A stretch of 64,000 bases of DNA, from NCBI GenBank assembly GCA_038748025.1, contig JBCDJI010000010.1, forward strand, positions 69,453 through 133,452, written 5' to 3'. The notes below the pieces were generated by a model. That model worked only from the letters and a program-made list of their open reading frames with translations. It did not search any database and was not told where the DNA came from. This DNA comes from Verrucomicrobiota bacterium. Its GTDB lineage: Bacteria; Verrucomicrobiota; Verrucomicrobiia; Methylacidiphilales; JBCBYL01. Of this stretch, positions 1 through 64,000 are shown piece by piece. Position 1 is the first letter of the stretch, and every line of letters starts with the position of its first letter. A program made the translations under genes and the position numbers.

Positions 1-1
1 C

Positions 2-814
2 ATTTTTGAAGCCGCTCAGAACAAAGCAGGTGCGGGTCATTTTGGTTCACGCTTTACCTGGCTGCCCGACGGGACTCTGCTCTTTTCCGTCGGGGACGGA
101 GGGAATCCCCCGGCAAGCTATCGCGGTCAGCTCATCCGGGAACAGGCACAATCCCTCCAGGCTCATTTTGGTAAAATTATCCGTATTGAGGATGATGGTC
201 GTATTCCGGCAGACAATCCTTTTAACGGGCGACCGGATGTCCGCAGGGAAATCTGGAGCTATGGCCACCGCAACGTGCAGGGCATCACTTTTGATGCAAA
301 AGGGGGAAGAGTTTTTGCCACTGAGCATGGCAGCAAAGGGGGTGACGAGCTTAATCTTGTCACTGCAGGGACAAACTACGGTTGGCCGCTGACAACGTAT
401 TCCACTGAGTATGACATTTCAGGTACGCCGATTTCTGAATATCAGGAACTTCCCGGTATGCAGGACCCGATTGCAGTCTGGACTCCCTCCATCGCCCCAT
501 CCGGTATCGTTTACTATGACGCAGACCGTTACCAGAATTGGAAAGACAGCCTGTTTCTGGCAGCCATGGTTTTACGCGCGGATCGCTCACTTATGGCCTA
601 TGCCACCCTGCCGGCGGGAGCTATTCTGCGGATTGAGCTGGATCCATCCGGTCTTCCCCGGTTTCAGCAGCGCATCGACTTGGGTCCATACCGTATCCGT
701 GATATTGATCAAGGTCAGGATGGTTTTTTATACGTGCTAACAGATGGTACAGATCCGCAGAATAAACCAGGCACCCGGGCCGGTGCTTTACTGCGGATTG
801 ACTCTGTGCAGTAG
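2..814 (+). CDS. PQQ-dependent sugar (aldose/sorbosone) dehydrogenase, C-terminal part (5' end lies outside the window)
   Basis: The frame of track ORF 275..814 stays open back to base 2 (IFEAAQNKAGAGHFGSRFTWLPDGTLLFSVGDGGNPP...HRNVQGITFD...GGDELNLVTAGTNYGWP). These are YliI/Asd-type beta-propeller motifs. Confidence 0.8.
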   Translation: MFEAAQNKAGAGHFGSRFTWLPDGTLLFSVGDGGNPPASYRGQLIREQAQSLQAHFGKIIRIEDDGRIPADNPFNGRPDVRREIWSYGHRNVQGITFDAKGGRVFATEHGSKGGDELNLVTAGTNYGWPLTTYSTEYDISGTPISEYQELPGMQDPIAVWTPSIAPSGIVYYDADRYQNWKDSLFLAAMVLRADRSLMAYATLPAGAILRIELDPSGLPRFQQRIDLGPYRIRDIDQGQDGFLYVLTDGTDPQNKPGTRAGALLRIDSVQ

Positions 815-1095
815 TCCTCGACTGCGGAATCCGGTATGAAACGTTTTTTAGTGACCCGTTTCTCATCTAACCGGATCAAGTATCACGCTAGCACTTCATG
901 TCCGGCGCCCAGGATAAATTGCCGATTTCCAGGCCAGTAATAAACGAATGACGAACAACCGACAGCCAGGCGGGCTGGGCACTCAAGTAGTTTTTCTCCC
1001 TTTGATCGATGCATCTCAACACCTGCTCATTTAGATCCTGTTATTACTTTTTCGTGGAAAATTTTGTAGTAAGTTAATTTAAGCAACTGTTCATT

Positions 1096-1875
1096 GTGAC
1101 CTACCTCTATTTCCATCTGGTTTTTATTCTGCCAGTGATTTTTGTCTTCTGGCATCTGCGTCGGCAGGAAGCCCACCTGGATCTACCGCTACAAAAATCA
1201 GGCATCGCCATTCTGGCAATGATTGCCTTCGTCTACACAACACCCTGGGACAATTATCTGGTGGCTTCACAGATCTGGACATATGGAGAGGGGCGTGTCC
1301 TGGAATCGCTGGTCATCGGATATGTGCCCATTGAAGAATACATGTTTTTCATTTTACAGCCCATTATGACCGGGACCTTTCTACTCCTGATGGCACAGCG
1401 CCATCATGCCAATACCAGCACTTTCGGTATGGCACGAAAACGTGGCAGGCCTGCCTGGGCGGGAGCTGCTTTATTCCTCCTTTTTTCCCTGTTCGGTTTG
1501 CTGTGCCTGAAAGGCTTGTCAGAGAAATTTACCTATCTGGGACTGATTCTGACCTGGGCCTGTCCGGTGCTGGCCTTTCAGTGGTTCTATGGCGGTGGCA
1601 CCCTGTGGCAGCATCGAAAGCTTTTGCGGGAGGCTGTGACATTTCCCACGATTTATTTATGGGTCGTTGACATGATCGCGATCGAATGGCGGATCTGGCA
1701 TATCCTGCCTGAGACCAGCACCGAATGGACGATCATTACCCTACCCATTGAAGAAGCGATCTTTTTTCTGGTGACCAATATGCTGGTAGTGCAAGGACTG
1801 ATTCTGTTTTACCAGCTCACTGCATACCTCAAGATCAAACAGGCTGGTTCTGCCGCCCTAAACCACGGACCCTGA
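1096..1875 (+). CDS. crtY: Lycopene cyclase domain protein (fused heterodimeric CrtYc/CrtYd type)
   Basis: 259-aa polytopic membrane protein with two copies of the lycopene-cyclase-domain signature (TPWDNYLV...PIEEYMFF and a second PIEEAIFF). Its stop overlaps the blh start (TGATG). Confidence 0.75.
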   Translation: MTYLYFHLVFILPVIFVFWHLRRQEAHLDLPLQKSGIAILAMIAFVYTTPWDNYLVASQIWTYGEGRVLESLVIGYVPIEEYMFFILQPIMTGTFLLLMAQRHHANTSTFGMARKRGRPAWAGAALFLLFSLFGLLCLKGLSEKFTYLGLILTWACPVLAFQWFYGGGTLWQHRKLLREAVTFPTIYLWVVDMIAIEWRIWHILPETSTEWTIITLPIEEAIFFLVTNMLVVQGLILFYQLTAYLKIKQAGSAALNHGP

Positions 1876-2756
1876 TGGAAGTCTGGCCTGCCCTGATTTT
1901 TTTGAGCACGCTGGTTTTGCTGGGGATGCCGCATGGGGCGATCGACCACTACCTTTATTTCCACCTGACCCAGCAGCCATTCCGCACGCTGTCTCTGCTC
2001 ATATTTGTCCTGATCTATCTGCTTTTTTCATTTTTGATGGCCGGGCTGTGGATTCTTTTCCCAGCTGTCTGCGTCTGCGGATTAATTGGGCTGACCTGGG
2101 CACACTGGGGGGAAGGAGATATGATTTTTGAGCGTGCACAAGGGCACCCGGTCTCCTGGTTTTTCGGACTCTGGCGAGGATCCTTACCGATGTTAGTCCC
2201 CATCGTTTTATACTCGGAAAACTACCGGTCCGTGCTGCATGCCGGTATGCAGGTCGTGGATCCTGATATCTCTCCCGCCTCTTTCGAATGGCTCCAGTCG
2301 CCGCAGTTACTGGCAGTGGTGGTCGCTTTGCTGGTCCTGATCGGCGTCTTGAGCTGGTTCTTTATTCTTATTGATTCTGGATTTACAGGCCGTCTGAAAT
2401 GGAGATGGTTGGGAGAAGAAGTCGTGCTGGTCGTATTCTTCCTGATGCTTCCACCTCTTGCCAGTATCGGCTTATACTTTTCCCTATGGCACGCCCGCCG
2501 ACATATCCGGGTGAGTTGTCGTGAACTGGGCCCACCTGTCTGGACGGAAACCGGAATCGACTGGCCCAGGTTTTACCTGTGGGCTGCCCCCTTTACGGTT
2601 GCCGGTATTTTACTGATGAGCCTGCTGCCGGTTTTCTACCTGAAAAGTGAAGATTTTCTGATGTTTTTGGTAGGCAGCTATCTCATCACTCTCTGGTCCT
2701 TTACCTGGCCACATGCCGTCATTTGTCGCTTATTGCATAAAAAATTGTCATTTTAA
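1875..2756 (+). CDS. blh: Brp/Blh family beta-carotene 15,15'-dioxygenase (retinal synthesis)
   Basis: 293-aa membrane protein with the N-terminal PHGAIDH motif and later His residues (WAHWGEGD, LWHARRH) typical of Blh. It lies between a lycopene cyclase and a rhodopsin. Confidence 0.8.
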   Translation: MEVWPALIFLSTLVLLGMPHGAIDHYLYFHLTQQPFRTLSLLIFVLIYLLFSFLMAGLWILFPAVCVCGLIGLTWAHWGEGDMIFERAQGHPVSWFFGLWRGSLPMLVPIVLYSENYRSVLHAGMQVVDPDISPASFEWLQSPQLLAVVVALLVLIGVLSWFFILIDSGFTGRLKWRWLGEEVVLVVFFLMLPPLASIGLYFSLWHARRHIRVSCRELGPPVWTETGIDWPRFYLWAAPFTVAGILLMSLLPVFYLKSEDFLMFLVGSYLITLWSFTWPHAVICRLLHKKLSF

Positions 2757-2824
2757 CATTTATCCGTTTGCAAAACTTAAATAGTGTTATATGTCTTACC
2801 TCTAACCATTAGGAGAAATAAATA

Positions 2825-3610
2825 ATGCCCGAATTATCATTAGGTCAATACGAACTCGTATATAATATGTTGTCATTGACGATCGCATGCATGTTTGCAT
2901 CTTTCGTCTTTTTTGTTTTAAGCAAAAACACCGTCTCTCCCCGCTATCGCGGATCTGTCATCGCCTCCGCGATTGTGGTCTTCATTGCCGGATACCACTA
3001 TGTCAGGATCTTCGGCAGCTGGGAAGGTGCCTATCAGCTCGCCGGAGGCGGCGGGTCATATGTGGCAACCGGCGAGCCATTCAACGATGCCTACCGCTAT
3101 GTGGACTGGCTACTGACCGTTCCGCTGCTCATGGTGGAACTGGTTCTGGTCCTGAGTTTGTCTGCTGCACTTACCAAGGAACTGATTGCCAAACTGGGAG
3201 TTGCTGCATTTTTGATGATTGCTTTGGGATACCCGGGGGAAATTGACCGTGAAAGTACAGAGCTTTTCTCTAACCGCGGACTATGGGGTTTTCTCAGTAC
3301 CATCCCGTTTGTCTACATTCTGTATACGGTATTCACTCAGCTGAAGATTGCCATGGGTAAAGCTTCCAAAGAAGTGGCCGTCTTGTTACGGAATGCAGGA
3401 TTGCTGACCCTCTTCACCTGGGGATTTTACCCGATTGCTTTTATGGCCCCGTTCTATGGCTTACAAGGCGGTGATGCCGAGGCCATTCTGCAGGTCGGAT
3501 ACAGCATAGCGGATATTACTGCAAAATGCGGATATGGTCTGATCATCTTTGCAATCGCTCGTTTGCGGTCTGCTGAAGAAGGTTATGAAGGTGCTGTTTC
3601 ACACAAATAA
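2825..3610 (+). CDS. Microbial rhodopsin, xanthorhodopsin/Gloeobacter-rhodopsin-like outward proton pump (DTE motif)
   Basis: Helix C RYVDWLLTVPLLMVE gives D/T/E at the BR 85/89/96-equivalent positions. The retinal Lys is in SIADITAKCGYG. The His partner is in GYHYVRIF. The N-terminus LGQYELVYNMLSLTIACMFAS resembles GR/XR, and there is no signal peptide. AGGAG lies 8 nt upstream of the ATG. Confidence 0.9.
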   Translation: MPELSLGQYELVYNMLSLTIACMFASFVFFVLSKNTVSPRYRGSVIASAIVVFIAGYHYVRIFGSWEGAYQLAGGGGSYVATGEPFNDAYRYVDWLLTVPLLMVELVLVLSLSAALTKELIAKLGVAAFLMIALGYPGEIDRESTELFSNRGLWGFLSTIPFVYILYTVFTQLKIAMGKASKEVAVLLRNAGLLTLFTWGFYPIAFMAPFYGLQGGDAEAILQVGYSIADITAKCGYGLIIFAIARLRSAEEGYEGAVSHK

Positions 3611-3644
3611 AGCCACCGCTTACTCTTTTATCATTTCTAAACCA

Positions 3645-3672
3645 AAACCCCGGCCGTTGCCGGGGTTTTTTG
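3645..3672 (+). terminator. Rho-independent terminator of the rhodopsin operon
   Basis: aaaCCCCGGCcgttGCCGGGGtttttt: a 7-bp GC stem and 4-nt loop followed by a T6 run. Confidence 0.8.
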
Positions 3673-3772
3673 TCTGAATCCTCACTTCACGGAAATTCAC
3701 AGGATCAAAAACGGAACTGGGTCGCATACAACATCACTTGCCAAGTTCGCAGGGTTAGGGCATTTTTTTTCT

Positions 3773-4240
3773 ATGAGTATACCACCCATTCCAGCACATC
3801 TCGGATCCGTTACAACCAGCCTCAATTTTCATGATGCCAAGGCTGCCATGGATTTTTATGCCAGGGTGTTCAACGCTGAAGTTCTCTACACCATGGATGC
3901 GCCTGACGGCAGTGGCACTATCATGCATGGAGAATTCAGAATCGGTGACACTGTCTTCATGTTCAGTGACGAAGCACCCGACTGGGGTGCCCTTTCACCG
4001 CAAACGGTTCGTACCTGCCCTTTCAGTTTATGCCATTACGTGGAAAATTGCGACGAGGTGCATGCGAGAGCGCTGGATGCCGGGGCTGATGAAACCCGTC
4101 CTCCTACCGATTACCCATGGGGCGAGCGCGCTTCGATGGTAACTGACCCGTTTGGCTATCGCTGGAATATCGCTACCCACATCGAGGATGTCACACCCGA
4201 AGAAATCAACGAACGTCTTAAAACCTGGCAACCGGAATAG
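3773..4240 (+). CDS. VOC (glyoxalase/bleomycin-resistance, PhnB-like) family protein
   Basis: 155 aa. The patterns FYARVFNAEV...HGEFRIGDTVFMFSDE...PWGERASMVTDPFGYRWNI are typical of PhnB-like VOC proteins. Confidence 0.7.
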   Translation: MSIPPIPAHLGSVTTSLNFHDAKAAMDFYARVFNAEVLYTMDAPDGSGTIMHGEFRIGDTVFMFSDEAPDWGALSPQTVRTCPFSLCHYVENCDEVHARALDAGADETRPPTDYPWGERASMVTDPFGYRWNIATHIEDVTPEEINERLKTWQPE

Positions 4241-4686
4241 TGTTCAACCACAGCGGATATTTCACATTATGGATTGCCGTCATAGTGGCTTGCTCTACTA
4301 TTGTGAGTGCTAACGATTCATCCGCCACACTGGAGTCTTATCGGTGGCAGAAACGACTGCTGATTGGTGCGGTCTCTGAGCCAGGTGTCGCTGAAACCCT
4401 GACTGCAGAGATGCATAAGCATCTGGAAGCGCTCAAGGAGCGCAAGTGCCTGGTTCTCATCCGGGCTGGTGAAAAATGGATTACGAATGAAAGCAATGAT
4501 CTCCGTCGATATCCGCCAAACCTGAGTGAGGCTGTCTTAAAAAAAATCAAAGACTATCCATTGGCTTTGATAGGGCTGGACGGAGGTGTAAAATCACGTT
4601 ACCACATCAAGGAATTCTCCTGGGAGCAAGTCTTCAGTGAAATTGATTCCATGCCTATGCGGCAACGGGAAATGAACGGTTATTAA
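4240..4686 (+). CDS. DUF4174-like secreted protein
   Basis: 148 aa with an N-terminal signal-like segment. YRWQKRLLI...LIGLDGGVKSRY matches my memory of the DUF4174 signature. GTG start overlaps the upstream stop. Confidence 0.55.
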   Translation: MFNHSGYFTLWIAVIVACSTIVSANDSSATLESYRWQKRLLIGAVSEPGVAETLTAEMHKHLEALKERKCLVLIRAGEKWITNESNDLRRYPPNLSEAVLKKIKDYPLALIGLDGGVKSRYHIKEFSWEQVFSEIDSMPMRQREMNGY

Positions 4687-4733
4687 AATATATAGGCACC
4701 TGCATTTGCAGTTAAGCCTAAAGAGCATATCTT

Positions 4734-4946
4734 GTGTGCATGAGTAATGATTCACACACCAATACCTGGCCGGAACTGGCGATCGGCTTATACGACAAGC
4801 TAACCGGTAGAAATGCTGAAATCACTTATACCTTTGAAGACTTCGAGGTGCTTGTCCCCAGCGGAACCGGTCCAGATGCCAACCATGCCCAGTGGAAAGC
4901 TAACGGCACCCTTAAGATAAGCACTCGCGATCGGGATGGCAGCTAG
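4734..4946 (+). CDS. Hypothetical small protein
   Basis: 70-aa ORF in an otherwise empty gap. No recognisable motif. Confidence 0.3.
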   Translation: MCMSNDSHTNTWPELAIGLYDKLTGRNAEITYTFEDFEVLVPSGTGPDANHAQWKANGTLKISTRDRDGS

Positions 4947-5256
4947 GCAGCCTGTTTCGCTTGATGTTGAAGCAGATCTGATCCTGTCCTGTGACGGTTA
5001 TCAGGCACATCTTTATACCCAGGATGGTCTTATTTTTCTGAAAATATCATCCATTTTTTTCCTGTGGAAAATGAAGTCCGTTCATCGTGTAATCTCTCGT
5101 ATTAAAGCGATTTTTCCTGCTTACTCGCTTGAAATAAATCCGGACATTGTGGTTATGCTTAAGGAACGATCTCTTGCACGCATCATATTGTCCCGCGGGG
5201 GTTGGCATGTCAAATTCACTCCGCTGAAGTTCCTGCTTAAAGAACGAGCAGCCTGA
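4936..5256 (+). CDS. Hypothetical protein
   Basis: 106-aa ORF overlapping the previous ORF by 11 nt. No recognisable motif. Confidence 0.3.
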   Translation: MAARQPVSLDVEADLILSCDGYQAHLYTQDGLIFLKISSIFFLWKMKSVHRVISRIKAIFPAYSLEINPDIVVMLKERSLARIILSRGGWHVKFTPLKFLLKERAA

Positions 5257-5317
5257 GCACTGAAGTGCACGGACTACTTCAGTTGAGGCCTGCAATTCCC
5301 CTCACAGCACCGAGCAA

Positions 5318-5920
5318 TCAGAATTGATTTCGTATCAAGACTTCTTCTCGCGGTAGCACGCCCGGTTTCGGCCAAGCCGGTTTGACCGCTTTACCGACCG
5401 TAATCATAAATCCGATCACATGATCTTCGGGAAGACCCACGATTTTTCCGACAGCTGCCGGATCAAATCCGATCATCGGACAGGAATCGAAACCCATGTC
5501 TTTAGCTGCCAGCATGATCGTCTGACCGGCAATACCGCAAGACCGCATCGCTTCATCGCGTTGGAGCTGTGGTTTATCCTGGTAGAATGGCTTGATCATC
5601 GGCACCAGAATATCCTGCGCCGCCTGGGGTGCTTCCGTCCAGTAACGCTCGGGATTCTTATCCCACGCCAGTAAGTCCGCGCAGAGCAAAATGACCATGG
5701 ATGCTTCTTCCACATGCGCCTGATCCCATGCGGCGGCACGAATCTGTTGCTGGATCTCCTTATCGGTGATCGCGACAAAGCGCCAGTTCTGGAGGTTGAA
5801 TGAAGTCGGGGATTGCACGGCGAGATCGAAGAGTGACTGGATTTCTTCTTCACTCAGTCGATGTTCCGGATCGTAGTGTTTCACCGCGCGTCGTTCGCGG
5901 ATGGCAGTTTGTGTTTCCAT
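5318..5920 (-). CDS. Nitroreductase family protein (NAD(P)H-flavin oxidoreductase)
   Basis: IRERRAVKHYD...LAVQSPTSFNLQNWRFV...CPMIGFD is a classic nitroreductase fold signature. I chose the start METQT (5920), downstream of the stop of the preceding gene (5943), rather than the track start 5989. Confidence 0.8.
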   Translation of the reverse strand: METQTAIRERRAVKHYDPEHRLSEEEIQSLFDLAVQSPTSFNLQNWRFVAITDKEIQQQIRAAAWDQAHVEEASMVILLCADLLAWDKNPERYWTEAPQAAQDILVPMIKPFYQDKPQLQRDEAMRSCGIAGQTIMLAAKDMGFDSCPMIGFDPAAVGKIVGLPEDHVIGFMITVGKAVKPAWPKPGVLPREEVLIRNQF

Positions 5921-5942
5921 GATGAGTTTTCCTTGGTTTAAG

Positions 5943-7028
5943 TTAGAGGGTTTTAAAATCGGTATATCCGGCAGCTCCTTTGGGTTCATACCAGTCGGCC
6001 ATGTCCGCTTCCGGATTCAGTTCAGCACCAGCCGCAAATCGTTGCGGCAAGTCGGGATTGCTGATGTAGGGGCGACCGAAGGCAATCAGATCGGCATGAC
6101 CTGCCGTAATCGCAGCTTCTGCAGTTTCCCGGGTGTAGCCGCAGTTGCCGATCAGTGTGCCGTCGAAAACTGCACGAAATTCCGCCAAAGTCATCGGTTC
6201 GCCGAGTTCATGGAAGCCGAAGGCCAGTCCGTCCATCACGTGCAGATAGCCAACTTTCATCCGATTAAGCTGTTTCGCGACGTAAGTAAACTGTTCCCGA
6301 TAATCCGGCGAACCCATATCATTGAACGCACCATTCGGAGCCAGCCGGACGCCCACGCGTTCTGCGCCCCAGATTTTACTAACCGCCACGATGACTTCCA
6401 ACAGCAGGCGGGATCGTTTTTCGACGTTACCTCCGTAGCCGTCGGTGCGGTGGTTGGTTTTCGACTGCAGGAACTGATCCAGCAGGTAGCCATTGGCAGC
6501 ATGCACTTCGACTCCGTCGAATCCGGCATCCTTAGCTCGTCGTGCAGCGGATTTATAATCGGCCACGATGCCTTTAAGCTCCTCCGTTTCGAGCGCTCGT
6601 GGCACTTCATGCGGCTGCTTACCTTCGGGGGTGTGAATATATTCCTCGTTGATGGCGATCGCTGAAGCCGAGACGGAGAGTTCCCCATCGTGGAAACTGC
6701 TGTGCGAAGCACGACCACAATGCCACAGCTGCAGGAAGATCGTTCCGCCCTGAGCATGTACCGTATCCACCGTTTGCTTCCAGCCCTCGGTCATCTCATC
6801 GGTGTAAATCCCCGGCGATTGCACCCAACCCAGACCCTGTTTAGAGATACTGGTGGCTTCGGTAATAATCAAACCTGCCGAAGCACGCTGGGCGTAATAC
6901 TCAGCCATCAGATCATTCGGGATGCGTTGCTCACCTGCACGCGCGCGCGTCATGGGTGCCAGTGTGATTCGGTTTTTCAGTTCCATATTTCCCAGTTGAA
7001 CGGGAGTCAGTAGTTTTTGTTCGGACAT
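5943..7028 (-). CDS. Old Yellow Enzyme family NADH:flavin oxidoreductase / alkene (N-ethylmaleimide) reductase
   Basis: 361 aa. LKNRITLAPMTRARA...WHCGRASH...GFDGVEVHAANGYLLDQFL...GNCGY is an NemA/OYE-type TIM barrel signature. Confidence 0.85.
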   Translation of the reverse strand: MSEQKLLTPVQLGNMELKNRITLAPMTRARAGEQRIPNDLMAEYYAQRASAGLIITEATSISKQGLGWVQSPGIYTDEMTEGWKQTVDTVHAQGGTIFLQLWHCGRASHSSFHDGELSVSASAIAINEEYIHTPEGKQPHEVPRALETEELKGIVADYKSAARRAKDAGFDGVEVHAANGYLLDQFLQSKTNHRTDGYGGNVEKRSRLLLEVIVAVSKIWGAERVGVRLAPNGAFNDMGSPDYREQFTYVAKQLNRMKVGYLHVMDGLAFGFHELGEPMTLAEFRAVFDGTLIGNCGYTRETAEAAITAGHADLIAFGRPYISNPDLPQRFAAGAELNPEADMADWYEPKGAAGYTDFKTL

Positions 7029-7074
7029 AGTTGGCGTGTATAAATAGTTTGAGTTTTCGTTTACAGCATGAGCC

Positions 7075-7689
7075 TTATTTTGACTCGGAATGGCAGGGCT
7101 TCAACTTGAGGCCCTCTTCGATCACGACTTGAAAAAAATCATCGAGCGGTTTGATGTGGCCTTCGATCTGCATTCGAATGGTCGCCCCCTCCCATGAATT
7201 GATCAGCACACTGGCGAGTGCATCCGGGTCGTGCATTTCACAGATTGCTCCGGCAGCCTGCGCTTCCCGCACGGTCTGGGCCAGAATGACCGCCCACTGA
7301 TCATACGTGGATTTCACGGCTGCCCGCAGCAGCGGGCTTAACTGGCAAACCTCCAGCGCCAGCTTGGCGACCAGACACGTCCGCTTCGCCCCATTCTCCC
7401 GGTAATGACTGCGTAGCATTTCAAAATACCCGTATATTCGCTCCAGCGGCTTCAAGGAACGGTCGCTCAGAAACTGCTTCATGTGCTCCATATGCTGCTC
7501 CGAGCTGCGCTCTACTACCGATACTGCAAAATCCTCCTTGGACTTGAAGTAGTGGTAGAAGGAGCCTTTCGGCACCTCTGCGGTCTTCAGGATTTCGCTG
7601 AGCCCGGCTCCATGGTAGCTTTTTTCACCAATCAGCTGCATTCCACATTGAATCAAGCGTTCTTTGGTATTTTCTGTTGTTGCAATCAT
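7075..7689 (-). CDS. TetR/AcrR family transcriptional regulator
   Basis: N-terminal HTH (GEKSYHGAGLSEILKTAEVPKGSFYHYFKSKEDF). First gene of the TetR-OYE-nitroreductase operon. Confidence 0.85.
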   Translation of the reverse strand: MIATTENTKERLIQCGMQLIGEKSYHGAGLSEILKTAEVPKGSFYHYFKSKEDFAVSVVERSSEQHMEHMKQFLSDRSLKPLERIYGYFEMLRSHYRENGAKRTCLVAKLALEVCQLSPLLRAAVKSTYDQWAVILAQTVREAQAAGAICEMHDPDALASVLINSWEGATIRMQIEGHIKPLDDFFQVVIEEGLKLKPCHSESK

Positions 7690-7695
7690 GAATTT

Positions 7696-7711
7696 ATTAG
7701 ACCAGTCGTCT
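7696..7711. promoter_or_regulatory. Operator-like half-palindrome aTTAGACCAGTCGTCT, 7 bp upstream of the TetR start codon
   Basis: 16-mer identical to 8083..8098 and related to the palindrome at 8293..8309 (TTAGACC-N4-GGTC). Confidence 0.5.
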
Positions 7712-7719
7712 CAGATAGA

Positions 7720-7902
7720 TCAAGAAAGAATTCCGACTCCGGTGCTAATCTGGTATCGTTCCAGTCGCTCCGGATACTCTACCGAAATGGATCGATTCAA
7801 TCGCTCACGAGTTTCAGCATCCAGGCTTTCGATCCAACGGAACGGGGATACTTCCCAGATGTAGCTGCCATTTTTCAGTCTGCGGACGGGTAATTTTTTC
7901 AT
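7720..7902 (-). CDS. Hypothetical small protein
   Basis: 60-aa ORF between operator copies. No motif. Confidence 0.25.
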   Translation of the reverse strand: MKKLPVRRLKNGSYIWEVSPFRWIESLDAETRERLNRSISVEYPERLERYQISTGVGILS

Positions 7903-7920
7903 TTGATTTTCTTTCTGATA

Positions 7921-8262
7921 CTAGCCGCGTGCAGAGGCGAACCCCGCTACAATAACAATTTCATAGCCATCGGCCACCTGGGCAGGTTGATAAGCTCCAT
8001 CGATGGTTCCCGTCCAAGGATTGAACCAGCCGCCGGAGAGCAAGCCGAACATCGCAAGTCCTAGTAATCCCCAAGACTTATAATTAGACCAGTCGTCTAT
8101 TTTTAGCGTAAAAAAAGAACGGTTGGATGCTGCTGAAGCCTGCTGGATCCGGTTGCGGATGGCATTGACAGGGTTACCCGCTCTGGAGGAGCGACTCAGT
8201 ATTCTGCGGCGACTTTCCAGAGTGGTTTTTGGTTGGTAGGCTTTGAATAGATTTCTCATCAT
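7921..8262 (-). CDS. Hypothetical protein (start uncertain; possibly only a short C-terminal membrane peptide is real)
   Basis: 113-aa ORF with one hydrophobic segment (GLLGLAMFGLLSGGWF). An operator-like repeat sits inside it. Confidence 0.25.
   Translation of the reverse strand: MMRNLFKAYQPKTTLESRRRILSRSSRAGNPVNAIRNRIQQASAASNRSFFTLKIDDWSNYKSWGLLGLAMFGLLSGGWFNPWTGTIDGAYQPAQVADGYEIVIVAGFASARG
8083..8098. promoter_or_regulatory. Second copy of operator-like motif aTTAGACCAGTCGTCT
   Basis: Exact 16-bp repeat of 7696..7711. It lies inside the doubtful ORF 7921..8262. Confidence 0.4.
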
Positions 8263-8292
8263 AATTTCTTTTCGAACAACAACATAGTGCTA

Positions 8293-8309
8293 TTAGACCG
8301 ACTGGTCAA
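8293..8309. promoter_or_regulatory. Third, more symmetric operator-like copy TTAGACCGACTGGTCAA in the divergent region upstream of glsA
   Basis: Shares the TTAGACC half-site. The reverse complement reads TTGACCAGTCGGTCTAA, so GACCAGTCG is common to all three copies. Confidence 0.4.
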
Positions 8310-8385
8310 CTATTATTGTTATTTTTTTAAAAATCACACTAAATTTCTTGGCTACGGAATGTAAACTGCTCTAGTTGGGAACTTT

Positions 8386-10251
8386 ATGGGTTCCGATTTT
8401 TTCAGCGAATTACGTTCTTCTTCACCGGTTCAGGATTATCTACAGCATTTGCACGATCTGTTTCAGCAGGAATCCGCGGGTGCGGTTGCCGATTACATCC
8501 CGGAACTATTCAAAGCCAATCCCGACTGGTTCGGGATCTCCATGGTAACCATGGATGGTCATGTCTACGAGGTCGGCGACACTCAAATCCCCTTTACCAT
8601 CCAGTCCATTTCCAAGCCCTTCGTCTACGGACTCGGTCTGGAGGATCACGGCCGCACCGATGTGCTCAAAAAGATCGGAGTGGAACCTTCCGGGGAAGCC
8701 TTCAATTCTATCAGTCTGCGCCCCGAAACCGGCCAGCCATTCAACCCGATGATCAATGCAGGGGCTATCGCGGCCACCGGTCTGGTTGAAGGCAGCAGTC
8801 ATGAGATCAAGTTCGACCGCATTCTCAGGATGTTTGAAAGCTATTGCGGCCATGAACTGGCCATTGATGATGCCATCTACCGTTCCGAGAGCAGTACCGG
8901 ACACCGCAATCGGGCCATTGGGTACATGCTGCGTAACTTCGGTATTCTGGGTGAAGACCCGACACCGATTCTGGAAAATTATTTCAGGCAATGCGCCATC
9001 TCCGTAACCGGCAAAGACCTGGCGGTCATCGGCGCCACTCTGGCCAACGCCGGAGTCAACCCGGTCACCGGCAGGCAAGCCGTGCGCAGTGAATACGTGG
9101 AAAACATTCTCAGCTTAATGGGCACATGCGGCATGTATGATTACGCCGGAGAGTGGATCTACAAAGTCGGTATGCCCGCAAAAAGCGGGGTGGCAGGCGG
9201 CATCGTGGCGGTACTGCCGGGTCAGCTTGGAATCGGCATCTTTTCACCACCGCTGGATGATCGCGGCAACAGCGTGCGCGGCATTCAGGCCTGTCATAAG
9301 ATCTCAATGGATTTTAACCTCCACATGTTCAACGTTCCCAACTCCACCGGATCCATTATCCGTGCTGTTTATCACGGCAACGAAGTCAGCTCGGATCGCG
9401 TGCGCCCACTGGACGAACGCGGGTTCCTGAAAGAAGCCGGTAAACGCATCCTGATCTATGAACTGCAGGGGGAATTGAATTTTGCGACTGCAGAGATCGT
9501 CCTGCGCAAAATCAATGAAGCCTTCGATAGCTTCGATTTCCTGATCATTAATCTCAAACGCGTCCTGCACATGGATGAAAGTGCGTGTAAACTCTTCTAC
9601 TCGCTCTTCCTACGCGCTCGCGGAATGAACAAGCGCGTCGTCTTCACCCACTCCGGCGACCACCGCATCCTGCGCCGCTGCTTCAGGCATCACCTGAACG
9701 AGAAAGACAAAAATATCCCGTCACAGCTCTTTATCGAAGATGCCGCCAGCGCATTAGAATATTGCGAGAACAACCTGCTGTTAGGACATTCCGGATCATA
9801 CGGTGGCGCCCGCTCCAGTAATATCAACCAGCATGAATTCTTCGAGAACCTCAAACCGGATGAAATCAAACGAATCCAACCACTGCTCAAACCCATGAGC
9901 TTTGAAGCGGACGCCCTGATCGTCCAAGCTGGATCGGAAGCGGACGAAATTTTCCTACTCAACAAAGGCACCGTTAGCGTATCAGTTTCCCTGCCCGACG
10001 GGCGCCAGCAACGACTGGCCACCTTCTCACCCGGTGTTTCCTTTGGAGAGCTGGCACTAGGCGGCAGCCGCTCCCGCTCAGCCAACATCTATGCCGATGA
10101 AAGCGTCGAATGCTGCAGCATCGCACTGGAAGACTTTCATGAGTTCTGCCTGACCCACACCGAAATCGGTATTAAACTGATGCAGAACGTCCTGCGTCTC
10201 ACTGCCTCCCGTCTCGACTCCGCCAACAAAGCCATCTCCGCTTTGGCATAA
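8386..10251 (+). CDS. glsA: Glutaminase A fused to a STAS domain and a cyclic-nucleotide-binding domain
   Basis: Residues about 20-320 are glutaminase (FTIQSISKPF Ser-x-x-Lys, NPMINAGAI, GMPAKSGVAGGI). The mid section ILIYELQGELNFATAEIV...FLIINLKRV is STAS-like. The C-terminus has FGELAL...RSANIYA, the cNMP-binding signature. Confidence 0.85.
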   Translation: MGSDFFSELRSSSPVQDYLQHLHDLFQQESAGAVADYIPELFKANPDWFGISMVTMDGHVYEVGDTQIPFTIQSISKPFVYGLGLEDHGRTDVLKKIGVEPSGEAFNSISLRPETGQPFNPMINAGAIAATGLVEGSSHEIKFDRILRMFESYCGHELAIDDAIYRSESSTGHRNRAIGYMLRNFGILGEDPTPILENYFRQCAISVTGKDLAVIGATLANAGVNPVTGRQAVRSEYVENILSLMGTCGMYDYAGEWIYKVGMPAKSGVAGGIVAVLPGQLGIGIFSPPLDDRGNSVRGIQACHKISMDFNLHMFNVPNSTGSIIRAVYHGNEVSSDRVRPLDERGFLKEAGKRILIYELQGELNFATAEIVLRKINEAFDSFDFLIINLKRVLHMDESACKLFYSLFLRARGMNKRVVFTHSGDHRILRRCFRHHLNEKDKNIPSQLFIEDAASALEYCENNLLLGHSGSYGGARSSNINQHEFFENLKPDEIKRIQPLLKPMSFEADALIVQAGSEADEIFLLNKGTVSVSVSLPDGRQQRLATFSPGVSFGELALGGSRSRSANIYADESVECCSIALEDFHEFCLTHTEIGIKLMQNVLRLTASRLDSANKAISALA

Positions 10252-10318
10252 CTACCGGTCATTGCTTCTAACCCTGTCAGCGATTGACGCTCGCTGAAGA
10301 TGCCCTAAGGATAAATGA

Positions 10319-10840
10319 ATGCCCGTTATCCCGTCCGTTACCGTCGCCGAAGCCGCCGCTGTGCTGAACTCTCCCAGCACAGCGCTCATTGATGTTCGCA
10401 CACCCGGCGAGTTTCGTGGAGAACATGCTGAAGGTGCCATTAATCTCCCGCTGGATTCTATTTCTGCTGAGGAAGTGCAACGAGCAACGGATGGAGCGTC
10501 ACACGTTTATGTAATCTGTCAGAGCGGCAAACGTTCGCTGTCCGCCTGTGAAAAGCTGGCGGCGGCTGGGATGGCTCATCTCACTAATGTGCAGGGTGGC
10601 ACCAACGCCTGGACGGATGCCCAACTTCCGGTGAAGAAGGGTCAAGGTGTCATCTCCATCGAACGCCAAGTGCGTATCGGTGCAGGACTGCTGGTATTCA
10701 CTGGGGTGTTACTGGGATTTTATGTGCATCCGCTCTGGCTGATCCTTCCCGGTTTCGCCGGGGCAGGTCTCACTTTTGCTGGGATCACGGACTTCTGCGG
10801 CATGGGACTGATATTAGCCAAGATGCCATGGAACCGCTAA
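10319..10840 (+). CDS. Rhodanese-domain sulfurtransferase with C-terminal DUF2892/YgaP-like membrane domain
   Basis: LIDVRTPGEFRGEHAEGAINLP...VICQSGKRS (active-site Cys loop), then two TM helices and ITDFCGM. Confidence 0.75.
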   Translation: MPVIPSVTVAEAAAVLNSPSTALIDVRTPGEFRGEHAEGAINLPLDSISAEEVQRATDGASHVYVICQSGKRSLSACEKLAAAGMAHLTNVQGGTNAWTDAQLPVKKGQGVISIERQVRIGAGLLVFTGVLLGFYVHPLWLILPGFAGAGLTFAGITDFCGMGLILAKMPWNR

Positions 10841-10866
10841 AGTCAGAACATAAAGGCAAGGAAGAG

Positions 10867-11928
10867 TCAAAAACTCTTTCTTCGCGTTTCCACAGCTTCC
10901 GCCAAGTTCTCCAGCACGGGGATCGTGCTGTCGAATGAGATGCAGGCATCCGTAATGCTTTGGCCGTACTTCGCCTGGCCCGCCGCATATTTCTGATTGC
11001 CCTCATGCAGGTGACTTTCCAGCATTACCCCGGCAATGTTCTTGTTGCCGTCACGGATTTGTGTGGCAATATTCTTGGCCACCACAGGCTGGCGCGTGTA
11101 GTCTTTATTGCTGTTACCATGGCTGCAATCAATCATCAACCGCGTGTTTGCTCCGGATTCCTTTAACATCGCAACCGCTGCAGCTACGTGGGCAGTCTCA
11201 TAGTTTGGGCCGGTGCGGGAGCCGCCGCGGAGGATGAGGTGGCAATCCGGATTACCATTAGTCTGAAAGATGGCAGCCACCCCTTGCTTGGTGACTGAAT
11301 CAAACCAGTGTCCATTATTAGCGGAACAAATCGCATCGACAGCAATCTTCACACTCCCGCCCGTGCCATTCTTGAAACCCACTGGCATCGACAGCCCGGA
11401 TGCCAGCTCCCGATGAATCTGACTTTCCGTGGTGCGCGCCCCAATCGCGCCCCAGGCAACTGCATCGGCAATAAACTGCGGGATAATGGTGTCGAGAAAT
11501 TCCGTGGCGCATGGCAGTCCCAGCGCATTGACTTCCAGCAACAAGGCCCGTGCCATACGCAAACCTTGGTTGATCTGGAAACTGTTATCGAGAAAGGGGT
11601 CGTTGATCAGACCTTTCCAGCCAACCACAGTGCGCGGTTTCTCGAAATACACCCGCATCACCAGCAGCAATTCCTGTTTCAGTGACTCTGCCAGAGGTTT
11701 CAGTTTTTCTACATATTCAATGGCAGCCTCTGGATCGTGAATCGAACATGGTCCGACTACAACGACCAACCGTTCATCTCTGCCCTGGAAGACATCACTG
11801 ATTTCCTGCCGCGAGTTCCTTACAACGCCTGCCGCTTTTTCACTCAAAGGCAGGTCTTCCAATAGAATGGCGGGCGGGACTAGCGGGCGCAGCGCTGCGA
11901 TACGGATGTCATCAATGGGGGTGCTCAT
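10867..11928 (-). CDS. aroG: 3-deoxy-7-phosphoheptulonate (DAHP) synthase, class I
   Basis: 353 aa, collinear with E. coli AroG/F/H (DDIRI...LVVVVGPCSIHDPEAAIEY...IDCSHGNS). Confidence 0.9.
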   Translation of the reverse strand: MSTPIDDIRIAALRPLVPPAILLEDLPLSEKAAGVVRNSRQEISDVFQGRDERLVVVVGPCSIHDPEAAIEYVEKLKPLAESLKQELLLVMRVYFEKPRTVVGWKGLINDPFLDNSFQINQGLRMARALLLEVNALGLPCATEFLDTIIPQFIADAVAWGAIGARTTESQIHRELASGLSMPVGFKNGTGGSVKIAVDAICSANNGHWFDSVTKQGVAAIFQTNGNPDCHLILRGGSRTGPNYETAHVAAAVAMLKESGANTRLMIDCSHGNSNKDYTRQPVVAKNIATQIRDGNKNIAGVMLESHLHEGNQKYAAGQAKYGQSITDACISFDSTIPVLENLAEAVETRRKSF

Positions 11929-11990
11929 GCCGGAAGATTATGTTACTAGATAATTGGGTCATGATTTAAAATAACAAAAATGGGCGGAGA

Positions 11991-12530
11991 TCAGCCTGTC
12001 AAGAGTGCTGTTTCCACCTCATCGTGCAACCGGGAAAAGCGCCGATCATCCAATACCGGTTTTCCGGTCAGGGAAAATGGTGCGGGCGGCAGAGCAACCA
12101 TGCTACGACATCCTCCCAGCGACTCCTCGTCTGCCAGCTGCCAGGGATTAGGCAATTGATAGACCCGTAGCAAGATCAGCCAAAGCGCCGGGGGATGATT
12201 CTGTTCAAAGCGTTTCTGCACCAGTTCCGGCTGGTAAATATGAAAAGGCTCCAGTCGCTGCAGCATTTCGGGTTTGTTGATACACATTACCTTAACCATT
12301 TCTGCCCATGAACGGATCTGCCACCGTATCACAGGTTGATCTGCACCTTCCGGTAACCGTCGCACCTGGTGGAGCGCTTCATGATAATCGTTGGGCATCA
12401 GGAAAAATCTTTCTGGCAGGTCGTTGTACCACTTGGTGACGTCGTGGATACCTCCCGCCCGCAATAGCAATGACTGCCACCCGCATTCCAGTGCCCGGCA
12501 GATCACATCCCATTCTTTGAAACCATGCAT
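11991..12530 (-). CDS. DUF1802-like conserved hypothetical protein
   Basis: 179 aa. The N-terminus FKEWDVICRALECGWQSLLLRAGGI matches my recollection of DUF1802. Confidence 0.45.
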   Translation of the reverse strand: MHGFKEWDVICRALECGWQSLLLRAGGIHDVTKWYNDLPERFFLMPNDYHEALHQVRRLPEGADQPVIRWQIRSWAEMVKVMCINKPEMLQRLEPFHIYQPELVQKRFEQNHPPALWLILLRVYQLPNPWQLADEESLGGCRSMVALPPAPFSLTGKPVLDDRRFSRLHDEVETALLTG

Positions 12531-12630
12531 ACTTCCAGTTTAATGGATGCTGATCCGGTAACAATCGCAAATCGAATCCTGAATATCTATTTGAGATTGT
12601 CACACCCGGGGGATTCGGGAAAATGCTGCC

Positions 12631-13686
12631 ATGACTTTTTCGTCCTATATGGAGATCAATATCCTGATCGACATGTTTCTTATCCTTATTCTGACCGCCG
12701 TAGTGCTGCCGCGCGCACCCAAGCTTTATGTAGCAATGCTGCTGCTTAATCTGGCGCAGTATGCTGTCATCATCCCTCATATCTCGGGCGATGACGCACC
12801 GATCCGCTTCGGCTGGTCAGACGGACAGAATGATTCTCCCACTGGCAGGCACAGCCTGCCTGCCAGCAATCCGCTGGAACTGATGGGACGAGCCCAGACA
12901 GCTTTTTCCACCGTATCAGGTGCCATGAGCGGCGGCGGCGGTATCAAGACCCGGGACGAAAACGCGGGAAAAAGCGTGCTACGCAAGCTTGAAACCGCTC
13001 CCGTCCCTGCACGTGGCGAACCTGCCTCCGGCCGATCTCATCGCGTCACATTGGCATGGCAGGAGGTTATGCAGGCAGCCATCCATGATCCGCACGCCAT
13101 GTGGCTCGGCATGCGTGTCTTCTGGCTGGCTGCCGCATTCATGCTTTTTATCCAGCGTCCACTCTTCGGTATGGCAGCTGCATGCTCGAATTTGATTCCT
13201 GTGCCATTTCTGGTGACAGCCGGCCCTTATCTATATCATCAATTCAACCGTCAGGAAGCAGTTCAACGCGCCAACGCAGCCGTTGAGGATTCTGAAACGC
13301 TGAAGGAATATCTGATAGAGTTTGCCACATCGAATGGTTTGGCCGTGCTGCTGTTGGCTATTATGATCCTGGGCGGAATAGCTCTGCTGCAGCGCCGCCA
13401 TCGCCTCCGGGCGCTGAAGCAGCTCAAACAGCTGGAGCGTTTTCTTGACAGTTCCCGCTACCGGGCCGAACTCAACGGCACGGAATATGATTTCTGTATG
13501 GATCACAATATTCTCATGATCAATGGGCTCCGCTTTAATGTCGATGCGATGAGACCGGACTTAGAAATCTCCAACAAATGGTTCATTAAACCCCACAATG
13601 TTCTGGTTTTTATTCCCAGGGAAGATCCCACCGCCGTCGACGGAAGACTCAATAAACCGCGCTACAGCTACCAGCGCAAAAACTGA
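12631..13686 (+). CDS. Hypothetical membrane protein
   Basis: 351-aa ORF with several hydrophobic helices. No known motif. Start uncertain. Confidence 0.4.
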   Translation: MTFSSYMEINILIDMFLILILTAVVLPRAPKLYVAMLLLNLAQYAVIIPHISGDDAPIRFGWSDGQNDSPTGRHSLPASNPLELMGRAQTAFSTVSGAMSGGGGIKTRDENAGKSVLRKLETAPVPARGEPASGRSHRVTLAWQEVMQAAIHDPHAMWLGMRVFWLAAAFMLFIQRPLFGMAAACSNLIPVPFLVTAGPYLYHQFNRQEAVQRANAAVEDSETLKEYLIEFATSNGLAVLLLAIMILGGIALLQRRHRLRALKQLKQLERFLDSSRYRAELNGTEYDFCMDHNILMINGLRFNVDAMRPDLEISNKWFIKPHNVLVFIPREDPTAVDGRLNKPRYSYQRKN

Positions 13687-13723
13687 ATCAAACCTGATTT
13701 TTCATCTCAGCCTTGACTCCTGA

Positions 13724-14515
<792 letters not shown>

Positions 14516-14567
14516 TCATCTGCTTTTACACTGGGAAATTTTAAATTATTTGAAGAAGGAGAACCTC

Positions 14568-15128
14568 ATGCCTGTAGATGACATCTTACTGGAAGCGGAA
14601 GAAAAGATGGAAAAAAGTGTAACCAAGGTGCAGGAGGACTTTCACGGTGTCCGCACCGGTAAAGCCTCACCTCAACTCGTTGAAAACATCCGGGTAGACT
14701 GCTACGGCACCAAAATGACGATGAAGGAAGTTGCAGGTATTACTTGCCCGGAACCACGAATGATTCTGATCCAGCCCTGGGACGCGGCTTCGGTTGATCC
14801 CATCCGCAAGGCGATCGAAGAATCCAATCTGGGTATTACTCCTATGGTCGACGGGAAACTGATTCGTCTTCCCATCCCGGAACTCTCCGAAGAACGCCGC
14901 CGCGACCTAACCAAGATTGTGAAGAAAATTTCAGAAGACGGCCGAATCTCCGTGCGCCACAACCGTCGCGAGGCCATGGACTCCCTGAAGAAAGAGCAGA
15001 AGACCGGTGAAATCACTGAAGATGATCAGTCTTTAGGTGAAAAAGAAGTTCAGAAACTGACCGACACTTATGTCGGAAAGATTGATGAACTCTTTGAGAA
15101 AAAAGAAAAAGACCTGATGACGGTATAA
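14568..15128 (+). CDS. frr: Ribosome recycling factor
   Basis: RTGKASPQLVENIRVDCYG...LNPMVDG-type sequence. The ATG at 14568 is preceded by AAGGAG and is preferred over the track TTG at 14550. Confidence 0.95.
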   Translation: MPVDDILLEAEEKMEKSVTKVQEDFHGVRTGKASPQLVENIRVDCYGTKMTMKEVAGITCPEPRMILIQPWDAASVDPIRKAIEESNLGITPMVDGKLIRLPIPELSEERRRDLTKIVKKISEDGRISVRHNRREAMDSLKKEQKTGEITEDDQSLGEKEVQKLTDTYVGKIDELFEKKEKDLMTV

Positions 15129-15239
15129 CGGTTATCCCAGGCTGCATTGCAGCCTGGAAAAACTGTTGCCTCTGCGTCGGCTCTACATTGACGCCCATCC
15201 AGAGTCCCTGCATGCTGCCTGTACCAGTATGTTACCGGG

Positions 15240-15680
15240 ATGAAAATTCTCTTCACATTGATCTTGTTACTGTTCAAATCCTCATGGGTTTTAACAGCTC
15301 AGACCTATTCGGAACAACTGCCCATCCGAATCTATACACCGACCGGTTGGATGCTGGAAGTGCGCCCGAACGGATCCGGCACTTTAATCTGGCAGCAGGA
15401 ACCCTTTCCCTCTGCAACCGCCAGACCCTATACTTTTAATTATCTAATGCTGATTGAGGAGTTGAAGTCGCGCCCTGAAGGCGACTCCCGGTATCACTAC
15501 GCCATTGGCACCGCCCAGTCTGTCAACAAAATCACCGCACCGAAGGATTCCCCTTTTCTGTTCAAGGCACTATTCAAGGCAGCACGTATTCTGTACTCTG
15601 AGAACACTGAAGGCTTCTATCGGGCTCGTATCACGAACCCGATTTTCACCGACCAGCAGCGAACAGATCGTAAACCGTAA
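15240..15680 (+). CDS. Hypothetical secreted protein
   Basis: 146 aa with a signal peptide (MKILFTLILLLFKSSWVLTAQ). Confidence 0.45.
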   Translation: MKILFTLILLLFKSSWVLTAQTYSEQLPIRIYTPTGWMLEVRPNGSGTLIWQQEPFPSATARPYTFNYLMLIEELKSRPEGDSRYHYAIGTAQSVNKITAPKDSPFLFKALFKAARILYSENTEGFYRARITNPIFTDQQRTDRKP

Positions 15681-15821
15681 CCGAAGAGCTGACATCCTGC
15701 CTGCTGGCCTGCGACAGAACGTTCCGTGCCGCACGGAAGCCCCGTTGCCTGACATCTCCACTTTGGATTTGCTGCCACGGATTGATCTCAAAAAACTATT
15801 CGCTACAGCTGTCAGTTTGTA

Positions 15822-16103
15822 TTGATTCCGGGACAACCGAATACTATGTTGCTCTGGAGGGAATACGCTATGCCTATCACGACAAATCTTGTGCGAATCG
15901 ATGATCAATACATCAACATGGATTGCGTCAAATTCGTAGCTGTGCGAGCGGAAGAAATCGATTTTTTTTTCACCGACGGCACGACCCAGACTTTCAGTGG
16001 TGATTCGATCCATCATCATGCAATCGCCAGCTGGCTAGAAAGCATCAGTGCCAATATAGGTCGACGCATAGGTGAATCCGGTCGAATCCCCCGCGGAAAT
16101 TAG
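15822..16103 (+). CDS. Hypothetical protein
   Basis: 93-aa ORF with no motif. Confidence 0.25.
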   Translation: MIPGQPNTMLLWREYAMPITTNLVRIDDQYINMDCVKFVAVRAEEIDFFFTDGTTQTFSGDSIHHHAIASWLESISANIGRRIGESGRIPRGN

Positions 16104-16174
16104 CTCCCGTCACTCTGCTTTCAGACCTTTTTTTAGTACACAAAGCGCGCTTTTTACGTTAAGTACCGTAAAAT

Positions 16175-16645
16175 ATGCATCTGAGAGAATTCGGAATGGC
16201 AGACGCCAAGGCAATTGAGGAAGCCAGGGGCGTCTCCGGTCGGCATACCTCTTTATGTCATCAGGACTGGGCGGAATACTTCTCCCGATCAGGTAATCGC
16301 GGTTGGGGTGGCTATCTGGATCAGCAGCTGATGGGTACAATTTTTTTGCAGGCGGATCCGCAACATCCGACTCATGTGCTGATACGTGGCTTGTGGGTAG
16401 GCGAAGCTCATCGAGGTAACGGTTATGGCCGTGCACTGGTCTCCTTTGCCTTAGATTTTGCAGACGCGGAGTGTTACCGGGTAGTCAAGCTGTGGGTGTC
16501 AGAGTTCAATACCCCGGCTGCCATGCTGTATCGAGGAATGGATTTTGTGCCAACCGGACGGCTGCGCGCGTCCGCACACGACCCGTTTCATCACTTGCAG
16601 CAATTTATGCTGAATCTGAGGCATCCGTCCATGCTTCACGCCTGA
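16175..16645 (+). CDS. GNAT family N-acetyltransferase
   Basis: LWVGEAHRGNGYGRALV is the acetyl-CoA-binding Q/RxxGxG/A motif. 156 aa. Confidence 0.7.
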   Translation: MHLREFGMADAKAIEEARGVSGRHTSLCHQDWAEYFSRSGNRGWGGYLDQQLMGTIFLQADPQHPTHVLIRGLWVGEAHRGNGYGRALVSFALDFADAECYRVVKLWVSEFNTPAAMLYRGMDFVPTGRLRASAHDPFHHLQQFMLNLRHPSMLHA

Positions 16646-17874
16646 TCCTTGATTTCCGGCGCATCTGCAACGTCAGATGATTTCCGAGAAGTTTCTTTTG
16701 CCTGATCTGCCCGTTTTTCGTCTTGCGACTCCAGATGCTCAATATCCATAGGCCATTGGGAAAGTAAAACGGCCACCCACCTCAAGTCGGCAGTATTTTC
16801 CAGCATAATTTTGACAACCATTGTCAAGGGCACGGAGAGCAACATTCCGATCGGCCCCCAGACCCAACCCCAGAAAATCAGCGATAGTACGATGACCACC
16901 GTAGAAAGACCCAGCCGACGTCCCATCAGCATCGGCTCCACAAAATTCCCGAAAATCACATTAGCCGCTACGTACAGACAGGCCACCGAGATAACCCTGC
17001 CCCAGTCAATCAGTAAGCCGGCATCCGTTGCGGTCGTAAGCAGCATATCGCTACCCGGCTGGATCACAGCCAGCATCAGTGCCGGCACCGATGCAATCAC
17101 CGAACCAATGGTGGGTACATAGTTCAGAGCAAAAGCGACGAGCCCCCACAGCACCGGGAAATCCAAGCCGATAAAATACGTTCCCAGCCCGATCACAACA
17201 CCCGTGCCCAGACTAACCAGAGTTTTAATACCAAGATACTGAACAATTTCCCGCGTTATCTTCTGAAAACGTCCCGGGTCCGAATCGTTACCTTTTTGTC
17301 CCATAATAAACCGGAACTTCTCCGGAATAGTAGTCGCTTCACCCAGGACAAAAATCATGATCAGCACAACCAGAAATCCACTGGAAAGAACCGACATCAC
17401 CTGCCCGAGTGTATCCTGCGCAATCGTTAATAATGCTGCCGGATTGATCAGATCGACCGTGATGTATTCTGCTCCAGGCAGTGTGCCCTCCTGCAATTGC
17501 CTTTGCACCGAATTTACCAGCAACTCAAATTTCTTCACATATTTGGGTGCATGCTCCCGGAAATCAGAGACGGACTGGATTGCCAGCAGCACGATCGCAG
17601 TCACTACAGCAAGGTTAACCAGCACTGCACCGAGAATCGAGAGCCACGTTGGAACGCCTTTTCCTTTCAACCAGAATAGAACTGGGAAACTCAGCACTGC
17701 CAAGAACAACGCCAGAAAGAACGGCACCATGATAGAGGCGGAGAGTTTTAAACCGGCCACCACCACTACCAGTGCGGCGGCGGTAAAAAGCATCTTGGCA
17801 CCCTTTTGTTCATCTGCGGAATTTGCCGTTGAGGGAGATGTCATATATCTTTGGGGTCTTGATACTCCCATCAC
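16636..17874 (-). CDS. AI-2E family transporter (PerM/YhhT-like permease)
   Basis: 412-aa polytopic protein. ALNYVPTIGSVIA...FWGWVWGPIGMLLSVPLT is characteristic of the family. The start may be an internal Met. Confidence 0.8.
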   Translation of the reverse strand: MMGVSRPQRYMTSPSTANSADEQKGAKMLFTAAALVVVVAGLKLSASIMVPFFLALFLAVLSFPVLFWLKGKGVPTWLSILGAVLVNLAVVTAIVLLAIQSVSDFREHAPKYVKKFELLVNSVQRQLQEGTLPGAEYITVDLINPAALLTIAQDTLGQVMSVLSSGFLVVLIMIFVLGEATTIPEKFRFIMGQKGNDSDPGRFQKITREIVQYLGIKTLVSLGTGVVIGLGTYFIGLDFPVLWGLVAFALNYVPTIGSVIASVPALMLAVIQPGSDMLLTTATDAGLLIDWGRVISVACLYVAANVIFGNFVEPMLMGRRLGLSTVVIVLSLIFWGWVWGPIGMLLSVPLTMVVKIMLENTADLRWVAVLLSQWPMDIEHLESQDEKRADQAKETSRKSSDVADAPEIKDQA

Positions 17875-18557
17875 ACATTGCCCGCAAACGTATCATTGAC
17901 AAGGACAGATCTCTTTCAGAGACTGCTCGCTTGTTACGATATTATTTTTCTATTATATTATTGTTAGTATTTCTGCTCATTCCCGCTAGTTACGCCCAGA
18001 TGTCGCGAGAACAAGCCATGCAGCTGGAACAACTCATTATCGATGGAAAACTCGATCAGGCGGAGTTGGCTTATCAGGCTGTGCTGGAAGAACACCCCGG
18101 CTCGCTGCTCGCACTTTCTAATCTGGGAGTGGTCTATTACCAGAAGAATGAAATCTTTGAAGCCATCCGCGTACTGAGCAGGGCCGTTAAAATTGCCCCT
18201 AAAGACGGTTTTTCTCACCGCACCCTCGGCATGTGTTACCTGAAAGTGGATGAATTGGATTTGGCGATTACTTCGCTCGAAATGGCCATAAAGCTGAATG
18301 CTACAGACTATCGCGCGCATAATTTCATGGGGATCGTCGCCACCAAAAAGGGGTGGTGGAAAACTGCCGAGGCAGAATGCCGCCGTGCTATTGAACTTAA
18401 TAAGGATTATGCCGATGCTTATTTTAATCTGGCGGTAGTATATAGCCTACAGGACCCACCTCGTAAAGTTCTGGGCGCCAGGGCTTACCGCGAAGCAATT
18501 GCTCTCGGCGCCGAGCGAGCGGACAAGCTGGAAAAGAAACTCGGGGTGGAATTTTAA
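17823..18557 (+). CDS. Tetratricopeptide repeat protein, secreted
   Basis: Signal-like LLLVFLLIPASYAQ, then several TPR units (AELAYQAVLEEHP..., LNKDYADAYFNLAVVY). The true start is probably downstream of 17823 because it overlaps the divergent gene. Confidence 0.7.
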   Translation: MPLREMSYIFGVLILPSHIARKRIIDKDRSLSETARLLRYYFSIILLLVFLLIPASYAQMSREQAMQLEQLIIDGKLDQAELAYQAVLEEHPGSLLALSNLGVVYYQKNEIFEAIRVLSRAVKIAPKDGFSHRTLGMCYLKVDELDLAITSLEMAIKLNATDYRAHNFMGIVATKKGWWKTAEAECRRAIELNKDYADAYFNLAVVYSLQDPPRKVLGARAYREAIALGAERADKLEKKLGVEF

Positions 18558-18640
18558 AAAAATAACATTTAATTTGAACGGCAGCGTCACAATCCGGTCT
18601 AATTTGATATACATAGATTTATTTTTGTTTTTCTCCTCTT

Positions 18641-18675
18641 AAAAAACCCGGAAGTATAAATTCCGGGTTTTTTGT
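18641..18675 (+). terminator. Rho-independent terminator after the TPR gene
   Basis: aaaaaACCCGGAAgtataaaTTCCGGGTtttttg. Confidence 0.75.
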
Positions 18676-18738
18676 GTCATCAGATCGGCGTGAATTCCCC
18701 TTGCCCGCAGACTCAAAGCCGCTTTTAATCACTATATT

Positions 18739-19128
18739 ATGCAGCAATCGAGTTTTTTTATTCTCCTGGTTTTTGGCTGGGCACTCACCGCCCTGCTCAA
18801 TGCCACAGATTCAGGTGCATCGACTGCTGCACAGATCACCGCATCCATTCCGGATGGTTACGTGCTCTACGTGACTCAGCCCAATGGCTGGGGAGATACT
18901 AAAGAGGCTGCCATCCGGGATTTGAGAAAACGCATCCTGCCCTGGTATCAGAAAACCTTCGGAAACCGTCCTGGATTTTACGTCGATTGGTCTTGGTATG
19001 CACTGGTCGAAGTGGCCGATGGACGGGAGTGGCAGGCCGATGGACGGGTCGGCTGGTATGTTCCTAAAGCAGTCGCCGCCAGCCCGAAACCCAAAAGGTC
19101 CAAGTTCAGTCATCTTCGCACTAAGTAG
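18739..19128 (+). CDS. Hypothetical secreted protein
   Basis: 129 aa with a signal peptide (FFILLVFGWALTALLNA). Confidence 0.45.
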   Translation: MQQSSFFILLVFGWALTALLNATDSGASTAAQITASIPDGYVLYVTQPNGWGDTKEAAIRDLRKRILPWYQKTFGNRPGFYVDWSWYALVEVADGREWQADGRVGWYVPKAVAASPKPKRSKFSHLRTK

Positions 19129-19178
19129 AACGCGATTTCACTCTTTACCCTGCTCTCGGTAGCTTTCAAGATCCCCTC

Positions 19179-19724
19179 GTGGCCCGCAATATTGTTTATT
19201 TTGATCTGGAAACTCAGCTCAGCGCGCAGGAAGTCGGCGGCTGGGGCAATATTGCCGATATGCGTATGTCTATCGGTGTTACCTTCAGCACCGCGCGTGG
19301 CAGCTATCAGATCTACAGCGAGGAACAGGTTGGCGCTCTGATCACCGAACTACAGCGAGCGGATCTTGTAGTCGGATTCAATCTGCTGCGTTTCGATTAT
19401 ACGGTGCTTGAGCCCTATGCCTGCTTCGATTTCTCTCAGGTACCTACTTGTGATATGATGATTGATCTGCAGCAGAGCATTGGAACGCGTCTTAAACTGG
19501 ACTCCGTCGCGGAAGCATCACTTGGCGTGAATAAGACGGCTGAGGGAACGGAAGCGCTCAAGTGGTGGAAAGAGGGCAAAATCCGTGAGATCGCCGAATA
19601 TTGCTGCTTCGATGTTAAAGTAACCAAAATGGTCTATGAGTTCGGTGCCGAAAACGGTCACGTTCTGTTTAAAAGCCGTAAGACACAGCTGAAGCAGGAA
19701 ATCCCCGTAAAGTGGGCCATGTAA
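19179..19724 (+). CDS. RNase H-like / DEDD-type 3'-5' exonuclease domain protein
   Basis: IVYFDLET (ExoI-like D-x-E), VGFNLLRFDYTVL (ExoII-like) and EYCCFDVKVT (ExoIII-like). Confidence 0.6.
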   Translation: MARNIVYFDLETQLSAQEVGGWGNIADMRMSIGVTFSTARGSYQIYSEEQVGALITELQRADLVVGFNLLRFDYTVLEPYACFDFSQVPTCDMMIDLQQSIGTRLKLDSVAEASLGVNKTAEGTEALKWWKEGKIREIAEYCCFDVKVTKMVYEFGAENGHVLFKSRKTQLKQEIPVKWAM

Positions 19725-19841
19725 CAGCCATCTTTTCCCATCATTTTCAGCAGAGTCCTGCCCGAATCCGTTGAACTGCGGTGGCCTAGCGAGTCGTTTT
19801 GTCTTGTCAAGCATCAGTATATCCCTATCGTCTCGCATCTT

Positions 19842-20963
19842 ATGACTACTGATTCACGTCTCGCAAGACAAACGGCAGAACGCCTTATTGGCTCCCGTGC
19901 TCAACTGCTCAAATACAAAGGTCTGGTCGGCTTCGACGGCTTTGTGGATACAATCGCGCAGGTGGTCGACCAGCGTCAAAGTGTCACCAAATATACTCCC
20001 CACAAAACTATCAAAGCGTTTTCCAAGAAAGTCGCTGAAGCAGCCGGTGTGAGTGGAAACTTTGAAATCGTAGCGCAGACAGAGAAAATGGGCGGAAACG
20101 GCCCGATTATGGCCTTTGCACTGAGCACACTGGGTGCTCCGGTCGAGTATCTCGGTATGGTTGGTAACAAAAATGATGCCCCGCCCGTATTCGCCGAATT
20201 TGCCAAACGAGCCAAGATCCATGGTATTGCAGACCCGGGTCAGACCCTGGCACTGGAGTTTGGTGACGGCAAATTGATGCTCGGTCAACATGCTACGGTC
20301 CACGAGGTCAGTTGGGATAATATCAAAAAGCGTTTCGGAGATAAGAAATTTAAAGCCCTGTGGAAGCAATCTGACTTTGTTTCTATGGTTAACTGGACCA
20401 TGTTGCCGCACATGTCGACCATATGGAAAAAAATGCAGAGCGAATTCAAGCCGGCTAAAGATGAAAAGCGCAAGCTGTTGTTCTTCGACCTGGCTGACCC
20501 TGCCAAGCGCACAGATGCTGACCTGAATGCCGCACTCAAAATTATTGGCGATTTCCAGACCAATCATGATGTCATTCTGGGATTGAATGAGAGCGAAGCC
20601 CTACACGTTGCCAAAGTGCTGCGTCTTAAGAAATTCCCGAAGACTCCTAAAGGTTACTCGGGGATGTCCGGAGCAATCCGGGAGAAACTTAGTCTGCATA
20701 CTGTCGTCGTGCACCCGACCCAGTATGCTGTTGGCTCCGATGAAGAAGACGGTGAAGTGCAAGTCGCTGGTCCCTTCACTGCTAAGCCGAAGATTAGCAC
20801 TGGTGCGGGAGACCACTTCAACGCCGGTTTCCTGATTGGACGCCTGCTAGGTCTAAGTCTGCGTCACTCCCTGCAACTCGCCGTTGCCAGTTCAGGCTTC
20901 TATGTGCGCCATGCCAGCAGCCCGAACCGAGAACAACTGGTTCGTTTCCTGCAGACACTATAA
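19842..20963 (+). CDS. PfkB-like carbohydrate/nucleoside kinase family protein
   Basis: 373 aa with the C-terminal ISTGAGDHFNAGF anion-hole motif of ribokinase/PfkB kinases. Confidence 0.6.
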   Translation: MTTDSRLARQTAERLIGSRAQLLKYKGLVGFDGFVDTIAQVVDQRQSVTKYTPHKTIKAFSKKVAEAAGVSGNFEIVAQTEKMGGNGPIMAFALSTLGAPVEYLGMVGNKNDAPPVFAEFAKRAKIHGIADPGQTLALEFGDGKLMLGQHATVHEVSWDNIKKRFGDKKFKALWKQSDFVSMVNWTMLPHMSTIWKKMQSEFKPAKDEKRKLLFFDLADPAKRTDADLNAALKIIGDFQTNHDVILGLNESEALHVAKVLRLKKFPKTPKGYSGMSGAIREKLSLHTVVVHPTQYAVGSDEEDGEVQVAGPFTAKPKISTGAGDHFNAGFLIGRLLGLSLRHSLQLAVASSGFYVRHASSPNREQLVRFLQTL

Positions 20964-21020
20964 TCCGATGGGCTGCTCGAAGTTCCAAAATTCGATTTCA
21001 AACGGCCATTTTATGGCATC

Positions 21021-21052
21021 AAAAAAGCCCGCTAAAGTAGGCGGGCTTTTTT
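21021..21052. terminator. Bidirectional rho-independent terminator between convergent genes
   Basis: aaaaaAGCCCGCtaaagtagGCGGGCTttttt, with A-run and T-run on either side. Confidence 0.8.
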
Positions 21053-21077
21053 AAGTCTGGATCTATGACAACAGAAT

Positions 21078-21614
21078 TTACTCACTTGAGCCTGCGCCTT
21101 CACCATCTTTGACCGTGAACGCCTTACCTTTCTTTTTACCGGGCTTGAGACCTGCATGCCGCTGGGCCTGCTGCCTGAAATTCTCGTCCAGCACCGTAAA
21201 TCCTTCAAGTTCCAGATAATAGCCGCAACCGATACCTCTTTTTCTTTCCCGATCAAGTTCCTTGATCTTACCGCTGAGTTGGACTAATGCACCGTTACGC
21301 AGCGTTTCCAGAACCGGTTTCATGTCATCCAACTCCCCGACGACGGGCAATTGCAGACTGCCTGCTCTGATCAGAACGTCTTTACCTTCCCGAAAGCGAG
21401 CGTTATTTTCAAAATACTCAGGCGCATTTTTTGCAAAGCCGCCATACACCGCTTTGTAGGTCACCCGGTCATTTTTATAATCCTCAATATTTAAGAGAAT
21501 GGATTTTAGATTAGGATCTGAATACGTGCTGTCTGGCGCACTGATGGTCTCAGCTTGGATGGATATCGCTACGGAAAGAGCGAGGACGATGATGAATGAA
21601 TATGTGGCTTTCAT
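21078..21614 (-). CDS. Hypothetical secreted protein
   Basis: I chose the start MKATYSFIIVLALSVAISIQA (ATG 21614, signal peptide) over the GTG at 21638. Confidence 0.5.
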   Translation of the reverse strand: MKATYSFIIVLALSVAISIQAETISAPDSTYSDPNLKSILLNIEDYKNDRVTYKAVYGGFAKNAPEYFENNARFREGKDVLIRAGSLQLPVVGELDDMKPVLETLRNGALVQLSGKIKELDRERKRGIGCGYYLELEGFTVLDENFRQQAQRHAGLKPGKKKGKAFTVKDGEGAGSSE

Positions 21615-21627
21615 ATCAAAGTAAACT

Positions 21628-21711
21628 GACAGAATCACAGAAAGTTGCAGAAAGAATCAGAGGCCATCAGAAGAGGCAACCCCCGATTTTGCATAAGTTA
21701 TTGCTTCTGTG
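21628..21711. repeat. Phased heptamer array (NNCAGAR x5, period 10 bp) plus a single inverted unit TTCTGTG
   Basis: gaCAGAAtCACAGAAagtTGCAGAAagaATCAGAGgccATCAGAAg at 21628..21673. The inverted partner cTTCTGTGg is at 21704..21712. It fills the tkt-to-next-gene junction. Confidence 0.6.
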
Positions 21712-21713
21712 GA

Positions 21714-23762
21714 CTATACCATCCCCCGGTAAGCACTGATAAATCCATCCGCATTCAGTCCATGTTTATCGTAAAGGTGGTCCGCTTTATAAGCGGACTG
21801 TCCAAATTCTCCGTCGATACCTAGCGTCTTGCCCTTGAAAGCAATACCGGCATTTACCAAGGCACTGATCACCTGGGAACCCATGCCACAAATGGTCTGA
21901 TGATCTTCCATGGTAACCAGATGTCCGGTTTTGCTGACGGCAGCGCCAATAGTATCAAGATCCGGCTGATTCACGAATGAATTGTTGATCACGGTGGCGG
22001 ACTTGCCTTCGGCCATCAACGTATCTGCTGCCTCCAGTGCCTTACCCACTAACGATCCATGCGTCAGGAAGGTGACATCCTCACCTTCGCGCAGCACCTG
22101 TGCTTTACCCCACTCATACGTCGCGCTCTCCAGATAGTAAACCGGATAGTTTTCACGTCCCAGGAAGAACAAAACCGAATCTGCCACCTTGCCGGCCAGC
22201 CGGGTATCGTGAATGCGTTTGATGGCCTGATACATCAGGGCTTCGGCTTCGTCCGCACAGGACAATGCCACAACTTGAGTATGCGGAATCGGGCTGGTTG
22301 CTGCAAAATAGGTAGTTGCCTGGTGCGACGCACCATCAGCAGCATCCTGAAAACCGATATGTGAAAATACACCAATGATGGGCGACTGCGAAAGTGCCGC
22401 CATGGTCAGCGGTAGATTACCCTTAGTCACACCAAACTGAGCAAAGGTATCCACAATCGGAATAAAGCCTGCGTTAGACAGCCCGGAGCCGGCGTTGATC
22501 ATGTTTGACTCAGCAATTCCTACATCAATGCTGCGATCCGGTAACGACTTGGAGAATGGTGCCATTCCGGTCGATCCTGCCAGGTCAGCCTGCACCGACA
22601 TGACGGGCATGCCCTCCTGGGCCGCTTGGATTGCTCCCTTGGAAAGTCCGGCTTGAATCTTGGTCTTCTTCACGAGCGGGGTTTCAGATACAGGAGCCTC
22701 CGCCTTAGCTTTCTGCGCCGCTTCCCAGATGTCATAAATTTCATCACCCCAGGCTTTGAATTCGGTCGGAACGTTGCCGCTGAAAATTTCATCCAGCCAA
22801 TCCTTGATCTTCTCACCGTTCGGCAAGGGGAAACCGTGACCGCCGGATGCATTTTCCTCGGTGGCTTTAATACCGTAACCTTTGATGGTCTTGAGCCAGA
22901 CGAAGACTGGTCGGGTCGGATCCGCTTTTGCTGCTGCGATGGCTTCTTCCATCTTCAGATACACGTCCTGCAGGTCGTGACCGTTCTCGACTTTGATCAC
23001 TTTCCAGCCATTGGTTTCGATGGCCGCCAGACTGTCCTGCATCGAGAAAGCATCCGTGCAACGACCCGACAGCTTGGTATTATTATCAGAAACCACCATC
23101 ACAAACGGGTTGACCATACCCTGCTTGGCAAAGCCCGGAATCGCGGCGACCGCTTCTTTAGCTTCCCCTTCGTACAGTGCCCCGTCAGAAATCACACACA
23201 GTGTCACGCGATTGCGCCCGGCGTATTTATCCCCCAGTGCCAGCCCCTGTGCTTGCGGCAGTCCGGATCCCAGCGGACCGTTACTGACCAGCACACCTTC
23301 CGGATTCAAGTGAGCTTCCCCATGGCCGGTAAGCTTGGATTCAATACTGCGGAATTTTTTAAGATCGTCGAAAGTCAGACCGTCGAAACCAAGGATGGCA
23401 CGCAAGGCATAGACTCCATTTTCAGTATGCCCGGCGTCGTTAACGTAATTGAATGCTTCATGCCATGGTCGACCAGTGGTTGCAAACATCAGCGCGTGGA
23501 TGGCAGCGTTGACCTCTGCCAGTGCGGCAGGGCCGCCCCAGTGACATGCAGCTCCCCCGTTGACCGCATGCACGTTCATGCAGGCGACGGCCCCCCGGGT
23601 GGCACGCGGATCAGCAACCTTCACGGTCTCACCAGCAGCGTTTTTAATTTCCATCAGATATTTCGGATCACTGGACGGGGTGTCAGCTAGGCGTGATTTC
23701 AGTTTAAGTGGTGTCAACGCCGGCGCTTCGACGGCTTGAACGGGTGTAGTATCAGCTCCCAT
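21714..23762 (-). CDS. tkt: Transketolase-family thiamine-diphosphate enzyme (divergent)
   Basis: 682 aa, collinear with TktA (GPLGSGLPQAQGLA; ISDGALYEGEAKE; VSDNNTKLSG; C-terminal pyrimidine-binding and TKC domains). Canonical SGHPG reads ACHWGGP and GDG reads SDG. Confidence 0.75.
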   Translation of the reverse strand: MGADTTPVQAVEAPALTPLKLKSRLADTPSSDPKYLMEIKNAAGETVKVADPRATRGAVACMNVHAVNGGAACHWGGPAALAEVNAAIHALMFATTGRPWHEAFNYVNDAGHTENGVYALRAILGFDGLTFDDLKKFRSIESKLTGHGEAHLNPEGVLVSNGPLGSGLPQAQGLALGDKYAGRNRVTLCVISDGALYEGEAKEAVAAIPGFAKQGMVNPFVMVVSDNNTKLSGRCTDAFSMQDSLAAIETNGWKVIKVENGHDLQDVYLKMEEAIAAAKADPTRPVFVWLKTIKGYGIKATEENASGGHGFPLPNGEKIKDWLDEIFSGNVPTEFKAWGDEIYDIWEAAQKAKAEAPVSETPLVKKTKIQAGLSKGAIQAAQEGMPVMSVQADLAGSTGMAPFSKSLPDRSIDVGIAESNMINAGSGLSNAGFIPIVDTFAQFGVTKGNLPLTMAALSQSPIIGVFSHIGFQDAADGASHQATTYFAATSPIPHTQVVALSCADEAEALMYQAIKRIHDTRLAGKVADSVLFFLGRENYPVYYLESATYEWGKAQVLREGEDVTFLTHGSLVGKALEAADTLMAEGKSATVINNSFVNQPDLDTIGAAVSKTGHLVTMEDHQTICGMGSQVISALVNAGIAFKGKTLGIDGEFGQSAYKADHLYDKHGLNADGFISAYRGMV

Positions 23763-24067
23763 TTTCTTATCTTTCTTAGGTTTACGTTAATTTGAGGCAC
23801 CCTTTCTAGGCACGACCCGTCCGTGTTGCAAGCAGAGGATTACTTCGTCACCCGCATGTCACCTGATGCTTAAACGATTTGAACGGCCAATGAAGTGTAT
23901 GGTCGCTCATATGCTGGTGTGAAATCTTTTGCCTGGAACTTGTTATTTTCTATGGCTGAGACAACTCTATTCCATAGAGATCCAGTAGAATTCGTGCAAA
24001 AACAGCATCAACCTTATCCAGCAAGTGCCTTGACCTGATCATTGCCTCATGTGAACCTAATGACATT

Positions 24068-24523
24068 ATGACACCACTCCCTGAAATTGGATTTGCTGCT
24101 GCGCTAACTGAAAATGCCCGTAACTACCTGACCACCTTCGGTGAATATTGTGACTACCCGGAAAACACGATTATTATTAAGCAAGGGGAAGCGGATGCTT
24201 ACATGTATCTCGTACTGGAAGGAGACTGCGATGTCTACTACCGCGGCTTCAAAGGGGATGTGAGCGTTGGGACCATCAAGCCTGGATCCAGCTTCGGGGA
24301 ATTTTCCATGCTTTTTAAGCAAGCCGCTAATGCTAATATTCGCAGCACCTCACCAGTGAAAGTCTGGAAAATCAAAGACGAGCGCTTTAATGTCTTTGAA
24401 CGCGAAGTGCCTGGAGCATCCAATACGATCATGCGAGAACTCCTGCAACTCATGGGCCGCCGCCTGAAAAATGCCGGACAGATTGTGGTGGGTAATACCA
24501 TTACTGGAGAAGCGGAGAAATAG
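24068..24523 (+). CDS. Cyclic nucleotide-binding domain protein (stand-alone)
   Basis: 151 aa. IIKQGEADAYMYLVLEGDCDV...FGEFSML...ANIRS. Confidence 0.75.
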   Translation: MTPLPEIGFAAALTENARNYLTTFGEYCDYPENTIIIKQGEADAYMYLVLEGDCDVYYRGFKGDVSVGTIKPGSSFGEFSMLFKQAANANIRSTSPVKVWKIKDERFNVFEREVPGASNTIMRELLQLMGRRLKNAGQIVVGNTITGEAEK

Positions 24524-24574
24524 GCCAGTATACTTCTGTCTATTCCGGGCGCCTATATTGAAGCCTGGCAAGAA

Positions 24575-24608
24575 ATTCCTCCCGACCACACAAAATGTCG
24601 GGAGGAAT
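24575..24608. terminator. Perfect 12-bp hairpin between convergent genes (possible terminator)
   Basis: ATTCCTCCCGACcacacaaaatGTCGGGAGGAAT. Only a weak T-run follows. Confidence 0.45.
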
Positions 24609-24689
24609 ATTCTCACGCTAAACCCGAAATTATAGGATAAGGATGTCCGATGTAGCCGGACTTCTTGTCATCGCATCACCCGCAACATT

Positions 24690-25370
24690 CTACCTGGTCA
24701 ACACGTTCTGCTCGCGAATTTCGGTGACCTGTTGTTTGTGGCAGAGCAAAAAGCGAGGTTTTTCGAAGTAATCTGTTAGCGGCTCTTCCGGCCACCAAAG
24801 GCCTCCGGTATAGGCACCGTAGGCGGGACAAAGCACTTGCTGCTTCGTAACCAGAAAACACTTCCCGGAAAGACGCCGTCCGCGCAGCTGTATCCGAGCT
24901 TTGGGGTGGAAGTGTCCGAAGATGTTAAATCCGCTGTTCCTTACCGGCTCATGAGTGTAAAGGATGCCGGATTGCTCCAACTTGGGACAGACCATGCCGG
25001 GAATTTCCTTTTTACTCATGTTGAAGGAATCTGCGTCATGGTTGCCGGTCACCCAAACCCACTCGCGCCCGGACGCCAGTGGCTGCAACTGTTCCCATAC
25101 CTCACCGTCCACCCACTCCGGGCTATCGCTGCAGTGAAATGAATCTCCGAGTAACCATACCCTCTGTGGCTGCCAGTTTGCGATATCCGCTGTGAGCTGC
25201 TGTAAGGTCGCACGATCATCATACGGCGGCAACAGATTTCCCTGAGTGGCAAAACTCTGCCCCTTGCCCAGATGCAGATCGGCAACGATCAGAGTCTTTG
25301 ACCCTGTCAGCCACAACCCGCCGGAAGGCAATGCTAAAAACTGCTGATCTGCAAATTGAAATTCCGACAT
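24690..25370 (-). CDS. pdeM: Ligase-associated DNA damage response endonuclease PdeM (metallophosphoesterase)
   Basis: LIVADLHLGKG...WLLGDSFH...VTGNHD...GHFHP are calcineurin-like phosphoesterase motifs. I chose the start MSEFQF (25370). The track ORF extension to 25631 overlaps the helicase. Confidence 0.8.
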   Translation of the reverse strand: MSEFQFADQQFLALPSGGLWLTGSKTLIVADLHLGKGQSFATQGNLLPPYDDRATLQQLTADIANWQPQRVWLLGDSFHCSDSPEWVDGEVWEQLQPLASGREWVWVTGNHDADSFNMSKKEIPGMVCPKLEQSGILYTHEPVRNSGFNIFGHFHPKARIQLRGRRLSGKCFLVTKQQVLCPAYGAYTGGLWWPEEPLTDYFEKPRFLLCHKQQVTEIREQNVLTR

Positions 25371-25385
25371 GGTGATCAGGAAATG

Positions 25386-25463
25386 AACCACAGAAGATAC
25401 GGAGAACACAGGTTTTTTAGCAGCAAATAGCCCAGCTCTGTAACATCTATGGCACTCTGATTG
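25386..25463. repeat. Degenerate cargo-less heptamer doublet (CACAGAG type) between the lhr stop and the pdeM start
   Basis: Left arm AACCACAGAAGATACGGAGAACACAGG. Right arm GCTCTGTAACATCTATGGCACTCTGATTG. Both align with the arms at 61625..61652 and 61683..61711. Confidence 0.5.
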
Positions 25464-25467
25464 TTCA

Positions 25468-27909
25468 TTATTCCATACCTGCTTCCCTGACCAGTTGATC
25501 GGATTCAAGTTCCAGTAACGCCGCCACGCCGCCCCCATCAATTGTTTCTTTACCCACTTCCAGAATGACCGGAATCGCAAAGGGAGAGATACGTTCGAGT
25601 CGCACGAAATGATGATGTCCCTGTGCTTCACTCAGCACGGCGTGCAAACGATCGCTGTTTACCATACCACGCGCTGCTTCAACGCGGGTAGCCTCCAGCA
25701 GCACGTGATCGGGCTCATATTGATGCAGCACATCGTAAATTAAATCGGAGGAAAAGGTCACCTGGCGACCCGACTTGCGTTTGCCGGGCAGTTGCCGGTC
25801 GATGAGCCCCGCGACCACCGCCGTTTCCCGGAATGTGCGTTTCATCCAGAAGGACTGATCCAGCCAGGTGCCCAGTTCCTGCTGAATGATTTCAGGATCC
25901 AGCAACGCTGCTGCCGTTGCGGCATCAGCGACCGGTTTGAGTGACCACACTGCCAGGGAGTAATCCGTAGTGACAAACCCCATAGGCTGCAGTCCGCATT
26001 TCTCCATCCGCTGAGTCATCAGCATACCTAAAGTATGATGAGCCGCCTTTCCTGCAAATGGATGCATCACCAGAAACTGCATTTCCTGGCGTGAAAAAGA
26101 CTCAACCAGAAGTTCATTCCTCTGCGGAATATGTGAGCGCCGGTCCTGCCAGGCCAGCCACTGCTGCACCGGCCCCGGAAAATCCGGCCAGTGGTTCCGG
26201 TCCGCAATGCGATCCCTCACTCGTTGTGCCAGTGGACCGGAGAGTGGTAATCTTCCTCCGGCAAAAGCAGGAATCTTAGGCGTATCCCCTTTGGCAGGTT
26301 CGGTTATTACCATCATTTCACGCACACTTTTAAACTCCAGCAAGCGGCCCGAAAACAAAAACGTATCGCCTGGTTGTAGTCCCTGAATAAACCGCTCTTC
26401 CACCTCACCCAGATGCATCCGCTTCCCCATCCGGATTTTAAGATGGGTATAACCGACGATGGTGCCAATATTCATCCGGTAATTGCGCGCGATGCGCTGG
26501 CTAGCTATCTGCAGTCTGCCATCCGGCAATGTCTTAAGCTTGCGGAACTGTTCATACGCTTTCAATGCATAGCCGCCGGTTGCCGCAAAATTTAACGCCC
26601 GGTCAAACAGCTCGCGCGACAATGCGCGATAAGGTCCGGCTGCTTTCACCTCGGCAAATAGCTGGTCGGTCCAAGCCGGGCTTGAACAACATCTTCCTGT
26701 AAGATGCTGGATCAGCACGTCCATGCTGCCGGTGCGTCGGTAATGATTGTCCAGATCATTGACGGTAATGGCATCAATCGCAGCCAGTGCTTCTATGGTT
26801 TCCATCCGGTTCGTCGGAACCAGCACTGCTTTACTTGCCTTGTCCAGTTGGTGATTGGATCGCCCGATGCGCTGCATCAGTCGAGCCACCCCTTTTGGCG
26901 GTCCGATCTGCACCACCAGATCCACGCTGCCCCAGTCGATCCCCAGATCCAGTGACGAAGTGGCCACTACGGCTCGGTATTCTCCATTCGCCAAATCCTG
27001 CTCCAGCTCCAGCCGGTGTTCGCGATCCAGACTACCATGGTGTAGCGCTATGGGCAGGTCCTCATGATTCATCTCCTGCAGGGCCTGATAGGTGAGCTCC
27101 GCTTGTGCCCGGGTATTGACGAATACTATGCTGGTCTGATGCTGGAGGATCATCTGTATTATTTCCGGAATGGCATAGCGTCCGCTGTGCCCCGACCACG
27201 GCAAGCGATCCGTAGCCTCCAATAAAGTGATGTCAGGCACAGCTTTGGTAACCATCTGCTGCTGGTAGGCATTAATGACCCTTACCTGCTCCGGATTCCG
27301 GGCATTCAGATATCCAGCCAGCTCTTCCGGTTCCGCGACTGTGGCAGAGAGCGCAATCAGTTTCAGCTTCGGATTTGCTTGCCGCAGCCGCGCCAGGTTC
27401 AGAGCTAACAGATCGCCCCGCTTGTTGTCCGCCAGCGCGTGCAGTTCATCCAGAATCACATAATCCAGATGTTTAAAATACGCCTCGGCATCCGCGTAGG
27501 AATGGATCAGCGCCAACGACTCCGGCGTCGTCAGCAGCATGTCCGGCGGGTCGGTCATCTGCTTTTTGCGCTGGTAGCTGTTGGTATCGCCGGTGCGGAC
27601 TTCGCACCGCAGTCCCAGTTTCATTTCCAGCAGCGGCACCTGCAGGTTGCGGTGAATGTCTGTAGCCAATGCCTTGAGTGGGGAAAGATAAAGCATCCGC
27701 AGTTTGGATTTAGAAGCAGAAGCTGCCGCCGCATCGATCAGCCCGGGTAGAAAACCCGACAATGTCTTTCCGCCACCAGTTGGAGCAATCAGCAGCACCG
27801 TATCTGCCGAGTGACTCGCCTCAATGACATCCAGCTGGTGCGGATACGGCGCCCAACCACGCGACTCGAACCAATATTGAAAGCGCTCAGGAAGTTTTGT
27901 CATTTTCAT
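25468..27909 (-). CDS. lhr: Ligase-associated DNA damage response DEXH-box helicase (Lhr-like)
   Basis: APTGGGKT (Walker A), ILDELH (DExH), SATV, HHGSL...TSSLDLGID...QIGPPKG..RIGRSNH. The start is MKMTK (27909) or MTK (27903). Confidence 0.85.
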   Translation of the reverse strand: MKMTKLPERFQYWFESRGWAPYPHQLDVIEASHSADTVLLIAPTGGGKTLSGFLPGLIDAAAASASKSKLRMLYLSPLKALATDIHRNLQVPLLEMKLGLRCEVRTGDTNSYQRKKQMTDPPDMLLTTPESLALIHSYADAEAYFKHLDYVILDELHALADNKRGDLLALNLARLRQANPKLKLIALSATVAEPEELAGYLNARNPEQVRVINAYQQQMVTKAVPDITLLEATDRLPWSGHSGRYAIPEIIQMILQHQTSIVFVNTRAQAELTYQALQEMNHEDLPIALHHGSLDREHRLELEQDLANGEYRAVVATSSLDLGIDWGSVDLVVQIGPPKGVARLMQRIGRSNHQLDKASKAVLVPTNRMETIEALAAIDAITVNDLDNHYRRTGSMDVLIQHLTGRCCSSPAWTDQLFAEVKAAGPYRALSRELFDRALNFAATGGYALKAYEQFRKLKTLPDGRLQIASQRIARNYRMNIGTIVGYTHLKIRMGKRMHLGEVEERFIQGLQPGDTFLFSGRLLEFKSVREMMVITEPAKGDTPKIPAFAGGRLPLSGPLAQRVRDRIADRNHWPDFPGPVQQWLAWQDRRSHIPQRNELLVESFSRQEMQFLVMHPFAGKAAHHTLGMLMTQRMEKCGLQPMGFVTTDYSLAVWSLKPVADAATAAALLDPEIIQQELGTWLDQSFWMKRTFRETAVVAGLIDRQLPGKRKSGRQVTFSSDLIYDVLHQYEPDHVLLEATRVEAARGMVNSDRLHAVLSEAQGHHHFVRLERISPFAIPVILEVGKETIDGGGVAALLELESDQLVREAGME

Positions 27910-28312
27910 CCGCAGATGACGCAGATTTTCGCAGATTAAATACCAATCTTTTATATTGGAGGCTCGGGGCACCAAAATTAATTAGCAGCCCTCGGTTTAG
28001 GCCTGTGGCTTTGAGATAATTGATTACTTGAGATTCTTCTACGCCGGTTAGTTTTTGCAGAGCTTTCAATTCTACAATGACCATACCATAACAAATAAAA
28101 TCTGCCTGATATTCTGCGATGACCTCACCCCGATACGATACCGGCAAGCGAACCTCTCGTTCATACGGAATGCCTTGTGCCAGGAAATCCTTTTCGAGCG
28201 CCGTCTGATAAACTGCCTCTAAAAAACCATGCCCTAATTCACGATGGACGGTCATGGCTACACCAATAATGTCATAAGTTTCTTTATCTTTGTTTTTAGA
28301 ATCTGCGTCCAT
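27887..28312 (-). CDS. GxxExxY protein (PD-(D/E)xK nuclease-like), copy 1
   Basis: TVHRELGHGFLEAVYQTAL carries the GxxExxY motif. ADFICYGMVIVELKA has the D...ELK nuclease-like motif. The C-terminal 15 aa are encoded by the repeat arm. Confidence 0.85.
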   Translation of the reverse strand: MDADSKNKDKETYDIIGVAMTVHRELGHGFLEAVYQTALEKDFLAQGIPYEREVRLPVSYRGEVIAEYQADFICYGMVIVELKALQKLTGVEESQVINYLKATGLNRGLLINFGAPSLQYKRLVFNLRKSASSADENDKTS

Positions 28313-28329
28313 CTGCGAAATCTGCGGAT
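27908..28329 (-). mobile_element. GxxExxY cassette 1: gene bounded by inverted arrays of 3 phased CGCAGAT heptamers
   Basis: Arm 27908..27937 is atcCGCAGATgaCGCAGATtttCGCAGATt. Arm 28300..28329 is aATCTGCGtccATCTGCGaaATCTGCGgat. The arms are in inverted orientation with 9-10 bp phasing. Confidence 0.4.
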
Positions 28330-28362
28330 TTTGTTTCTTGTAATGTGCGTTAAGATAAATTG

Positions 28363-29379
28363 ATGAGTCAACCGGAAAGCATCGACTGGATTTACCCGAC
28401 CGAACGCGGTCTCTATGTCGAGCCGGGGAATTTCTACATCGATCCGGTTCGTACGGTAGAACGAGCGATCATCAGTCACGGTCACGCCGATCATGCCCGC
28501 CCGGGAAATCAGCAAGTCTGGGCCACTCCGCAGACCATCGGTATCATGCAGGTGCGTTACCGGAAAGCAGCGGGGGATGAATTACTGGCTCAGGATTATG
28601 GCGAGTCTTTCGAAATCGGTCCGGTAAAACTCTCCTTCGCCCCCGCTGGTCATGTGCTGGGCAGTGCTCAAGTGGTATTAGATTATAATGGCACCCGCGT
28701 GGTCTATTCCGGCGACTACAAACGCAAACCGGATCCTACCTGCCAACCGTTTGAGGTGGTGCCTTGCAATATCTTCATTACCGAAGCGACCTTCGGCCTA
28801 CCGATTTTCCACAATCCGGATCCCGCAGAAGAAATCGAACGACTGATGGGGTCGATGCGACGCCTGCCGGAACGCACACATGTCGTTGGCGTCTATTCGC
28901 TGGGAAAAGCCCAACGCGTCATCGCCCTCGTACGGGAAGCGGGTTATCAGAGACCGATTTATCTGCACGGTGCTTTACAATCGTTATGCGACTATTATAT
29001 GTCCGAAGGTATCGAGCTGGGCCAACTGAAACCCGCAACCGTTGCACAGAAAGAAAGCCTCAAAGGAGCGTTGGTGCTGGCTCCCCCGTCCGCCATTCGT
29101 GAAACCTGGTCGCGCCGGCTGCATCAACCGGTTACCTGCTTTGCCTCCGGTTGGATGACGGTGCGGCAGCGGGTCAAGCAACGTAATGCCGAGCTACCAC
29201 TGAGAATATCCGATCACGCCGACTGGCCGGATCTGATGGATACGATTGAAGCCACCGGCTGCAGCGAAGTCTGGGTAACACACGGACAGGAAGACGCGCT
29301 GGTGCATGTCTGTCGTGAGCGCGGCCTGCACGCCAAGCCTTTGTCCTTGGTCGGCTTTAGCGAGGAAAGTGACGAATGA
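28363..29379 (+). CDS. Ligase-associated DNA damage response exonuclease (MBL-fold / beta-CASP)
   Basis: ISHGHADHA (HxHxDH), SGDYKR, and a C-terminal ISDHADW...WVTHG. It overlaps the ligase start by 4 nt. Confidence 0.8.
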   Translation: MSQPESIDWIYPTERGLYVEPGNFYIDPVRTVERAIISHGHADHARPGNQQVWATPQTIGIMQVRYRKAAGDELLAQDYGESFEIGPVKLSFAPAGHVLGSAQVVLDYNGTRVVYSGDYKRKPDPTCQPFEVVPCNIFITEATFGLPIFHNPDPAEEIERLMGSMRRLPERTHVVGVYSLGKAQRVIALVREAGYQRPIYLHGALQSLCDYYMSEGIELGQLKPATVAQKESLKGALVLAPPSAIRETWSRRLHQPVTCFASGWMTVRQRVKQRNAELPLRISDHADWPDLMDTIEATGCSEVWVTHGQEDALVHVCRERGLHAKPLSLVGFSEESDE

Positions 29380-31034
29380 ACCCCGGGTTCCATCAGCTGG
29401 CACAACTCATCGAACAGTTGCTGTTTTCGCCCTCGCGTAATGCCAAGCTGGCTTTGCTGGCGGAGTATTTTCATACCGCGCCGGCGCAGGATCGCGGTTA
29501 CGGGTTGGCACTGCTGACCGGAGAACTGCCATTGGATTGTGTGCGCGCCTCGCAACTGCGCAAACTGGTTACCACCAAGGTCGATGAAGAACTGTTCCGC
29601 CTCTCCTACGCTTACGTCGGGGATTTAGGCGAAACGATTGCCCTGATCTGGCCACCTGCAGAGCGGACCTCCAATGCAGGCACAACCGACTTTGCAGAGC
29701 TGATCCAGCGGATCCAGTCGCTCACCCCACTGGAGCGTTTTCCGTTTATTGATCACACGCTGGATGAACTCTCCGAAACCGAGCGCTGGGTATTTATCAA
29801 ACTGCTGACCGGATCCTCCTTGCGCATCGGGGTTTCCGCCCGACTGGCCAAGCAGGGACTGGCACAGGCGTTTGAGAAGAATGTCGATGACATCGAACGC
29901 ATCTGGAGCGCCTTCGAACCGCCGTATCCCGCGCTGTTTGACTGGCTGGAAGGTCGAACCGATGAACCCGAATTACCCGACGAGGTCTTCTTCCATCCAC
30001 CGATGCTGGCGCCACCACTGGATGAAGCGGAGTTAGAACAGATGGCTCCGAGCGACTACGCCGCCGAATGGAAATGGGATGGTATCCGGGTGCAACTGAC
30101 TGGTGATGGCGATGGCAAAGTGCGCCTCTTCTCCCGCTCCGGTGATGACATCTCTGAAGCTTTTCCGGAGATCACAGGATCATTTACCACTCGCGCGGTG
30201 GTGGATGCCGAATTACTGATCCGCCATGAATCACTCCAGGCCATGGCATCAGAGTTGCCCGGAGTCTTGCCTGACGTTGCCAGCTTTAACCAGCTGCAAC
30301 AGCGGTTAAATCGCAAGCAGATCAGTGCTCAACTGCTGGTGGATTCACCAGCTATGTTATGCTGTTACGACTTACTCTTTCAGGAAGGAGAGGACTTACG
30401 GGAATGGCGCTGGGTTGATCGCAGAACCCGGCTTGAAAGCTGGTATCAGAAAGCCAGGCTGAACCCGTTAATCTATCGGATTTCCAGTTTGTTGCCAGTT
30501 GACGGATGGAATGCACTGAACAATTTACGCCAGCAGTCCCGGGCTGCCGAAATGGAAGGGGTGATGCTCAAGCGCAAAGACAGCCGTTATCTGCCAGGCC
30601 GGCCGAAAGGGCACTGGTTCAAATGGAAGCGCGATCCTTTAAATATCGATACAGTCATGTTATACGCGCAACGTGGTCATGGCAAACGTTCGTCATATTA
30701 TTCGGATTACACGTTTGGAGTATGGTGTCACACCGGAGACGCGGCACCGGAACTGGTGCCCGTAGGCAAAGCCTATTCCGGGTTTACCGATGAGGAGCTG
30801 GTCCGGCTGGACCAGTGGATCCGCCAGCATACCACCGAACGTTACGGTGCCTCGGTCCGGGCAGTGGAACCGGAACTGGTGCTGGAAGTCATTTTCGATG
30901 ATCTCCGGGTCTCCGGGCGACACCGCTCCGGAGTCGCCATGCGTTTTCCCCGGATCCACCGTATTCGATGGGACAAGCCTGCTGCCGAAGCGGGTACACT
31001 GGCCGAGCTGCGCCAACTGGGCGGAATAAAATAA
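29376..31034 (+). CDS. ATP-dependent DNA ligase (ligase-associated damage response type)
   Basis: The adenylation motif I is AEWKWDGIR (KxDG), followed by EGVMLKR, WFKWK, and an OB-fold C-terminus. 552 aa. Confidence 0.85.
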   Translation: MNPGFHQLAQLIEQLLFSPSRNAKLALLAEYFHTAPAQDRGYGLALLTGELPLDCVRASQLRKLVTTKVDEELFRLSYAYVGDLGETIALIWPPAERTSNAGTTDFAELIQRIQSLTPLERFPFIDHTLDELSETERWVFIKLLTGSSLRIGVSARLAKQGLAQAFEKNVDDIERIWSAFEPPYPALFDWLEGRTDEPELPDEVFFHPPMLAPPLDEAELEQMAPSDYAAEWKWDGIRVQLTGDGDGKVRLFSRSGDDISEAFPEITGSFTTRAVVDAELLIRHESLQAMASELPGVLPDVASFNQLQQRLNRKQISAQLLVDSPAMLCCYDLLFQEGEDLREWRWVDRRTRLESWYQKARLNPLIYRISSLLPVDGWNALNNLRQQSRAAEMEGVMLKRKDSRYLPGRPKGHWFKWKRDPLNIDTVMLYAQRGHGKRSSYYSDYTFGVWCHTGDAAPELVPVGKAYSGFTDEELVRLDQWIRQHTTERYGASVRAVEPELVLEVIFDDLRVSGRHRSGVAMRFPRIHRIRWDKPAAEAGTLAELRQLGGIK

Positions 31035-31081
31035 AATTTTCAAATGGTTGATCCCTGAGGGATTCACCGTATGGTTCCGTG

Positions 31082-32347
31082 ATGAGTGAACAACCCCATG
31101 TGGTCATTTTAGGTGGTGGATTTGGTGGACTGGAGGCAGCCAAAAAACTGGAGGACGCTGATTGCACCATAACCCTGGTTGATCGCAATAATCACCATCT
31201 TTTCCAACCTCTGCTCTACCAGGTCGCTACCGCTGGTCTATCCCAGCCTGAGATTGCCAGCCCAATCCGTTCTGAACTGAGAACAGGCCATAATACCAGC
31301 ATCCGGATGGATGAAGTAACCGCAGTGGATTTACCCAACCGCACCGTTAAGCTGAAGAAAGGTGATATTTCCTATGATTTTCTAGTTATCGCGCTGGGTG
31401 CTGAAAACGGATACTTTGGAAACGACCACTGGGCAGATTACACGCTGGGTTTAAAATCGCTGGATCAGGCTATCGCCATTCGCCGCAATGTGCTTTACGC
31501 CTATGAAAAAGCGGAAATGTGTGCAGACCCCGAAGAACAAAAACGTCTGATGACTACTGTGGTGGTAGGCGGTGGTCCAACGGGAGTAGAGATGGCAGGA
31601 GCTCTGATCGAACTGGCCCGTCATGTCATTAACCGGGACTTCCGCAACATCGATCCACTGGAAACCCGGGTCATCCTGATTGAAGCCAGTCCTAAAATTT
31701 TAGGCCAGTTTTCCGATCCACTTCCGGAAAAGGCAAAAAAAGCGCTCGAAGAAATGGGGGTAGAAGTTCGCGTCAACACCCCCGTCAAAGACATTCGGGA
31801 AGGTGAAGTAATTCTGGAAAATGAAACTATACAGGCTACGAGCATTATCTGGGGGGCGGGTGTCCAGGCGCCCAAGTTGACCCGAGACATGGATGTTCCT
31901 TTAGACCGTGGTGGTCGAATCCTGATTGAACCGGACTGCTCGCTGCCCAGTCATCCAAATGTTTTTGCAATCGGTGACATTGTCTCACTAACGGATGCAC
32001 GGGGTAAAAGAGTGCCAGGCGTTTCTCCGGCGGCGATTCAGATGGGAGATTATGTTGCGGAGATTATCCGCAGGGAAGTCGCCAGCGGTGAAAAATCACG
32101 TCGCACGCCATTTGTTTATTTCGATAAGGGCAGCATGGCCACCATCGGTCGCTCGCAGGCCATTGCCGAACTAGGTCCCATGAAAATGACCGGCTTCCTG
32201 GCATGGCTGATGTGGTTGGCGGTTCACCTGCTGTTTCTGATCGGCTTTCGTAATAAAGTTGCCGTGCTGGTGCAGTGGTTCTATGCCTACATCCGGTATA
32301 AGCACGGTGCCCGGATCATTACCGGATTGCAGACAGATCCGGCTTGA
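31082..32347 (+). CDS. ndh: Type II NADH:quinone oxidoreductase (NDH-2)
   Basis: VVILGGGFGGLEAAKKL and VVVGGGPTGVEMAGAL dinucleotide folds, and AIGD. A C-terminal membrane anchor helix is present. Confidence 0.8.
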   Translation: MSEQPHVVILGGGFGGLEAAKKLEDADCTITLVDRNNHHLFQPLLYQVATAGLSQPEIASPIRSELRTGHNTSIRMDEVTAVDLPNRTVKLKKGDISYDFLVIALGAENGYFGNDHWADYTLGLKSLDQAIAIRRNVLYAYEKAEMCADPEEQKRLMTTVVVGGGPTGVEMAGALIELARHVINRDFRNIDPLETRVILIEASPKILGQFSDPLPEKAKKALEEMGVEVRVNTPVKDIREGEVILENETIQATSIIWGAGVQAPKLTRDMDVPLDRGGRILIEPDCSLPSHPNVFAIGDIVSLTDARGKRVPGVSPAAIQMGDYVAEIIRREVASGEKSRRTPFVYFDKGSMATIGRSQAIAELGPMKMTGFLAWLMWLAVHLLFLIGFRNKVAVLVQWFYAYIRYKHGARIITGLQTDPA

Positions 32348-32390
32348 TCTTAAGCCTGAATTCAATACTCCATAACGACGTCATATCGGT

Positions 32391-32591
32391 ATGACGCTAA
32401 AAAATGGATTATTCTTTCTGTCCTGGTTTGGAAGTGTGGCGGTTTTTTCCGGCTGCTATGCACACTCATCCCACTATTCGGCTGCCTATGGTTATTACGA
32501 ACCTGCCTACGTCGAAGAAGTTTATGTAGTCAAACCGGTCGCTCACTACCGCGGCTACGGTCATCACCGGTATGGCAGACATTGTTATTAA
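32391..32591 (+). CDS. Small Tyr/His/Gly-rich putative lipoprotein
   Basis: 66 aa with a lipobox-like VFSGC after a signal sequence. Confidence 0.35.
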   Translation: MTLKNGLFFLSWFGSVAVFSGCYAHSSHYSAAYGYYEPAYVEEVYVVKPVAHYRGYGHHRYGRHCY

Positions 32592-32664
32592 CGCTGAGGC
32601 GGCAGGATGCTGAGTATTAATATTTCAGAACTTGCGGCTGCTCAATGAGCTTTAAACGTCTGCA

Positions 32665-35600
32665 TTAAAATGATTTGCACAATGCTTTAGCGGTTTCGAA
32701 GGCGGCAGGGATACCGGATGGGTTCGTGCCTCCGCCCTGAGCCATTTCGGGACGTCCTCCACCCTTGCCGCCGACATACGGCCCCATAGCTTTGATCACA
32801 TCACCGGCTTTCACCGTTTTCACATAGTCAGGTGATACCGATACGGCCAGTGCTACCCGCTCATTCGCATCACCTGCCAGAACGGCCACACCGTTAAAGT
32901 GTTTTTTCAACTCACCTAATACCACTTGCAGGAACTTGCCATCACCCCCTGCAATGTGCTGAATCAGCACTGGAATGCTGCCGGAATAATCCGCTTGCCG
33001 GGCCCATTCCGGCGCTAACGTTGCCGCCTGGCTCAACAACTCCGACTGTTTGGCTTTGGCCTGGTCTTTTTCCCATTGCTTGATTTCCTCGCGCAGCTGT
33101 TCAATGACATCACGGTTTCCGCTCAGCGCATCCCACCCCACTTGCACCATTTCTTCATCCCAGCGGGTCAGAGACAGTTTAGTGTCCGACTTTTTGGATT
33201 TGAGTTGTTCGTACACGGCGGCCACCTTTTCCTGCTCGTTGAGCAGGTAAGGTCGTAAGGCGTCCCCACAAATCGCTTCGATACGGCGGACGCCAGCGGC
33301 GATGGCTCCTTCATGCACCAATCGGAACGGGCCGATACCCAGTGTACTATCGACATGCGTGCCACCGCACAGTTCCCTGGAAAAGCCGCCGATATCGACT
33401 ACCCGAACCGTCTCCCCGTATTTGTCACCGAAGAACTGGATAATATCAGGATCATGCTTTACCTCCGCATAGGGACGATTATACCACTGAATGCCGGCAT
33501 CGTGCAGGATACGGTCATTCACCAGCTCCCCGACCTTGTCTATCTCATCCGGCTTCATGGCTTCGATGTGTGAAAAGTCAAAACGCAGACGGTCCGAACC
33601 GACGTAGGAACCTTTCTGTTGGACCGTGTTTCCCAAAACTTCACGCAACGCCCAGCCCAGCAGGTGAGTGGCGGAATGGTGCGATTCAATCAGGTGCCGG
33701 CGCCCGGCATCCACACTGGCTTTCAACGGGAAGGAGATATCCTCCAGCATACCGACATCCTCAGTGATGGCGGCGATAGATTCATCGGTGGATTTCTGCG
33801 TGTCGATGATTTCGATCTTCTGACCACCGAACTCAAGCCATCCCGTGTCGCCCAGCTGACCACCCATTTCCCCGTAGAACGGAGTCGGTGAGAGATAGAG
33901 TCGCGCGGTGACCGTGCCGCCCTCTTCAGCCGGCATATCCAGAATGAAGTTGCATACCTCGACATTTACATCAGCTTTGTTTTCAAAACCGACGAACTCG
34001 GTCGGAATCAGGTTTTCCTCCGTTTTATCTTTGACTGAAATCACTGATTTTTTCTGTGCTGCCTTGGATCGTTCACGCTGTTCGGTCATGCACTGTTCAA
34101 AACCGGCGACGTCTACAGCGATACCACGCTCACGCGCCATCAGCTCGGTCAGATCTAGCGGGAATCCGTAGGTATCGAAGAGTTTGAAGGCATCTTCACC
34201 TGAAACTATAGGCTTCTGGCTCGTGTATTTTTTCCAGGCGCCATTGCGTAATTCATCGAATGTATATTTAGCTATAAACTCGGATTTTCCATCATCCGTT
34301 TGTTTGTGAATACGCATACTGTTGTACTCAACCTCTTCCGGAATCTCTTCGTCCTCCCCAAGCCATACCGCATTACTACCATGAGACTGTAGAAAACCAT
34401 CTTTATGCAACTGTGTGACAATTGCATTCGAGAATATTTTATTATCAAACAGGCTAATTCCTTTATCCAATGTCTTGGAAAAGCTCTGTTCCTCAGCCTT
34501 GATAACTTTTTCAACCGTGGCCTGATTGCTACGCAGCTCCGGGAACACATCCCCCATTTCATCGGCGATGGTGCCGACGAGTTGGTAGAAGAAGAGATCA
34601 TGGAATCCGAGCTGGCGACCATAACGCACAGCCCGACGCAGAATGCGGCGCAGCACATACCCGCGCCCTTCATTGGAGGGCAGGATGCCGTCGGCGATGG
34701 AACAGCTCAACGTGCGAATGTGGTCGGCAATGACTCGCATCGCTATATCAATTTCGAATTTCGAATTTCGAATTTCGAAATCAGGCCCTTCAGCTTCAAT
34801 ATCTTCCAGCAAAGTGGATGAGTAGGTTTTCCCGGATAATTCCTCGATCTTACTGAAGATCGGGGCGAACACATCGGTATCGTAATTGGAGACCTGCTTG
34901 GAGAAATCAGTGAAATTCTTAGTGCCCTGCATAATCGAGCACACACGCTCAAAACCCATTCCGGTGTCGACGTGGCAGGCAGGCAGGTTTTTGAAGCTGC
35001 CATCCGGATGGGCATTGAACTGGATGAAGACCAGATTCCAGATCTCGATGCAGCGGGCATCGTCGGCATTCACCAGTGAGCCTTTGGTGTCGCCGTCCGG
35101 CGTCAGATCCATGTGCACTTCCGAGCAGGGACCGCAGGGGCCGGTGTCTCCCATCATCCAGAAGTTGTCCTTCTTGTTGCCATAGACGATGTGCACAGCC
35201 GGATCCAGTCCAGCATCCTCGAGGATCTTTTTCCAGATGTCGTAAGCTTCCTGGTCGAAATCTGCCGGATCCCCTTCGCCCGGTTTATAGACCGTGGCGT
35301 AGAGCCGCTCTTTCGGCAGTTTCCAGCGTTCGGTCAGCAGTTCCCACGCCCATTCGATGGCTTCCTGTTTGAAATAATCGCCGAATGACCAGTTGCCCAG
35401 CATTTCAAAGAAGGTATGGTGATAGGTATCCATCCCGACATCTTCGAGGTCGTTGTGTTTGCCTCCGGCGCGGATACATTTCTGGGTATCGGCAGCGCGG
35501 GGGGGATCATAAGGGCAGGGCTGTTCGTTGAGAAAGATCGGCACGAACTGGTTCATTCCGGCGTTGGTGAAGAGCAGGCCGGGAGAATCCGGCATCAATG

Positions 35601-35676
35601 ATGCGGAGGCCACCATGGTGTGCTGCTTTTCTTGGAAGAAATCCAGAAAGCTCTGTCGAATATCTGCCGAAGTCAT
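32665..35676 (-). CDS. alaS: Alanine--tRNA ligase (unusually long, 1003 aa)
   Basis: FTNAGMNQF, KCIRAGGKHNDLEDVG, HHTFFEMLGNWSFGDYF, the editing-domain HSATHLL...CGGTH, and a C-terminal DHHA1-like GGGRPEMAQGGG. Confidence 0.95.
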   Translation of the reverse strand: MTSADIRQSFLDFFQEKQHTMVASASLMPDSPGLLFTNAGMNQFVPIFLNEQPCPYDPPRAADTQKCIRAGGKHNDLEDVGMDTYHHTFFEMLGNWSFGDYFKQEAIEWAWELLTERWKLPKERLYATVYKPGEGDPADFDQEAYDIWKKILEDAGLDPAVHIVYGNKKDNFWMMGDTGPCGPCSEVHMDLTPDGDTKGSLVNADDARCIEIWNLVFIQFNAHPDGSFKNLPACHVDTGMGFERVCSIMQGTKNFTDFSKQVSNYDTDVFAPIFSKIEELSGKTYSSTLLEDIEAEGPDFEIRNSKFEIDIAMRVIADHIRTLSCSIADGILPSNEGRGYVLRRILRRAVRYGRQLGFHDLFFYQLVGTIADEMGDVFPELRSNQATVEKVIKAEEQSFSKTLDKGISLFDNKIFSNAIVTQLHKDGFLQSHGSNAVWLGEDEEIPEEVEYNSMRIHKQTDDGKSEFIAKYTFDELRNGAWKKYTSQKPIVSGEDAFKLFDTYGFPLDLTELMARERGIAVDVAGFEQCMTEQRERSKAAQKKSVISVKDKTEENLIPTEFVGFENKADVNVEVCNFILDMPAEEGGTVTARLYLSPTPFYGEMGGQLGDTGWLEFGGQKIEIIDTQKSTDESIAAITEDVGMLEDISFPLKASVDAGRRHLIESHHSATHLLGWALREVLGNTVQQKGSYVGSDRLRFDFSHIEAMKPDEIDKVGELVNDRILHDAGIQWYNRPYAEVKHDPDIIQFFGDKYGETVRVVDIGGFSRELCGGTHVDSTLGIGPFRLVHEGAIAAGVRRIEAICGDALRPYLLNEQEKVAAVYEQLKSKKSDTKLSLTRWDEEMVQVGWDALSGNRDVIEQLREEIKQWEKDQAKAKQSELLSQAATLAPEWARQADYSGSIPVLIQHIAGGDGKFLQVVLGELKKHFNGVAVLAGDANERVALAVSVSPDYVKTVKAGDVIKAMGPYVGGKGGGRPEMAQGGGTNPSGIPAAFETAKALCKSF
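34751..34778. repeat. Perfect heptanucleotide tandem repeat (ATTTCGA)x4 inside the alaS coding sequence
   Basis: atttcgaatttcgaatttcgaatttcga encodes DFEIRNSKFEI on the minus strand. Confidence 0.95.
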
Positions 35677-35751
35677 AGATTACCTGTTCTTTTTACGGAC
35701 CATAAAAGATGGAACAGTAATGAATAATTCGGAGGTGACAACCCTGTTCCG

Positions 35752-37356
35752 CTATCTGGTCATCTGGGTTTGAACGAGACTTTCAATATGATTGCGTAAG
35801 ACACTTAACTTACAGGGCTTGTGTAGGATCAGGTCTACATTTTGTCTTTCGAGAGTCCTTTTTTTAGATTCGTCCAGATATCCGGTCATCATGATAATCG
35901 GAATTTTTTGGGAATACTTACGAATACAACCAATAAATTTTTCCCCGTTCATCTTCGGCATAGAAAAATCCGTGATTACCACATCATACTTTTCTTTAGC
36001 GAACTTAGTGATTCCCTCCACTCCATCACCTGCAAAATCAAAATTCATGCCCACTGCGTTCAGATATATCTGCATGGCCGTTCTGATTTTTTTTTCGTCT
36101 TCTACCAATAGCACCCGTATCGGACGACCCCTGGCAACCTCGGATCTCGCATCATCCGAAGACCAGCTGTCTGCGCATAACTCTTTTGCGGTAAGAGGAA
36201 AGTCGATACGGAATACCGTGCCCAGATCGATTTTGGATCGCACGCTGATTTCCGCTTTGTGCCGTTCCACAATTCCATATACGGATGACAGCCCCAACCC
36301 GCAGCCCCCCGTCATATCGCTACTCATTTTTTTGGTGCTAAAAAACGGCTCAAAACATTTTTGAGCTTCTCGTGCAGTCATTCCTATTCCATCATCTGAA
36401 ACTTCCAGGATGACCCTGTCATTTTTCACTGTAGTTGAGACGTTAATGGTTCCACTTCTATGGATAGCATCTGTCGCATTGAAGAGTAAATTGGTGATCA
36501 TCTCGCGGATTTCAGATTTAGATCCGAGGATTCTGGCTGCTGGATCCAGATTGAGCGTGACACTTATCTTTCGCCCTTCAGCCAGCGACTGATCCTTCCA
36601 TCTCGGGCGTGTCACCTGAAACACTTCCTGGATGCTTTCATTTATATCGATAGGTATATGTGAATCATCTGATTTCTTATCATCACTGAAACGCGACAAC
36701 CTCTTTGCCACCTCAGATGCATCGGAGGTCATCATCAGAACATTCTTAAGCATTTTGCCGGTGTCCTCTTCAGACAGTTTCAACTTCTGCGAATCCAGCA
36801 GAAGCTCCACGTTGGCCTGTATCGCTGCCAGGGCATTGTTGAAGTCATGTGCGATTCCGCTCGCCATCTGCCCGACCGCCTCGAGTCTTTCTTTTTGTAC
36901 CAGCCGGTCCTGGGCACCCTTCAGTTTTTGCATGGCTTCATTGAGTTCTGCATTCGACTCCACCAACTCTCTTTCTTTGATCATGCGTTTATTCGCATAG
37001 AGAATGGACCTTTTAAGCATGTCAATCGTCAGTGTTCCTTTGATCAGATAGTCATGTGCACCCAGTTCAAGCGCACTTTGGCTCACTTCCTCACTGTTAT
37101 CTCCGGTGAGCACAATGAGTATGGTATTGGATCCTCGGATTTTTTTTCTGAGCCTTGCAACAGACTGCGTTCCCGCGCTGTCCGGCAAGCCTAAATCCAG
37201 CAAGATAAGCTCATAACAGCCTTCTTCCAACAGCTGTTCCGCTTCCGACAAGGAAGTAGCCCGGCCCTTAACCTGATAATCCAAATCAATGCAATCAATC
37301 AGACGACTAACAATTTTTGCATCAATGGCAATATCTTCAATAACCAGGACATTCAT
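35752..37356 (-). CDS. Hybrid two-component protein REC-HisKA-HATPase-REC
   Basis: N-terminal receiver (ILLDLGLPD). H-box SGIAHDFNNAL. N/G boxes NLLFNATDA, DDGIGM, GLGLSSV. C-terminal receiver (VITDFSMPKMNG). Confidence 0.8.
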   Translation of the reverse strand: MNVLVIEDIAIDAKIVSRLIDCIDLDYQVKGRATSLSEAEQLLEEGCYELILLDLGLPDSAGTQSVARLRKKIRGSNTILIVLTGDNSEEVSQSALELGAHDYLIKGTLTIDMLKRSILYANKRMIKERELVESNAELNEAMQKLKGAQDRLVQKERLEAVGQMASGIAHDFNNALAAIQANVELLLDSQKLKLSEEDTGKMLKNVLMMTSDASEVAKRLSRFSDDKKSDDSHIPIDINESIQEVFQVTRPRWKDQSLAEGRKISVTLNLDPAARILGSKSEIREMITNLLFNATDAIHRSGTINVSTTVKNDRVILEVSDDGIGMTAREAQKCFEPFFSTKKMSSDMTGGCGLGLSSVYGIVERHKAEISVRSKIDLGTVFRIDFPLTAKELCADSWSSDDARSEVARGRPIRVLLVEDEKKIRTAMQIYLNAVGMNFDFAGDGVEGITKFAKEKYDVVITDFSMPKMNGEKFIGCIRKYSQKIPIIMMTGYLDESKKRTLERQNVDLILHKPCKLSVLRNHIESLVQTQMTR

Positions 37357-38075
37357 ATACCGCCTTCCAAGAAGGAATTTTAATTCTCAATTAAATTATC
37401 TACTTGTCAATTATTAGGTAATTTTTTCTGAATCTTATAGAGCATTTTCTCTAGTAAATAGTTGAAGGATATTAGATTGAATTATATTTAAGCGCTCTAA
37501 CTCCGGAGGTATGCCTACCATTTACCTGATACTCCTTATATTTAGGCTTGTCGGGTGTTCGGATCCGGTTTTGTTATCTAACAAATAAAATTACTCTTTA
37601 TATTGGCCTGCATGCACCCGGTCATCTGTCCTAAGTCATGGAGAAGCGGATTACAGGTAGTGTTCATCACCCTTTACCCCTGTATTGGAGTAAAATCAGC
37701 CACCTATGATAATACCACGCTCCATAGTGGTCATGGACTGAAAAAGAGCAGATTTACACTGCTCAAATATGTAAAAAAGCTATCGGTAATCCCCGAATAT
37801 GAGGCACCTCCGCAACGCTATGCTGTGAATTTTGGAAAATACTATTGTCAGCATAATGCTATTGAAGGCAGAAAGCCGCATTCTACGATCATTTAGCCCG
37901 CCATGGCACAAGCCCCAGTGGGCTTCAGATATTGCTACCTGTGGAAGCTGCATATTTCCAGGCTGACCCCTCCTGTGACATCATGGTAATAACCACAACC
38001 AGGCGGGTGTGCCCTCTCAAAAGTATCGATATCAGAGCACCTCAGAATATCTCTGCAGTATAATGAAAAAACGAT

Positions 38076-38474
38076 TCAGGAGTGATGCTCCGGATGTTCC
38101 AGAACGCCCTGGACTTTGGCTAACATCTCTTGAGGAGGAACCGATTTACTCACAAAGCCCTGCGCTCCATGCCGTCGTGCCTCTTCCATCAGCTTATCGT
38201 CATATCCCATGGCCGTTAACATAACCACAGGAACTCCGGGCCATACCGCTTTCAGCTCCGGTAATAGTTTGATTCCGTCTCCATCTCCCAGATTAATGTC
38301 GAGTATAATACTTATCGGGGCCTGGCCAGACAACCTTTGTGTCAGCTGATGCGCCGAGTTGATTCCTTCTGATTCATATCCGCTATGATTAAAATACTTT
38401 TCTAATGCATCTGTGAGAGAGCGGTTATCGTCAACGACCAGTATTTTAGATTTTACCGTATCGGAATTATCCAT
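38076..38474 (-). CDS. Single-domain response regulator (CheY-like)
   Basis: KILVVDDN...ILDINLGDGDG...MLTAMG...FVSKS. 132 aa. Confidence 0.8.
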   Translation of the reverse strand: MDNSDTVKSKILVVDDNRSLTDALEKYFNHSGYESEGINSAHQLTQRLSGQAPISIILDINLGDGDGIKLLPELKAVWPGVPVVMLTAMGYDDKLMEEARRHGAQGFVSKSVPPQEMLAKVQGVLEHPEHHS

Positions 38475-38827
38475 ACCTCAATGCTAAATTATTTTTTTTG
38501 ATATTCAAGAATGAAGCGTGTTTGCACTTATTGGTGGATAGTCTGTAATGCCGGGAAAACCTCATTCTCAGTCTCTCCGAGAAACTATCCAGGCATAATT
38601 CTCATGCTTTTTCCGGTCTGGTCTGCTTCTGCTCATTGTTGCTAAAATGAATCAGTCTGGAGCAAGCATTTTTACTAAAATAGCCTGCCTTTGCATTCCG
38701 TCTTCGTGTCTTTTAAACCAACCGAAGTCTGATACGGCATTTTCTCCGTTAACTGCTGGATTGCTACACAGAAGAAGCGGAGTCTTTTCACTTAGAGTAA
38801 GGAGACGTTATCCGGGCGGGGCGCAGG

Positions 38828-39877
38828 CTATTGATTCACTTGCCGGATGATTTCCAATGTGGCCCGTAAGTGTTTTTCCCAGGTGCAGCTCTGTGCTGTT
38901 TGCCGGGCACGAGCTCCTATGGCTGCACCCCAACCGGTCTCTTTCAAGTCGCGCAGATAGTTCACCATTTCATCAATGGAATTGGCATCTTCCACCAGCA
39001 GGCCGTTCTTTCCATCCTCAATGACCTGCCGGGCACCATTCGCCTTGGTAGTGACAACCGGTAAACCTGCGGCCATGGCTTCCAGTGTTACATTCGCAAA
39101 CGGATCATATACGGTTGGTAACACAAAAACATCGGCAGCAGCGTAGACATCCGGCATCACACATGACGGAGGTGAATCAATAATCGCTAGCCGGTAATCT
39201 TGGCCGGCGCGTTCCACCACCTGCCTGGCCTGCTCATGTCCCTTACGCAGTGCCCCCCTGCCCACCAGCAGGCAGATAAATTCATGATCACCCCAGCCCA
39301 AAGCCGCCCGTCCCGCTGCACGCGATCCGGACCCGAAATAATCGGCATCTACGCCATTAGGAATAACCGCAATGCGTTCCTCCGGAAACGGGGTGGCTGC
39401 CAGAATCTCCTGCTTGACCATCTCAGAGTTGGCAATAACCGTGCCGGTTACCAGTGGATGGAAGGTCTGCTTTTCCATGGCATGCAATACATGATTCTTC
39501 AGGCTCATGCCATTCCGCAACTTGCGCCAGAAACGATCCTGCGCTCTGCGGTGCAACCACTGGCGGTGAACACCGTCGCCTGCACGGTAGATCGGAGCAG
39601 TGATCCCGCGTTCCAGTGAAAAAACAACTCCCAGCTCACGGCGCGGGATACGATTCACCCCATTGGCAAAATTTTCCGGTGCCGTGTGGCGAAATCCGCT
39701 GACTTTGATTTGGCGAATCTGATTAAACGGTGAATCAGGCTGCTCCCAGGATTCACATAACAGGTTACACTGATAATCCATTTCACGCAGACGGGTGACC
39801 AGCCGCGAGAGATAGTGCTCCGCTCCGCCAGCTTCATTCCAGCGGCGACGAACAAAAGTAATCAATGGTGCGGGCAT
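38828..39877 (-). CDS. Glycosyltransferase family 4 (GT-B, WaaG/RfaG-like)
   Basis: The C-terminal half has VFVLPTVYDPFANVTLEAMAAGLPVVTT, the E-x7-E region of GT4 enzymes. Confidence 0.75.
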   Translation of the reverse strand: MPAPLITFVRRRWNEAGGAEHYLSRLVTRLREMDYQCNLLCESWEQPDSPFNQIRQIKVSGFRHTAPENFANGVNRIPRRELGVVFSLERGITAPIYRAGDGVHRQWLHRRAQDRFWRKLRNGMSLKNHVLHAMEKQTFHPLVTGTVIANSEMVKQEILAATPFPEERIAVIPNGVDADYFGSGSRAAGRAALGWGDHEFICLLVGRGALRKGHEQARQVVERAGQDYRLAIIDSPPSCVMPDVYAAADVFVLPTVYDPFANVTLEAMAAGLPVVTTKANGARQVIEDGKNGLLVEDANSIDEMVNYLRDLKETGWGAAIGARARQTAQSCTWEKHLRATLEIIRQVNQ

Positions 39878-39930
39878 TGGTGATGCTTCCTAGATAGACC
39901 GTTCCATTCCAGTGTTAACCTTGGAGTTAT

Positions 39931-41778
39931 TCATGCTTTTTCAGCCAGCTCACCGGCATGCACTGAATCCCAGATCGCTTCAATGGTGCCAGTGCTCTGA
40001 GCCTGACACAGACCGGCATAGAGACCGTCCTGTTCCAGTAATTGCTGGTGGGTGCCGCGCTCGATAATTTCACCCTGTCTGAGCACCAGGATCTGATCGG
40101 CATCCACGATAGTAGAGAGCCGGTGCGCGATGACGAAGGAGGTGCGGTTTTTGAGCAGATGATCCAGGGCCTGCTGGATCAGTTTCTCCGTAGCAGTATC
40201 CACACTGGCAGTGGCTTCATCCAGAATGAGAATCGGCGGATTTTTCAGTAGCGCCCTCGCAATGGAGACTCGCTGTTTTTCTCCGACACTGAGTTTGATC
40301 CCGCGCTCCCCGACCACGGTATCGAGCTGATCCGGCAGGGCTTCCACAAATTCACGGGCATGGGCGGCCTCCAGCACTTCCCAGCACTCGTTATCCGCGG
40401 CATCCGGTTTTCCGAACAGCAGATTCCGGCGCAGCGTGTCATTGAACAGAAACGCCTCCTGCGAAACAACACCGATGAGAGAACGTAATTCACGGAGTGA
40501 TAACTTCCGGTTGTCGATTCCATCAATAGTGATCGTTCCCTCATATTTACCGTAAAACCGGGGGATCAGTCCCACCAGTGTGGACTTACCCGCACCAGTC
40601 GGCCCGACCAGTGCGATCGTTTGGCCTGGCTTGGCATCCAGCTGAATATGATTCAGCACAAGAAGATCTTTGTCATAAGTGAACTGCACATCTGAAAATT
40701 CCACGGCACATGCCTGGGCGGCAGGGGCGAGCGACTCAGAGGGAACCGGATCCCCTTCCGGCTGCGTGTCCAGAATCCCGAAGACTCGTTCAGAAGCCGC
40801 GCGGCCGGACTGGAAGAGCTGGTTGAGCTGGTGCAGGCGGCTGATCGGTTCGTAGAGAAACCCCACGGCCACCATGAATGAAACCAGTTCCGCGTATTGC
40901 AAGCCGGACTCAGGCTGGACAGGGTTCGGATTTAATACCATCTGCCCTCCGAAAAATAAAACCAGCACCGTTCCCAGTGAGGCAAAAAAAGTCATGGAAG
41001 GACTGTAAATTGCCCAGGCTTTCATGACCCGCAGACTGGATGACATCACCTGGGATGACTTCTCGCGGAAGTGCTGCAGCTCTGACGACTCCCGCACAAA
41101 GGATTTGATCTGTGCCACGCCCTGGAGGTTATCCATCAACAGGGCATTCAGATTGGATGTTGCGATCCGCACCAGCCGATAGCGTTTATGTGCTGTGGTC
41201 GTATACCACAGCGCCCCCACCAGCATCAGCGGAATCGGTATCAGCGTCCACAAGGTCAACTGCCAGTTGACGAACGCCATATAGCCGAGAATCCCGCAGA
41301 TCTGCAGCAGCGCAACGCTGCCCTGTTCGATCCCGTCAATGAGCACGCGCTCCATGTTGGTCACATCCTCACTGACCCGCGTCATAATGTCACCGGACGC
41401 CTTGTCGTCAAACCAGCTCAGGGGTAATCGCTGAATGTGCTCATACAGATCACTGCGAATATCAAAGATCACCCGCTGCTCGAACATATTGTTAAAATAA
41501 ATGCGTGCCGCATTCAACAGATCGCGACCGAGGAAGGCCCCTGCTGCCAGCAAACCCAGCAACAACAGCACCATATTCGGTTCAGTGATTTCCCGACTTC
41601 TGATCAACGTTCCCACCAACCCGCTGATCTCGTCACCCGCTATCAACTCAAAGATCAATTTAGTAAGATAGGGCACCAGCAACAAACTCAGAGTTGAAAG
41701 CACCGCACAAGTAAAGGTTCCACCAGCATACCATTTGTAGCGGGCGCAGTAGGCAAAGACTCGTTTCAGTTCAGACAT
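39931..41778 (-). CDS. ABC transporter, fused permease/ATP-binding (MsbA-like exporter)
   Basis: Six-TM domain, then GPTGAGKST (Walker A), LSVGEKQRVSIARAL (signature) and ILILDEATS (Walker B). I chose the start MSELKR (41778). Confidence 0.85.
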   Translation of the reverse strand: MSELKRVFAYCARYKWYAGGTFTCAVLSTLSLLLVPYLTKLIFELIAGDEISGLVGTLIRSREITEPNMVLLLLGLLAAGAFLGRDLLNAARIYFNNMFEQRVIFDIRSDLYEHIQRLPLSWFDDKASGDIMTRVSEDVTNMERVLIDGIEQGSVALLQICGILGYMAFVNWQLTLWTLIPIPLMLVGALWYTTTAHKRYRLVRIATSNLNALLMDNLQGVAQIKSFVRESSELQHFREKSSQVMSSSLRVMKAWAIYSPSMTFFASLGTVLVLFFGGQMVLNPNPVQPESGLQYAELVSFMVAVGFLYEPISRLHQLNQLFQSGRAASERVFGILDTQPEGDPVPSESLAPAAQACAVEFSDVQFTYDKDLLVLNHIQLDAKPGQTIALVGPTGAGKSTLVGLIPRFYGKYEGTITIDGIDNRKLSLRELRSLIGVVSQEAFLFNDTLRRNLLFGKPDAADNECWEVLEAAHAREFVEALPDQLDTVVGERGIKLSVGEKQRVSIARALLKNPPILILDEATASVDTATEKLIQQALDHLLKNRTSFVIAHRLSTIVDADQILVLRQGEIIERGTHQQLLEQDGLYAGLCQAQSTGTIEAIWDSVHAGELAEKA

Positions 41779-41866
41779 GGAAATCGTAGAACTTACGGTG
41801 ATCTGTAGAAAAAACAATCCCGCACGCACGAGGCGTCGGGATTGCCGGATTTAAAAAAACGCGATC

Positions 41867-44107
41867 TTAAAGATCGACGCGGACTCCACCTGTCGCAGAA
41901 TTCACGATATAGCCTTCCTGTCCGATCTGCAGCTGCCAACCGAGAGTGAAATGAATGTTGTCTGCCTCGGTTAAGGAGGCATTGAACCCGGCCCCGATGA
42001 CTGCAAAATCTGCGTCTGCCTCGCGAGTTGAAACGGTGAAGCTGGCAAGTGCCGGATCGATAAAGGTGGTGGTTACATCTCTCGAATTATCCAGGAACTC
42101 GTGGTGCCAGGCAGCGCTGACATATGGAGCACACCAGCCCCAGTCACCCTCGAACGTCTTGGCCAGTTCAAAGCCAAGTTTCGTGCGTAAGGAATGTGCC
42201 GTCTGATCATCAAAACTGAGGCCCGCTCCGCCCAGTCCGGATTCCTGAAAGTCTTCCACATGCAGTAGAGAATACTGGAGACCCACCATCGGGGTTACGC
42301 GAATACTTCTATCCGCTCCAAAGTGAATGTCTCTGGAAAGTTCGAGCGCGGAGATGAACTGGTGCGCATCTGCATCACTCTCTCCGGTTCCAGTGAACGT
42401 TGGTGATACAATATTACGTTCGTTTTCATAAGCAGTATAACTGTATCCGAGGATGCCGCTGGCAAGCCAGTCACCCCACTGATAACGCGCATAGCCACCG
42501 ACCTGCGCACCATTACCCTCCATGTTTGAACCAAAGGCATCCACATCTGAATCGACACTCTGATATCCAATGTAGCCGCCTGCATTCAGTGCCTCAGAAA
42601 GGTTCTTGCCTGCCCCGATGATTACGGAAGTGCTGACGGTCTCACTTTCTGCCAGACCAGAAATGTCATCCTGTTGCGCGTAGGATCCGGAACCGATGAC
42701 AAATGCCTGCCAGTCGTAAAAAGGATCAAAACCGGAGGCTGCGGCAGTAGCCAGAGTCGCCGCTTCAAGCGAGCCCGTGTCCACCGAGACCAGGCCGGGA
42801 TTGCTCATCGCCAGTAAGTTCTGGTCCATGTTGACCAGCATGGGATCCAGATCCCGGGTATTCCACTGGAAGGCCGTGAGATCTGCCCCCATGGCTGCGT
42901 TACGTCCCTGATGGCGCAGCTGACTGAAAAAATCCCCGGTCATGCGGGTCGCATTATTGAACGCGACACTAGAAAATGCATTTTGATAGACCTGCCCACT
43001 GACTGTCTGGGCCAACTCATTAAGATCGGAAAGCGCGACGCTGTTCAACGCAATGAAGATGTCAATGAATTCAGTACCCGGAGCCGTCGTAACATTGTCC
43101 AGACTGCTGGCAAATCCACTGAGCCCGGGAGCTGTTAGCAGGCTGGAAAACGTCTGGAAACCGGTTACGTTGACGGTAGCAAAACTGTTTAGCGTTAGCG
43201 GACTACCCAGGATTGTAACTGTGCCTGAGCCTCCGGTCGCAATAAGCGCATTGGCGGTGGCCTGCGAAAACCCGCGCCAATTGTTGAAATTGATCGTGTC
43301 GGCTCCACCACCGCCATTGACTGTACCAGTCAGCAGCGAGTATCCATTCAGATTCACCGTATCGGCTCCACCACCACCATTGATCGAGTTACCGCCGCCG
43401 TTGGCTACGATGCGACTCGCAGTAAGGTTTAGGGTGTCATCATTACCAGCTAAACTTAATGCATTACCTCCACCCGATGTTGTAATCGTCGAGTTTATAA
43501 TCGTTACGACGTCGTTCCCGCCAGCGGTATGAATCCCCCGGCCGCCACCGGTTGTGGTAAAGGTGGTATCCGAAATATTTATAACGTCATTCCCTCCTCC
43601 GGCACTGATCCCATCTCCACCGCCCGCAACGGAGATTGTACCACCCGTAATGTTAAAAGTCTCTACATTGCCTGACCCGTTAAAGGCATCTCCACCACCA
43701 AAATTCACAGTAATGTTCCCTGAGCTCCAAACGGTAGCACCTCCCGTAATTGAAATCGCATGATCGCCCGTGCCGGAACCATTCAGAATGATATTGCCCA
43801 TGTGATTCACCGTACCTGAGCTGATACGCACTGCATCCTGTCCGGTAGTAGTAATTGTAGCTCCGCTGTTAATGGTAATGGTGCTGCCGCCATTGTTGGC
43901 ATCAATACCCCGAGTTCCGGTCGTAGTAATACTTCCGCCAACCGTTATGGTATCACCGGCCGCCAGATTGGCAGGCGCTCCTGTCAGGTCACCGGCATTG
44001 GTGGTCGTCGACGAAGTTCCTGCATCCTGAGTAAAATCGACAGCTTGCCCGCTGCTAATGCAGGCAAATATTAGCGCAATAGTAATGGCGTTGTAGCATT
44101 TCATCAT
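41867..44107 (-). CDS. Autotransporter outer-membrane protein with Gly/Thr/Asn-rich beta-helical passenger
   Basis: Signal peptide MMKCYNAITIALIFACISSGQA. The passenger has degenerate GGG(N/A)D..(I/L)N repeats. The C-terminal ~280 aa has alternating aromatic beta-barrel patterns. Confidence 0.75.
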   Translation of the reverse strand: MMKCYNAITIALIFACISSGQAVDFTQDAGTSSTTTNAGDLTGAPANLAAGDTITVGGSITTTGTRGIDANNGGSTITINSGATITTTGQDAVRISSGTVNHMGNIILNGSGTGDHAISITGGATVWSSGNITVNFGGGDAFNGSGNVETFNITGGTISVAGGGDGISAGGGNDVINISDTTFTTTGGGRGIHTAGGNDVVTIINSTITTSGGGNALSLAGNDDTLNLTASRIVANGGGNSINGGGGADTVNLNGYSLLTGTVNGGGGADTINFNNWRGFSQATANALIATGGSGTVTILGSPLTLNSFATVNVTGFQTFSSLLTAPGLSGFASSLDNVTTAPGTEFIDIFIALNSVALSDLNELAQTVSGQVYQNAFSSVAFNNATRMTGDFFSQLRHQGRNAAMGADLTAFQWNTRDLDPMLVNMDQNLLAMSNPGLVSVDTGSLEAATLATAAASGFDPFYDWQAFVIGSGSYAQQDDISGLAESETVSTSVIIGAGKNLSEALNAGGYIGYQSVDSDVDAFGSNMEGNGAQVGGYARYQWGDWLASGILGYSYTAYENERNIVSPTFTGTGESDADAHQFISALELSRDIHFGADRSIRVTPMVGLQYSLLHVEDFQESGLGGAGLSFDDQTAHSLRTKLGFELAKTFEGDWGWCAPYVSAAWHHEFLDNSRDVTTTFIDPALASFTVSTREADADFAVIGAGFNASLTEADNIHFTLGWQLQIGQEGYIVNSATGGVRVDL

Positions 44108-44256
44108 TTTCTCTCCGATACGGTTTTGCACCATTCCGTTCAACGAAGCAAGTACCATTCCAAAGACTTTGGTTTATCATATTAAATATCTATTATATTG
44201 TTAGGTGTGTGATCTGATAGCATTGACATTATCTGTCTTTCTGGCAATCGGTACCC

Positions 44257-44949
44257 ATGCCCATAGAGGAATCACAGAAGCCACGCCCCTGCTGGTGGCG
44301 CCTGCCTTGGGATCTGTTGCTAGCTCATTTTTCCGAATGGGCACGTTTCCGGAAACCGACGACGCTTCTCCTGCTAGCCGTCAGTCTGGTCTCCTTAATA
44401 CTCTACCTCCAGGATGCGGAGCTGGCTGCCCGGGTCAGTCCCGAACATCGTGCAGGATGGGTCAATGAGCTGGCGCGAGGATTGAGCTACTGGGGTGATT
44501 TTCTGACCTTCTGTATTCCCGTGGGCGTATTATTCTGGCTTGGCGGCGCGTTGCTGAAACGAATTCCCTGGCAACGTGCTGGCGTTGCCTGCCTGCTCGG
44601 AGCATGCCTGGCCGGCCTGACCGCTGATTTGATCCAGTTCTCCGTCGGCCGCGCCCGGCCTCGCCATGATACAGAGATACAATTTGCTCCCTTTAATACT
44701 AAAACGGAACAGCACTCCTTCCCTTCCGGACATTCCGCCACCGCCTTCGGCAGCGCAACTGCTCTGGCTGTATGCTATCCCCCCGTCTCGGTTCCCCTGC
44801 TGCTGGGTGCCAGCGGTGTGGCGTGGTCACGCGTCTATCTGGGTGCGCACTACCCTTCCGACATCGTGATGGGCAGCGGTATTGGATTGGTTTTTGGCTT
44901 CCTGCTTGGAAAGACCGCCCGAAAAACTAGAACCACTAATGAACACTAA
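44257..44949 (+). CDS. PAP2 superfamily phosphatase (membrane)
   Basis: The acid-phosphatase motifs are RARPRH, PSGHSATAF and SRVYLGAHYPSD. The last 5 codons and the stop lie in a heptamer-repeat arm. Confidence 0.7.
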   Translation: MPIEESQKPRPCWWRLPWDLLLAHFSEWARFRKPTTLLLLAVSLVSLILYLQDAELAARVSPEHRAGWVNELARGLSYWGDFLTFCIPVGVLFWLGGALLKRIPWQRAGVACLLGACLAGLTADLIQFSVGRARPRHDTEIQFAPFNTKTEQHSFPSGHSATAFGSATALAVCYPPVSVPLLLGASGVAWSRVYLGAHYPSDIVMGSGIGLVFGFLLGKTARKTRTTNEH

Positions 44950-45022
44950 TTATCTGGAAAACCAGCACTCTTGATATATGAAAAAAGAAATTAGTGAAAA
45001 TTAGTGTCCATTAGTGGTTAAA
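44931..45022 (+). repeat. Cargo-less heptamer doublet (CACTAAT type) at the PAP2|mnmG junction
   Basis: The 5' arm is aacCACTAATgaaCACTAAT (44931..44950). The 3' arm is ATTAGTGaaaATTAGTGtccATTAGTGgttaaa (44990..45022). 44989..45022 is 34/34 identical to the reverse complement of 60490..60523. Confidence 0.85.
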
Positions 45023-45031
45023 TAGCATCCC

Positions 45032-46915
45032 ATGTTTATCGATCCCAAACCATATGATGTGCTGGTCGTAGGTGCCGGCCATGCCGGTGTCGAAGCTGCA
45101 CTGGCTGCGGCCCGGATGGGATGCCAGACACTATTGGTGACCATGAATCTGGACACTATTGCGCAAATGAGCTGCAACCCCGCCATTGGCGGTCTGGCCA
45201 AAGGTCATCTGGTGCGGGAGATGGATGCACTGGGAGGCGAGATGGGCATGAATACGGATGCCACCGGGATCCAGTTCCGGATGCTCAATACCAAGAAGGG
45301 TGCCAGTGTGCGAGCACCCCGGGCACAATGTGATAAGAAGGCTTACCAATTTCGGATGAAGTATGTGCTGGAATCACAGCTGAATCTGGACATCCGGCAG
45401 GGCAGTATCGCGGACCTGGTAATTAAGAACGATCGGGTCACCGGGATCCAGACCAGCCTGGGCGTTCAGTATCAAGCCAAGACCGTGGTCATCACCACCG
45501 GTACCTTCCTTAAAGCGCTCATGCACGTTGGTCTACAGCATGCCAAAGGTGGACGCATGGGGGACGGCGTCAGTGGGTTTTCCGACTGTCTGATGCGGCT
45601 CGGTTTCGAGGTTGCGCGACTCAAAACCGGCACGCCCCCCCGTCTGAATGGTCGCAGTATCGACTTCTCCAAGATGTCCCGACAGGAAGGGGACACTCCC
45701 CCGCCCCACTTTAGTTATCTGCATGAGGATCTAAATCCCGGCAAAGAGGAACTATTTACCCTGAATCGGTTTGTTGACGGAATGTTCCACGTGGAACAAT
45801 TGCCCTGCTGGATCTCGTATACCAACTCTAAGACGGCAGACATCATCCGGGATAACCTGGATCAATCACCACTCTACTGCGGCATCATCGAGGGCACCGG
45901 ACCGCGCTATTGCCCTTCCATCGAGGACAAGATCGTGCGTTTTGCAGACAAGGATCGCCATCAGGTTTTCCTCGAGCCGGAGGGTCGCCACACTTTGGAA
46001 TACTACATCAACGGCTGCTCTACCAGTCTGCCGATCGAAGCACAGTATCAATTCATTCAAAGCATCGAAGGGCTGGAGCATGCCGAGATCATCCGGGCCG
46101 GTTATGCGGTGGAATATGATTTCTGTCCCCCGACTCAACTCTACGGACACCTCGAAACCAAACGGGTGGAAGGCTTGTTCTTTGCCGGTCAGCTGAACGG
46201 AACCTCGGGTTATGAAGAAGCCGGCGCTCAGGGCCTGATGGCAGGCGCCAATGCCGCTCTGAAAGTGCAGGGCAAGAATCCGCTGATTATCGGCCGCCAT
46301 GAAGGCTACATCGGCGTGCTGATCGACGACCTCGTCACCAAAGGAACACAGGAACCCTACCGGATGTTTACCTCCCGTGCTGAATACCGTTTACTATTAC
46401 GGCAGGATAATGCCGATCTCCGACTCACTGAGCAGGGCGGGGAGGCGGGTCTGGTCTCGGAAAAGCGACTCAAAAAAGTTCAAGCCAAGCGTGAGCAGAT
46501 CAAGAAGATCCAGCGGGAATTAGAGAACACCTGGCATGAGGGTAAGACCTGGGCCAAGTGGCTAAGGATGCCAGAAAACGATTGGCGCTTTCTGCCGGAG
46601 TCCTACCAGAGAACCGATCCCGAAATAGCTACCGAGGTGCTCAATGCAATCAAATACTCCGGTTACATTGAACGCGAGCTCGTCCAAATCCAAAAGCAGA
46701 AAGAACTGGAAGACAAGGCCATTCCCGAATGGGTGAACTATGATGAGGTAACAGGTCTCAAGACTGAAGCCCGTCACAAACTTCAATCCGTTGCCCCGCG
46801 TTCCTTCGGTCAAGCTGCGCGCATCTCCGGCATCAATCCTTCGGACATTTCGTTACTTGCGGTGCATGTCAAGCGGGGAAGAGCTCAAGACGCGACTCTG
46901 ACCAAAGAAGCCTGA
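45032..46915 (+). CDS. mnmG: tRNA uridine-5-carboxymethylaminomethyl(34) synthesis enzyme MnmG (GidA)
   Basis: YDVLVVGAGHAGVEAALAAARMG...MSCNPAIGG..KG.LVRE.DALGG...GPRYCPSIEDK. Confidence 0.95.
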   Translation: MFIDPKPYDVLVVGAGHAGVEAALAAARMGCQTLLVTMNLDTIAQMSCNPAIGGLAKGHLVREMDALGGEMGMNTDATGIQFRMLNTKKGASVRAPRAQCDKKAYQFRMKYVLESQLNLDIRQGSIADLVIKNDRVTGIQTSLGVQYQAKTVVITTGTFLKALMHVGLQHAKGGRMGDGVSGFSDCLMRLGFEVARLKTGTPPRLNGRSIDFSKMSRQEGDTPPPHFSYLHEDLNPGKEELFTLNRFVDGMFHVEQLPCWISYTNSKTADIIRDNLDQSPLYCGIIEGTGPRYCPSIEDKIVRFADKDRHQVFLEPEGRHTLEYYINGCSTSLPIEAQYQFIQSIEGLEHAEIIRAGYAVEYDFCPPTQLYGHLETKRVEGLFFAGQLNGTSGYEEAGAQGLMAGANAALKVQGKNPLIIGRHEGYIGVLIDDLVTKGTQEPYRMFTSRAEYRLLLRQDNADLRLTEQGGEAGLVSEKRLKKVQAKREQIKKIQRELENTWHEGKTWAKWLRMPENDWRFLPESYQRTDPEIATEVLNAIKYSGYIERELVQIQKQKELEDKAIPEWVNYDEVTGLKTEARHKLQSVAPRSFGQAARISGINPSDISLLAVHVKRGRAQDATLTKEA

Positions 46916-47002
46916 CCGTAAACCGCAGGCGCACTGAAAAAATATCTTTGCTCCGGCAGTTCTGCGATATCAGATAAAACAGCTTCCTGTTTTTAGATGC
47001 TA

Positions 47003-47746
47003 CTATTCTGTTAGTTCAGATTTGATAGCGGAGTAGACAATCGCCTGTTCTGCGTATCGGATCCACGGCCCATATGGAACTTCATCGGCTTCGACAAAAC
47101 GCCAGTTGGTCTGGTTGAGACCGGTCAGCCCAAGGTAATCACGCACTGCCGGCGATACATCCAGTCCTGCTTTACTATGGATTTGGGGACGTTCATTTCC
47201 AAAAATATATCTGGCATGGTCATAACGAAACGGACCGACATCTTCCCACTGGGCGAAACAGACTTTTCCCTGATACTCGATCATAATCCAGCGTCCCTTA
47301 CACTGAGATCTATAGGGTTCCTTGCGCCATGCCTCATGATCCCACCAGGGGACATACTTTTGAGACATCTTCGGATATTTGATGTCATTGTAGGGTAGGG
47401 CGACATAGAACGGGTTGAGCGTCGGAGCAAAGGTGTCTGGCAGACTGATAGCGCCCATATATTGATCCGTAAGACGATTTTTAGGACAGTCTTCGCCTCC
47501 GTAGTTTTTGGTCCAGGATCCGTCCCAGGCACTCTTGTAATTAGTCATGCTATTGTAGCCGGAAGAACCCTGCCCGATCCAGAAATAAGTGGTGACGATG
47601 TTCTTCTTCCACGGATAATCCGAATGCAGTTCCACATCCTGAACTTTCATGGGGGCCACTTTCAGCGGCACTTCTTCGGCACGCAGCGGGCTGACCAGAA
47701 AAAAAACCACTACCAGCGCAAAATAACTCCTACTTAATTTCCGCAT
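47003..47746 (-). CDS. Conserved-looking secreted protein of unknown function (possibly RlpA/expansin-like double-psi beta-barrel)
   Basis: Signal peptide. The Trp/Tyr-rich region CKGRWIMIEYQGKVCFAQWEDVGP...GLDVSPAV is reminiscent of DPBB folds. The fold call is tentative. Confidence 0.45.
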   Translation of the reverse strand: MRKLSRSYFALVVVFFLVSPLRAEEVPLKVAPMKVQDVELHSDYPWKKNIVTTYFWIGQGSSGYNSMTNYKSAWDGSWTKNYGGEDCPKNRLTDQYMGAISLPDTFAPTLNPFYVALPYNDIKYPKMSQKYVPWWDHEAWRKEPYRSQCKGRWIMIEYQGKVCFAQWEDVGPFRYDHARYIFGNERPQIHSKAGLDVSPAVRDYLGLTGLNQTNWRFVEADEVPYGPWIRYAEQAIVYSAIKSELTE

Positions 47747-48061
47747 ACATCTGTCATACCACAGCTAACGGTACACCGAGTCAAGGCTTTTTAAGTATAT
47801 ATGCATAGAAAGTGTTCTATTTTTCATGCATGGAATCGTTTAAGAAAAGTAAATTTGCTTCACGCTTATGTTTGTTTTAGCAGACTGGATTTTTTGTACT
47901 TGGCGGGCTATCAGATTTCACTAGTATTTTGCGCTTCTGCACCCTGCAGGGACAGAAACAAACGTTCGCACTGCGGATACAATAACAACAACCCTATTCC
48001 CTAGAAAGGGAAGTTCCGGCTCATTGAGCTATCGGAATCATAAAACAAAGGAAAGACGACC

Positions 48062-48904
48062 ATGGGCAAAATTGATGCCAAAACATTGTTGGAAGCCGGC
48101 GTCCACTTCGGACACCGAACAGATAAGTGGAACCCGAAAATGGCCCCATACATCTATGAAGCACGTAACGGGATTCACATCATTGATCTGAACAAAACGG
48201 TTGAACAGATTCATCGGGCAGAAGAATTTTTAAAAGGCGTTGCTGAAAAAGGTGGTCATGTTCTCTTTGTGGGAACCAAAAAGGCCGCCCAGGAAACGGT
48301 CAAAGAACTTGCCACCCGTTGCCAGTCCTACTACGTTTCCGAACGCTGGCTGGGAGGGATGCTCACCAACCTGAATACCATCCGCAAGAGTGTAAAGCGC
48401 ATGCAGGAGATTGACGAGATGGAAGCAAGCGGTGCATTCAAAGGTATGCCCAAGCAGGAAGTATCCGCCCTGCGCCGTGAATCTGCCAAGATCCACCGTA
48501 ACCTCGATGGAATCAAAGACATGCAAAAACAGCCGGATGCGGTTGTCATTGTAGATGTTCCGCGCGAAGATATCGCCCTGACTGAAGCCAGCAAGCTCAA
48601 GATTCCTGTCGTTGCCCTGACGGATACTAATGCAAAACCGGACGGTATCCAGATTCCGATTCCAGCCAATGACGACGCCATTCGTTCTGTCAGCACTATC
48701 CTCGATGTGCTCAGTGCTGCCGTTGCCGAAGGTAACGTGGTCGGTAGTAAAAAGCGTGCGGAAGAGCAGGCCAAATCAAAGAAGGCTAAAGCGAAAGCGG
48801 CTGCTGACCCGGAGCCCGCCCCGGATGCTCCGAAAGCCAAAGCCAAGCCCAGGGCTGCTACTCCAAAAGCGGCTGACAAGCCCGCCGCTAATGCTTCCGC
48901 TTGA
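48062..48904 (+). CDS. rpsB: 30S ribosomal protein S2 with Lys/Ala/Pro-rich C-terminal tail
   Basis: LLEAGVHFGH...WNPKM..YI...R.GIHIIDL. The tail from about residue 229 is KKRAEEQAKSKKAKAKAAADPEPAPDAPKAKAKPRAA... Confidence 0.95.
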   Translation: MGKIDAKTLLEAGVHFGHRTDKWNPKMAPYIYEARNGIHIIDLNKTVEQIHRAEEFLKGVAEKGGHVLFVGTKKAAQETVKELATRCQSYYVSERWLGGMLTNLNTIRKSVKRMQEIDEMEASGAFKGMPKQEVSALRRESAKIHRNLDGIKDMQKQPDAVVIVDVPREDIALTEASKLKIPVVALTDTNAKPDGIQIPIPANDDAIRSVSTILDVLSAAVAEGNVVGSKKRAEEQAKSKKAKAKAAADPEPAPDAPKAKAKPRAATPKAADKPAANASA

Positions 48905-48961
48905 TCCGGATCAAGCTATACCCCCTTTATTAATAAACTTATTTACAGGAAAAGATACCCC

Positions 48962-49549
48962 ATGAGTGTTGATGCAAAACTCGTAAAAGAACTCCGCGAT
49001 AAAACCAACGCGGGAATGATGGACTGCAAAAAGGCTTTATCAGAAGCCAAAGGTGACCTGGAAGCCGCAGAAATGATTCTGCGAAAAAAGCTCGGTCTGA
49101 GCGCCTCCAAAAAAGCCGGTCGTGACGCTAAGGAGGGAATCATCTCCAGCTATATTCATATGGGCGGAAAGGTCGGCGTGCTGCTGGAAGTGAATTGTGA
49201 AACCGATTTCGTGGCAAAGAACGAAAACTTCCGCGATTTTGTAAAAGACATTACCCTGCAAATTGCTGCGGCTAATCCGTTATATGTCCGCCGAGATGAA
49301 GTTCCTGAAGAAATGATTGCCAGGGAGCGCGAAGTGGCCGCTGACCAGGTCAAAGATAAACCCGAAAACGTCATCGAAAAAATCGTCGCAGGCAAAGTCG
49401 ACAAATTCCTGGCAGGTATCTGTCTGTTGGAGCAGGGATACATCAAGGACCAGAACATGACCATGGAAGATGTGATTAAGGAAAAAATCGGCGAGCTGGG
49501 TGAAAATATCGTCATCCGCCGATTTACCCGCTATTCCGTGGGCGAATAA
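48962..49549 (+). CDS. tsf: Translation elongation factor Ts (short form, 195 aa)
   Basis: LVKELRDKTNAGMMDCKKAL (UBA-like N-terminus) and EVNCETDFVAKNE. Confidence 0.9.
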   Translation: MSVDAKLVKELRDKTNAGMMDCKKALSEAKGDLEAAEMILRKKLGLSASKKAGRDAKEGIISSYIHMGGKVGVLLEVNCETDFVAKNENFRDFVKDITLQIAAANPLYVRRDEVPEEMIAREREVAADQVKDKPENVIEKIVAGKVDKFLAGICLLEQGYIKDQNMTMEDVIKEKIGELGENIVIRRFTRYSVGE

Positions 49550-49551
49550 GT

Positions 49552-49666
49552 TGGCTCATTGCTATTGGCTTATGGCTGATAGCTAAAAACTTTGAAACCC
49601 TTTTCTGATTTTTCAGGAAAGGGGTTTTCGTGTCCCATGAACTACGAGCCATGAGCCATTAGCTAA
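49552..49666. repeat. Inverted arrays of contiguous heptamers (T[G/A]GCTNA, period 7) flanking the tsf/purF terminator
   Basis: The left array is TGGCTCA TTGCTAT TGGCTTA TGGCTGA TAGCTAA (49552..49586). The right array is GAGCCAT GAGCCAT TAGCTAA (49646..49666). Confidence 0.6.
49594..49629. terminator. Imperfect hairpin between convergent tsf and purF (likely bidirectional terminator)
   Basis: GAAACCCTTTTCTGatttttCAGGAAAGGGGTTTTC, with A/T runs on both sides. Confidence 0.5.
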
Positions 49667-49681
49667 TTCCGCAGTGCGGAA

Positions 49682-51601
49682 TTAATAGCTCCTGCCGCTG
49701 GAGTCTGACTCTTCGTAGTAATTGATGAAAGCCTTGTTCAAAACCCGGTAACCGCCGGGAGTCGGATAATTTCCGGTGAAAAACCAGTCGCCCTCGTGCT
49801 CGGGCAGCGCTTCGTGCAGCGCATCGATGGTCTGGTAAATGACCTGCACCTGGCCCTTCCAGCGATTGTTCTCGGGGGTGACCAGTTTGGCAATGCGATC
49901 AGAAAGCTCCTCCTGTGAAAATCGCTCATAGATCCGGCGCACATGATTCTTGAGCTCCGTGTCCGGCCTGTCTTCCTGCTGAATGCAGTCCTGATAGACC
50001 TCACGGATCAACTCATGCTGACCACGTTCTTGGAGTAGATCGATCGCTGCCTGGAATGCAATGAATTTTCCTAATTGCGACATATCAATGCCATAGCAGT
50101 CTGGATAACGGATCTGTGGCGCCGTCGAGGCGATGACAATTTTCCGGGGGTTCAGGCGGGAAAGAATATTGATGACAGATCGCTTCAGCGTTGTTCCGCG
50201 CACGATCGAATCATCTACGCATACCAGGTGATCTTCCGCGGTAATGACACCGTAAGTAATATCATAGACGTGAGAAGCCATCTGATTGCGGTCTGACTCC
50301 TGGCTGATAAATGTACGGAGTTTAATGTCCTTATGCGCCACCTTTTCAGCCCGCGGCCACCCTTTGATAATGAGACTATCGAGTAATTCATCAGATAGCT
50401 CACCTTTATCCCGGGCATCTCTGATGATATCCCGCACCTGTAACCTGCGATTCAGACGCAATGCCTCGAGCATCCCGAAATATGCTGTTTCGGCAGTGTT
50501 GGGAATAAAACTGAAAACGGTGTGATCCAGATCGTGGTTAACGGCCTCCATGACAGCAGGGCCCAGCAGAGCACCCAGGCGTTTGCGGTCTTTATAAATG
50601 TCACTGTCATTACCACGTGAGAAATATATCCGTTCGAAGGAACAGGATTTACGCGCCTGATGCGGCTTGAAGTCCTCATGGATCAATTCACCATTCTTTT
50701 TCACTACCATCACGGTGCCGGGCTCAACCTCCTGCACATCTCCCCGCTCCAGGTCGAATACCGTCCTGAGCGGCGCACGCTCACTGGCAAAGGCGATGAC
50801 CTCATCATTCATAAAATAGTGGAATGGTCGTATCGCCAGGGGATCACGAAAAGCAAAGGCATCACCATTTCCTACCGCTCCCGCAATGGCATAGCCGCCG
50901 TCCCATCCGACCGAAGCATCCCGGATAATCTTTACCAGGTCGATATTGTCACTGATCTTTTCTGCAATCTGAGCTCCGGAAAGGTCTGAGCCTTTGACAT
51001 CACGGTAGATGCGATCATGTTCCTGATCCAAATGGTAACCAATACCTTCCAGTAACGTCTGCGTATCCGTATCAAAGATCGGATGCTGCCCATGATCAAT
51101 CAGGTCCTGATTGAGTTCCGAATTATTGGTGATGTTAAAGTTTCCGGCCAGAATCAAGTTTTTCGTGGGCCAGTTGCTGCGGCGAAAATAAGGATGGCAG
51201 GCACTGATATTGTATCCACCCGACGTTCCGTAGCGTAAATGACCAAGTAAAATTTCAGCAGCAAAATCAAAATTTTCCTTAAGCGTCTGAGTGAACTCAG
51301 GATGGATAATTCCTTTTTTTACCTTCTTGTTGTACTCTTTAAACAACGTGCTGAAGATCCTATCCAGCGGATTACGCTTCATGTTCCGCTCACGGAAAAT
51401 ATAGGGGTGTCCGGCAGGAACATGGAGTTTGATGGAGGCCACTCCTGCACCATCCTGACCACGATTATGCTGCTTCTCCATCAATAAATACAGCTTGAAG
51501 AACCCCCACAAGGGCGAGTCGTATTTTTCGTAGTAATACGACAGCGGCTTTAGCAGGCGAACCATAGCCACGCCGCACTCGTGCTTCAGCGGATCACTCA
51601 T
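49682..51601 (-). CDS. purF: Amidophosphoribosyltransferase (long, ~640-aa class II glutamine amidotransferase form)
   Basis: The N-terminal nucleophile context is KHECGVAMV, followed by HLRYGTSG. The PRPP-binding loop is VCVDDSIVRGTT. Confidence 0.85.
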   Translation of the reverse strand: MSDPLKHECGVAMVRLLKPLSYYYEKYDSPLWGFFKLYLLMEKQHNRGQDGAGVASIKLHVPAGHPYIFRERNMKRNPLDRIFSTLFKEYNKKVKKGIIHPEFTQTLKENFDFAAEILLGHLRYGTSGGYNISACHPYFRRSNWPTKNLILAGNFNITNNSELNQDLIDHGQHPIFDTDTQTLLEGIGYHLDQEHDRIYRDVKGSDLSGAQIAEKISDNIDLVKIIRDASVGWDGGYAIAGAVGNGDAFAFRDPLAIRPFHYFMNDEVIAFASERAPLRTVFDLERGDVQEVEPGTVMVVKKNGELIHEDFKPHQARKSCSFERIYFSRGNDSDIYKDRKRLGALLGPAVMEAVNHDLDHTVFSFIPNTAETAYFGMLEALRLNRRLQVRDIIRDARDKGELSDELLDSLIIKGWPRAEKVAHKDIKLRTFISQESDRNQMASHVYDITYGVITAEDHLVCVDDSIVRGTTLKRSVINILSRLNPRKIVIASTAPQIRYPDCYGIDMSQLGKFIAFQAAIDLLQERGQHELIREVYQDCIQQEDRPDTELKNHVRRIYERFSQEELSDRIAKLVTPENNRWKGQVQVIYQTIDALHEALPEHEGDWFFTGNYPTPGGYRVLNKAFINYYEESDSSGRSY

Positions 51602-51657
51602 GTAGTGGGAAAAACATAGTTACGTTTTTGCCGCATACAATCCCCGAATAAAAGAAT

Positions 51658-52902
51658 CTATGTGCTGAGCAAATGATCTTCCCACTGGTGCTGCAGCCGG
51701 AATACTTTTTGCATAAAGTCCTGTTCCGTTGAAGGTAACAACGGGTCGTTTGCGTCCAGCGGTAACCGAATGGTCATCTTCTTCATATCCGTCTCACATT
51801 TTTCGAGATCAATGACGCCACCGTGATGATAAATCAGGAAGAACGCTCCCAGCAAGTGAACCCCGGGTTCAGAAGGTTTTTCGTTGTTAATATGAAACGG
51901 ATCAAAAAGCGGAATAATGTCATTTACTCCTGTCGTTGCAGACAGCCCATTCAGACTAATTGTCAGACAGTCGGCCTGTCTGGCCATTTCAAGCTGAAGC
52001 TTTTTACCCGTAGGCATAAAACAGACAGCATCTTTGAAAAGCATTTCAAACGCCTGATGTAACAATTTTTTATTTCCGGTCATCTGTAAATTCTCTTCCA
52101 GATCAGACAGGCTCAGATCAATGCCGGCTGCTTTCAGTTCTGAGGCTTTATTTTCAAGCGCAACCTTCAGCGCATCTGCCACATCAATGTTATCAGAAAA
52201 TTTTGTTTCCGTGATCGTGCTGTAACACTCTACTCCTTTGAGCATCTCTACAATCTGGCTCACCTGACTCTGGGCAGCCTCGTACAAGTCATGCCAGAAT
52301 GCCGGATCATTAATTTGAGCAGGGTTGCCTTCTGACTTAAGCTTTTCGGGAGCGAGATCTAAGAAGGCTCGCACGGCTGTCAGCGAATTGCGCACATGAT
52401 GACTGATCCCTGCGGATAAAACTCCCATACTCAAAACACGCTCGGTCAACACCGAACGGTGCATTGCTCCAATTTTTTCTCGCAGCAGGGCATTACGCTC
52501 TTTCTGGATAATATAAAATTCCAGTGCGCGCTTTACGGTAATTTCCAGATCCAGGTCTTCATATGGTTTGGAAAGATACTTATAAACTGCTCCATTGTTA
52601 ATGGCGGCTATGGTTGCATCCATATCCGCGTAAGCCGTAATTAAAATACGGATACAGTCCGGATAATTTTTGCGCACCGATTCCAGGAACTCTGTTCCGG
52701 ATATTTCCGGCATTCTCTGATCCGAGAGAATCACACCGATACGATCACCTTGCTCGGACAGAATCTTTTGTGCATCGGAAGCGCTGCTGGCGGTCAAGAC
52801 GTCAAACGTGGATTTAAAGTTTCTCTCAAAATACTTGAGTGTTAGTTCTTCATCATCTACCAGAAGCACTGCATATTCTTTATAATTGTAGAGAGCCTGC
52901 AT
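51658..52902 (-). CDS. Response regulator receiver fused to HisKA plus a degenerate (pseudo-)kinase domain
   Basis: The receiver has LLVDDEE...ILSDQRMPEISG...YLSKP (RpfG/PhcQ-like DQRMP class). The H-box is SAGISHHVRNSL. The C-terminal region lacks clear N/G1/G2 ATP-lid boxes. Confidence 0.7.
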   Translation of the reverse strand: MQALYNYKEYAVLLVDDEELTLKYFERNFKSTFDVLTASSASDAQKILSEQGDRIGVILSDQRMPEISGTEFLESVRKNYPDCIRILITAYADMDATIAAINNGAVYKYLSKPYEDLDLEITVKRALEFYIIQKERNALLREKIGAMHRSVLTERVLSMGVLSAGISHHVRNSLTAVRAFLDLAPEKLKSEGNPAQINDPAFWHDLYEAAQSQVSQIVEMLKGVECYSTITETKFSDNIDVADALKVALENKASELKAAGIDLSLSDLEENLQMTGNKKLLHQAFEMLFKDAVCFMPTGKKLQLEMARQADCLTISLNGLSATTGVNDIIPLFDPFHINNEKPSEPGVHLLGAFFLIYHHGGVIDLEKCETDMKKMTIRLPLDANDPLLPSTEQDFMQKVFRLQHQWEDHLLST

Positions 52903-52925
52903 AACTAATCTCTAACCATGCACGA

Positions 52926-55568
52926 CTATTTGGGAAATTCCATAATGAAAAGACATTTTTCTCCCGGAACGGATTCTACACGGATCGTTCCCGCGTGATT
53001 CAGAACAATACGATGACAAATACTCAGACCTAAACCTACCCCATGACCAACGGGTTTGGTCGTGAAAAAGGGGTCTAGCACCTGATCAACCTTTTCCGGC
53101 TCGATTCCTAACCCATTATCCTCCAAGAGGATCGTGATAGAATCGGCTTTTTCGCAGGAAGCAGCCACGCATATCCTGCCTTGCCAGTCAGATCCCTGTT
53201 GTGGCTGTTTATCTTTTAGACTGTCGATAGAGTTCTGCAGCATATTCAGTATCAGGTGAACCAACTGGTTGCGATTGGCTTTCAATTCAACCTGCCCAAC
53301 AGCACTGTAATCAAACTCAATCTTGTGCCCGACCAAATCGTGATTTACGAATCGTTCGCACTCGGCACAGATATCACCCAACAATAATGTTTCTATACTC
53401 TCCTGGTCGGGATGTGCAAAACGCTTGAGTCCGAACAAAATCGTTTTGGCCCGGTTTAACCCGATCGAAAGATCCTGTATAATTTCGGTGTAATCCTCAC
53501 TGTTCCTTTCCGTGGGCGTCAGGTTGTTCAGCGCTTTTACGGCACCCAGGCAAAAAGTGATCGGATTGTTCACTTCATGTAGCAAGCCGGCACTCAACTG
53601 CCCCAACGAACTGACTTTTGCCGACTGCACCAGTTGGGATTCCATCACTTTCAATTCCTCCAGGGCACGCTCTGCCTCTTCCTGTTTTTCCGCAGCAACC
53701 ATCTGTGCCTGGCGTAAGTGAATTAAATTAGCACAGCGGTTATGCAGCTCTTCAAAACCAAACGGCTTTGTCAGAAAATCAGTTGCTCCCGCAGAGAGTG
53801 CCTGAATTCGAGTTTTATGGTCGGCCCGCGCTGTCACCAGAATAATGGGGATGACTGCCGTGTGCAGATTATCTTTGAGTGACTGACATACTTCCACTCC
53901 GTCCAAATCCGGCATCATGTAGTCCAGCAGAATCAACTCGGGCAGGTGTTGTATCGCAAGCCTTACTGCTTCAGATCCTGTTTGTGCTTTAATGATATGA
54001 TATCGTTTTCCTAACTGATCCGCCAGATACTCCCGCATTTCCGGCTCATCATCTGCGACCAGAACCGTCGGTGCTTCGGATGCAACCTGCGCCTGCTCAC
54101 GGACCACAGGCTGATCCCATTCTACCGGCAGCGGCTCCGAATAATTCGGAGCTGGTGTTCTATATTCAGGCGGTTTTTTTGAATATCCTGTCTGAGTCTG
54201 CAGATCGGCTGCTGTCGGCAGGGGAAAGCGAACGCTGAAACAACTGCCTTGTCCCAGCGTGCTGCTGACACTTACGTCACCTCCATGTGCTGTTACCCAC
54301 TGTTTGACCAAAGCCAACCCCAGACCCGCACCCTGATGCTTACGAGTAGCTCCTCCGTCTCCCTGCCAGAACGGATCAAAAATGTGCGGCAGCTGTTCAC
54401 CGGAAATACCTGGACCATCGTCTTCCACACAAAACAGAATATGAGAGTCATCCTGTTCCACACTCAACTTCAGCGTTCCACCAATATCCATGAATTTCAA
54501 AGCATTGAAAATCAAGTTCAGGAGCACTTTTTCACATTTTGCAATATCTGCCAGAAACCAGATAGGCTCTGACGACAGACTGAGATCTATGGTGATCTTT
54601 TTCTTATCTGCGAACGATTTCACAGAACTCGCCAAGCCCTGCAGCAATAAGTTTCCATCTACACGGGTAGGAATAATCAGTGTCTGGTCTGCCTGTGATT
54701 TTGCCAGAGCTAACAGCTCATCAATCAGTTTTAGCAATCTGTCAGCATTGCGGTACATCACCTGAAAAATTTCAATTTCTGCTGCGGGTGTCGATTTGGC
54801 CTTTGCCTCCGCCAGCAACTGCTCGATCGGCGCCATAATCAACGTTAGTGGTGTCCTTAATTCGTGACTGATGTTAGCAAAAAACTGACTTCTGGCCCGG
54901 TCCATTTCATTAAGCTGGTAGTTCTTCTCTTCCAGCTGCCTGCGACTGGCATCCAGGGCCACTCGGTTTGTGTATTCCCGTTGCCGCAAGCGGTTCAGCA
55001 CGTAATTCCCGGTGACGGTTGTGATACCGGTCAGTACGATAAAATAGGTGTTATTAAAAAACAGAGCGTGATCTATTTTCCCATGTGCCAGGCAGGCCGC
55101 CAGATACATACTGGTTGTTGTGGCAAAAGCGATCATGCTCTCCCGGAAAGTTACTTGAGCCACCCAACAGACCGTCACCAGCACCAGGTTCAATCCTGCA
55201 TAATAAGGAGATGCTGCACCTTCCGATAAATAGATCATGAGTGAGATAAATGCAGTGGGAATGCAAAACCAGGCAAAGCTCAAATAACGGTAATATCGGC
55301 GACTGACCCTGGGGAACCAAAGCAGGCCCAGGCAACAGGCCGCCAGTAGACTGCTGATCAGGCGCAAAGATAAGAAAAGCCAAAAAAATTCCGGATAAAC
55401 AAAGTAGTCTAATGATGCACCAGCCGGCATGAGCACCATTACTAATACAGAGGCAATCCGGGAATTGGATATCTGGTCGCGGCGATGGTATGCCAGAAAT
55501 CGGAGGCGTGTTCGAAGTGTCAACTCAGGCGACTCACCGATTAATTTTTGTTTCAGTGCCTCCCACAT
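52926..55568 (-). CDS. Membrane hybrid sensor kinase with two transmitter modules (6-7 TM, HisKA-HATPase, REC, HisKA-HATPase)
   Basis: First H-box FFANISHELRTPL, with DDGPGI and GAGLGLALV. Receiver VLVADDE...LLDYMMPDLDG. Second H-box LSAGLLHEVNNPI, with MLQNSIDS, DNGLGI and GVGLGLS. Confidence 0.8.
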   Translation of the reverse strand: MWEALKQKLIGESPELTLRTRLRFLAYHRRDQISNSRIASVLVMVLMPAGASLDYFVYPEFFWLFLSLRLISSLLAACCLGLLWFPRVSRRYYRYLSFAWFCIPTAFISLMIYLSEGAASPYYAGLNLVLVTVCWVAQVTFRESMIAFATTTSMYLAACLAHGKIDHALFFNNTYFIVLTGITTVTGNYVLNRLRQREYTNRVALDASRRQLEEKNYQLNEMDRARSQFFANISHELRTPLTLIMAPIEQLLAEAKAKSTPAAEIEIFQVMYRNADRLLKLIDELLALAKSQADQTLIIPTRVDGNLLLQGLASSVKSFADKKKITIDLSLSSEPIWFLADIAKCEKVLLNLIFNALKFMDIGGTLKLSVEQDDSHILFCVEDDGPGISGEQLPHIFDPFWQGDGGATRKHQGAGLGLALVKQWVTAHGGDVSVSSTLGQGSCFSVRFPLPTAADLQTQTGYSKKPPEYRTPAPNYSEPLPVEWDQPVVREQAQVASEAPTVLVADDEPEMREYLADQLGKRYHIIKAQTGSEAVRLAIQHLPELILLDYMMPDLDGVEVCQSLKDNLHTAVIPIILVTARADHKTRIQALSAGATDFLTKPFGFEELHNRCANLIHLRQAQMVAAEKQEEAERALEELKVMESQLVQSAKVSSLGQLSAGLLHEVNNPITFCLGAVKALNNLTPTERNSEDYTEIIQDLSIGLNRAKTILFGLKRFAHPDQESIETLLLGDICAECERFVNHDLVGHKIEFDYSAVGQVELKANRNQLVHLILNMLQNSIDSLKDKQPQQGSDWQGRICVAASCEKADSITILLEDNGLGIEPEKVDQVLDPFFTTKPVGHGVGLGLSICHRIVLNHAGTIRVESVPGEKCLFIMEFPK

Positions 55569-55585
55569 AACACGAGAGCATCAAA

Positions 55586-56992
55586 TCAAGGCCGGCGCAC
55601 TTCCAGAAAAATATTGAATCCGGTATCATCGGCAATGATCTTGCAGTTTTCTGCTTTGGCATCGTCCGGTTTGAGTCTCATCAGGCCCTTTGAGTCGCGA
55701 TAGATCAGATGCCATTCCATCATATATTCCATCATTTTGATGGATGGATTTGATGATTCCACGTTAGTAACCACCAGTAGTCCGCCAGGTGCAACCATAC
55801 TGTATAAAATTTCGGTCAGCCTTTTCGCAACCCGGTCTGAAAGATAATCAAACAACCCTGCACAGTAAACGAAGTCAAATTTCTCGTCTGTTTTAGTTCC
55901 TGATTTATCTTTCAAAATCTGATGCACGGAACGCTGCATCGTGCGGATGGTGGTTTTCCGGGCATAACGCACTTTGAGTTCCTGCACAATCTCTGTCGTT
56001 GCATCGATCGTTTCCTTGTTAAAATCCAATAAAGTCAATTCGGCACGCTCACACAGATCGTCCTGTGAGAGAAATCTTTGCACTTCCTGGGCCGGTCCAC
56101 AGCCTAAATTGAACATCCGAACCGGACGGTGGAGTTTCATCATTCTGCGGGTTTCCTGATTCAAATAATCCGCGAGCATCGAGACGCGGTTGCGGTGTGC
56201 CTGCCCAGCTGGTAGTGCGAGAAAATTTAAATTCAATAATTTGGCAAACAAAGATGGCCCTTCAACCGGATCCCGCAGAAGCATGTTGACCATTTCGTAG
56301 TCACCTGCATATCCCAGTGGTTTGGTATAGGTTCTCCATAAAAATGGTGAGCATAAGACTAGCGGATGCAATAGCCGCCGAACATAAACACGATGTGCCG
56401 GTTCTATATCTTTTTCAACTCCGCCAGCCACTGACTCAAATCGGTCGAACAATTCCTGCACGGTTGGAACAATCAAGTCTGATAATTCTCGTATTACCTC
56501 CACTTCCCGGTTTTGAGTTTGCTGCTTATCCCGTTGCCGAAGTGAAAATTCCACCTGCTCCATCCACCGGTGCAGGTCTGTCAAAAATGTGTGCATATCC
56601 GCCACCAGTAACTTGAACTCCGGCACCACAATCTGCACTTTTTTCCATTCCTGAAAAAAATCCAGATATTCACTTTTAATTTGTAAAGGGCCGGAACTGG
56701 TTTCGAGTAGATCAATATCCAGCCAGTCTTCTTCCAGCGTAGCTTCACAAACCAACACGGTTCCCGTGTTGACCATAGCACTTACCACAGCCCGGCCGGA
56801 ATATGAGGCACGACTACGGATAAAGATCTGGAAATCAGCCAGCACCTCCGAGATCTGTAAGATGCTGAAGGGATTATATACTTCAAAGGAAACAACGTAG
56901 CGCGTCATTCTTAGACAAACACCGCGAACTGGAGAACCCTGGCTGTTTTTGCAGACGATAAAGCTTTCGTTGGTAATATCTTTATCTGCCAT
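55586..56992 (-). CDS. Class I SAM-dependent methyltransferase with ~230-aa N-terminal accessory region (PhcB-like candidate signal synthase)
   Basis: Motif I is VRMFNLGCGPAQE. Motif II is FDFVYCAGLFDYL. Motif III is PGGLLVVTN. The protein is 468 aa and embedded among REC/HK genes. Confidence 0.6.
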   Translation of the reverse strand: MADKDITNESFIVCKNSQGSPVRGVCLRMTRYVVSFEVYNPFSILQISEVLADFQIFIRSRASYSGRAVVSAMVNTGTVLVCEATLEEDWLDIDLLETSSGPLQIKSEYLDFFQEWKKVQIVVPEFKLLVADMHTFLTDLHRWMEQVEFSLRQRDKQQTQNREVEVIRELSDLIVPTVQELFDRFESVAGGVEKDIEPAHRVYVRRLLHPLVLCSPFLWRTYTKPLGYAGDYEMVNMLLRDPVEGPSLFAKLLNLNFLALPAGQAHRNRVSMLADYLNQETRRMMKLHRPVRMFNLGCGPAQEVQRFLSQDDLCERAELTLLDFNKETIDATTEIVQELKVRYARKTTIRTMQRSVHQILKDKSGTKTDEKFDFVYCAGLFDYLSDRVAKRLTEILYSMVAPGGLLVVTNVESSNPSIKMMEYMMEWHLIYRDSKGLMRLKPDDAKAENCKIIADDTGFNIFLEVRRP

Positions 56993-57031
56993 ACACCTTG
57001 ATCATGATTACAAAGAGGAATCTACGCTAAA

Positions 57032-58129
57032 TCATTCCAACGGCAAATTTACGACAAACGTCGTGCCTTGGCCTTCCGTCGAAGTAAAACATACCGTACC
57101 GTCATGTGTTTTAACCAACCGCTCCAGCAGCAGCAGCCCCATACCATGATGCCTTTTTTCCTGTTTGGTCGTCCAGTGTTTGCAAAAAAGCTTTTTCATG
57201 TTCTCCGGAGATATCCCCTTGCCGTTATCAGATACCAGTATCAGACATCTCTGCTGTTTTATTCTGAACTGAATACTCAGTCTCCTTTTTCCTGCCATTT
57301 CATCCATGGCGGCGGCTGCATTTTCCAGTAAATTGGTTAATATCCTGCCAAACGGTATAACCGGTATCCCCACGATGACATCATCATCCACCGCGCGATG
57401 ATTCCAGACAATTTCTATTCCATCCCGATGATGGAGCAAGGCCACGGTTTCTTTAGCCGCATGAACCAGCTCTTTCAGTGGGGCAGGGTCATCACCTAGC
57501 GCTTTGTCAATCTCACGGTCTCGCCAGTGTTCCAGCAGACGGTTAATGTATTCAACCTGCCCCAGTAGCGTTGCTAGAAATATATCCGGCTTATCAGCAA
57601 CATTCTGCTGAATCTGGCTGTAGACGGAAAATTCCAAAGTGGTTAATCCATTACTCAAATCATGGATCAGATCGATCGTTTCAGAATCACTTTGCTGCTT
57701 CGCGTCTGTTTGTGCACTGTATCCGTTGGTGGGGCGGCGGCTTTTCCGGATCGCTTTAGAAACACAATCCAGCAGATATTTGGGACGGATCGGCTTTTCC
57801 AGATAATTTAGGGCCCCGCGACGCAGCGCTTGTACGGCGTCATCATAATTAGGATACCCGGTAAGCACCAGCACCGGAATCTCAGCATCATAATCATGAA
57901 TTTGTTTTAACCCGGAAAGTCCCACCTGATCCGGAAGGCACATATCCAATATTACAAGATGCGGCTTGGACTGATAAATGTGCAGCAGTCCATCCCGCAG
58001 TGTATTAGCGATACTGACATGATAAGTTCCCGAGAGTGCAAAACTAAAGACACGACTCACTTTTACATCATCGTCAATGATCAAAATGGAATTTCGATCT
58101 TTTATATGATTAGTGTCCAGTGCTTCCAT
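57032..58129 (-). CDS. Receiver domain fused to a histidine-kinase transmitter (REC-HK, PhcR-like architecture)
   Basis: Receiver ILIIDDD...VILDMCLPD...YLEKP. H-box IDLIHDLSNGL. N box LTNLLENAAAAM. G boxes SDNGKGI and HGMGLLL. Confidence 0.75.
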   Translation of the reverse strand: MEALDTNHIKDRNSILIIDDDVKVSRVFSFALSGTYHVSIANTLRDGLLHIYQSKPHLVILDMCLPDQVGLSGLKQIHDYDAEIPVLVLTGYPNYDDAVQALRRGALNYLEKPIRPKYLLDCVSKAIRKSRRPTNGYSAQTDAKQQSDSETIDLIHDLSNGLTTLEFSVYSQIQQNVADKPDIFLATLLGQVEYINRLLEHWRDREIDKALGDDPAPLKELVHAAKETVALLHHRDGIEIVWNHRAVDDDVIVGIPVIPFGRILTNLLENAAAAMDEMAGKRRLSIQFRIKQQRCLILVSDNGKGISPENMKKLFCKHWTTKQEKRHHGMGLLLLERLVKTHDGTVCFTSTEGQGTTFVVNLPLE

Positions 58130-58226
58130 AAATCAGGTTATCTATAGAGATACTAACAGACTCGCAAAATGTCACGACATTCCACGCCGTATATTTTAAA
58201 AGCCGCACCTCAGGCAGAGAACTAAT

Positions 58227-60488
58227 TTACACAGCCATGCACCTGGAAATCGCCCCACGATAACTGTCCTGGAGGTGGGATAAGCGAAATTCCAGTGTGC
58301 CAGATTTTAATATGACTCGCGATAACTTGTGCTCAGCAGTAACACCAATCTTTTGTGCATTCACCTTTAATCCACTAAACTGAGCAAGCAAGGCTTCTGT
58401 TTGGGTAGCCTCCGTGGTCAAGATGGCGCGGCCTTGTGTTTCGTTGAAAAGCAAGATATCAGGTCGCAAACAAGAAGTAGCAAAATCCACTTCATACCCG
58501 ATACCACTGTTCACCGCTGATTCTGTCAGCGCCAGTGCCAGCCCGCCGTCACTGATATCGTGCGCACTTTGGACCATACCCTGATGAATGACAGCACGCA
58601 CCGCATTCTGAAATCTAACCTCTGCTTCCAGATTCATTTCCGGCGGCATTCCTTTTTTAATTCCGTGGATTTCATATAAGAAAGCAGAAGCTCCCATCTC
58701 ACTGCCTTCGCCGCCGACCAGCACGATGTCGTGACCGGTCGACTGGAAATCCGAAGGAGTAATATGTTCGCGTTCTTCGATCAATCCTACCATAGCCATG
58801 ACCGGAGTCGGATCGATGGAACATTTCGGGTTCTTATTATAAAGACTGACATTTCCACCGGTGACAGGCGTTGCAAACGCACGGCAAGCTTCAGAGAGTC
58901 CTTCCACTGATTCACGGAATTGCCAGAAAACTTCCGGATCATGTGGATTTCCAAAATTCAGATTATCGGTGCAGCCGATCGGCAGGGCACCCGACATGGT
59001 GCAGTTCCGGGCCGATTCCGCGACAGCAATCATTGCCCCTCGGCGTGGATTCAGCGAACAATAGCGCCCATTACAATCCGCGGCCATGGCAATAAAGCGT
59101 TCGCCTCCGCTCTCGGTTTCAATGCGGATTACGGCAGCATCACCGCCCGGCACCAATACCGTATTCTTCTGCACCTGATGATCATACTGGCGGTAAACCC
59201 ATTCTTTCGAAGCGAGGCTGGGAGAATTCATGAGCGTGACCCAGTGCTGGGCCAGTTCCTCGGGCGCAGGCGAAGAGGGGAACTCTGCTTCGTAAGAGAA
59301 GGACTGAAGTGTCTTGAGGCCAGACGGCTCACGAACTTCACGATGATAGAGTGGTGCATCATCGGCCAACTCACGTGAGGGCACATCAGCTACCACATCA
59401 TCGCCAACCTTGATTACCGTCCGGCCGGTGTCCGTTACGTAGCCGATCTCAGCAGCATCCAGATCCCATTTGGCAAAGATGCGGCGCACCTCATCTTCAA
59501 AGCCTTTCTTTACGATGATCAGCATCCTTTCCTGCGATTCAGAGAGCATGATTTCATACGGCGTCATCCCGGTTTCACGCTGCGGCACCAGATTGAGGTC
59601 TACTTCAATGCCGGAACCTCCACGGCTGGCAGTTTCAATCGTCGAACAGGTCAGTCCGGCAGCACCCATGTCCTGCACGCCGACGACGGCCTCCGGATGT
59701 TGAAATAACTCCAGGCACGCCTCCAGCAACAGCTTCTCCATGAATGGATCCCCCACCTGAACTGCCGGACGATCTTCTTTGGATTCTTCTGTCAGGTCGC
59801 GTGAGGCGAAGGCGGCACCGGCCAGACCGTCCCGTCCGGTTTTGGCACCGACATAGAACACCGGATTGCCTACCCCGGATGCCGCTCCACGGCGGATCTG
59901 ATCATGCCGCAGGATGCCGAGATTGAAGGCATTTACCAACGGATTTCCATTGTAAGAGGGATCAAAGACGACTTCTCCCCCAACAGTCGGAACACCAATA
60001 CAGTTGCCGTAGTGGGCAATACCTTCCACTACTCCGGCCAGCAGCACGCGGTTGCGTTTGGCCTCCGCCGAGTCGCCACAGATCGGACCGAAGCGCAGTG
60101 AGTTCAAATTAGCGACCGGGCGTGCCCCCATGGTAAAGATATCGCGCAGGATACCGCCGACGCCGGTCGCCGCTCCTTGAAACGGCTCTACTGCACTCGG
60201 GTGGTTGTGGGATTCAATTTTAAAGCAGACGGCCATATTGCCGCCAATGTCGAGCACCCCGGCGTTTTCCTCTCCAGCTTTTACCAGAATCTTATCTCCT
60301 TCGGTCGGGAATTTTTTCAGTTCGGCACGTGAATTTTTATACGAGCAGTGCTCACTCCACATGACCGAAAAGATTCCGAGCTCGGTAAAGTTAGGCTCAC
60401 GTCCGAGAATCTCGAGGATGTGTTCATACTCCTCCGGTGTAATGCCGTGTTTATCGATCAGTTCAGGGGTAATTGCGGGATCTTTCAT
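58227..60488 (-). CDS. purL: Phosphoribosylformylglycinamidine synthase subunit PurL
   Basis: [14 protein letters not shown]...[25 protein letters not shown]. 753 aa. Confidence 0.95.
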
Positions 60489-60492
60489 TTTT

Positions 60493-60929
60493 AACCACTA
60501 ATGGACACTAATTTTCACTAATTAACGAACCACTCTCTTCCATTCTAGTTGGGGGTGGCTGGCAAAATTAATCAGGTAGCCAACTTTCATGCCTGCTGCT
60601 TTGAGGTAATTAAATAACGGAGCAAAATGCTCCGGTGCCAGTTTTTGAACAGCCTTTAGTTCTACTGTAATTTTTTCACTTACGATCAAATCCGGTTCGT
60701 AAGTCTGATTTAAAGAGCGCCCTTTATAATAAAGTTTTAACTTCGGCTTGGATTTGAAGGAGATATTCTGAATATCCAGCTCGTGTTCCAGGCATTCCTG
60801 ATAAACAGCTTTCAGAAAACCACTTCCTTTTTCATTATAGACTTCAAAAGCGGCAGCCATTAGTTCGTAGCCTTCCTGGTTGTATAAATTTTCCCCGTCA
60901 TTAGTGGCCATTAGTGTTAATCAGTGGTT
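60493..60929 (-). mobile_element. GxxExxY cassette 2: gene bounded by inverted arrays of 3 phased CACTAAT heptamers, inserted between purQ and purL
   Basis: Arm 60493..60523 is aacCACTAATggaCACTAATtttCACTAATt. Arm 60900..60929 is ATTAGTGgccATTAGTGttaATCAGTGgtt. The phasing is exactly 10 bp. Confidence 0.4.
60522..60911 (-). CDS. GxxExxY-family protein (PD-(D/E)xK nuclease-like), copy 2
   Basis: EVYNEKGSGFLKAVYQECL is the motif with E replaced by K. EPDLIVSEKITVELKA gives PD...ELK. 129 aa. Confidence 0.85.
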   Translation of the reverse strand: MATNDGENLYNQEGYELMAAAFEVYNEKGSGFLKAVYQECLEHELDIQNISFKSKPKLKLYYKGRSLNQTYEPDLIVSEKITVELKAVQKLAPEHFAPLFNYLKAAGMKVGYLINFASHPQLEWKRVVR

Positions 60930-61607
60930 TGATAACAGTGAATCGAAGAGTTTCTTGCCGTTGTCAGATCCAAGCAGGATTTCAGCGGCACGCTCCGGGT
61001 GGGGCATCATGCCGAAGACGTTGCCTTCACGGTTGCAGACGCCGGCAATGTTGGATACCGAGCCGTTGGGATTTGCTGCTTCGATCGCTTCCCCGTTTTC
61101 ATCCACGTAACGGAAAATGACCTGCCCATAAGATTCCATTTCTTTGAGCGTATCCTGATCGACAGTATAGTTGCCCTCTCCGTGGGCGATGGGGATCTGA
61201 AGCAGCTCCCCATCGTGCATGTGGGCAGTGATTTTAGTCCGGCTGTTGTCTACCCGCAGCGTCACTGTTTCACAGATGAAGTGCATATCGCGGTTTCGCA
61301 CCAACGCTCCCGGCAGCAGTCCCGCTTCACATAAGATTTGAAACCCGTTACATATCCCGATGATGGTTTGTCCATTGGCGGCCGCTTTTTTGACTGCATG
61401 CATAATTGGAGAAAAGCGGGCAATGGCACCGCATCGCAGATAATCCCCATAGGAAAATCCACCCGGGACGATGATGGTTTCATCGGGCTCCAGCGTTTCT
61501 TCTTTGTGCCAGACCATACGTGCCGGCTGGCCCATGACATCCCGGACGGCCCGCAGGCAATCCTGGTCACAATTGGAACCGGGAAATTGGAGAACAGCAA
61601 ATTTCAT
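60921..61607 (-). CDS. purQ: Phosphoribosylformylglycinamidine synthase glutaminase subunit PurQ
   Basis: FAVLQFPGSNCD...GICNGFQIL...MPHPER. The last 2 codons and the stop lie in the repeat arm. Confidence 0.95.
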   Translation of the reverse strand: MKFAVLQFPGSNCDQDCLRAVRDVMGQPARMVWHKEETLEPDETIIVPGGFSYGDYLRCGAIARFSPIMHAVKKAAANGQTIIGICNGFQILCEAGLLPGALVRNRDMHFICETVTLRVDNSRTKITAHMHDGELLQIPIAHGEGNYTVDQDTLKEMESYGQVIFRYVDENGEAIEAANPNGSVSNIAGVCNREGNVFGMMPHPERAAEILLGSDNGKKLFDSLLSNH

Positions 61608-61624
61608 AGTGATGTCTTAAAACT

Positions 61625-61711
61625 AACCACAGAGGACACGGAGGCCACAGAGCAGGAACATTTAATAAATCCGTTTTTAAAAGCTCTGTGTTTCCTGTGT
61701 CCTCTGTGATT
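61625..61711 (-). repeat. Cargo-less heptamer doublet (CACAGAG type) filling the purS|purQ junction
   Basis: aacCACAGAGgaCACGGAGgcCACAGAGc, a 29-nt spacer, then gCTCTGTGttTCCTGTGtcCTCTGTGatt. The phasing is 9 bp. Confidence 0.8.
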
Positions 61712-61717
61712 TAAAAA

Positions 61718-61960
61718 TTAGGGGGTTATTTCAATCCGGTAGTCTTCGATGACCGGGTTGGAGAGCAGGTCATGCGCAACCTCTTCCAGCCTGGCGCGCG
61801 TTTTTTCAACATCGCTTCCCTCGATCTCCATTTCAATGTATTTGCCGATCCGGGTGGTACCGACGCATTCCATTCCGAGATTATGGACGGCTTTACGCAC
61901 CGCTTCCCCCTGAGGGTCGAGAACCGTTGTCTTCGGGGTAACAATCACTACTGCTTTCAT
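61718..61960 (-). CDS. purS: Phosphoribosylformylglycinamidine synthase subunit PurS
   Basis: 80 aa. VLDPQGEAV...LG...V...RIGKYIEMEIE is typical of PurS. Confidence 0.9.
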   Translation of the reverse strand: MKAVVIVTPKTTVLDPQGEAVRKAVHNLGMECVGTTRIGKYIEMEIEGSDVEKTRARLEEVAHDLLSNPVIEDYRIEITP

Positions 61961-62040
61961 GAAGACTCCTTACTAGCGGGGAGACCCAGAAGTACACGCA
62001 GAAAATGACCGAAAGGTAAAATAATCTGCTGTATCAGATA

Positions 62041-63270
62041 CTAGAACTTATATCCCACGCTCGCCGTCAGGGTATGAAAGGTATATTCATAATCTCCATC
62101 CACAGACTGGCCTGCTGCACTGGGAGTGCTGCCGGAGACGGTTGTATCACCATTGATAAACTGATACGACAATGCATAGGTCCAATTCTTTCGTTCATAA
62201 GACCCGCCGATACTAAATGCATGCAGCGGAGTATCTGGAACCGCCGGGTTGTAGTTGATATCCTTGACGTTGTTTTCCGTATAAAAATAGCCCCCACTCA
62301 GCGTAAATCCGTTATCAAAATAGTAACTGAGTCCAAATTTATACATAAATCCGGATTTGTAATCAAAAGGGACGATTAGATTGGCGTTCCCAGGCGTCGG
62401 ACGCTCCAGGATGACATCTCCAATTTCATCCCAATTGGTGTATTCCAGATTGAATTCGACATTCCATTTAGGCGTCGGCCGGTAGGAAACACCGAAGGCA
62501 AAGGTGCTGGGAAAACGCACTTCGGCTTCAGAGTCCTCGACAGGGGAGATCGGACGAAGCATCAGATCTCCTTCATGGTCCACTTTCGTGGCACTGCGAT
62601 AATTAAAGCCAAACGACCATTCAGGAACAGGTTGCCAAAGCACCCCGGCACTGAATCCGAAGTCGAAGCCGTTTCCATCAAAACTGAGCTCGTCGGCAGA
62701 ACTGGTTCCTCCGGGAAATAGGCCATTCTTTAACTGGATCTGGCTGTAGTTGATGGTGGGCCCCATGGCAATCGACAACCCCTCAGTAACTTCCCAGGCA
62801 ACAACCGGATTAACACTGGTATACTGTAATGAAGCTTTGGTCACAAAAGTGCGAAAACCGGTGTCCTCCGGCCAGCTGAGTTTGAGACCGTAGCTATTGT
62901 TAATACCGAGGCCAAAAGCTAGCGGTAAGCTTTCGGGGTTATAGGTATAATAGAAATGAGGCACCGGCACAATGCGAAGATCGGTTTCCGGACTGGCTCC
63001 GGTCGGGCTGGTATACTGTGAATTAAGATAAACATTATAACTCCCGAAGGAAAGCTGGTGGCCTTCCAGTTGCGTAATACCAGCAGGATTGTAATAGACT
63101 GCAGAGGGATTGTCAGCCGTCGCGACGAATGCATTCCCGCGAGCGATGGCTTCAGCATCCTGATTGGGAACTCGGTATCCCAGTGACCAGGCGCTGTGCT
63201 GTAGACTGACAGTGCCGGCAAAAGTGATGAAAAAACAAACCCACGATATAAAATGCTTACGGATACTCAT
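62041..63270 (-). CDS. Outer-membrane transport protein, OmpP1/FadL/TodX family (hydrophobic compound channel)
   Basis: Signal peptide. N-terminal GYRVPNQDAEAIARGNAFVATADNPSAVYYNPAG hatch region. C-terminal aromatic terminus ...SVGYKF. Confidence 0.8.
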   Translation of the reverse strand: MSIRKHFISWVCFFITFAGTVSLQHSAWSLGYRVPNQDAEAIARGNAFVATADNPSAVYYNPAGITQLEGHQLSFGSYNVYLNSQYTSPTGASPETDLRIVPVPHFYYTYNPESLPLAFGLGINNSYGLKLSWPEDTGFRTFVTKASLQYTSVNPVVAWEVTEGLSIAMGPTINYSQIQLKNGLFPGGTSSADELSFDGNGFDFGFSAGVLWQPVPEWSFGFNYRSATKVDHEGDLMLRPISPVEDSEAEVRFPSTFAFGVSYRPTPKWNVEFNLEYTNWDEIGDVILERPTPGNANLIVPFDYKSGFMYKFGLSYYFDNGFTLSGGYFYTENNVKDINYNPAVPDTPLHAFSIGGSYERKNWTYALSYQFINGDTTVSGSTPSAAGQSVDGDYEYTFHTLTASVGYKF

Positions 63271-63379
63271 ATAAACAAGTTAGTGAAATCATATCCCATG
63301 GCGATCACAATATTTGCTGTTCAAACTTGGAAGTTTTCAGGAAACCGTTAATATATATTTAATTCAGCCGGAAAATCTC

Positions 63380-64000
63380 ATGAAAATGTCGCAGCCGTTT
63401 AAAGATAAAGTCGTCGTCGTTACTGGAGGAAGTTCAGGAATTGGATATGCTACGGCCATCGCTTTAGCTGAACAAGGTGCCCAGACAGCTGTGATTGCTG
63501 ACATTAATCAAAGTGGTCTCGAGTCCGCAGTCGCCTATGGCAACCAGCATGAACTTTCTATCGAAAGTATGCAGTTAGACGTTTCCAGTGCAGAAAATGT
63601 AGAACGGATGATTAAAACGGTGCTGGATAAACATGGACGCCTGGATTGTGCTGTAAATAACGCCGGGATTGAAGGCGAAATGAAGCCGACTCATGAATGT
63701 TCCGAGGAGAATTGGGACCGGGTCATGGGAGTCAATCTGAAAGGAATATGGCTGAGTATGAAATACGAATTGCAGGCCATGCTGGCTCAGGGTTCAGGCA
63801 GCATTGTTAATGTTTCATCAACGGCAGGTGTCGGTGGCCTGCCACAATGGAGTGCTTACTCTGCATCCAAACATGGGGTGCTGGGACTAACCAAGACCGC
63901 AGCCTTGGAATACGCCAAAACAGGTGTTCGCATTAATGCAGTATGCCCGGGTGCCATTGAAACTGCCATGACAGACCGCATCATTGAACGCGAGCCCTCC
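63380..64000 (+). CDS. SDR family oxidoreductase (3' end outside the window)
   Basis: This ORF is not in the track because it runs off the end. It reads [24 protein letters not shown] (TGxxxGIG), NNAG and [13 protein letters not shown] (YxxxK). The frame is open to base 64000. Confidence 0.85.

Follow-up and report, generated by a model that had tools for sequence, protein, structure and literature searches.

REP/RAYT (REPIN) systems consist of a small nuclease-type gene flanked by inverted copies of a short repeat, which is also scattered in intergenic regions, mostly in the form of ORF-less hairpin doublets. The repeat type is tied to the clade of the protein, and the gene is vertically inherited and under purifying selection. 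The element described here resembles these systems in all of these respects, including the scattered ORF-less doublets and the clade-specific repeat, both of which were tested and found. However, RAYT proteins are HUH/Y1 transposases of the IS200 type, whereas the protein of our element belongs to the PD-(D/E)XK type, and a single REP palindrome stands where each arm of our element has three phased heptamers. Moreover, the start and the stop of the ORF are here built into the arms, and several paralogues with different repeats are found in one genome.

A second close parallel is provided by the intervening sequences (IVS) in the 23S rRNA of Coxiella and Leptospira, which carry an S23p/four-helix-bundle ORF. 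Both kinds of insert are ~430 nt long, lie within a host transcription unit and in the same direction, and contain a small ORF that fills the loop of a terminal inverted-repeat stem. In Coxiella, RNase III cuts the 28-bp terminal stem whose loop contains the ORF, and three heptameric repeats, whose copy number varies among strains, are found just ahead of the ATG of this ORF (PMC4990558), which is a further likeness to the arms described below. In contrast to the IVS, our element is located in an mRNA operon, between purQ and purL, and not in helix 25 or 45 of the 23S rRNA, it encodes another protein family, and its stem is made of segmented 7-bp blocks with unpaired spacers of 2-3 nt and a period of 9-10, as opposed to contiguous repeats of period 7 or a 28-bp stem. 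Neither conserved 23S motifs nor an rRNA context was found in any of the fetched loci.

MITEs and their autonomous partners (e.g. the Correia elements) are likewise short intergenic inverted-repeat elements, mostly non-coding, with rarer coding copies that share the same ends; their presence or absence varies among relatives, and they form hairpins when transcribed. Our element shares these traits but has neither a DDE nor another known transposase, its ends are arrays of three phased sites, and no target-site duplication was detected, the flanks being too diverged to align. Integron cassettes are similar in that small promoter-less ORFs are inserted co-directionally, with imperfect palindromes having an outer AAC...GTT and with runs among toxin-antitoxin genes (see locus L016 below). 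They carry one attC on the 3' side, with an intI integrase nearby, whereas the triple-heptamer arms stand on both sides of our ORF and lack the R''/L''-L'/R' layout. No integrase was seen, and an identity as integron cassette was rejected on this architecture. Because a defining feature of each of the RAYT, integron and IVS families was tested for and is absent, the element is placed outside all three.

The insert between purQ and purL

The window, i.e. the whole 64-kb stretch of Verrucomicrobiota DNA that was analysed, contains purS (61718-61960), purQ (60921-61607) and purL (58227-60488) on the minus strand. A 129-aa GxxExxY ORF between purQ and purL, on the same strand and with the E of its signature changed to K, had been predicted from the sequence. 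Both the coordinates of this ORF (60522-60911, minus strand) and its matches to PF13366 (1.6e-37) and TIGR04256 (2.3e-37) agree with that prediction. Two inverted arms, also on the minus strand, enclose a loop that is precisely filled by the ORF. As transcribed, the 5' arm (60900-60929) reads AAC-CACTGAT-taa-CACTAAT-ggc-CACTAAT and the 3' arm (60493-60522) reads ATTAGTG-aaa-ATTAGTG-tcc-ATTAGTG-GTT, with the heptamers phased at exactly 10 nt, as had likewise been predicted.

The arms are part of the genes on either side. The 5' arm supplies the C-terminal ...SNH and the stop codon of purQ, the upstream host gene, whose codons AAC CAC TGA lie within the arm (TGA at 60921-60923). The ATG of the cassette ORF (60909-60911) is formed by the last two bases of unit 2 and the spacer G of the same arm, and its TAA stop codon runs into the first unit of the 3' arm. 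The original prediction had derived this start codon from heptamer 2 plus a spacer G, and the stop and last two codons of purQ from the arm, and the sequence bears it out in both, as it does every other sequence statement of that prediction. The 3' arm is followed by aaaa and by the ATG of purL (60486-60488), the downstream host gene, which starts 7 nt past the last heptamer. An intrinsic terminator was considered for the 3' arm and ruled out because a T-run is absent; the sequence continues with GTTAAAA and then the ATG, and the stem is AT-rich and segmented.

The CACTAAT heptamer occurs 12 times in the window, compared to 5.3 expected occurrences, and 10 of the 12 are in two loci. When the window was searched generically for direct repeat pairs in phase that also have an inverted partner, 10 matches at four loci were obtained, compared to none in 30 Markov simulations. 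No match was obtained at any of the four elements when the whole window was scanned against Rfam by E-value. The proteins nearest to that of the cassette are found in Verrucomicrobiota MAGs, and a 99% identical copy has the same purS-purQ-ORF-purL neighbourhood.

PF13366 (PDDEXK_3; 128.9 bits, cut-off 22) and TIGR04256 (127.9 bits, cut-off 35) were the only families of Pfam and NCBIfam matched by the cassette ORF, and no match to an HUH/Y1 transposase was obtained. An AlphaFold2 model built from 45 sequences reached a pLDDT of 93.9, and the best solved structures identified by Foldseek were Cas4 SSO0001 (E = 1.6e-4), followed by lambda exonuclease and RecE. The family consensus has the D, ExK and QxxxY motifs also found in these enzymes. 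From the model, the protein of ~125 aa is predicted to be a minimal PD-(D/E)XK nuclease with a Cas4/lambda-exonuclease-like core, different from Cas4, lambda exonuclease and RecE in being about half their size and in having no Fe-S cluster domain.

The window copy departs further from these nucleases, as it lacks the first E and the Q. Its signature G-x-x-E-x-x-Y reads GFLKAVY (E34K), and Q98 of the QxxxY motif is a P (Q98P). E34 is kept in the L003 orthologue and in at least 90% of 45 aligned relatives. Both substitutions are shared by the 99% identical relative, whereas the two relatives L003 and L004 keep E34 and Q98. The D...(D/E)xK triad (D74, E84 and K86) is present in the window protein and invariant in the alignment. 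With E34K and Q98P, the window copy may have lost catalysis, as predicted from its residues, and it may be either a binder that does not cut or a decaying gene.

The GxxExxY family comprises ~25,900 clusters at 50% identity (E <= 1e-3). A search of the PDB by sequence found no relative of the GxxExxY protein. As PADLOC and PHROGs gave no meaningful match either, it is not classed among the known defence or phage families. Its function is listed as "Unknown" (PMC3424549).

Related elements in the window and in other genomes

A second cassette, which was part of the original prediction, is located at 27887-28327 on the minus strand, before the ATG of an Lhr-type helicase in which Lhr domains were found. 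It contains a 141-aa GxxExxY ORF, a 5' arm that reads C-CGCAGAT tt CGCAGAT gga CGCAGAT and a 3' arm that reads ATCTGCG aaa ATCTGCG tc ATCTGCG-G, with spacings of 9 and 10 nt, and the ORF continues through the 3' arm. CGCAGAT and CACTAAT differ at 3 of 7 positions, as predicted. The homology proposed for the two cassettes is upheld by their common plan and by the 40% identity of their proteins, and the six heptamers of each are indeed kept alike while the type differs between the cassettes.

The prediction fell short in treating the region as a case of two cassettes: two further hairpins of the window were missed, and the elements belong to a very large family, the commonest form of which has no ORF. 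The first of the two, an ORF-less hairpin of the CACTAAT type (44931-45019, plus strand), lies at the junction of a PAP2 gene and mnmG. Its loop of 39 nt separates two units on the 5' side from three on the 3' side, and the hairpin provides the last five codons and the stop of the PAP2 gene. Its 3' arm together with GTTAAA (44990-45022) agrees with the purL-side arm at all 33 nt, and the latter is likewise identical over 33 nt to that of L003. The arms of this hairpin match those of the purQ/purL cassette at 34 of 35 and 17 of 19 positions. Derivation of this hairpin from the cassette by deletion was considered but gains no support from the loop, whose similarity to the cassette lacks significance (equalled by 86 of 500 shuffles).

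The second ORF-less hairpin (61625-61711, minus strand) lies at the purS/purQ junction and ends 17 nt ahead of the purQ ATG. Its 5' side reads AAT-CACAGAG ga CACAGGA aa CACAGAG and is followed by a 31-nt loop and by a 3' side that reads CTCTGTG gc CTCCGTG tc CTCTGTG-GTT. No cognate ORF for this CACAGAG-type hairpin was found within the 64-kb window. Each of the two hairpins occupies the entire intergenic space. As RNA, the one at 44931-45019 folds with -29.1 kcal/mol (z = -6.1) and the one at 61625-61711 with -42.7 kcal/mol (z = -6.8), and both fold on either strand (-29 to -43 kcal/mol, z between -6 and -8.7).

A GxxExxY alignment was searched against 185,579 species genomes, which yielded 80 loci distributed over many phyla. 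Of the 83 full-length GxxExxY ORFs, 78 have one or more phased-heptamer arms within ~80 nt, and 37 show the canonical arm-ORF-arm layout. The arms across these loci usually have three units separated by spacers of 2-3 nt, with a period of 9-10, and are capped on the outside by AAC/GTT or GGAA/TTCC. The heptamer types include CACTAAT, CACTGAT, CGCTAAT, CGCAGAT, CACGAAA, CACGGAA, CGCGAAA, CACAGAA and others, with the consensus CRCNRAN. The median distance between the ATG of the GxxExxY ORF and the end of the 5' arm is 0 nt, and that between the stop and the start of the 3' arm is 4 nt. Of 27 canonical cassettes, 23 have a co-directional upstream ORF whose end falls within the 5' arm or close to it, and 20 have a co-directional downstream ORF that begins past the 3' arm, at a median of 11 nt.

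A scan of metagenomes that did not depend on the protein, with the CACTAAT-type arm CACTAATnnnCACTAATnnnCACTAAT as query, returned at least 120 loci, 80 of which were analysed. The matches listed consist mostly of a 5' arm, a loop of 1-150 nt and a 3' arm, and a GxxExxY homologue of any kind was found in 5 of the 80 loci analysed among them. The ORF-less hairpin is far commoner than the ORF-bearing form. Two of the matches listed (L161 and L163) have the GxxExxY ORF between a 5'-type and a 3'-type arm. According to crude ORF calls, the flanking genes of the hairpins among the matches listed were co-directional in 23 cases, convergent in 12 and divergent in 9. Some of the arms among these matches carry 4-8 units. 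The 110-nt duplication found in L081 was considered as a CRISPR-like array, but this was rejected because the "spacers" of its period-110 run are identical, and the run is thus a tandem duplication. In another locus, L016, arms recur between small genes of the toxin-antitoxin, Uma2 and GxxExxY types, and the 17-nt linkers are conserved. Diverse cargo was considered for this locus and rejected, since the genes other than GxxExxY sit between separate hairpins and not within one arm pair; among the gene types compared in L016, GxxExxY alone is bounded base-for-base by arms.

Among sister genomes, ORF-less hairpins are gained and lost at intergenic junctions. At the purS/purQ junction, the CACAGAG hairpin of the window is replaced by a plain 32-nt spacer in L003 (purQ 93% identical) and by a CACGAAT-type hairpin with an 87-nt loop in L004 (purQ 90% identical). 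At the PAP2/mnmG junction, L205 (mnmG 90% identical) has no hairpin in place of the CACTAAT hairpin of the window, and L206 (mnmG 87% identical) has a two-unit hairpin of the CGCTAAG type. An empty site in relatives, as envisaged in the original prediction, was thus seen at these two junctions, which are empty or differently filled, but not for the purQ/purL cassette, which is present in the window, L003 and L004. In more distant genomes of the Terrimicrobiaceae type a GxxExxY cassette is placed between purS and purQ. Neither a target-site duplication nor an excision junction was seen on comparison of filled and empty sites, whose flanks have diverged beyond alignment. The AAC/GTT or GGAA/TTCC bases prolong the palindrome, and no direct repeats were found beyond them.

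A candidate protein-repeat system and its alternatives

We assign a probability of roughly 45% to the reading that the cassette is a cognate nuclease-repeat system, REPIN/RAYT-like or MITE-like, in which the phased heptamers are the predicted sites of the cassette's own Cas4/lambda-exonuclease-like protein and which would also fold as RNA. The protein would recognise the phased heptamers on duplex DNA or on the folded hairpin, bind both arms and nick or cut at their ends. In this way, both the cassette and the ORF-less copies derived from it would be propagated or kept in place, a role comparable to that of RAYT towards REPINs or of a transposase towards MITEs. A 125-aa nuclease is not known to join strands, which counts against this reading, as do the loss of two near-invariant residues in the window protein, the lack of a cognate ORF for the CACAGAG-type hairpin within the 64-kb window, the 29 of 118 hairpins whose arms differ in consensus heptamer, and the vertical inheritance of the purQ/purL copy past synonymous saturation. 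In the transcript, pairing of the arms would keep the start of the ORF hidden as long as the stem is not opened by ribosomes that terminate at the purQ stop, which lies in unit 1. The same pairing would bring the purQ stop next to the purL start, and through both effects the insert would be tolerable inside the operon. By analogy to rRNA intervening sequences, RNase III might process the transcript.

The pairing of the arms could also be the whole of their function. According to this alternative, the cassette is an RNA-level element of the IVS kind, the arms of which form a stem in the transcript that is cut by RNase III or that insulates or stabilises the cistrons; the heptamers would matter as paired RNA only and the protein would be dispensable cargo. 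In the cassette transcript, the fold of minimum free energy does have the arms paired and the ORF start sequestered in the stem, and the stability of the small hairpins given above points in the same direction, as does the embedding of the cassettes in operons in the direction of the host genes. The Coxiella 23S IVS, with its ORF in an RNase III-cut 28-bp stem, is a precedent (PMC4990558). However, mirrored units were mismatched as often as non-mirrored ones in 60 arm pairs (0.41 and 0.40, respectively), i.e. there was no position-specific compensation, and the sense-strand mismatches of these pairs showed no excess of G-U and no bias of G-U over A-C. Spacer lengths are mirrored in 105 of 118 arm pairs, but the spacer bases are just 42% complementary, and the two arms have differing consensus heptamers in 29 of the 118 hairpins.

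Simple pairing is further disfavoured because it would couple unit pairs and not make all six units alike, and because it would not match the units of a cassette to distant ORF-less copies; nor does it explain the identity of the three units within an arm. Mismatches within arms (0.31) were fewer than between arms (0.49, p = 4e-5), a contrast that is kept descriptive because the arm-calling filter inflates it. Both strands fold equally well, and the ORF-less hairpins among the matches listed also stand between convergent (12) and divergent (9) genes, as far as crude ORF calls indicate, which does not fit an element acting in the transcript any better than the strong purifying selection on the protein (see below) fits dispensable cargo. 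An RNA-level element is therefore considered unlikely. The segmented stem drawn in the original prediction holds in so far as the arms pair in the minimum-free-energy fold with the spacers mostly unpaired. The idea that all units pair with all units in RNA is not supported, given the mismatch rates, the missing G-U excess and the 29 hairpins with mismatched arms.

The pattern of the heptamers is better accounted for by a type-specific trans-acting reader, and the encoded protein is the sole type-specific component in view. Distances between proteins and between heptamers were correlated across 68 loci (Mantel Spearman 0.51; 0 of 2000 permutations as high), in line with the predicted link between paralogue clade and heptamer type, although this correlation is also expected from co-inheritance of the arms and the ORF. 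The cognate protein-site pair of the original prediction is thus favoured over RNA pairing as a reading of the sequences, but the clade correlation does not single it out. The period of the repeats goes with the family of the protein that the loop encodes. In the flanks of GxxExxY genes it was 9 or 10 in 76 of 162 cases and 7 in none, whereas in the flanks of four-helix-bundle genes it was 7 in 20 of 28 cases and any other value in none; 33 of 400 random regions passed the same test, with scattered periods.

The reader might instead be encoded elsewhere, the arms being the sites of an unlinked recombinase or transposase (integron- or IS-like) and the GxxExxY and four-helix-bundle genes its commonest cargo. 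ORF-less copies dominate, as would be expected for such sites, but the heptamer type tracks the GxxExxY clade, and the three heptamer types in one 64-kb window would need three unlinked enzymes. Similarly, the arm series of L016, with toxin-antitoxin, Uma2 and GxxExxY genes and 17-nt linkers, is reminiscent of an array of cargo, yet GxxExxY alone is bounded base-for-base by arms, the other genes lie between separate hairpins, and the arms are found on both sides of the ORF, unlike the single 3' attC. Analogous arms hold two unrelated protein families, which also is a point against the cognate reading, as the arms could then be a shared vehicle read by something else; against an unlinked enzyme, each of these families has arms with a repeat period of its own. 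On balance, sites of an unlinked enzyme appear improbable.

Synonymous sites of the cassette ORF and of purQ are saturated between the window and both L003 and L004 (pS ~0.7). At this divergence, the dN/dS of the cassette ORF is 0.036 compared to L003 and 0.11 compared to L004, and 41 of 42 and 35 of 35 heptamer positions are conserved, respectively, whereas 3 of the 6 spacer bases of the 3' arm are changed in L004, which also lacks one whole 10-nt unit. Since the heptamers are invariant and dN/dS is low at synonymous saturation while spacers have changed, selection acts on the heptamers and the protein and not on the spacers. The original prediction depended on arms that do not evolve at the neutral rate, and with ~70% of the synonymous sites different they do not. 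The purQ/purL copy is probably old and vertically inherited, and, as its inheritance would extend past synonymous saturation, it would not have been recently mobile. An inert relic, whose repeats arose by slippage or duplication and were kept since precise deletion from an essential operon is rare, is highly implausible, as the variable copy number of the units (one unit fewer in L004, 4-8 units in some metagenome arms among the matches listed) and the 110-nt tandem duplication in L081 are outweighed by heptamers that are invariant at saturated synonymous divergence beside changing spacers, by a dN/dS of 0.04-0.11 and by the recurrence of the same design in many phyla.

Four-helix-bundle cassettes and rRNA intervening sequences

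Four-helix-bundle loci (PF05635, "23S rRNA IVS protein"/bAvd-like) were fetched with a consensus-like seed, and the matches were verified by their Pfam labels. These genes, too, are wedged among co-directional host genes outside rRNA, where they are flanked by inverted arrays of contiguous short repeats with a period of 7. Lambda exonuclease, to which the GxxExxY model is similar, is a toroidal trimer. The title of PDB entry 1AVQ refers to its toroidal structure, and PMC4990558 quotes a toroidal pentamer for the S23p protein of Xanthomonas. By analogy, one might speculate that one repeat is read per subunit of a toroidal ring.

This leads to a broader, tentative proposal, to which we give less credence than to the cognate reading of the cassette itself. 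The GxxExxY proteins and the four-helix-bundle "23S rRNA IVS proteins" might be sequence-specific readers of two parallel classes of phased-repeat hairpins, with periods of 9-10 and 7, respectively, each paralogue having a repeat of its own, of which every subunit in a toroidal oligomer perhaps reads one copy. The two classes could jointly form a new superfamily of resident or mobile protein-repeat elements that populate intergenic junctions across many phyla and that could be the source of rRNA intervening sequences.

In the literature on GxxExxY, PDDEXK_3, IVS protein and heptameric repeats, no account of the arm architecture was found, and the remark on heptamers in the Coxiella IVS was the only parallel. 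As far as the literature was searched, the association of GxxExxY with phased heptamers, the population of ORF-less hairpins and the four-helix-bundle parallel are undescribed, the protein family itself being already catalogued.

The association offers a lead on the function of two uncharacterised families, GxxExxY, with its ~26,000 clusters at 50% identity, and the four-helix-bundle "IVS protein". It also points to an overlooked class of interspersed palindromic repeats in Verrucomicrobiota, Planctomycetota, Bacteroidota, Desulfobacterota, Spirochaetota and others. For genome annotation, it is of consequence that neighbouring genes have their stop codons and the regions of their translation starts altered by the arms. 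Finally, these elements provide a way to ask about the origin of rRNA intervening sequences.

Stop codons and residue changes in the purQ-purL cassette

The two inverted arms that flank the GxxExxY gene between purQ and purL (60493-60522 and 60900-60929) carry stop codons in every reading frame. With CACTAAT at a phasing of 10 nucleotides, each of the three frames of one arm contains a TAA; the ATTAGTG heptamers of the opposite arm likewise supply a TAG in each. The CACTAAT type thus halts translation arriving from either side and in any frame, a property that is absent from heptamer types such as CACGAAA.

The protein encoded between these arms (60522-60911, minus strand) has a lysine at residue 34, where the GxxExxY family has a near-invariant glutamate, and a proline at residue 98, which replaces the glutamine of the QxxxY motif. 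Both substitutions are found in a relative that is 99% identical to the window protein, and both original residues are retained in the same-locus orthologues of two related genomes, L003 and L004. This distribution suggests a loss of catalysis in the purQ-purL copy, on which purifying selection still acts.

Other phased repeats of the window

At 27887-27940 (minus strand), the ORF of the first cassette, next to the Lhr-type helicase gene, has no stop at the 3' arm; it continues through the arm (…FNLRKSASSADENDKTS) and overlaps both candidate ATGs of the helicase. This cassette is located where a helicase, metallo-beta-lactamase-fold and ATP-dependent ligase-like cluster (28360-31034) has its divergent junction.

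Paired arms also occur without a GxxExxY gene in the loop. One such ORF-less hairpin, of the CACTAAT type (44931-45019, plus strand), lies between a PAP2 gene and mnmG; 33 nucleotides of its 3' arm are identical to the purL-side arm, and it provides the stop and the final five codons of the PAP2 gene. Another (61625-61711, minus strand) occupies the purS-purQ spacer and represents a third heptamer type, CACAGAG/CACAGGA, for which no GxxExxY gene was found in the 64-kb window. A fourth match of the generic phased-repeat search (40371-40831), with CCAGCAC and GAGCTGG repeats, does not match the CRCNRAN consensus, and may be a chance occurrence or a piece of a repetitive gene.

Arrangements at other loci

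A Victivallales contig (L016, 380-5000) contains a series of CGCAGAT-type arms with conserved 17-nucleotide linkers between them (GTnnACCAACAnCnAAC), interspersed with DUF4160/DUF2442, Uma2, MNT/HepT and AbiEii-like genes, together with one intact GxxExxY gene and one GxxExxY remnant. In a Leptospiraceae MAG (L081, 760-1230), a 110-nucleotide unit consisting of a CACGAAA mini hairpin and 44 further nucleotides, ATG included, is present in five tandem copies, and the segments between the hairpins are identical to one another.

In four hairpins (L084, 182-263; L094, 290-348; L119, 12101-12238; L154, 1288-1353), the three units of one arm all differ in the same way from the three of the opposite arm, for example three CACTGAT versus three ATTAGCG, which suggests recombinant elements or separately evolving arms.

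The purQ-purL junction of a Verrucomicrobiaceae MAG (L006, 3625-3735) holds an ORF-less inverted array of period 7 (…GAAGGCTGAAGT… / CTTCATACTTCATACTTCAGCCTTCC). It resembles the arms of the four-helix-bundle cassettes, which may thus have ORF-less derivatives of their own as well.

Follow-up and report, generated by a model that had tools for sequence, protein, structure and literature searches.

A gene-less doublet of inverted heptamer arrays between purS and purQ and its relation to GxxExxY gene cassettes

What occupies the space between purS and purQ in this verrucomicrobial purSQL operon? The window, by which we mean the whole 64-kb stretch of DNA that was analyzed, carries at this junction two short repeat arrays in inverted orientation with no gene between them. 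Such a doublet might be a hairpin that serves the operon, a set of binding sites, a relic, or one form of a larger class of elements. The features on which the argument rests are as follows, listed in the order in which the operon is transcribed and then for the remainder of the window.

61718-61960, minus strand: purS, 80 aa (NF004630, E 9e-28)
61608-61717: purS-purQ spacer, 110 bp
61709-61717, minus strand: outer flank 5' of the 5' arm, tttttaaaT (family consensus counterpart TTT-[A/C]-[A/G]-C)
61684-61708, minus strand: 5' arm of the doublet on the mRNA strand, CACAGAG ga CACAGGA aa CACAGAG; plus strand, CTCTGTGttTCCTGTGtcCTCTGTG
61653-61683, minus strand: loop of the doublet, 29-31 nt, A/T-rich
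61628-61652, minus strand: 3' arm of the doublet on the mRNA strand, CTCTGTG gc CTCCGTG tc CTCTGTG; plus strand, CACAGAGgaCACGGAGgcCACAGAG
61622-61627, minus strand: outer flank 3' of the 3' arm, Gttag (family consensus counterpart G-[T/C]-[T/G]-AAA), kept in the sister genome L210
60921-61607, minus strand: purQ, 228 aa, its stop codon within the first heptamer of the next cassette
60496-60926, minus strand: gene-bearing member at the purQ-purL junction, composed of CACTGATtaaCACTAATggcCACTAAT, the GxxExxY gene (60522-60911) and ATTAGTGaaaATTAGTGtccATTAGTG, with CACTAAT arms
58227-60488, minus strand: purL, 753 aa
44934-45019, plus strand: second gene-less doublet, CACTAAT type
27911-28326, minus strand: second gene-bearing member, GxxExxY gene at 27887-28312, CGCAGAT arms

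On the mRNA strand, the 110-bp spacer reads taatttttaaaT CACAGAGgaCACAGGAaaCACAGAG c-29 nt-g CTCTGTGgcCTCCGTGtcCTCTGTG Gttagttttaagacatcact ATG. Each arm comprises three heptamers of the CACAGAG type at 9-bp phasing, and the two arms are inverted. A repeat search placed them at 61625-61653 and 61683-61711, 29 nt each with a gap of 29 nt, in agreement with the two three-unit arms, the phasing and the central 29 nt given in a preliminary description of this DNA. The complementarity of 21/29 given there is corrected to 23/29 (79%). The same description had the outer heptamers matching exactly and both the spacers and the middle unit diverging. Units 1 and 3 do pair perfectly and the middle unit, along with the inner spacer, is unpaired (the middle units, CACAGGA and CTCCGTG, are degenerate); the outer spacer, on the other hand, is paired (ga with tc). 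Of the flanking positions, the first is T/G (U.G on the mRNA strand) as opposed to the usual C/G of the family, and positions 2-3 pair. The last heptamer ends 20 nt ahead of the purQ ATG, and the arm including gtt ends 17 nt ahead of it, as originally stated.

The inverted triple-heptamer pair is confirmed as real and lies far above chance. A two-unit pattern with up to 2 mismatches has 8 matches in the window against 1.37 expected, none of 100 shuffles reaches 8, and the four best matches are all at the purS-purQ locus. A generic detector of arrays with inverted partners gave no match in 10 Markov shuffles of the window; under its exact-seed rule, it recovered the three other members present in the window and missed the purS-purQ doublet itself. 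Two independent Logan assemblies and an NCBI MAG contig (GCA_039025795.1) all give the same 81-nt doublet, which is thus no assembly artefact. These results bear on the proposal that the doublet is a chance inverted repeat or an inert relic of insertion or deletion, with no present activity. Chance is excluded by the pattern count, the fold z-score and the shuffled windows. A relic would suit the lack of a gene inside the doublet, its degenerate middle units and a window without the cognate gene; the comparison with relatives given below makes the proposal as a whole the most improbable of those we weighed.

The doublet folds strongly. As RNA, the mRNA strand reaches -42.7 kcal/mol (z = -6.4, equalled by none of 200 shuffles); as DNA, the fold has z = -6.9. 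A fold of this strength favors a second explanation, in which the doublet is a cis-acting hairpin of the purSQL mRNA that sets the ratio of the subunits through RNase III processing, stabilization of the purS 3' end, partial termination or attenuation, or translational coupling. A stabilizer or attenuator had been put forward in the preliminary description, with REP/BIME elements as the model. A terminator scan does not call the doublet, and it departs from an intrinsic terminator in its ~30-nt loop and in a tail, GUUAGUUUUAAG, that has only a short and displaced U run. No Rfam family is matched either: an E-value scan of 60300-62100 returned only miRNA-like hairpins below threshold, the best being MIR408 with 21.8 against 64 bits. 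The balance of G.U over A.C mismatches (17 on the sense against 12 on the antisense strand) gives no sense-strand G.U excess and is uninformative on whether RNA or DNA is the relevant form.

The doublet is one of four members of a single repeat family in the window, two of them gene-bearing and two gene-less. Both internal junctions of purSQL are occupied, as had been noted from the start, since the purQ-purL junction holds the GxxExxY gene at 60522-60911 between CACTAAT arms. This open reading frame encodes a 129-aa GxxExxY protein (TIGR04256, E = 2e-37; PF13366, PDDEXK_3), and the last heptamer of its cassette ends 7 nt ahead of the purL ATG. The right arm of the gene-less CACTAAT doublet, with its spacers and flank (44989-45022), is identical at 34/34 positions to the right arm of this cassette (60490-60523), 15 kb away. 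The arrays are easily mistranslated as gene ends, given that the purQ stop and the termini of the GxxExxY reading frames fall within heptamers. The window is without a CACAGAG-armed GxxExxY gene, also as first described.

To place these cassettes in a wider setting, we used a sample of 77 usable metagenomic loci with GxxExxY (PF13366/TIGR04256) genes, which is separate from the CACAGAG scan described further below. A strict detector found inverted heptamer arrays at both ends of the gene in 57 of the 77, and more were apparent by eye; in the lineage of the window, all three loci that contain a GxxExxY gene are bracketed in this way. All heptamers fit CRCNRAK (CACTAAT, CGCTAAT, CACGAAA, CGCGAAT, CACGAAT, CACAGAT, CACGGAT, CGCAGAT, CACAGAG). 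Two layouts occur, one with the gene between two arms and one with the gene between two complete doublets (L140, L152, L188, L203, L083). The genes are tightly packed and co-directional with their neighbors, by 41:3 upstream and 34:5 downstream, so they ride on host operons. The same arrangement counts in favor of the mRNA hairpin.

Heptamer type follows protein clade. Mean protein identity declines from 0.57 for pairs with identical heptamers to 0.45 for pairs with 3-4 differences, and protein identity correlates with heptamer distance at Mantel r = -0.39, with none of 2000 permutations as extreme. Proteins with the signature ..LINFNV..LK.GI.R go with CACAGAG, those with VGYLINFG..EWKRF with C[AG]CT[AG]AT, and those with ..SLEHKR with CGCAGAT; the CACAGAG-armed proteins form a clade of their own. 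Within that clade, orthologues at 69-76% identity have altered heptamers throughout the cassette, namely CGCAGAG in L211 (5/6 units) and CACGGAG in L213 and L214, from which it follows that the units of one cassette change together. The mRNA hairpin leaves this tracking of protein clade by heptamer type unexplained.

The same correspondence weighs on a third explanation, that the arrays are sites for a nucleoid protein or global regulator of the host, similar to IHF or HU. The proposal has a precedent in Geobacter metallireducens, in which Aklujkar et al. 2009 (PMC2700814) annotated paired tandem repeats as putative sites of IHF or a global regulator. Furthermore, the middle unit CTCCGTG here is the reverse complement of CACGGAG, and a phasing of 9-10 bp would align the sites along the same side of the helix. 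Against it, the 2009 assignment was a guess, and the sites bracket GxxExxY genes in the 57 of 77 cases given above. As many heptamer types coexist in a genome and each tracks a GxxExxY clade, a single host regulator is inadequate, and we consider this explanation highly improbable, though marginally less so than the relic.

The protein itself resembles a small nuclease. An AF2 model of a CACAGAG-clade protein (pLDDT 91.5) has a minimal PD-(D/E)XK core, and D71, E81 and K83 are invariant. Among solved structures it is closest in fold to Cas4 SSO0001 and to lambda-exonuclease-like enzymes (E ~1e-3, TM ~0.5), and PDB 3r3p (I-Bth0305I) is a weak Foldseek match. Searches with the GxxExxY protein found no sequence relative in the PDB, no match in PHROGs and no relative in viral contigs; PADLOC gave a weak match of the PD-(D/E)XK domain to a DRT accessory model (E = 6e-4). 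The GxxExxY/PDDEXK_3 family extends to ~11,000 representative clusters at 50% identity (E <= 1e-3). A 2012 survey of the PD-(D/E)XK superfamily lists the function of PF13366 as 'Unknown'.

The array type found at purS-purQ was then sought beyond the window by an exact scan for CACAGAG-N2-3-CACRGRR-N2-3-CACAGAG in one genome per species. The preliminary description had proposed a non-autonomous member whose cognate gene, if any, lies elsewhere, and had recommended a search of the genome for such arrays and for a GxxExxY paralog flanked by them. There are at least 120 loci with three-unit arrays, against ~9 expected by chance on our own estimate. They are distributed among Planctomycetota, Acidobacteriota, Chloroflexota, several proteobacterial classes, Bacteroidota, Verrucomicrobiota, cyanobacteria and one archaeon. 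GxxExxY genes of the cognate type do exist in other genomes: L204, L210 and L076 each have one between CACAGAG arms, and L083 has the reversed layout. Within the 8-kb locus sequences, only L076 and L083 among the at least 120 loci listed have a GxxExxY gene near the array.

Among the matches listed are 89 inverted doublets, in which the loop measures 4-592 nt (median ~45). These 89 share a common outer frame, A-rich TTT-[A/C]-[A/G]-C before the arms and G-[T/C]-[T/G]-AAA, T-rich, after them. At flank position 1, 81% of them have C/G; position 2 is A-T or G-C and is complementary in 89%, hence the two sides of the frame covary. For the CACAGAG doublets among the matches listed, the heptamers are ~95% paired in comparison to ~40% complementarity in the 2-3-nt spacers between them, and the heptamers are conserved in sequence across phyla. 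Doublets with different heptamer types can be nested, as in L036, L037, L109 and L208. It had seemed conceivable that all empty doublets are cassettes with a recognizable deletion. This was rejected, as only one of the 44 longer loops among the matches listed holds a gene remnant, a frameshifted N-terminal piece of a GxxExxY gene between the CACAGAG arms of L090. Likewise, no GxxExxY remnant was found in the purS-purQ loops inspected, that of the window included.

Several of these results can be read in support of the mRNA hairpin. Among the matches listed, the doublets are mostly in transcribed spacers, 36 between co-directional genes, 16 between convergent and 6 between divergent ones, and CACAGAG doublets are generally A-rich on the 5' side and T-rich on the 3' side. 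An 'anti-terminator' role based on U-rich 5' and A-rich 3' flanks was considered and dropped, because the census of the 89 doublets among the matches listed shows the opposite outside the TTTAAC/GTTAAA frame, with A prevailing on the 5' side and T on the 3' side. Against the hairpin, a structural stem needs no identical heptamers across phyla, and would not be expected to leave the spacers between heptamers mostly unpaired. Since the spacers are mostly unpaired and the heptamers are both ~95% paired and conserved across phyla, this pattern points to a protein that reads the sequence and away from a generic RNA stem. On the whole, we consider it unlikely that an mRNA hairpin is the primary explanation.

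The two internal junctions of purSQL were compared at nine loci, the window included, which are given below with the identity of PurQ to that of the window where available.

Window, PurQ 100%: empty CACAGAG doublet at purS-purQ; CACTAAT-armed gene at purQ-purL
L210 (sister MAG), PurQ 94.3%: orthologous empty CACAGAG doublet at purS-purQ; CACAGAG-armed gene at purQ-purL
L204, PurQ 93.4%: empty CACGAAT doublet at purS-purQ; CACAGAG-armed gene at purQ-purL, its protein 34% identical to that of the window
L205, PurQ 90.4%: empty CACGAAT doublet with ~100-nt loop at purS-purQ; CACTAAT-armed gene at purQ-purL, its protein 68% identical to that of the window
L206, PurQ 77.2%: no element at purS-purQ (33-nt spacer); no element at purQ-purL (13-nt spacer)
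L208, PurQ 73.7%: GxxExxY gene at purS-purQ, within CACGAAT arms that are themselves nested in CACTAAT arms; mixed arms in a 124-nt spacer at purQ-purL
L211, PurQ 69.3%: empty CACGAAT doublet at purS-purQ; CGCAGAG-armed gene at purQ-purL
L124: GxxExxY gene with CACTAAT arms at purS-purQ; no element at purQ-purL (12-nt spacer)
L128: GxxExxY gene with CACTAAT arms at purS-purQ; no element at purQ-purL (ATGA overlap)

The purS-purQ junction is therefore polymorphic in the absence or presence of an element, in the form of an empty doublet or a gene-bearing cassette, and in heptamer type. The window, L204, L205 and L210 together hold all four combinations of two alleles per junction. In L210, the empty CACAGAG doublet is 0.7 kb from the CACAGAG-armed gene. 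The purS-purQ doublet of the window is a gene-less member of a family whose gene-bearing forms encode clade-matched GxxExxY nucleases. In gene-free relatives, purQ and purL overlap (ATGA in L128), so that looping-out of an insert might matter to the operon, as the mRNA hairpin would have it.

Comparison of the window with L210 addresses the maintenance of the doublet. Identity is 65/70 (~93%) over the arms and inner flanks, compared with 20/42 over the loop and 3' tail (Fisher p = 1e-7); purQ DNA is 83.8% identical between the two. Because the arms match better than the loop and tail, the arms of this gene-less doublet are actively kept. Decay of an inert relic would not produce arms at ~93% beside a loop and tail at 20/42 in a setting of 84% purQ identity. 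The mRNA hairpin is consistent with conservation of the arms and not the loop.

The CACAGAG and CACGAAT alleles at purS-purQ are read as replacement of a whole doublet and not as rewriting of the arms in place. The loops of the doublets in the window (CACAGAG) and in L204 (CACGAAT) had looked homologous; this was discarded, as the shared ..gttcc.. is a generic pyrimidine-rich loop end common to many doublets. Close homologues of the CACAGAG-armed protein lie directly upstream of purL in five loci, and the gene upstream of them varies, for example gatA or 6-phosphogluconate dehydrogenase. Long vertical descent would explain this stable linkage to purL no less well than transposition would, and the compared loci yielded neither a fresh insertion nor an empty-site pair or target duplication.

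We consider it fairly probable that the doublet is a non-autonomous element whose heptamers are putative sites of a cognate nuclease, with nuclease-triggered repair copying, swapping and homogenizing the arms. The full cassette is a small PD-(D/E)XK GxxExxY gene between inverted arrays of ~3 CRCNRAK heptamers at 9-10-bp phasing. The heptamers would serve as sequence-specific sites for the cognate GxxExxY clade, with one protomer per helical turn in each arm. A cut by the nuclease would be mended by host repair, through homing or a copying process like gene conversion. By this route, cassettes and doublets may occupy, swap and hold places at operon junctions; all six units may stay alike, and the arms of an empty doublet would be conserved while its loop drifts. 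Such a mechanism would account for the clade-specific heptamers, the concerted change of units, the 34/34 arm identity and the conservation of arms and not loops. We infer the protein binding, the cleavage and the copying mechanism, and likewise the mobility or homogenization of cassettes.

Further points count against this explanation. A hydrolytic nuclease of 125 aa is by itself incapable of strand transfer. In addition, conservation of the arms could also reflect a function at the level of the host. A non-autonomous doublet of this kind and the mRNA hairpin are compatible and not mutually exclusive; any effect of the putative hairpin on the purSQL operon would be secondary to the nuclease-based explanation.

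Among known systems, REPIN-RAYT (PMC3116915, PMC2817692, bioRxiv 10.1101/2021.07.10.451892) provides the closest working analogy. In both, inverted copies of a short motif stand on either side of a small gene, gene-less inverted doublets are numerous and fold into hairpins within transcribed intergenic regions, a cognate motif goes with each protein clade, and elements persist for long periods at orthologous sites. However, the REPIN-RAYT enzyme is an HUH/Y1 transposase and the enzyme here a ~125-aa PD-(D/E)XK nuclease; a REPIN arm is one GC-rich palindrome of 20-35 nt, whereas each arm here repeats one heptamer ~3 times at 9-10-bp phasing and leaves the spacers free. Unlike REPIN-RAYT, GxxExxY cassettes occur as several paralogues per genome, are co-directional inside operons and are spread over many phyla. 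Because enzyme class and arm architecture differ, the elements are not REPIN-RAYT members. In the window and the metagenomic loci, the genes bracketed by arrays encode PF13366/TIGR04256 proteins and not RAYTs, and in place of the single palindrome of REP, BIME and REPIN sequences each arm is a series of 7-nt units whose spacers are unpaired. REP/BIME elements, the enterobacterial mRNA stabilizers, are similar as hairpin-forming intercistronic repeats in operons, but have another sequence architecture and are tied to RAYT transposase, IHF or gyrase.

MITEs are likewise short, gene-less, multicopy, intergenic and nested elements with terminal inverted repeats, and L090 resembles one in having an internally deleted gene. 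The elements here differ in that no DDE transposase parent or target-site duplication was seen and in sharing only their arms, not their interior, between copies. When compared with MITEs directly, they had the inverted-repeat structure, flanks that are inverted and not direct, no IS parent, and no filled/empty pair close enough to define the ends. Free-standing homing endonuclease genes (phage T4 seg/mob; I-Bth0305I) also place a small nuclease gene between conserved genes, at junctions that are occupied, empty or held by another allele in relatives, and may encode the hydrolytic PD-(D/E)XK fold (I-Bth0305I, 3r3p). In contrast to the cassettes, they have no repeat arrays on either side and no gene-less doublets arise from them, and cleavage of empty sites is only putative here. 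MITEs, free-standing homing endonuclease genes and REP/BIME thus show likeness in single aspects only.

Tandem heptamers such as cyanobacterial STRR and the TAACTGA repeats of Beggiatoaceae (PMC4679880) share the heptamer unit, the intergenic position and a patchy distribution across phyla; they differ as contiguous direct repeats of period 7 that are rarely inverted and lack an associated gene. Integron cassettes, CRISPR and plasmid iterons were ruled out by architecture alone. With regard to integrons and attC sites, the repeats here flank a single gene within housekeeping operons, and no integron array or integrase was found among the called genes of the loci examined.

A closer counterpart has been in the literature since 2009. 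The Geobacter metallireducens genome (PMC2700814) contains paired sites of classes 1-3, in which 3-5 tandem repeats of 7-9 nt face a partner array on the opposite strand, the distance between the two being variable. Class 2 comprises 21 pairs of three TCTCCGTS[Y] repeats, which correspond to the CACGGAG/CACAGAG type, and one of the class 3 pairs sits inside an operon, at proB-proA. Compared by the 2009 description and not by their sequences, these paired sites are very probably the same kind of object as those found here. They were described from one genome with a guessed function (PMC2700814), without the link to GxxExxY genes, the clade-specific heptamers or the phylum-wide distribution. No paper was found that links GxxExxY/PDDEXK_3 proteins to the arrays; subscription journals, which were outside the search, may hold one. 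The GxxExxY cassette family is very widespread and almost undescribed, similar paired sites having been listed in 2009.

Taken further, GxxExxY/PDDEXK_3 proteins may be the nucleases of a hitherto unrecognized class of selfish cassettes, a generalization that we put forward tentatively. Such cassettes would reside in operon junctions, carry clade-specific arms that repair copies, swaps and homogenizes, and seed long-lived gene-less doublets, in many bacterial phyla and at least one archaeon. They sit in core operons, for example purSQL and the region upstream of hemL, where the arrays mark recurrent allele swapping that may confuse synteny analysis and metagenome binning. If true, this would offer an explanation for intergenic repeats annotated since 2009 as putative IHF sites and constitute a second system of co-evolving repeat and enzyme, independent of REPIN-RAYT. 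It would also provide the first functional handle on the very large protein family PF13366/TIGR04256.

Two further members of the heptamer-repeat family lie in the window, one without a gene and one with:
44934-45019: second gene-less doublet, CACTAATgaaCACTAAT ... ATTAGTGaaaATTAGTGtccATTAGTG
27887-28326: GxxExxY gene with CGCAGAT arms

A membrane phosphatase-like ORF ends on one side of the gene-less doublet, and an MnmG-like gene starts on the other. The doublet's right arm, together with the adjoining flank (44989-45022), is identical at 34 of 34 positions to an arm of the CACTAAT cassette (60490-60523). The CGCAGAT-armed gene stands at the front of an Lhr-like helicase gene and is divergent to a pair of genes for a ligase-associated metallo-beta-lactamase and an ATP-dependent ligase. 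The window also contains an ORF with rhodopsin-like motifs (2822-3610; ..DAYRYVDWLLTVPLL..) that is unrelated to the heptamer repeats; its product is probably a pump of the proteorhodopsin or xanthorhodopsin type.

Heptamers are in places read as coding sequence. In the 27887-28326 ORF, both termini as annotated, N and C, are translated heptamers (MDADSKN..., ...NLRKSASSADEN), and the first heptamer provides the upstream host gene with its last codons and stop (window 60900-60926; L128:1440-1460; L124). PurS of L124 and L128 ends in ...NH*, as does PurQ in the window and in L205.

Among the cassettes found, the sole clear case of internal deletion is at L090:4329-4513, where CACAGAG arms enclose a frameshifted GxxExxY N-terminal remnant (LTAQIIAAAIEVHRH...). 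Multiplied elements were also observed. The whole CACAGAG doublet occurs in four tandem copies with identical loops at L118:703-1131, nine CACAGAG units run together beside six ATCTGCATA units in Oscillochloris (L015:5600-5800), and GxxExxY genes lie between two complete doublets with identical loops in L140 and L152/L153. In the relative L208, a hybrid element that lacks a gene occupies the purQ|purL spacer (3185-3308): its left side has a CACTAAT-type unit, its right side ATCCGTG units. Such a hybrid suggests that doublets of unlike types have recombined.

An archaeal metagenome-assembled genome, that of Ca. Ethanoperedens thermophilum, carries CACAGAG doublets as well (L073:2508-2584 and 6634-6879). 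Some GxxExxY family members (e.g. P0249, P0255, P0257, P0269) have lengths of 250-295 aa and match over two stretches; these are tandem two-domain GxxExxY proteins.

In orthologous cassettes, the heptamer units are all altered together (L211:1400-1500 and 1897-1930; downstream arms of L213 and L214). The units are CACAGAG in L204 and L210, CGCAGAG in five of six cases in L211, and CACGGAG in L213 and L214. Cassettes upstream of hemL likewise show concerted change, CACTAAT versus CGCTAAT. Every close homologue of the CACAGAG-clade GxxExxY protein is encoded with purL directly downstream (L210, L211/L212, L213, L214, L204), while the upstream gene varies between purQ, gatA and a 6-phosphogluconate dehydrogenase; the GxxExxY genes of L129, L130, L139 and L143 are directly upstream of hemL. 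Linkage of GxxExxY genes to the 5' end of a single housekeeping gene, purL or hemL, is clade-specific.
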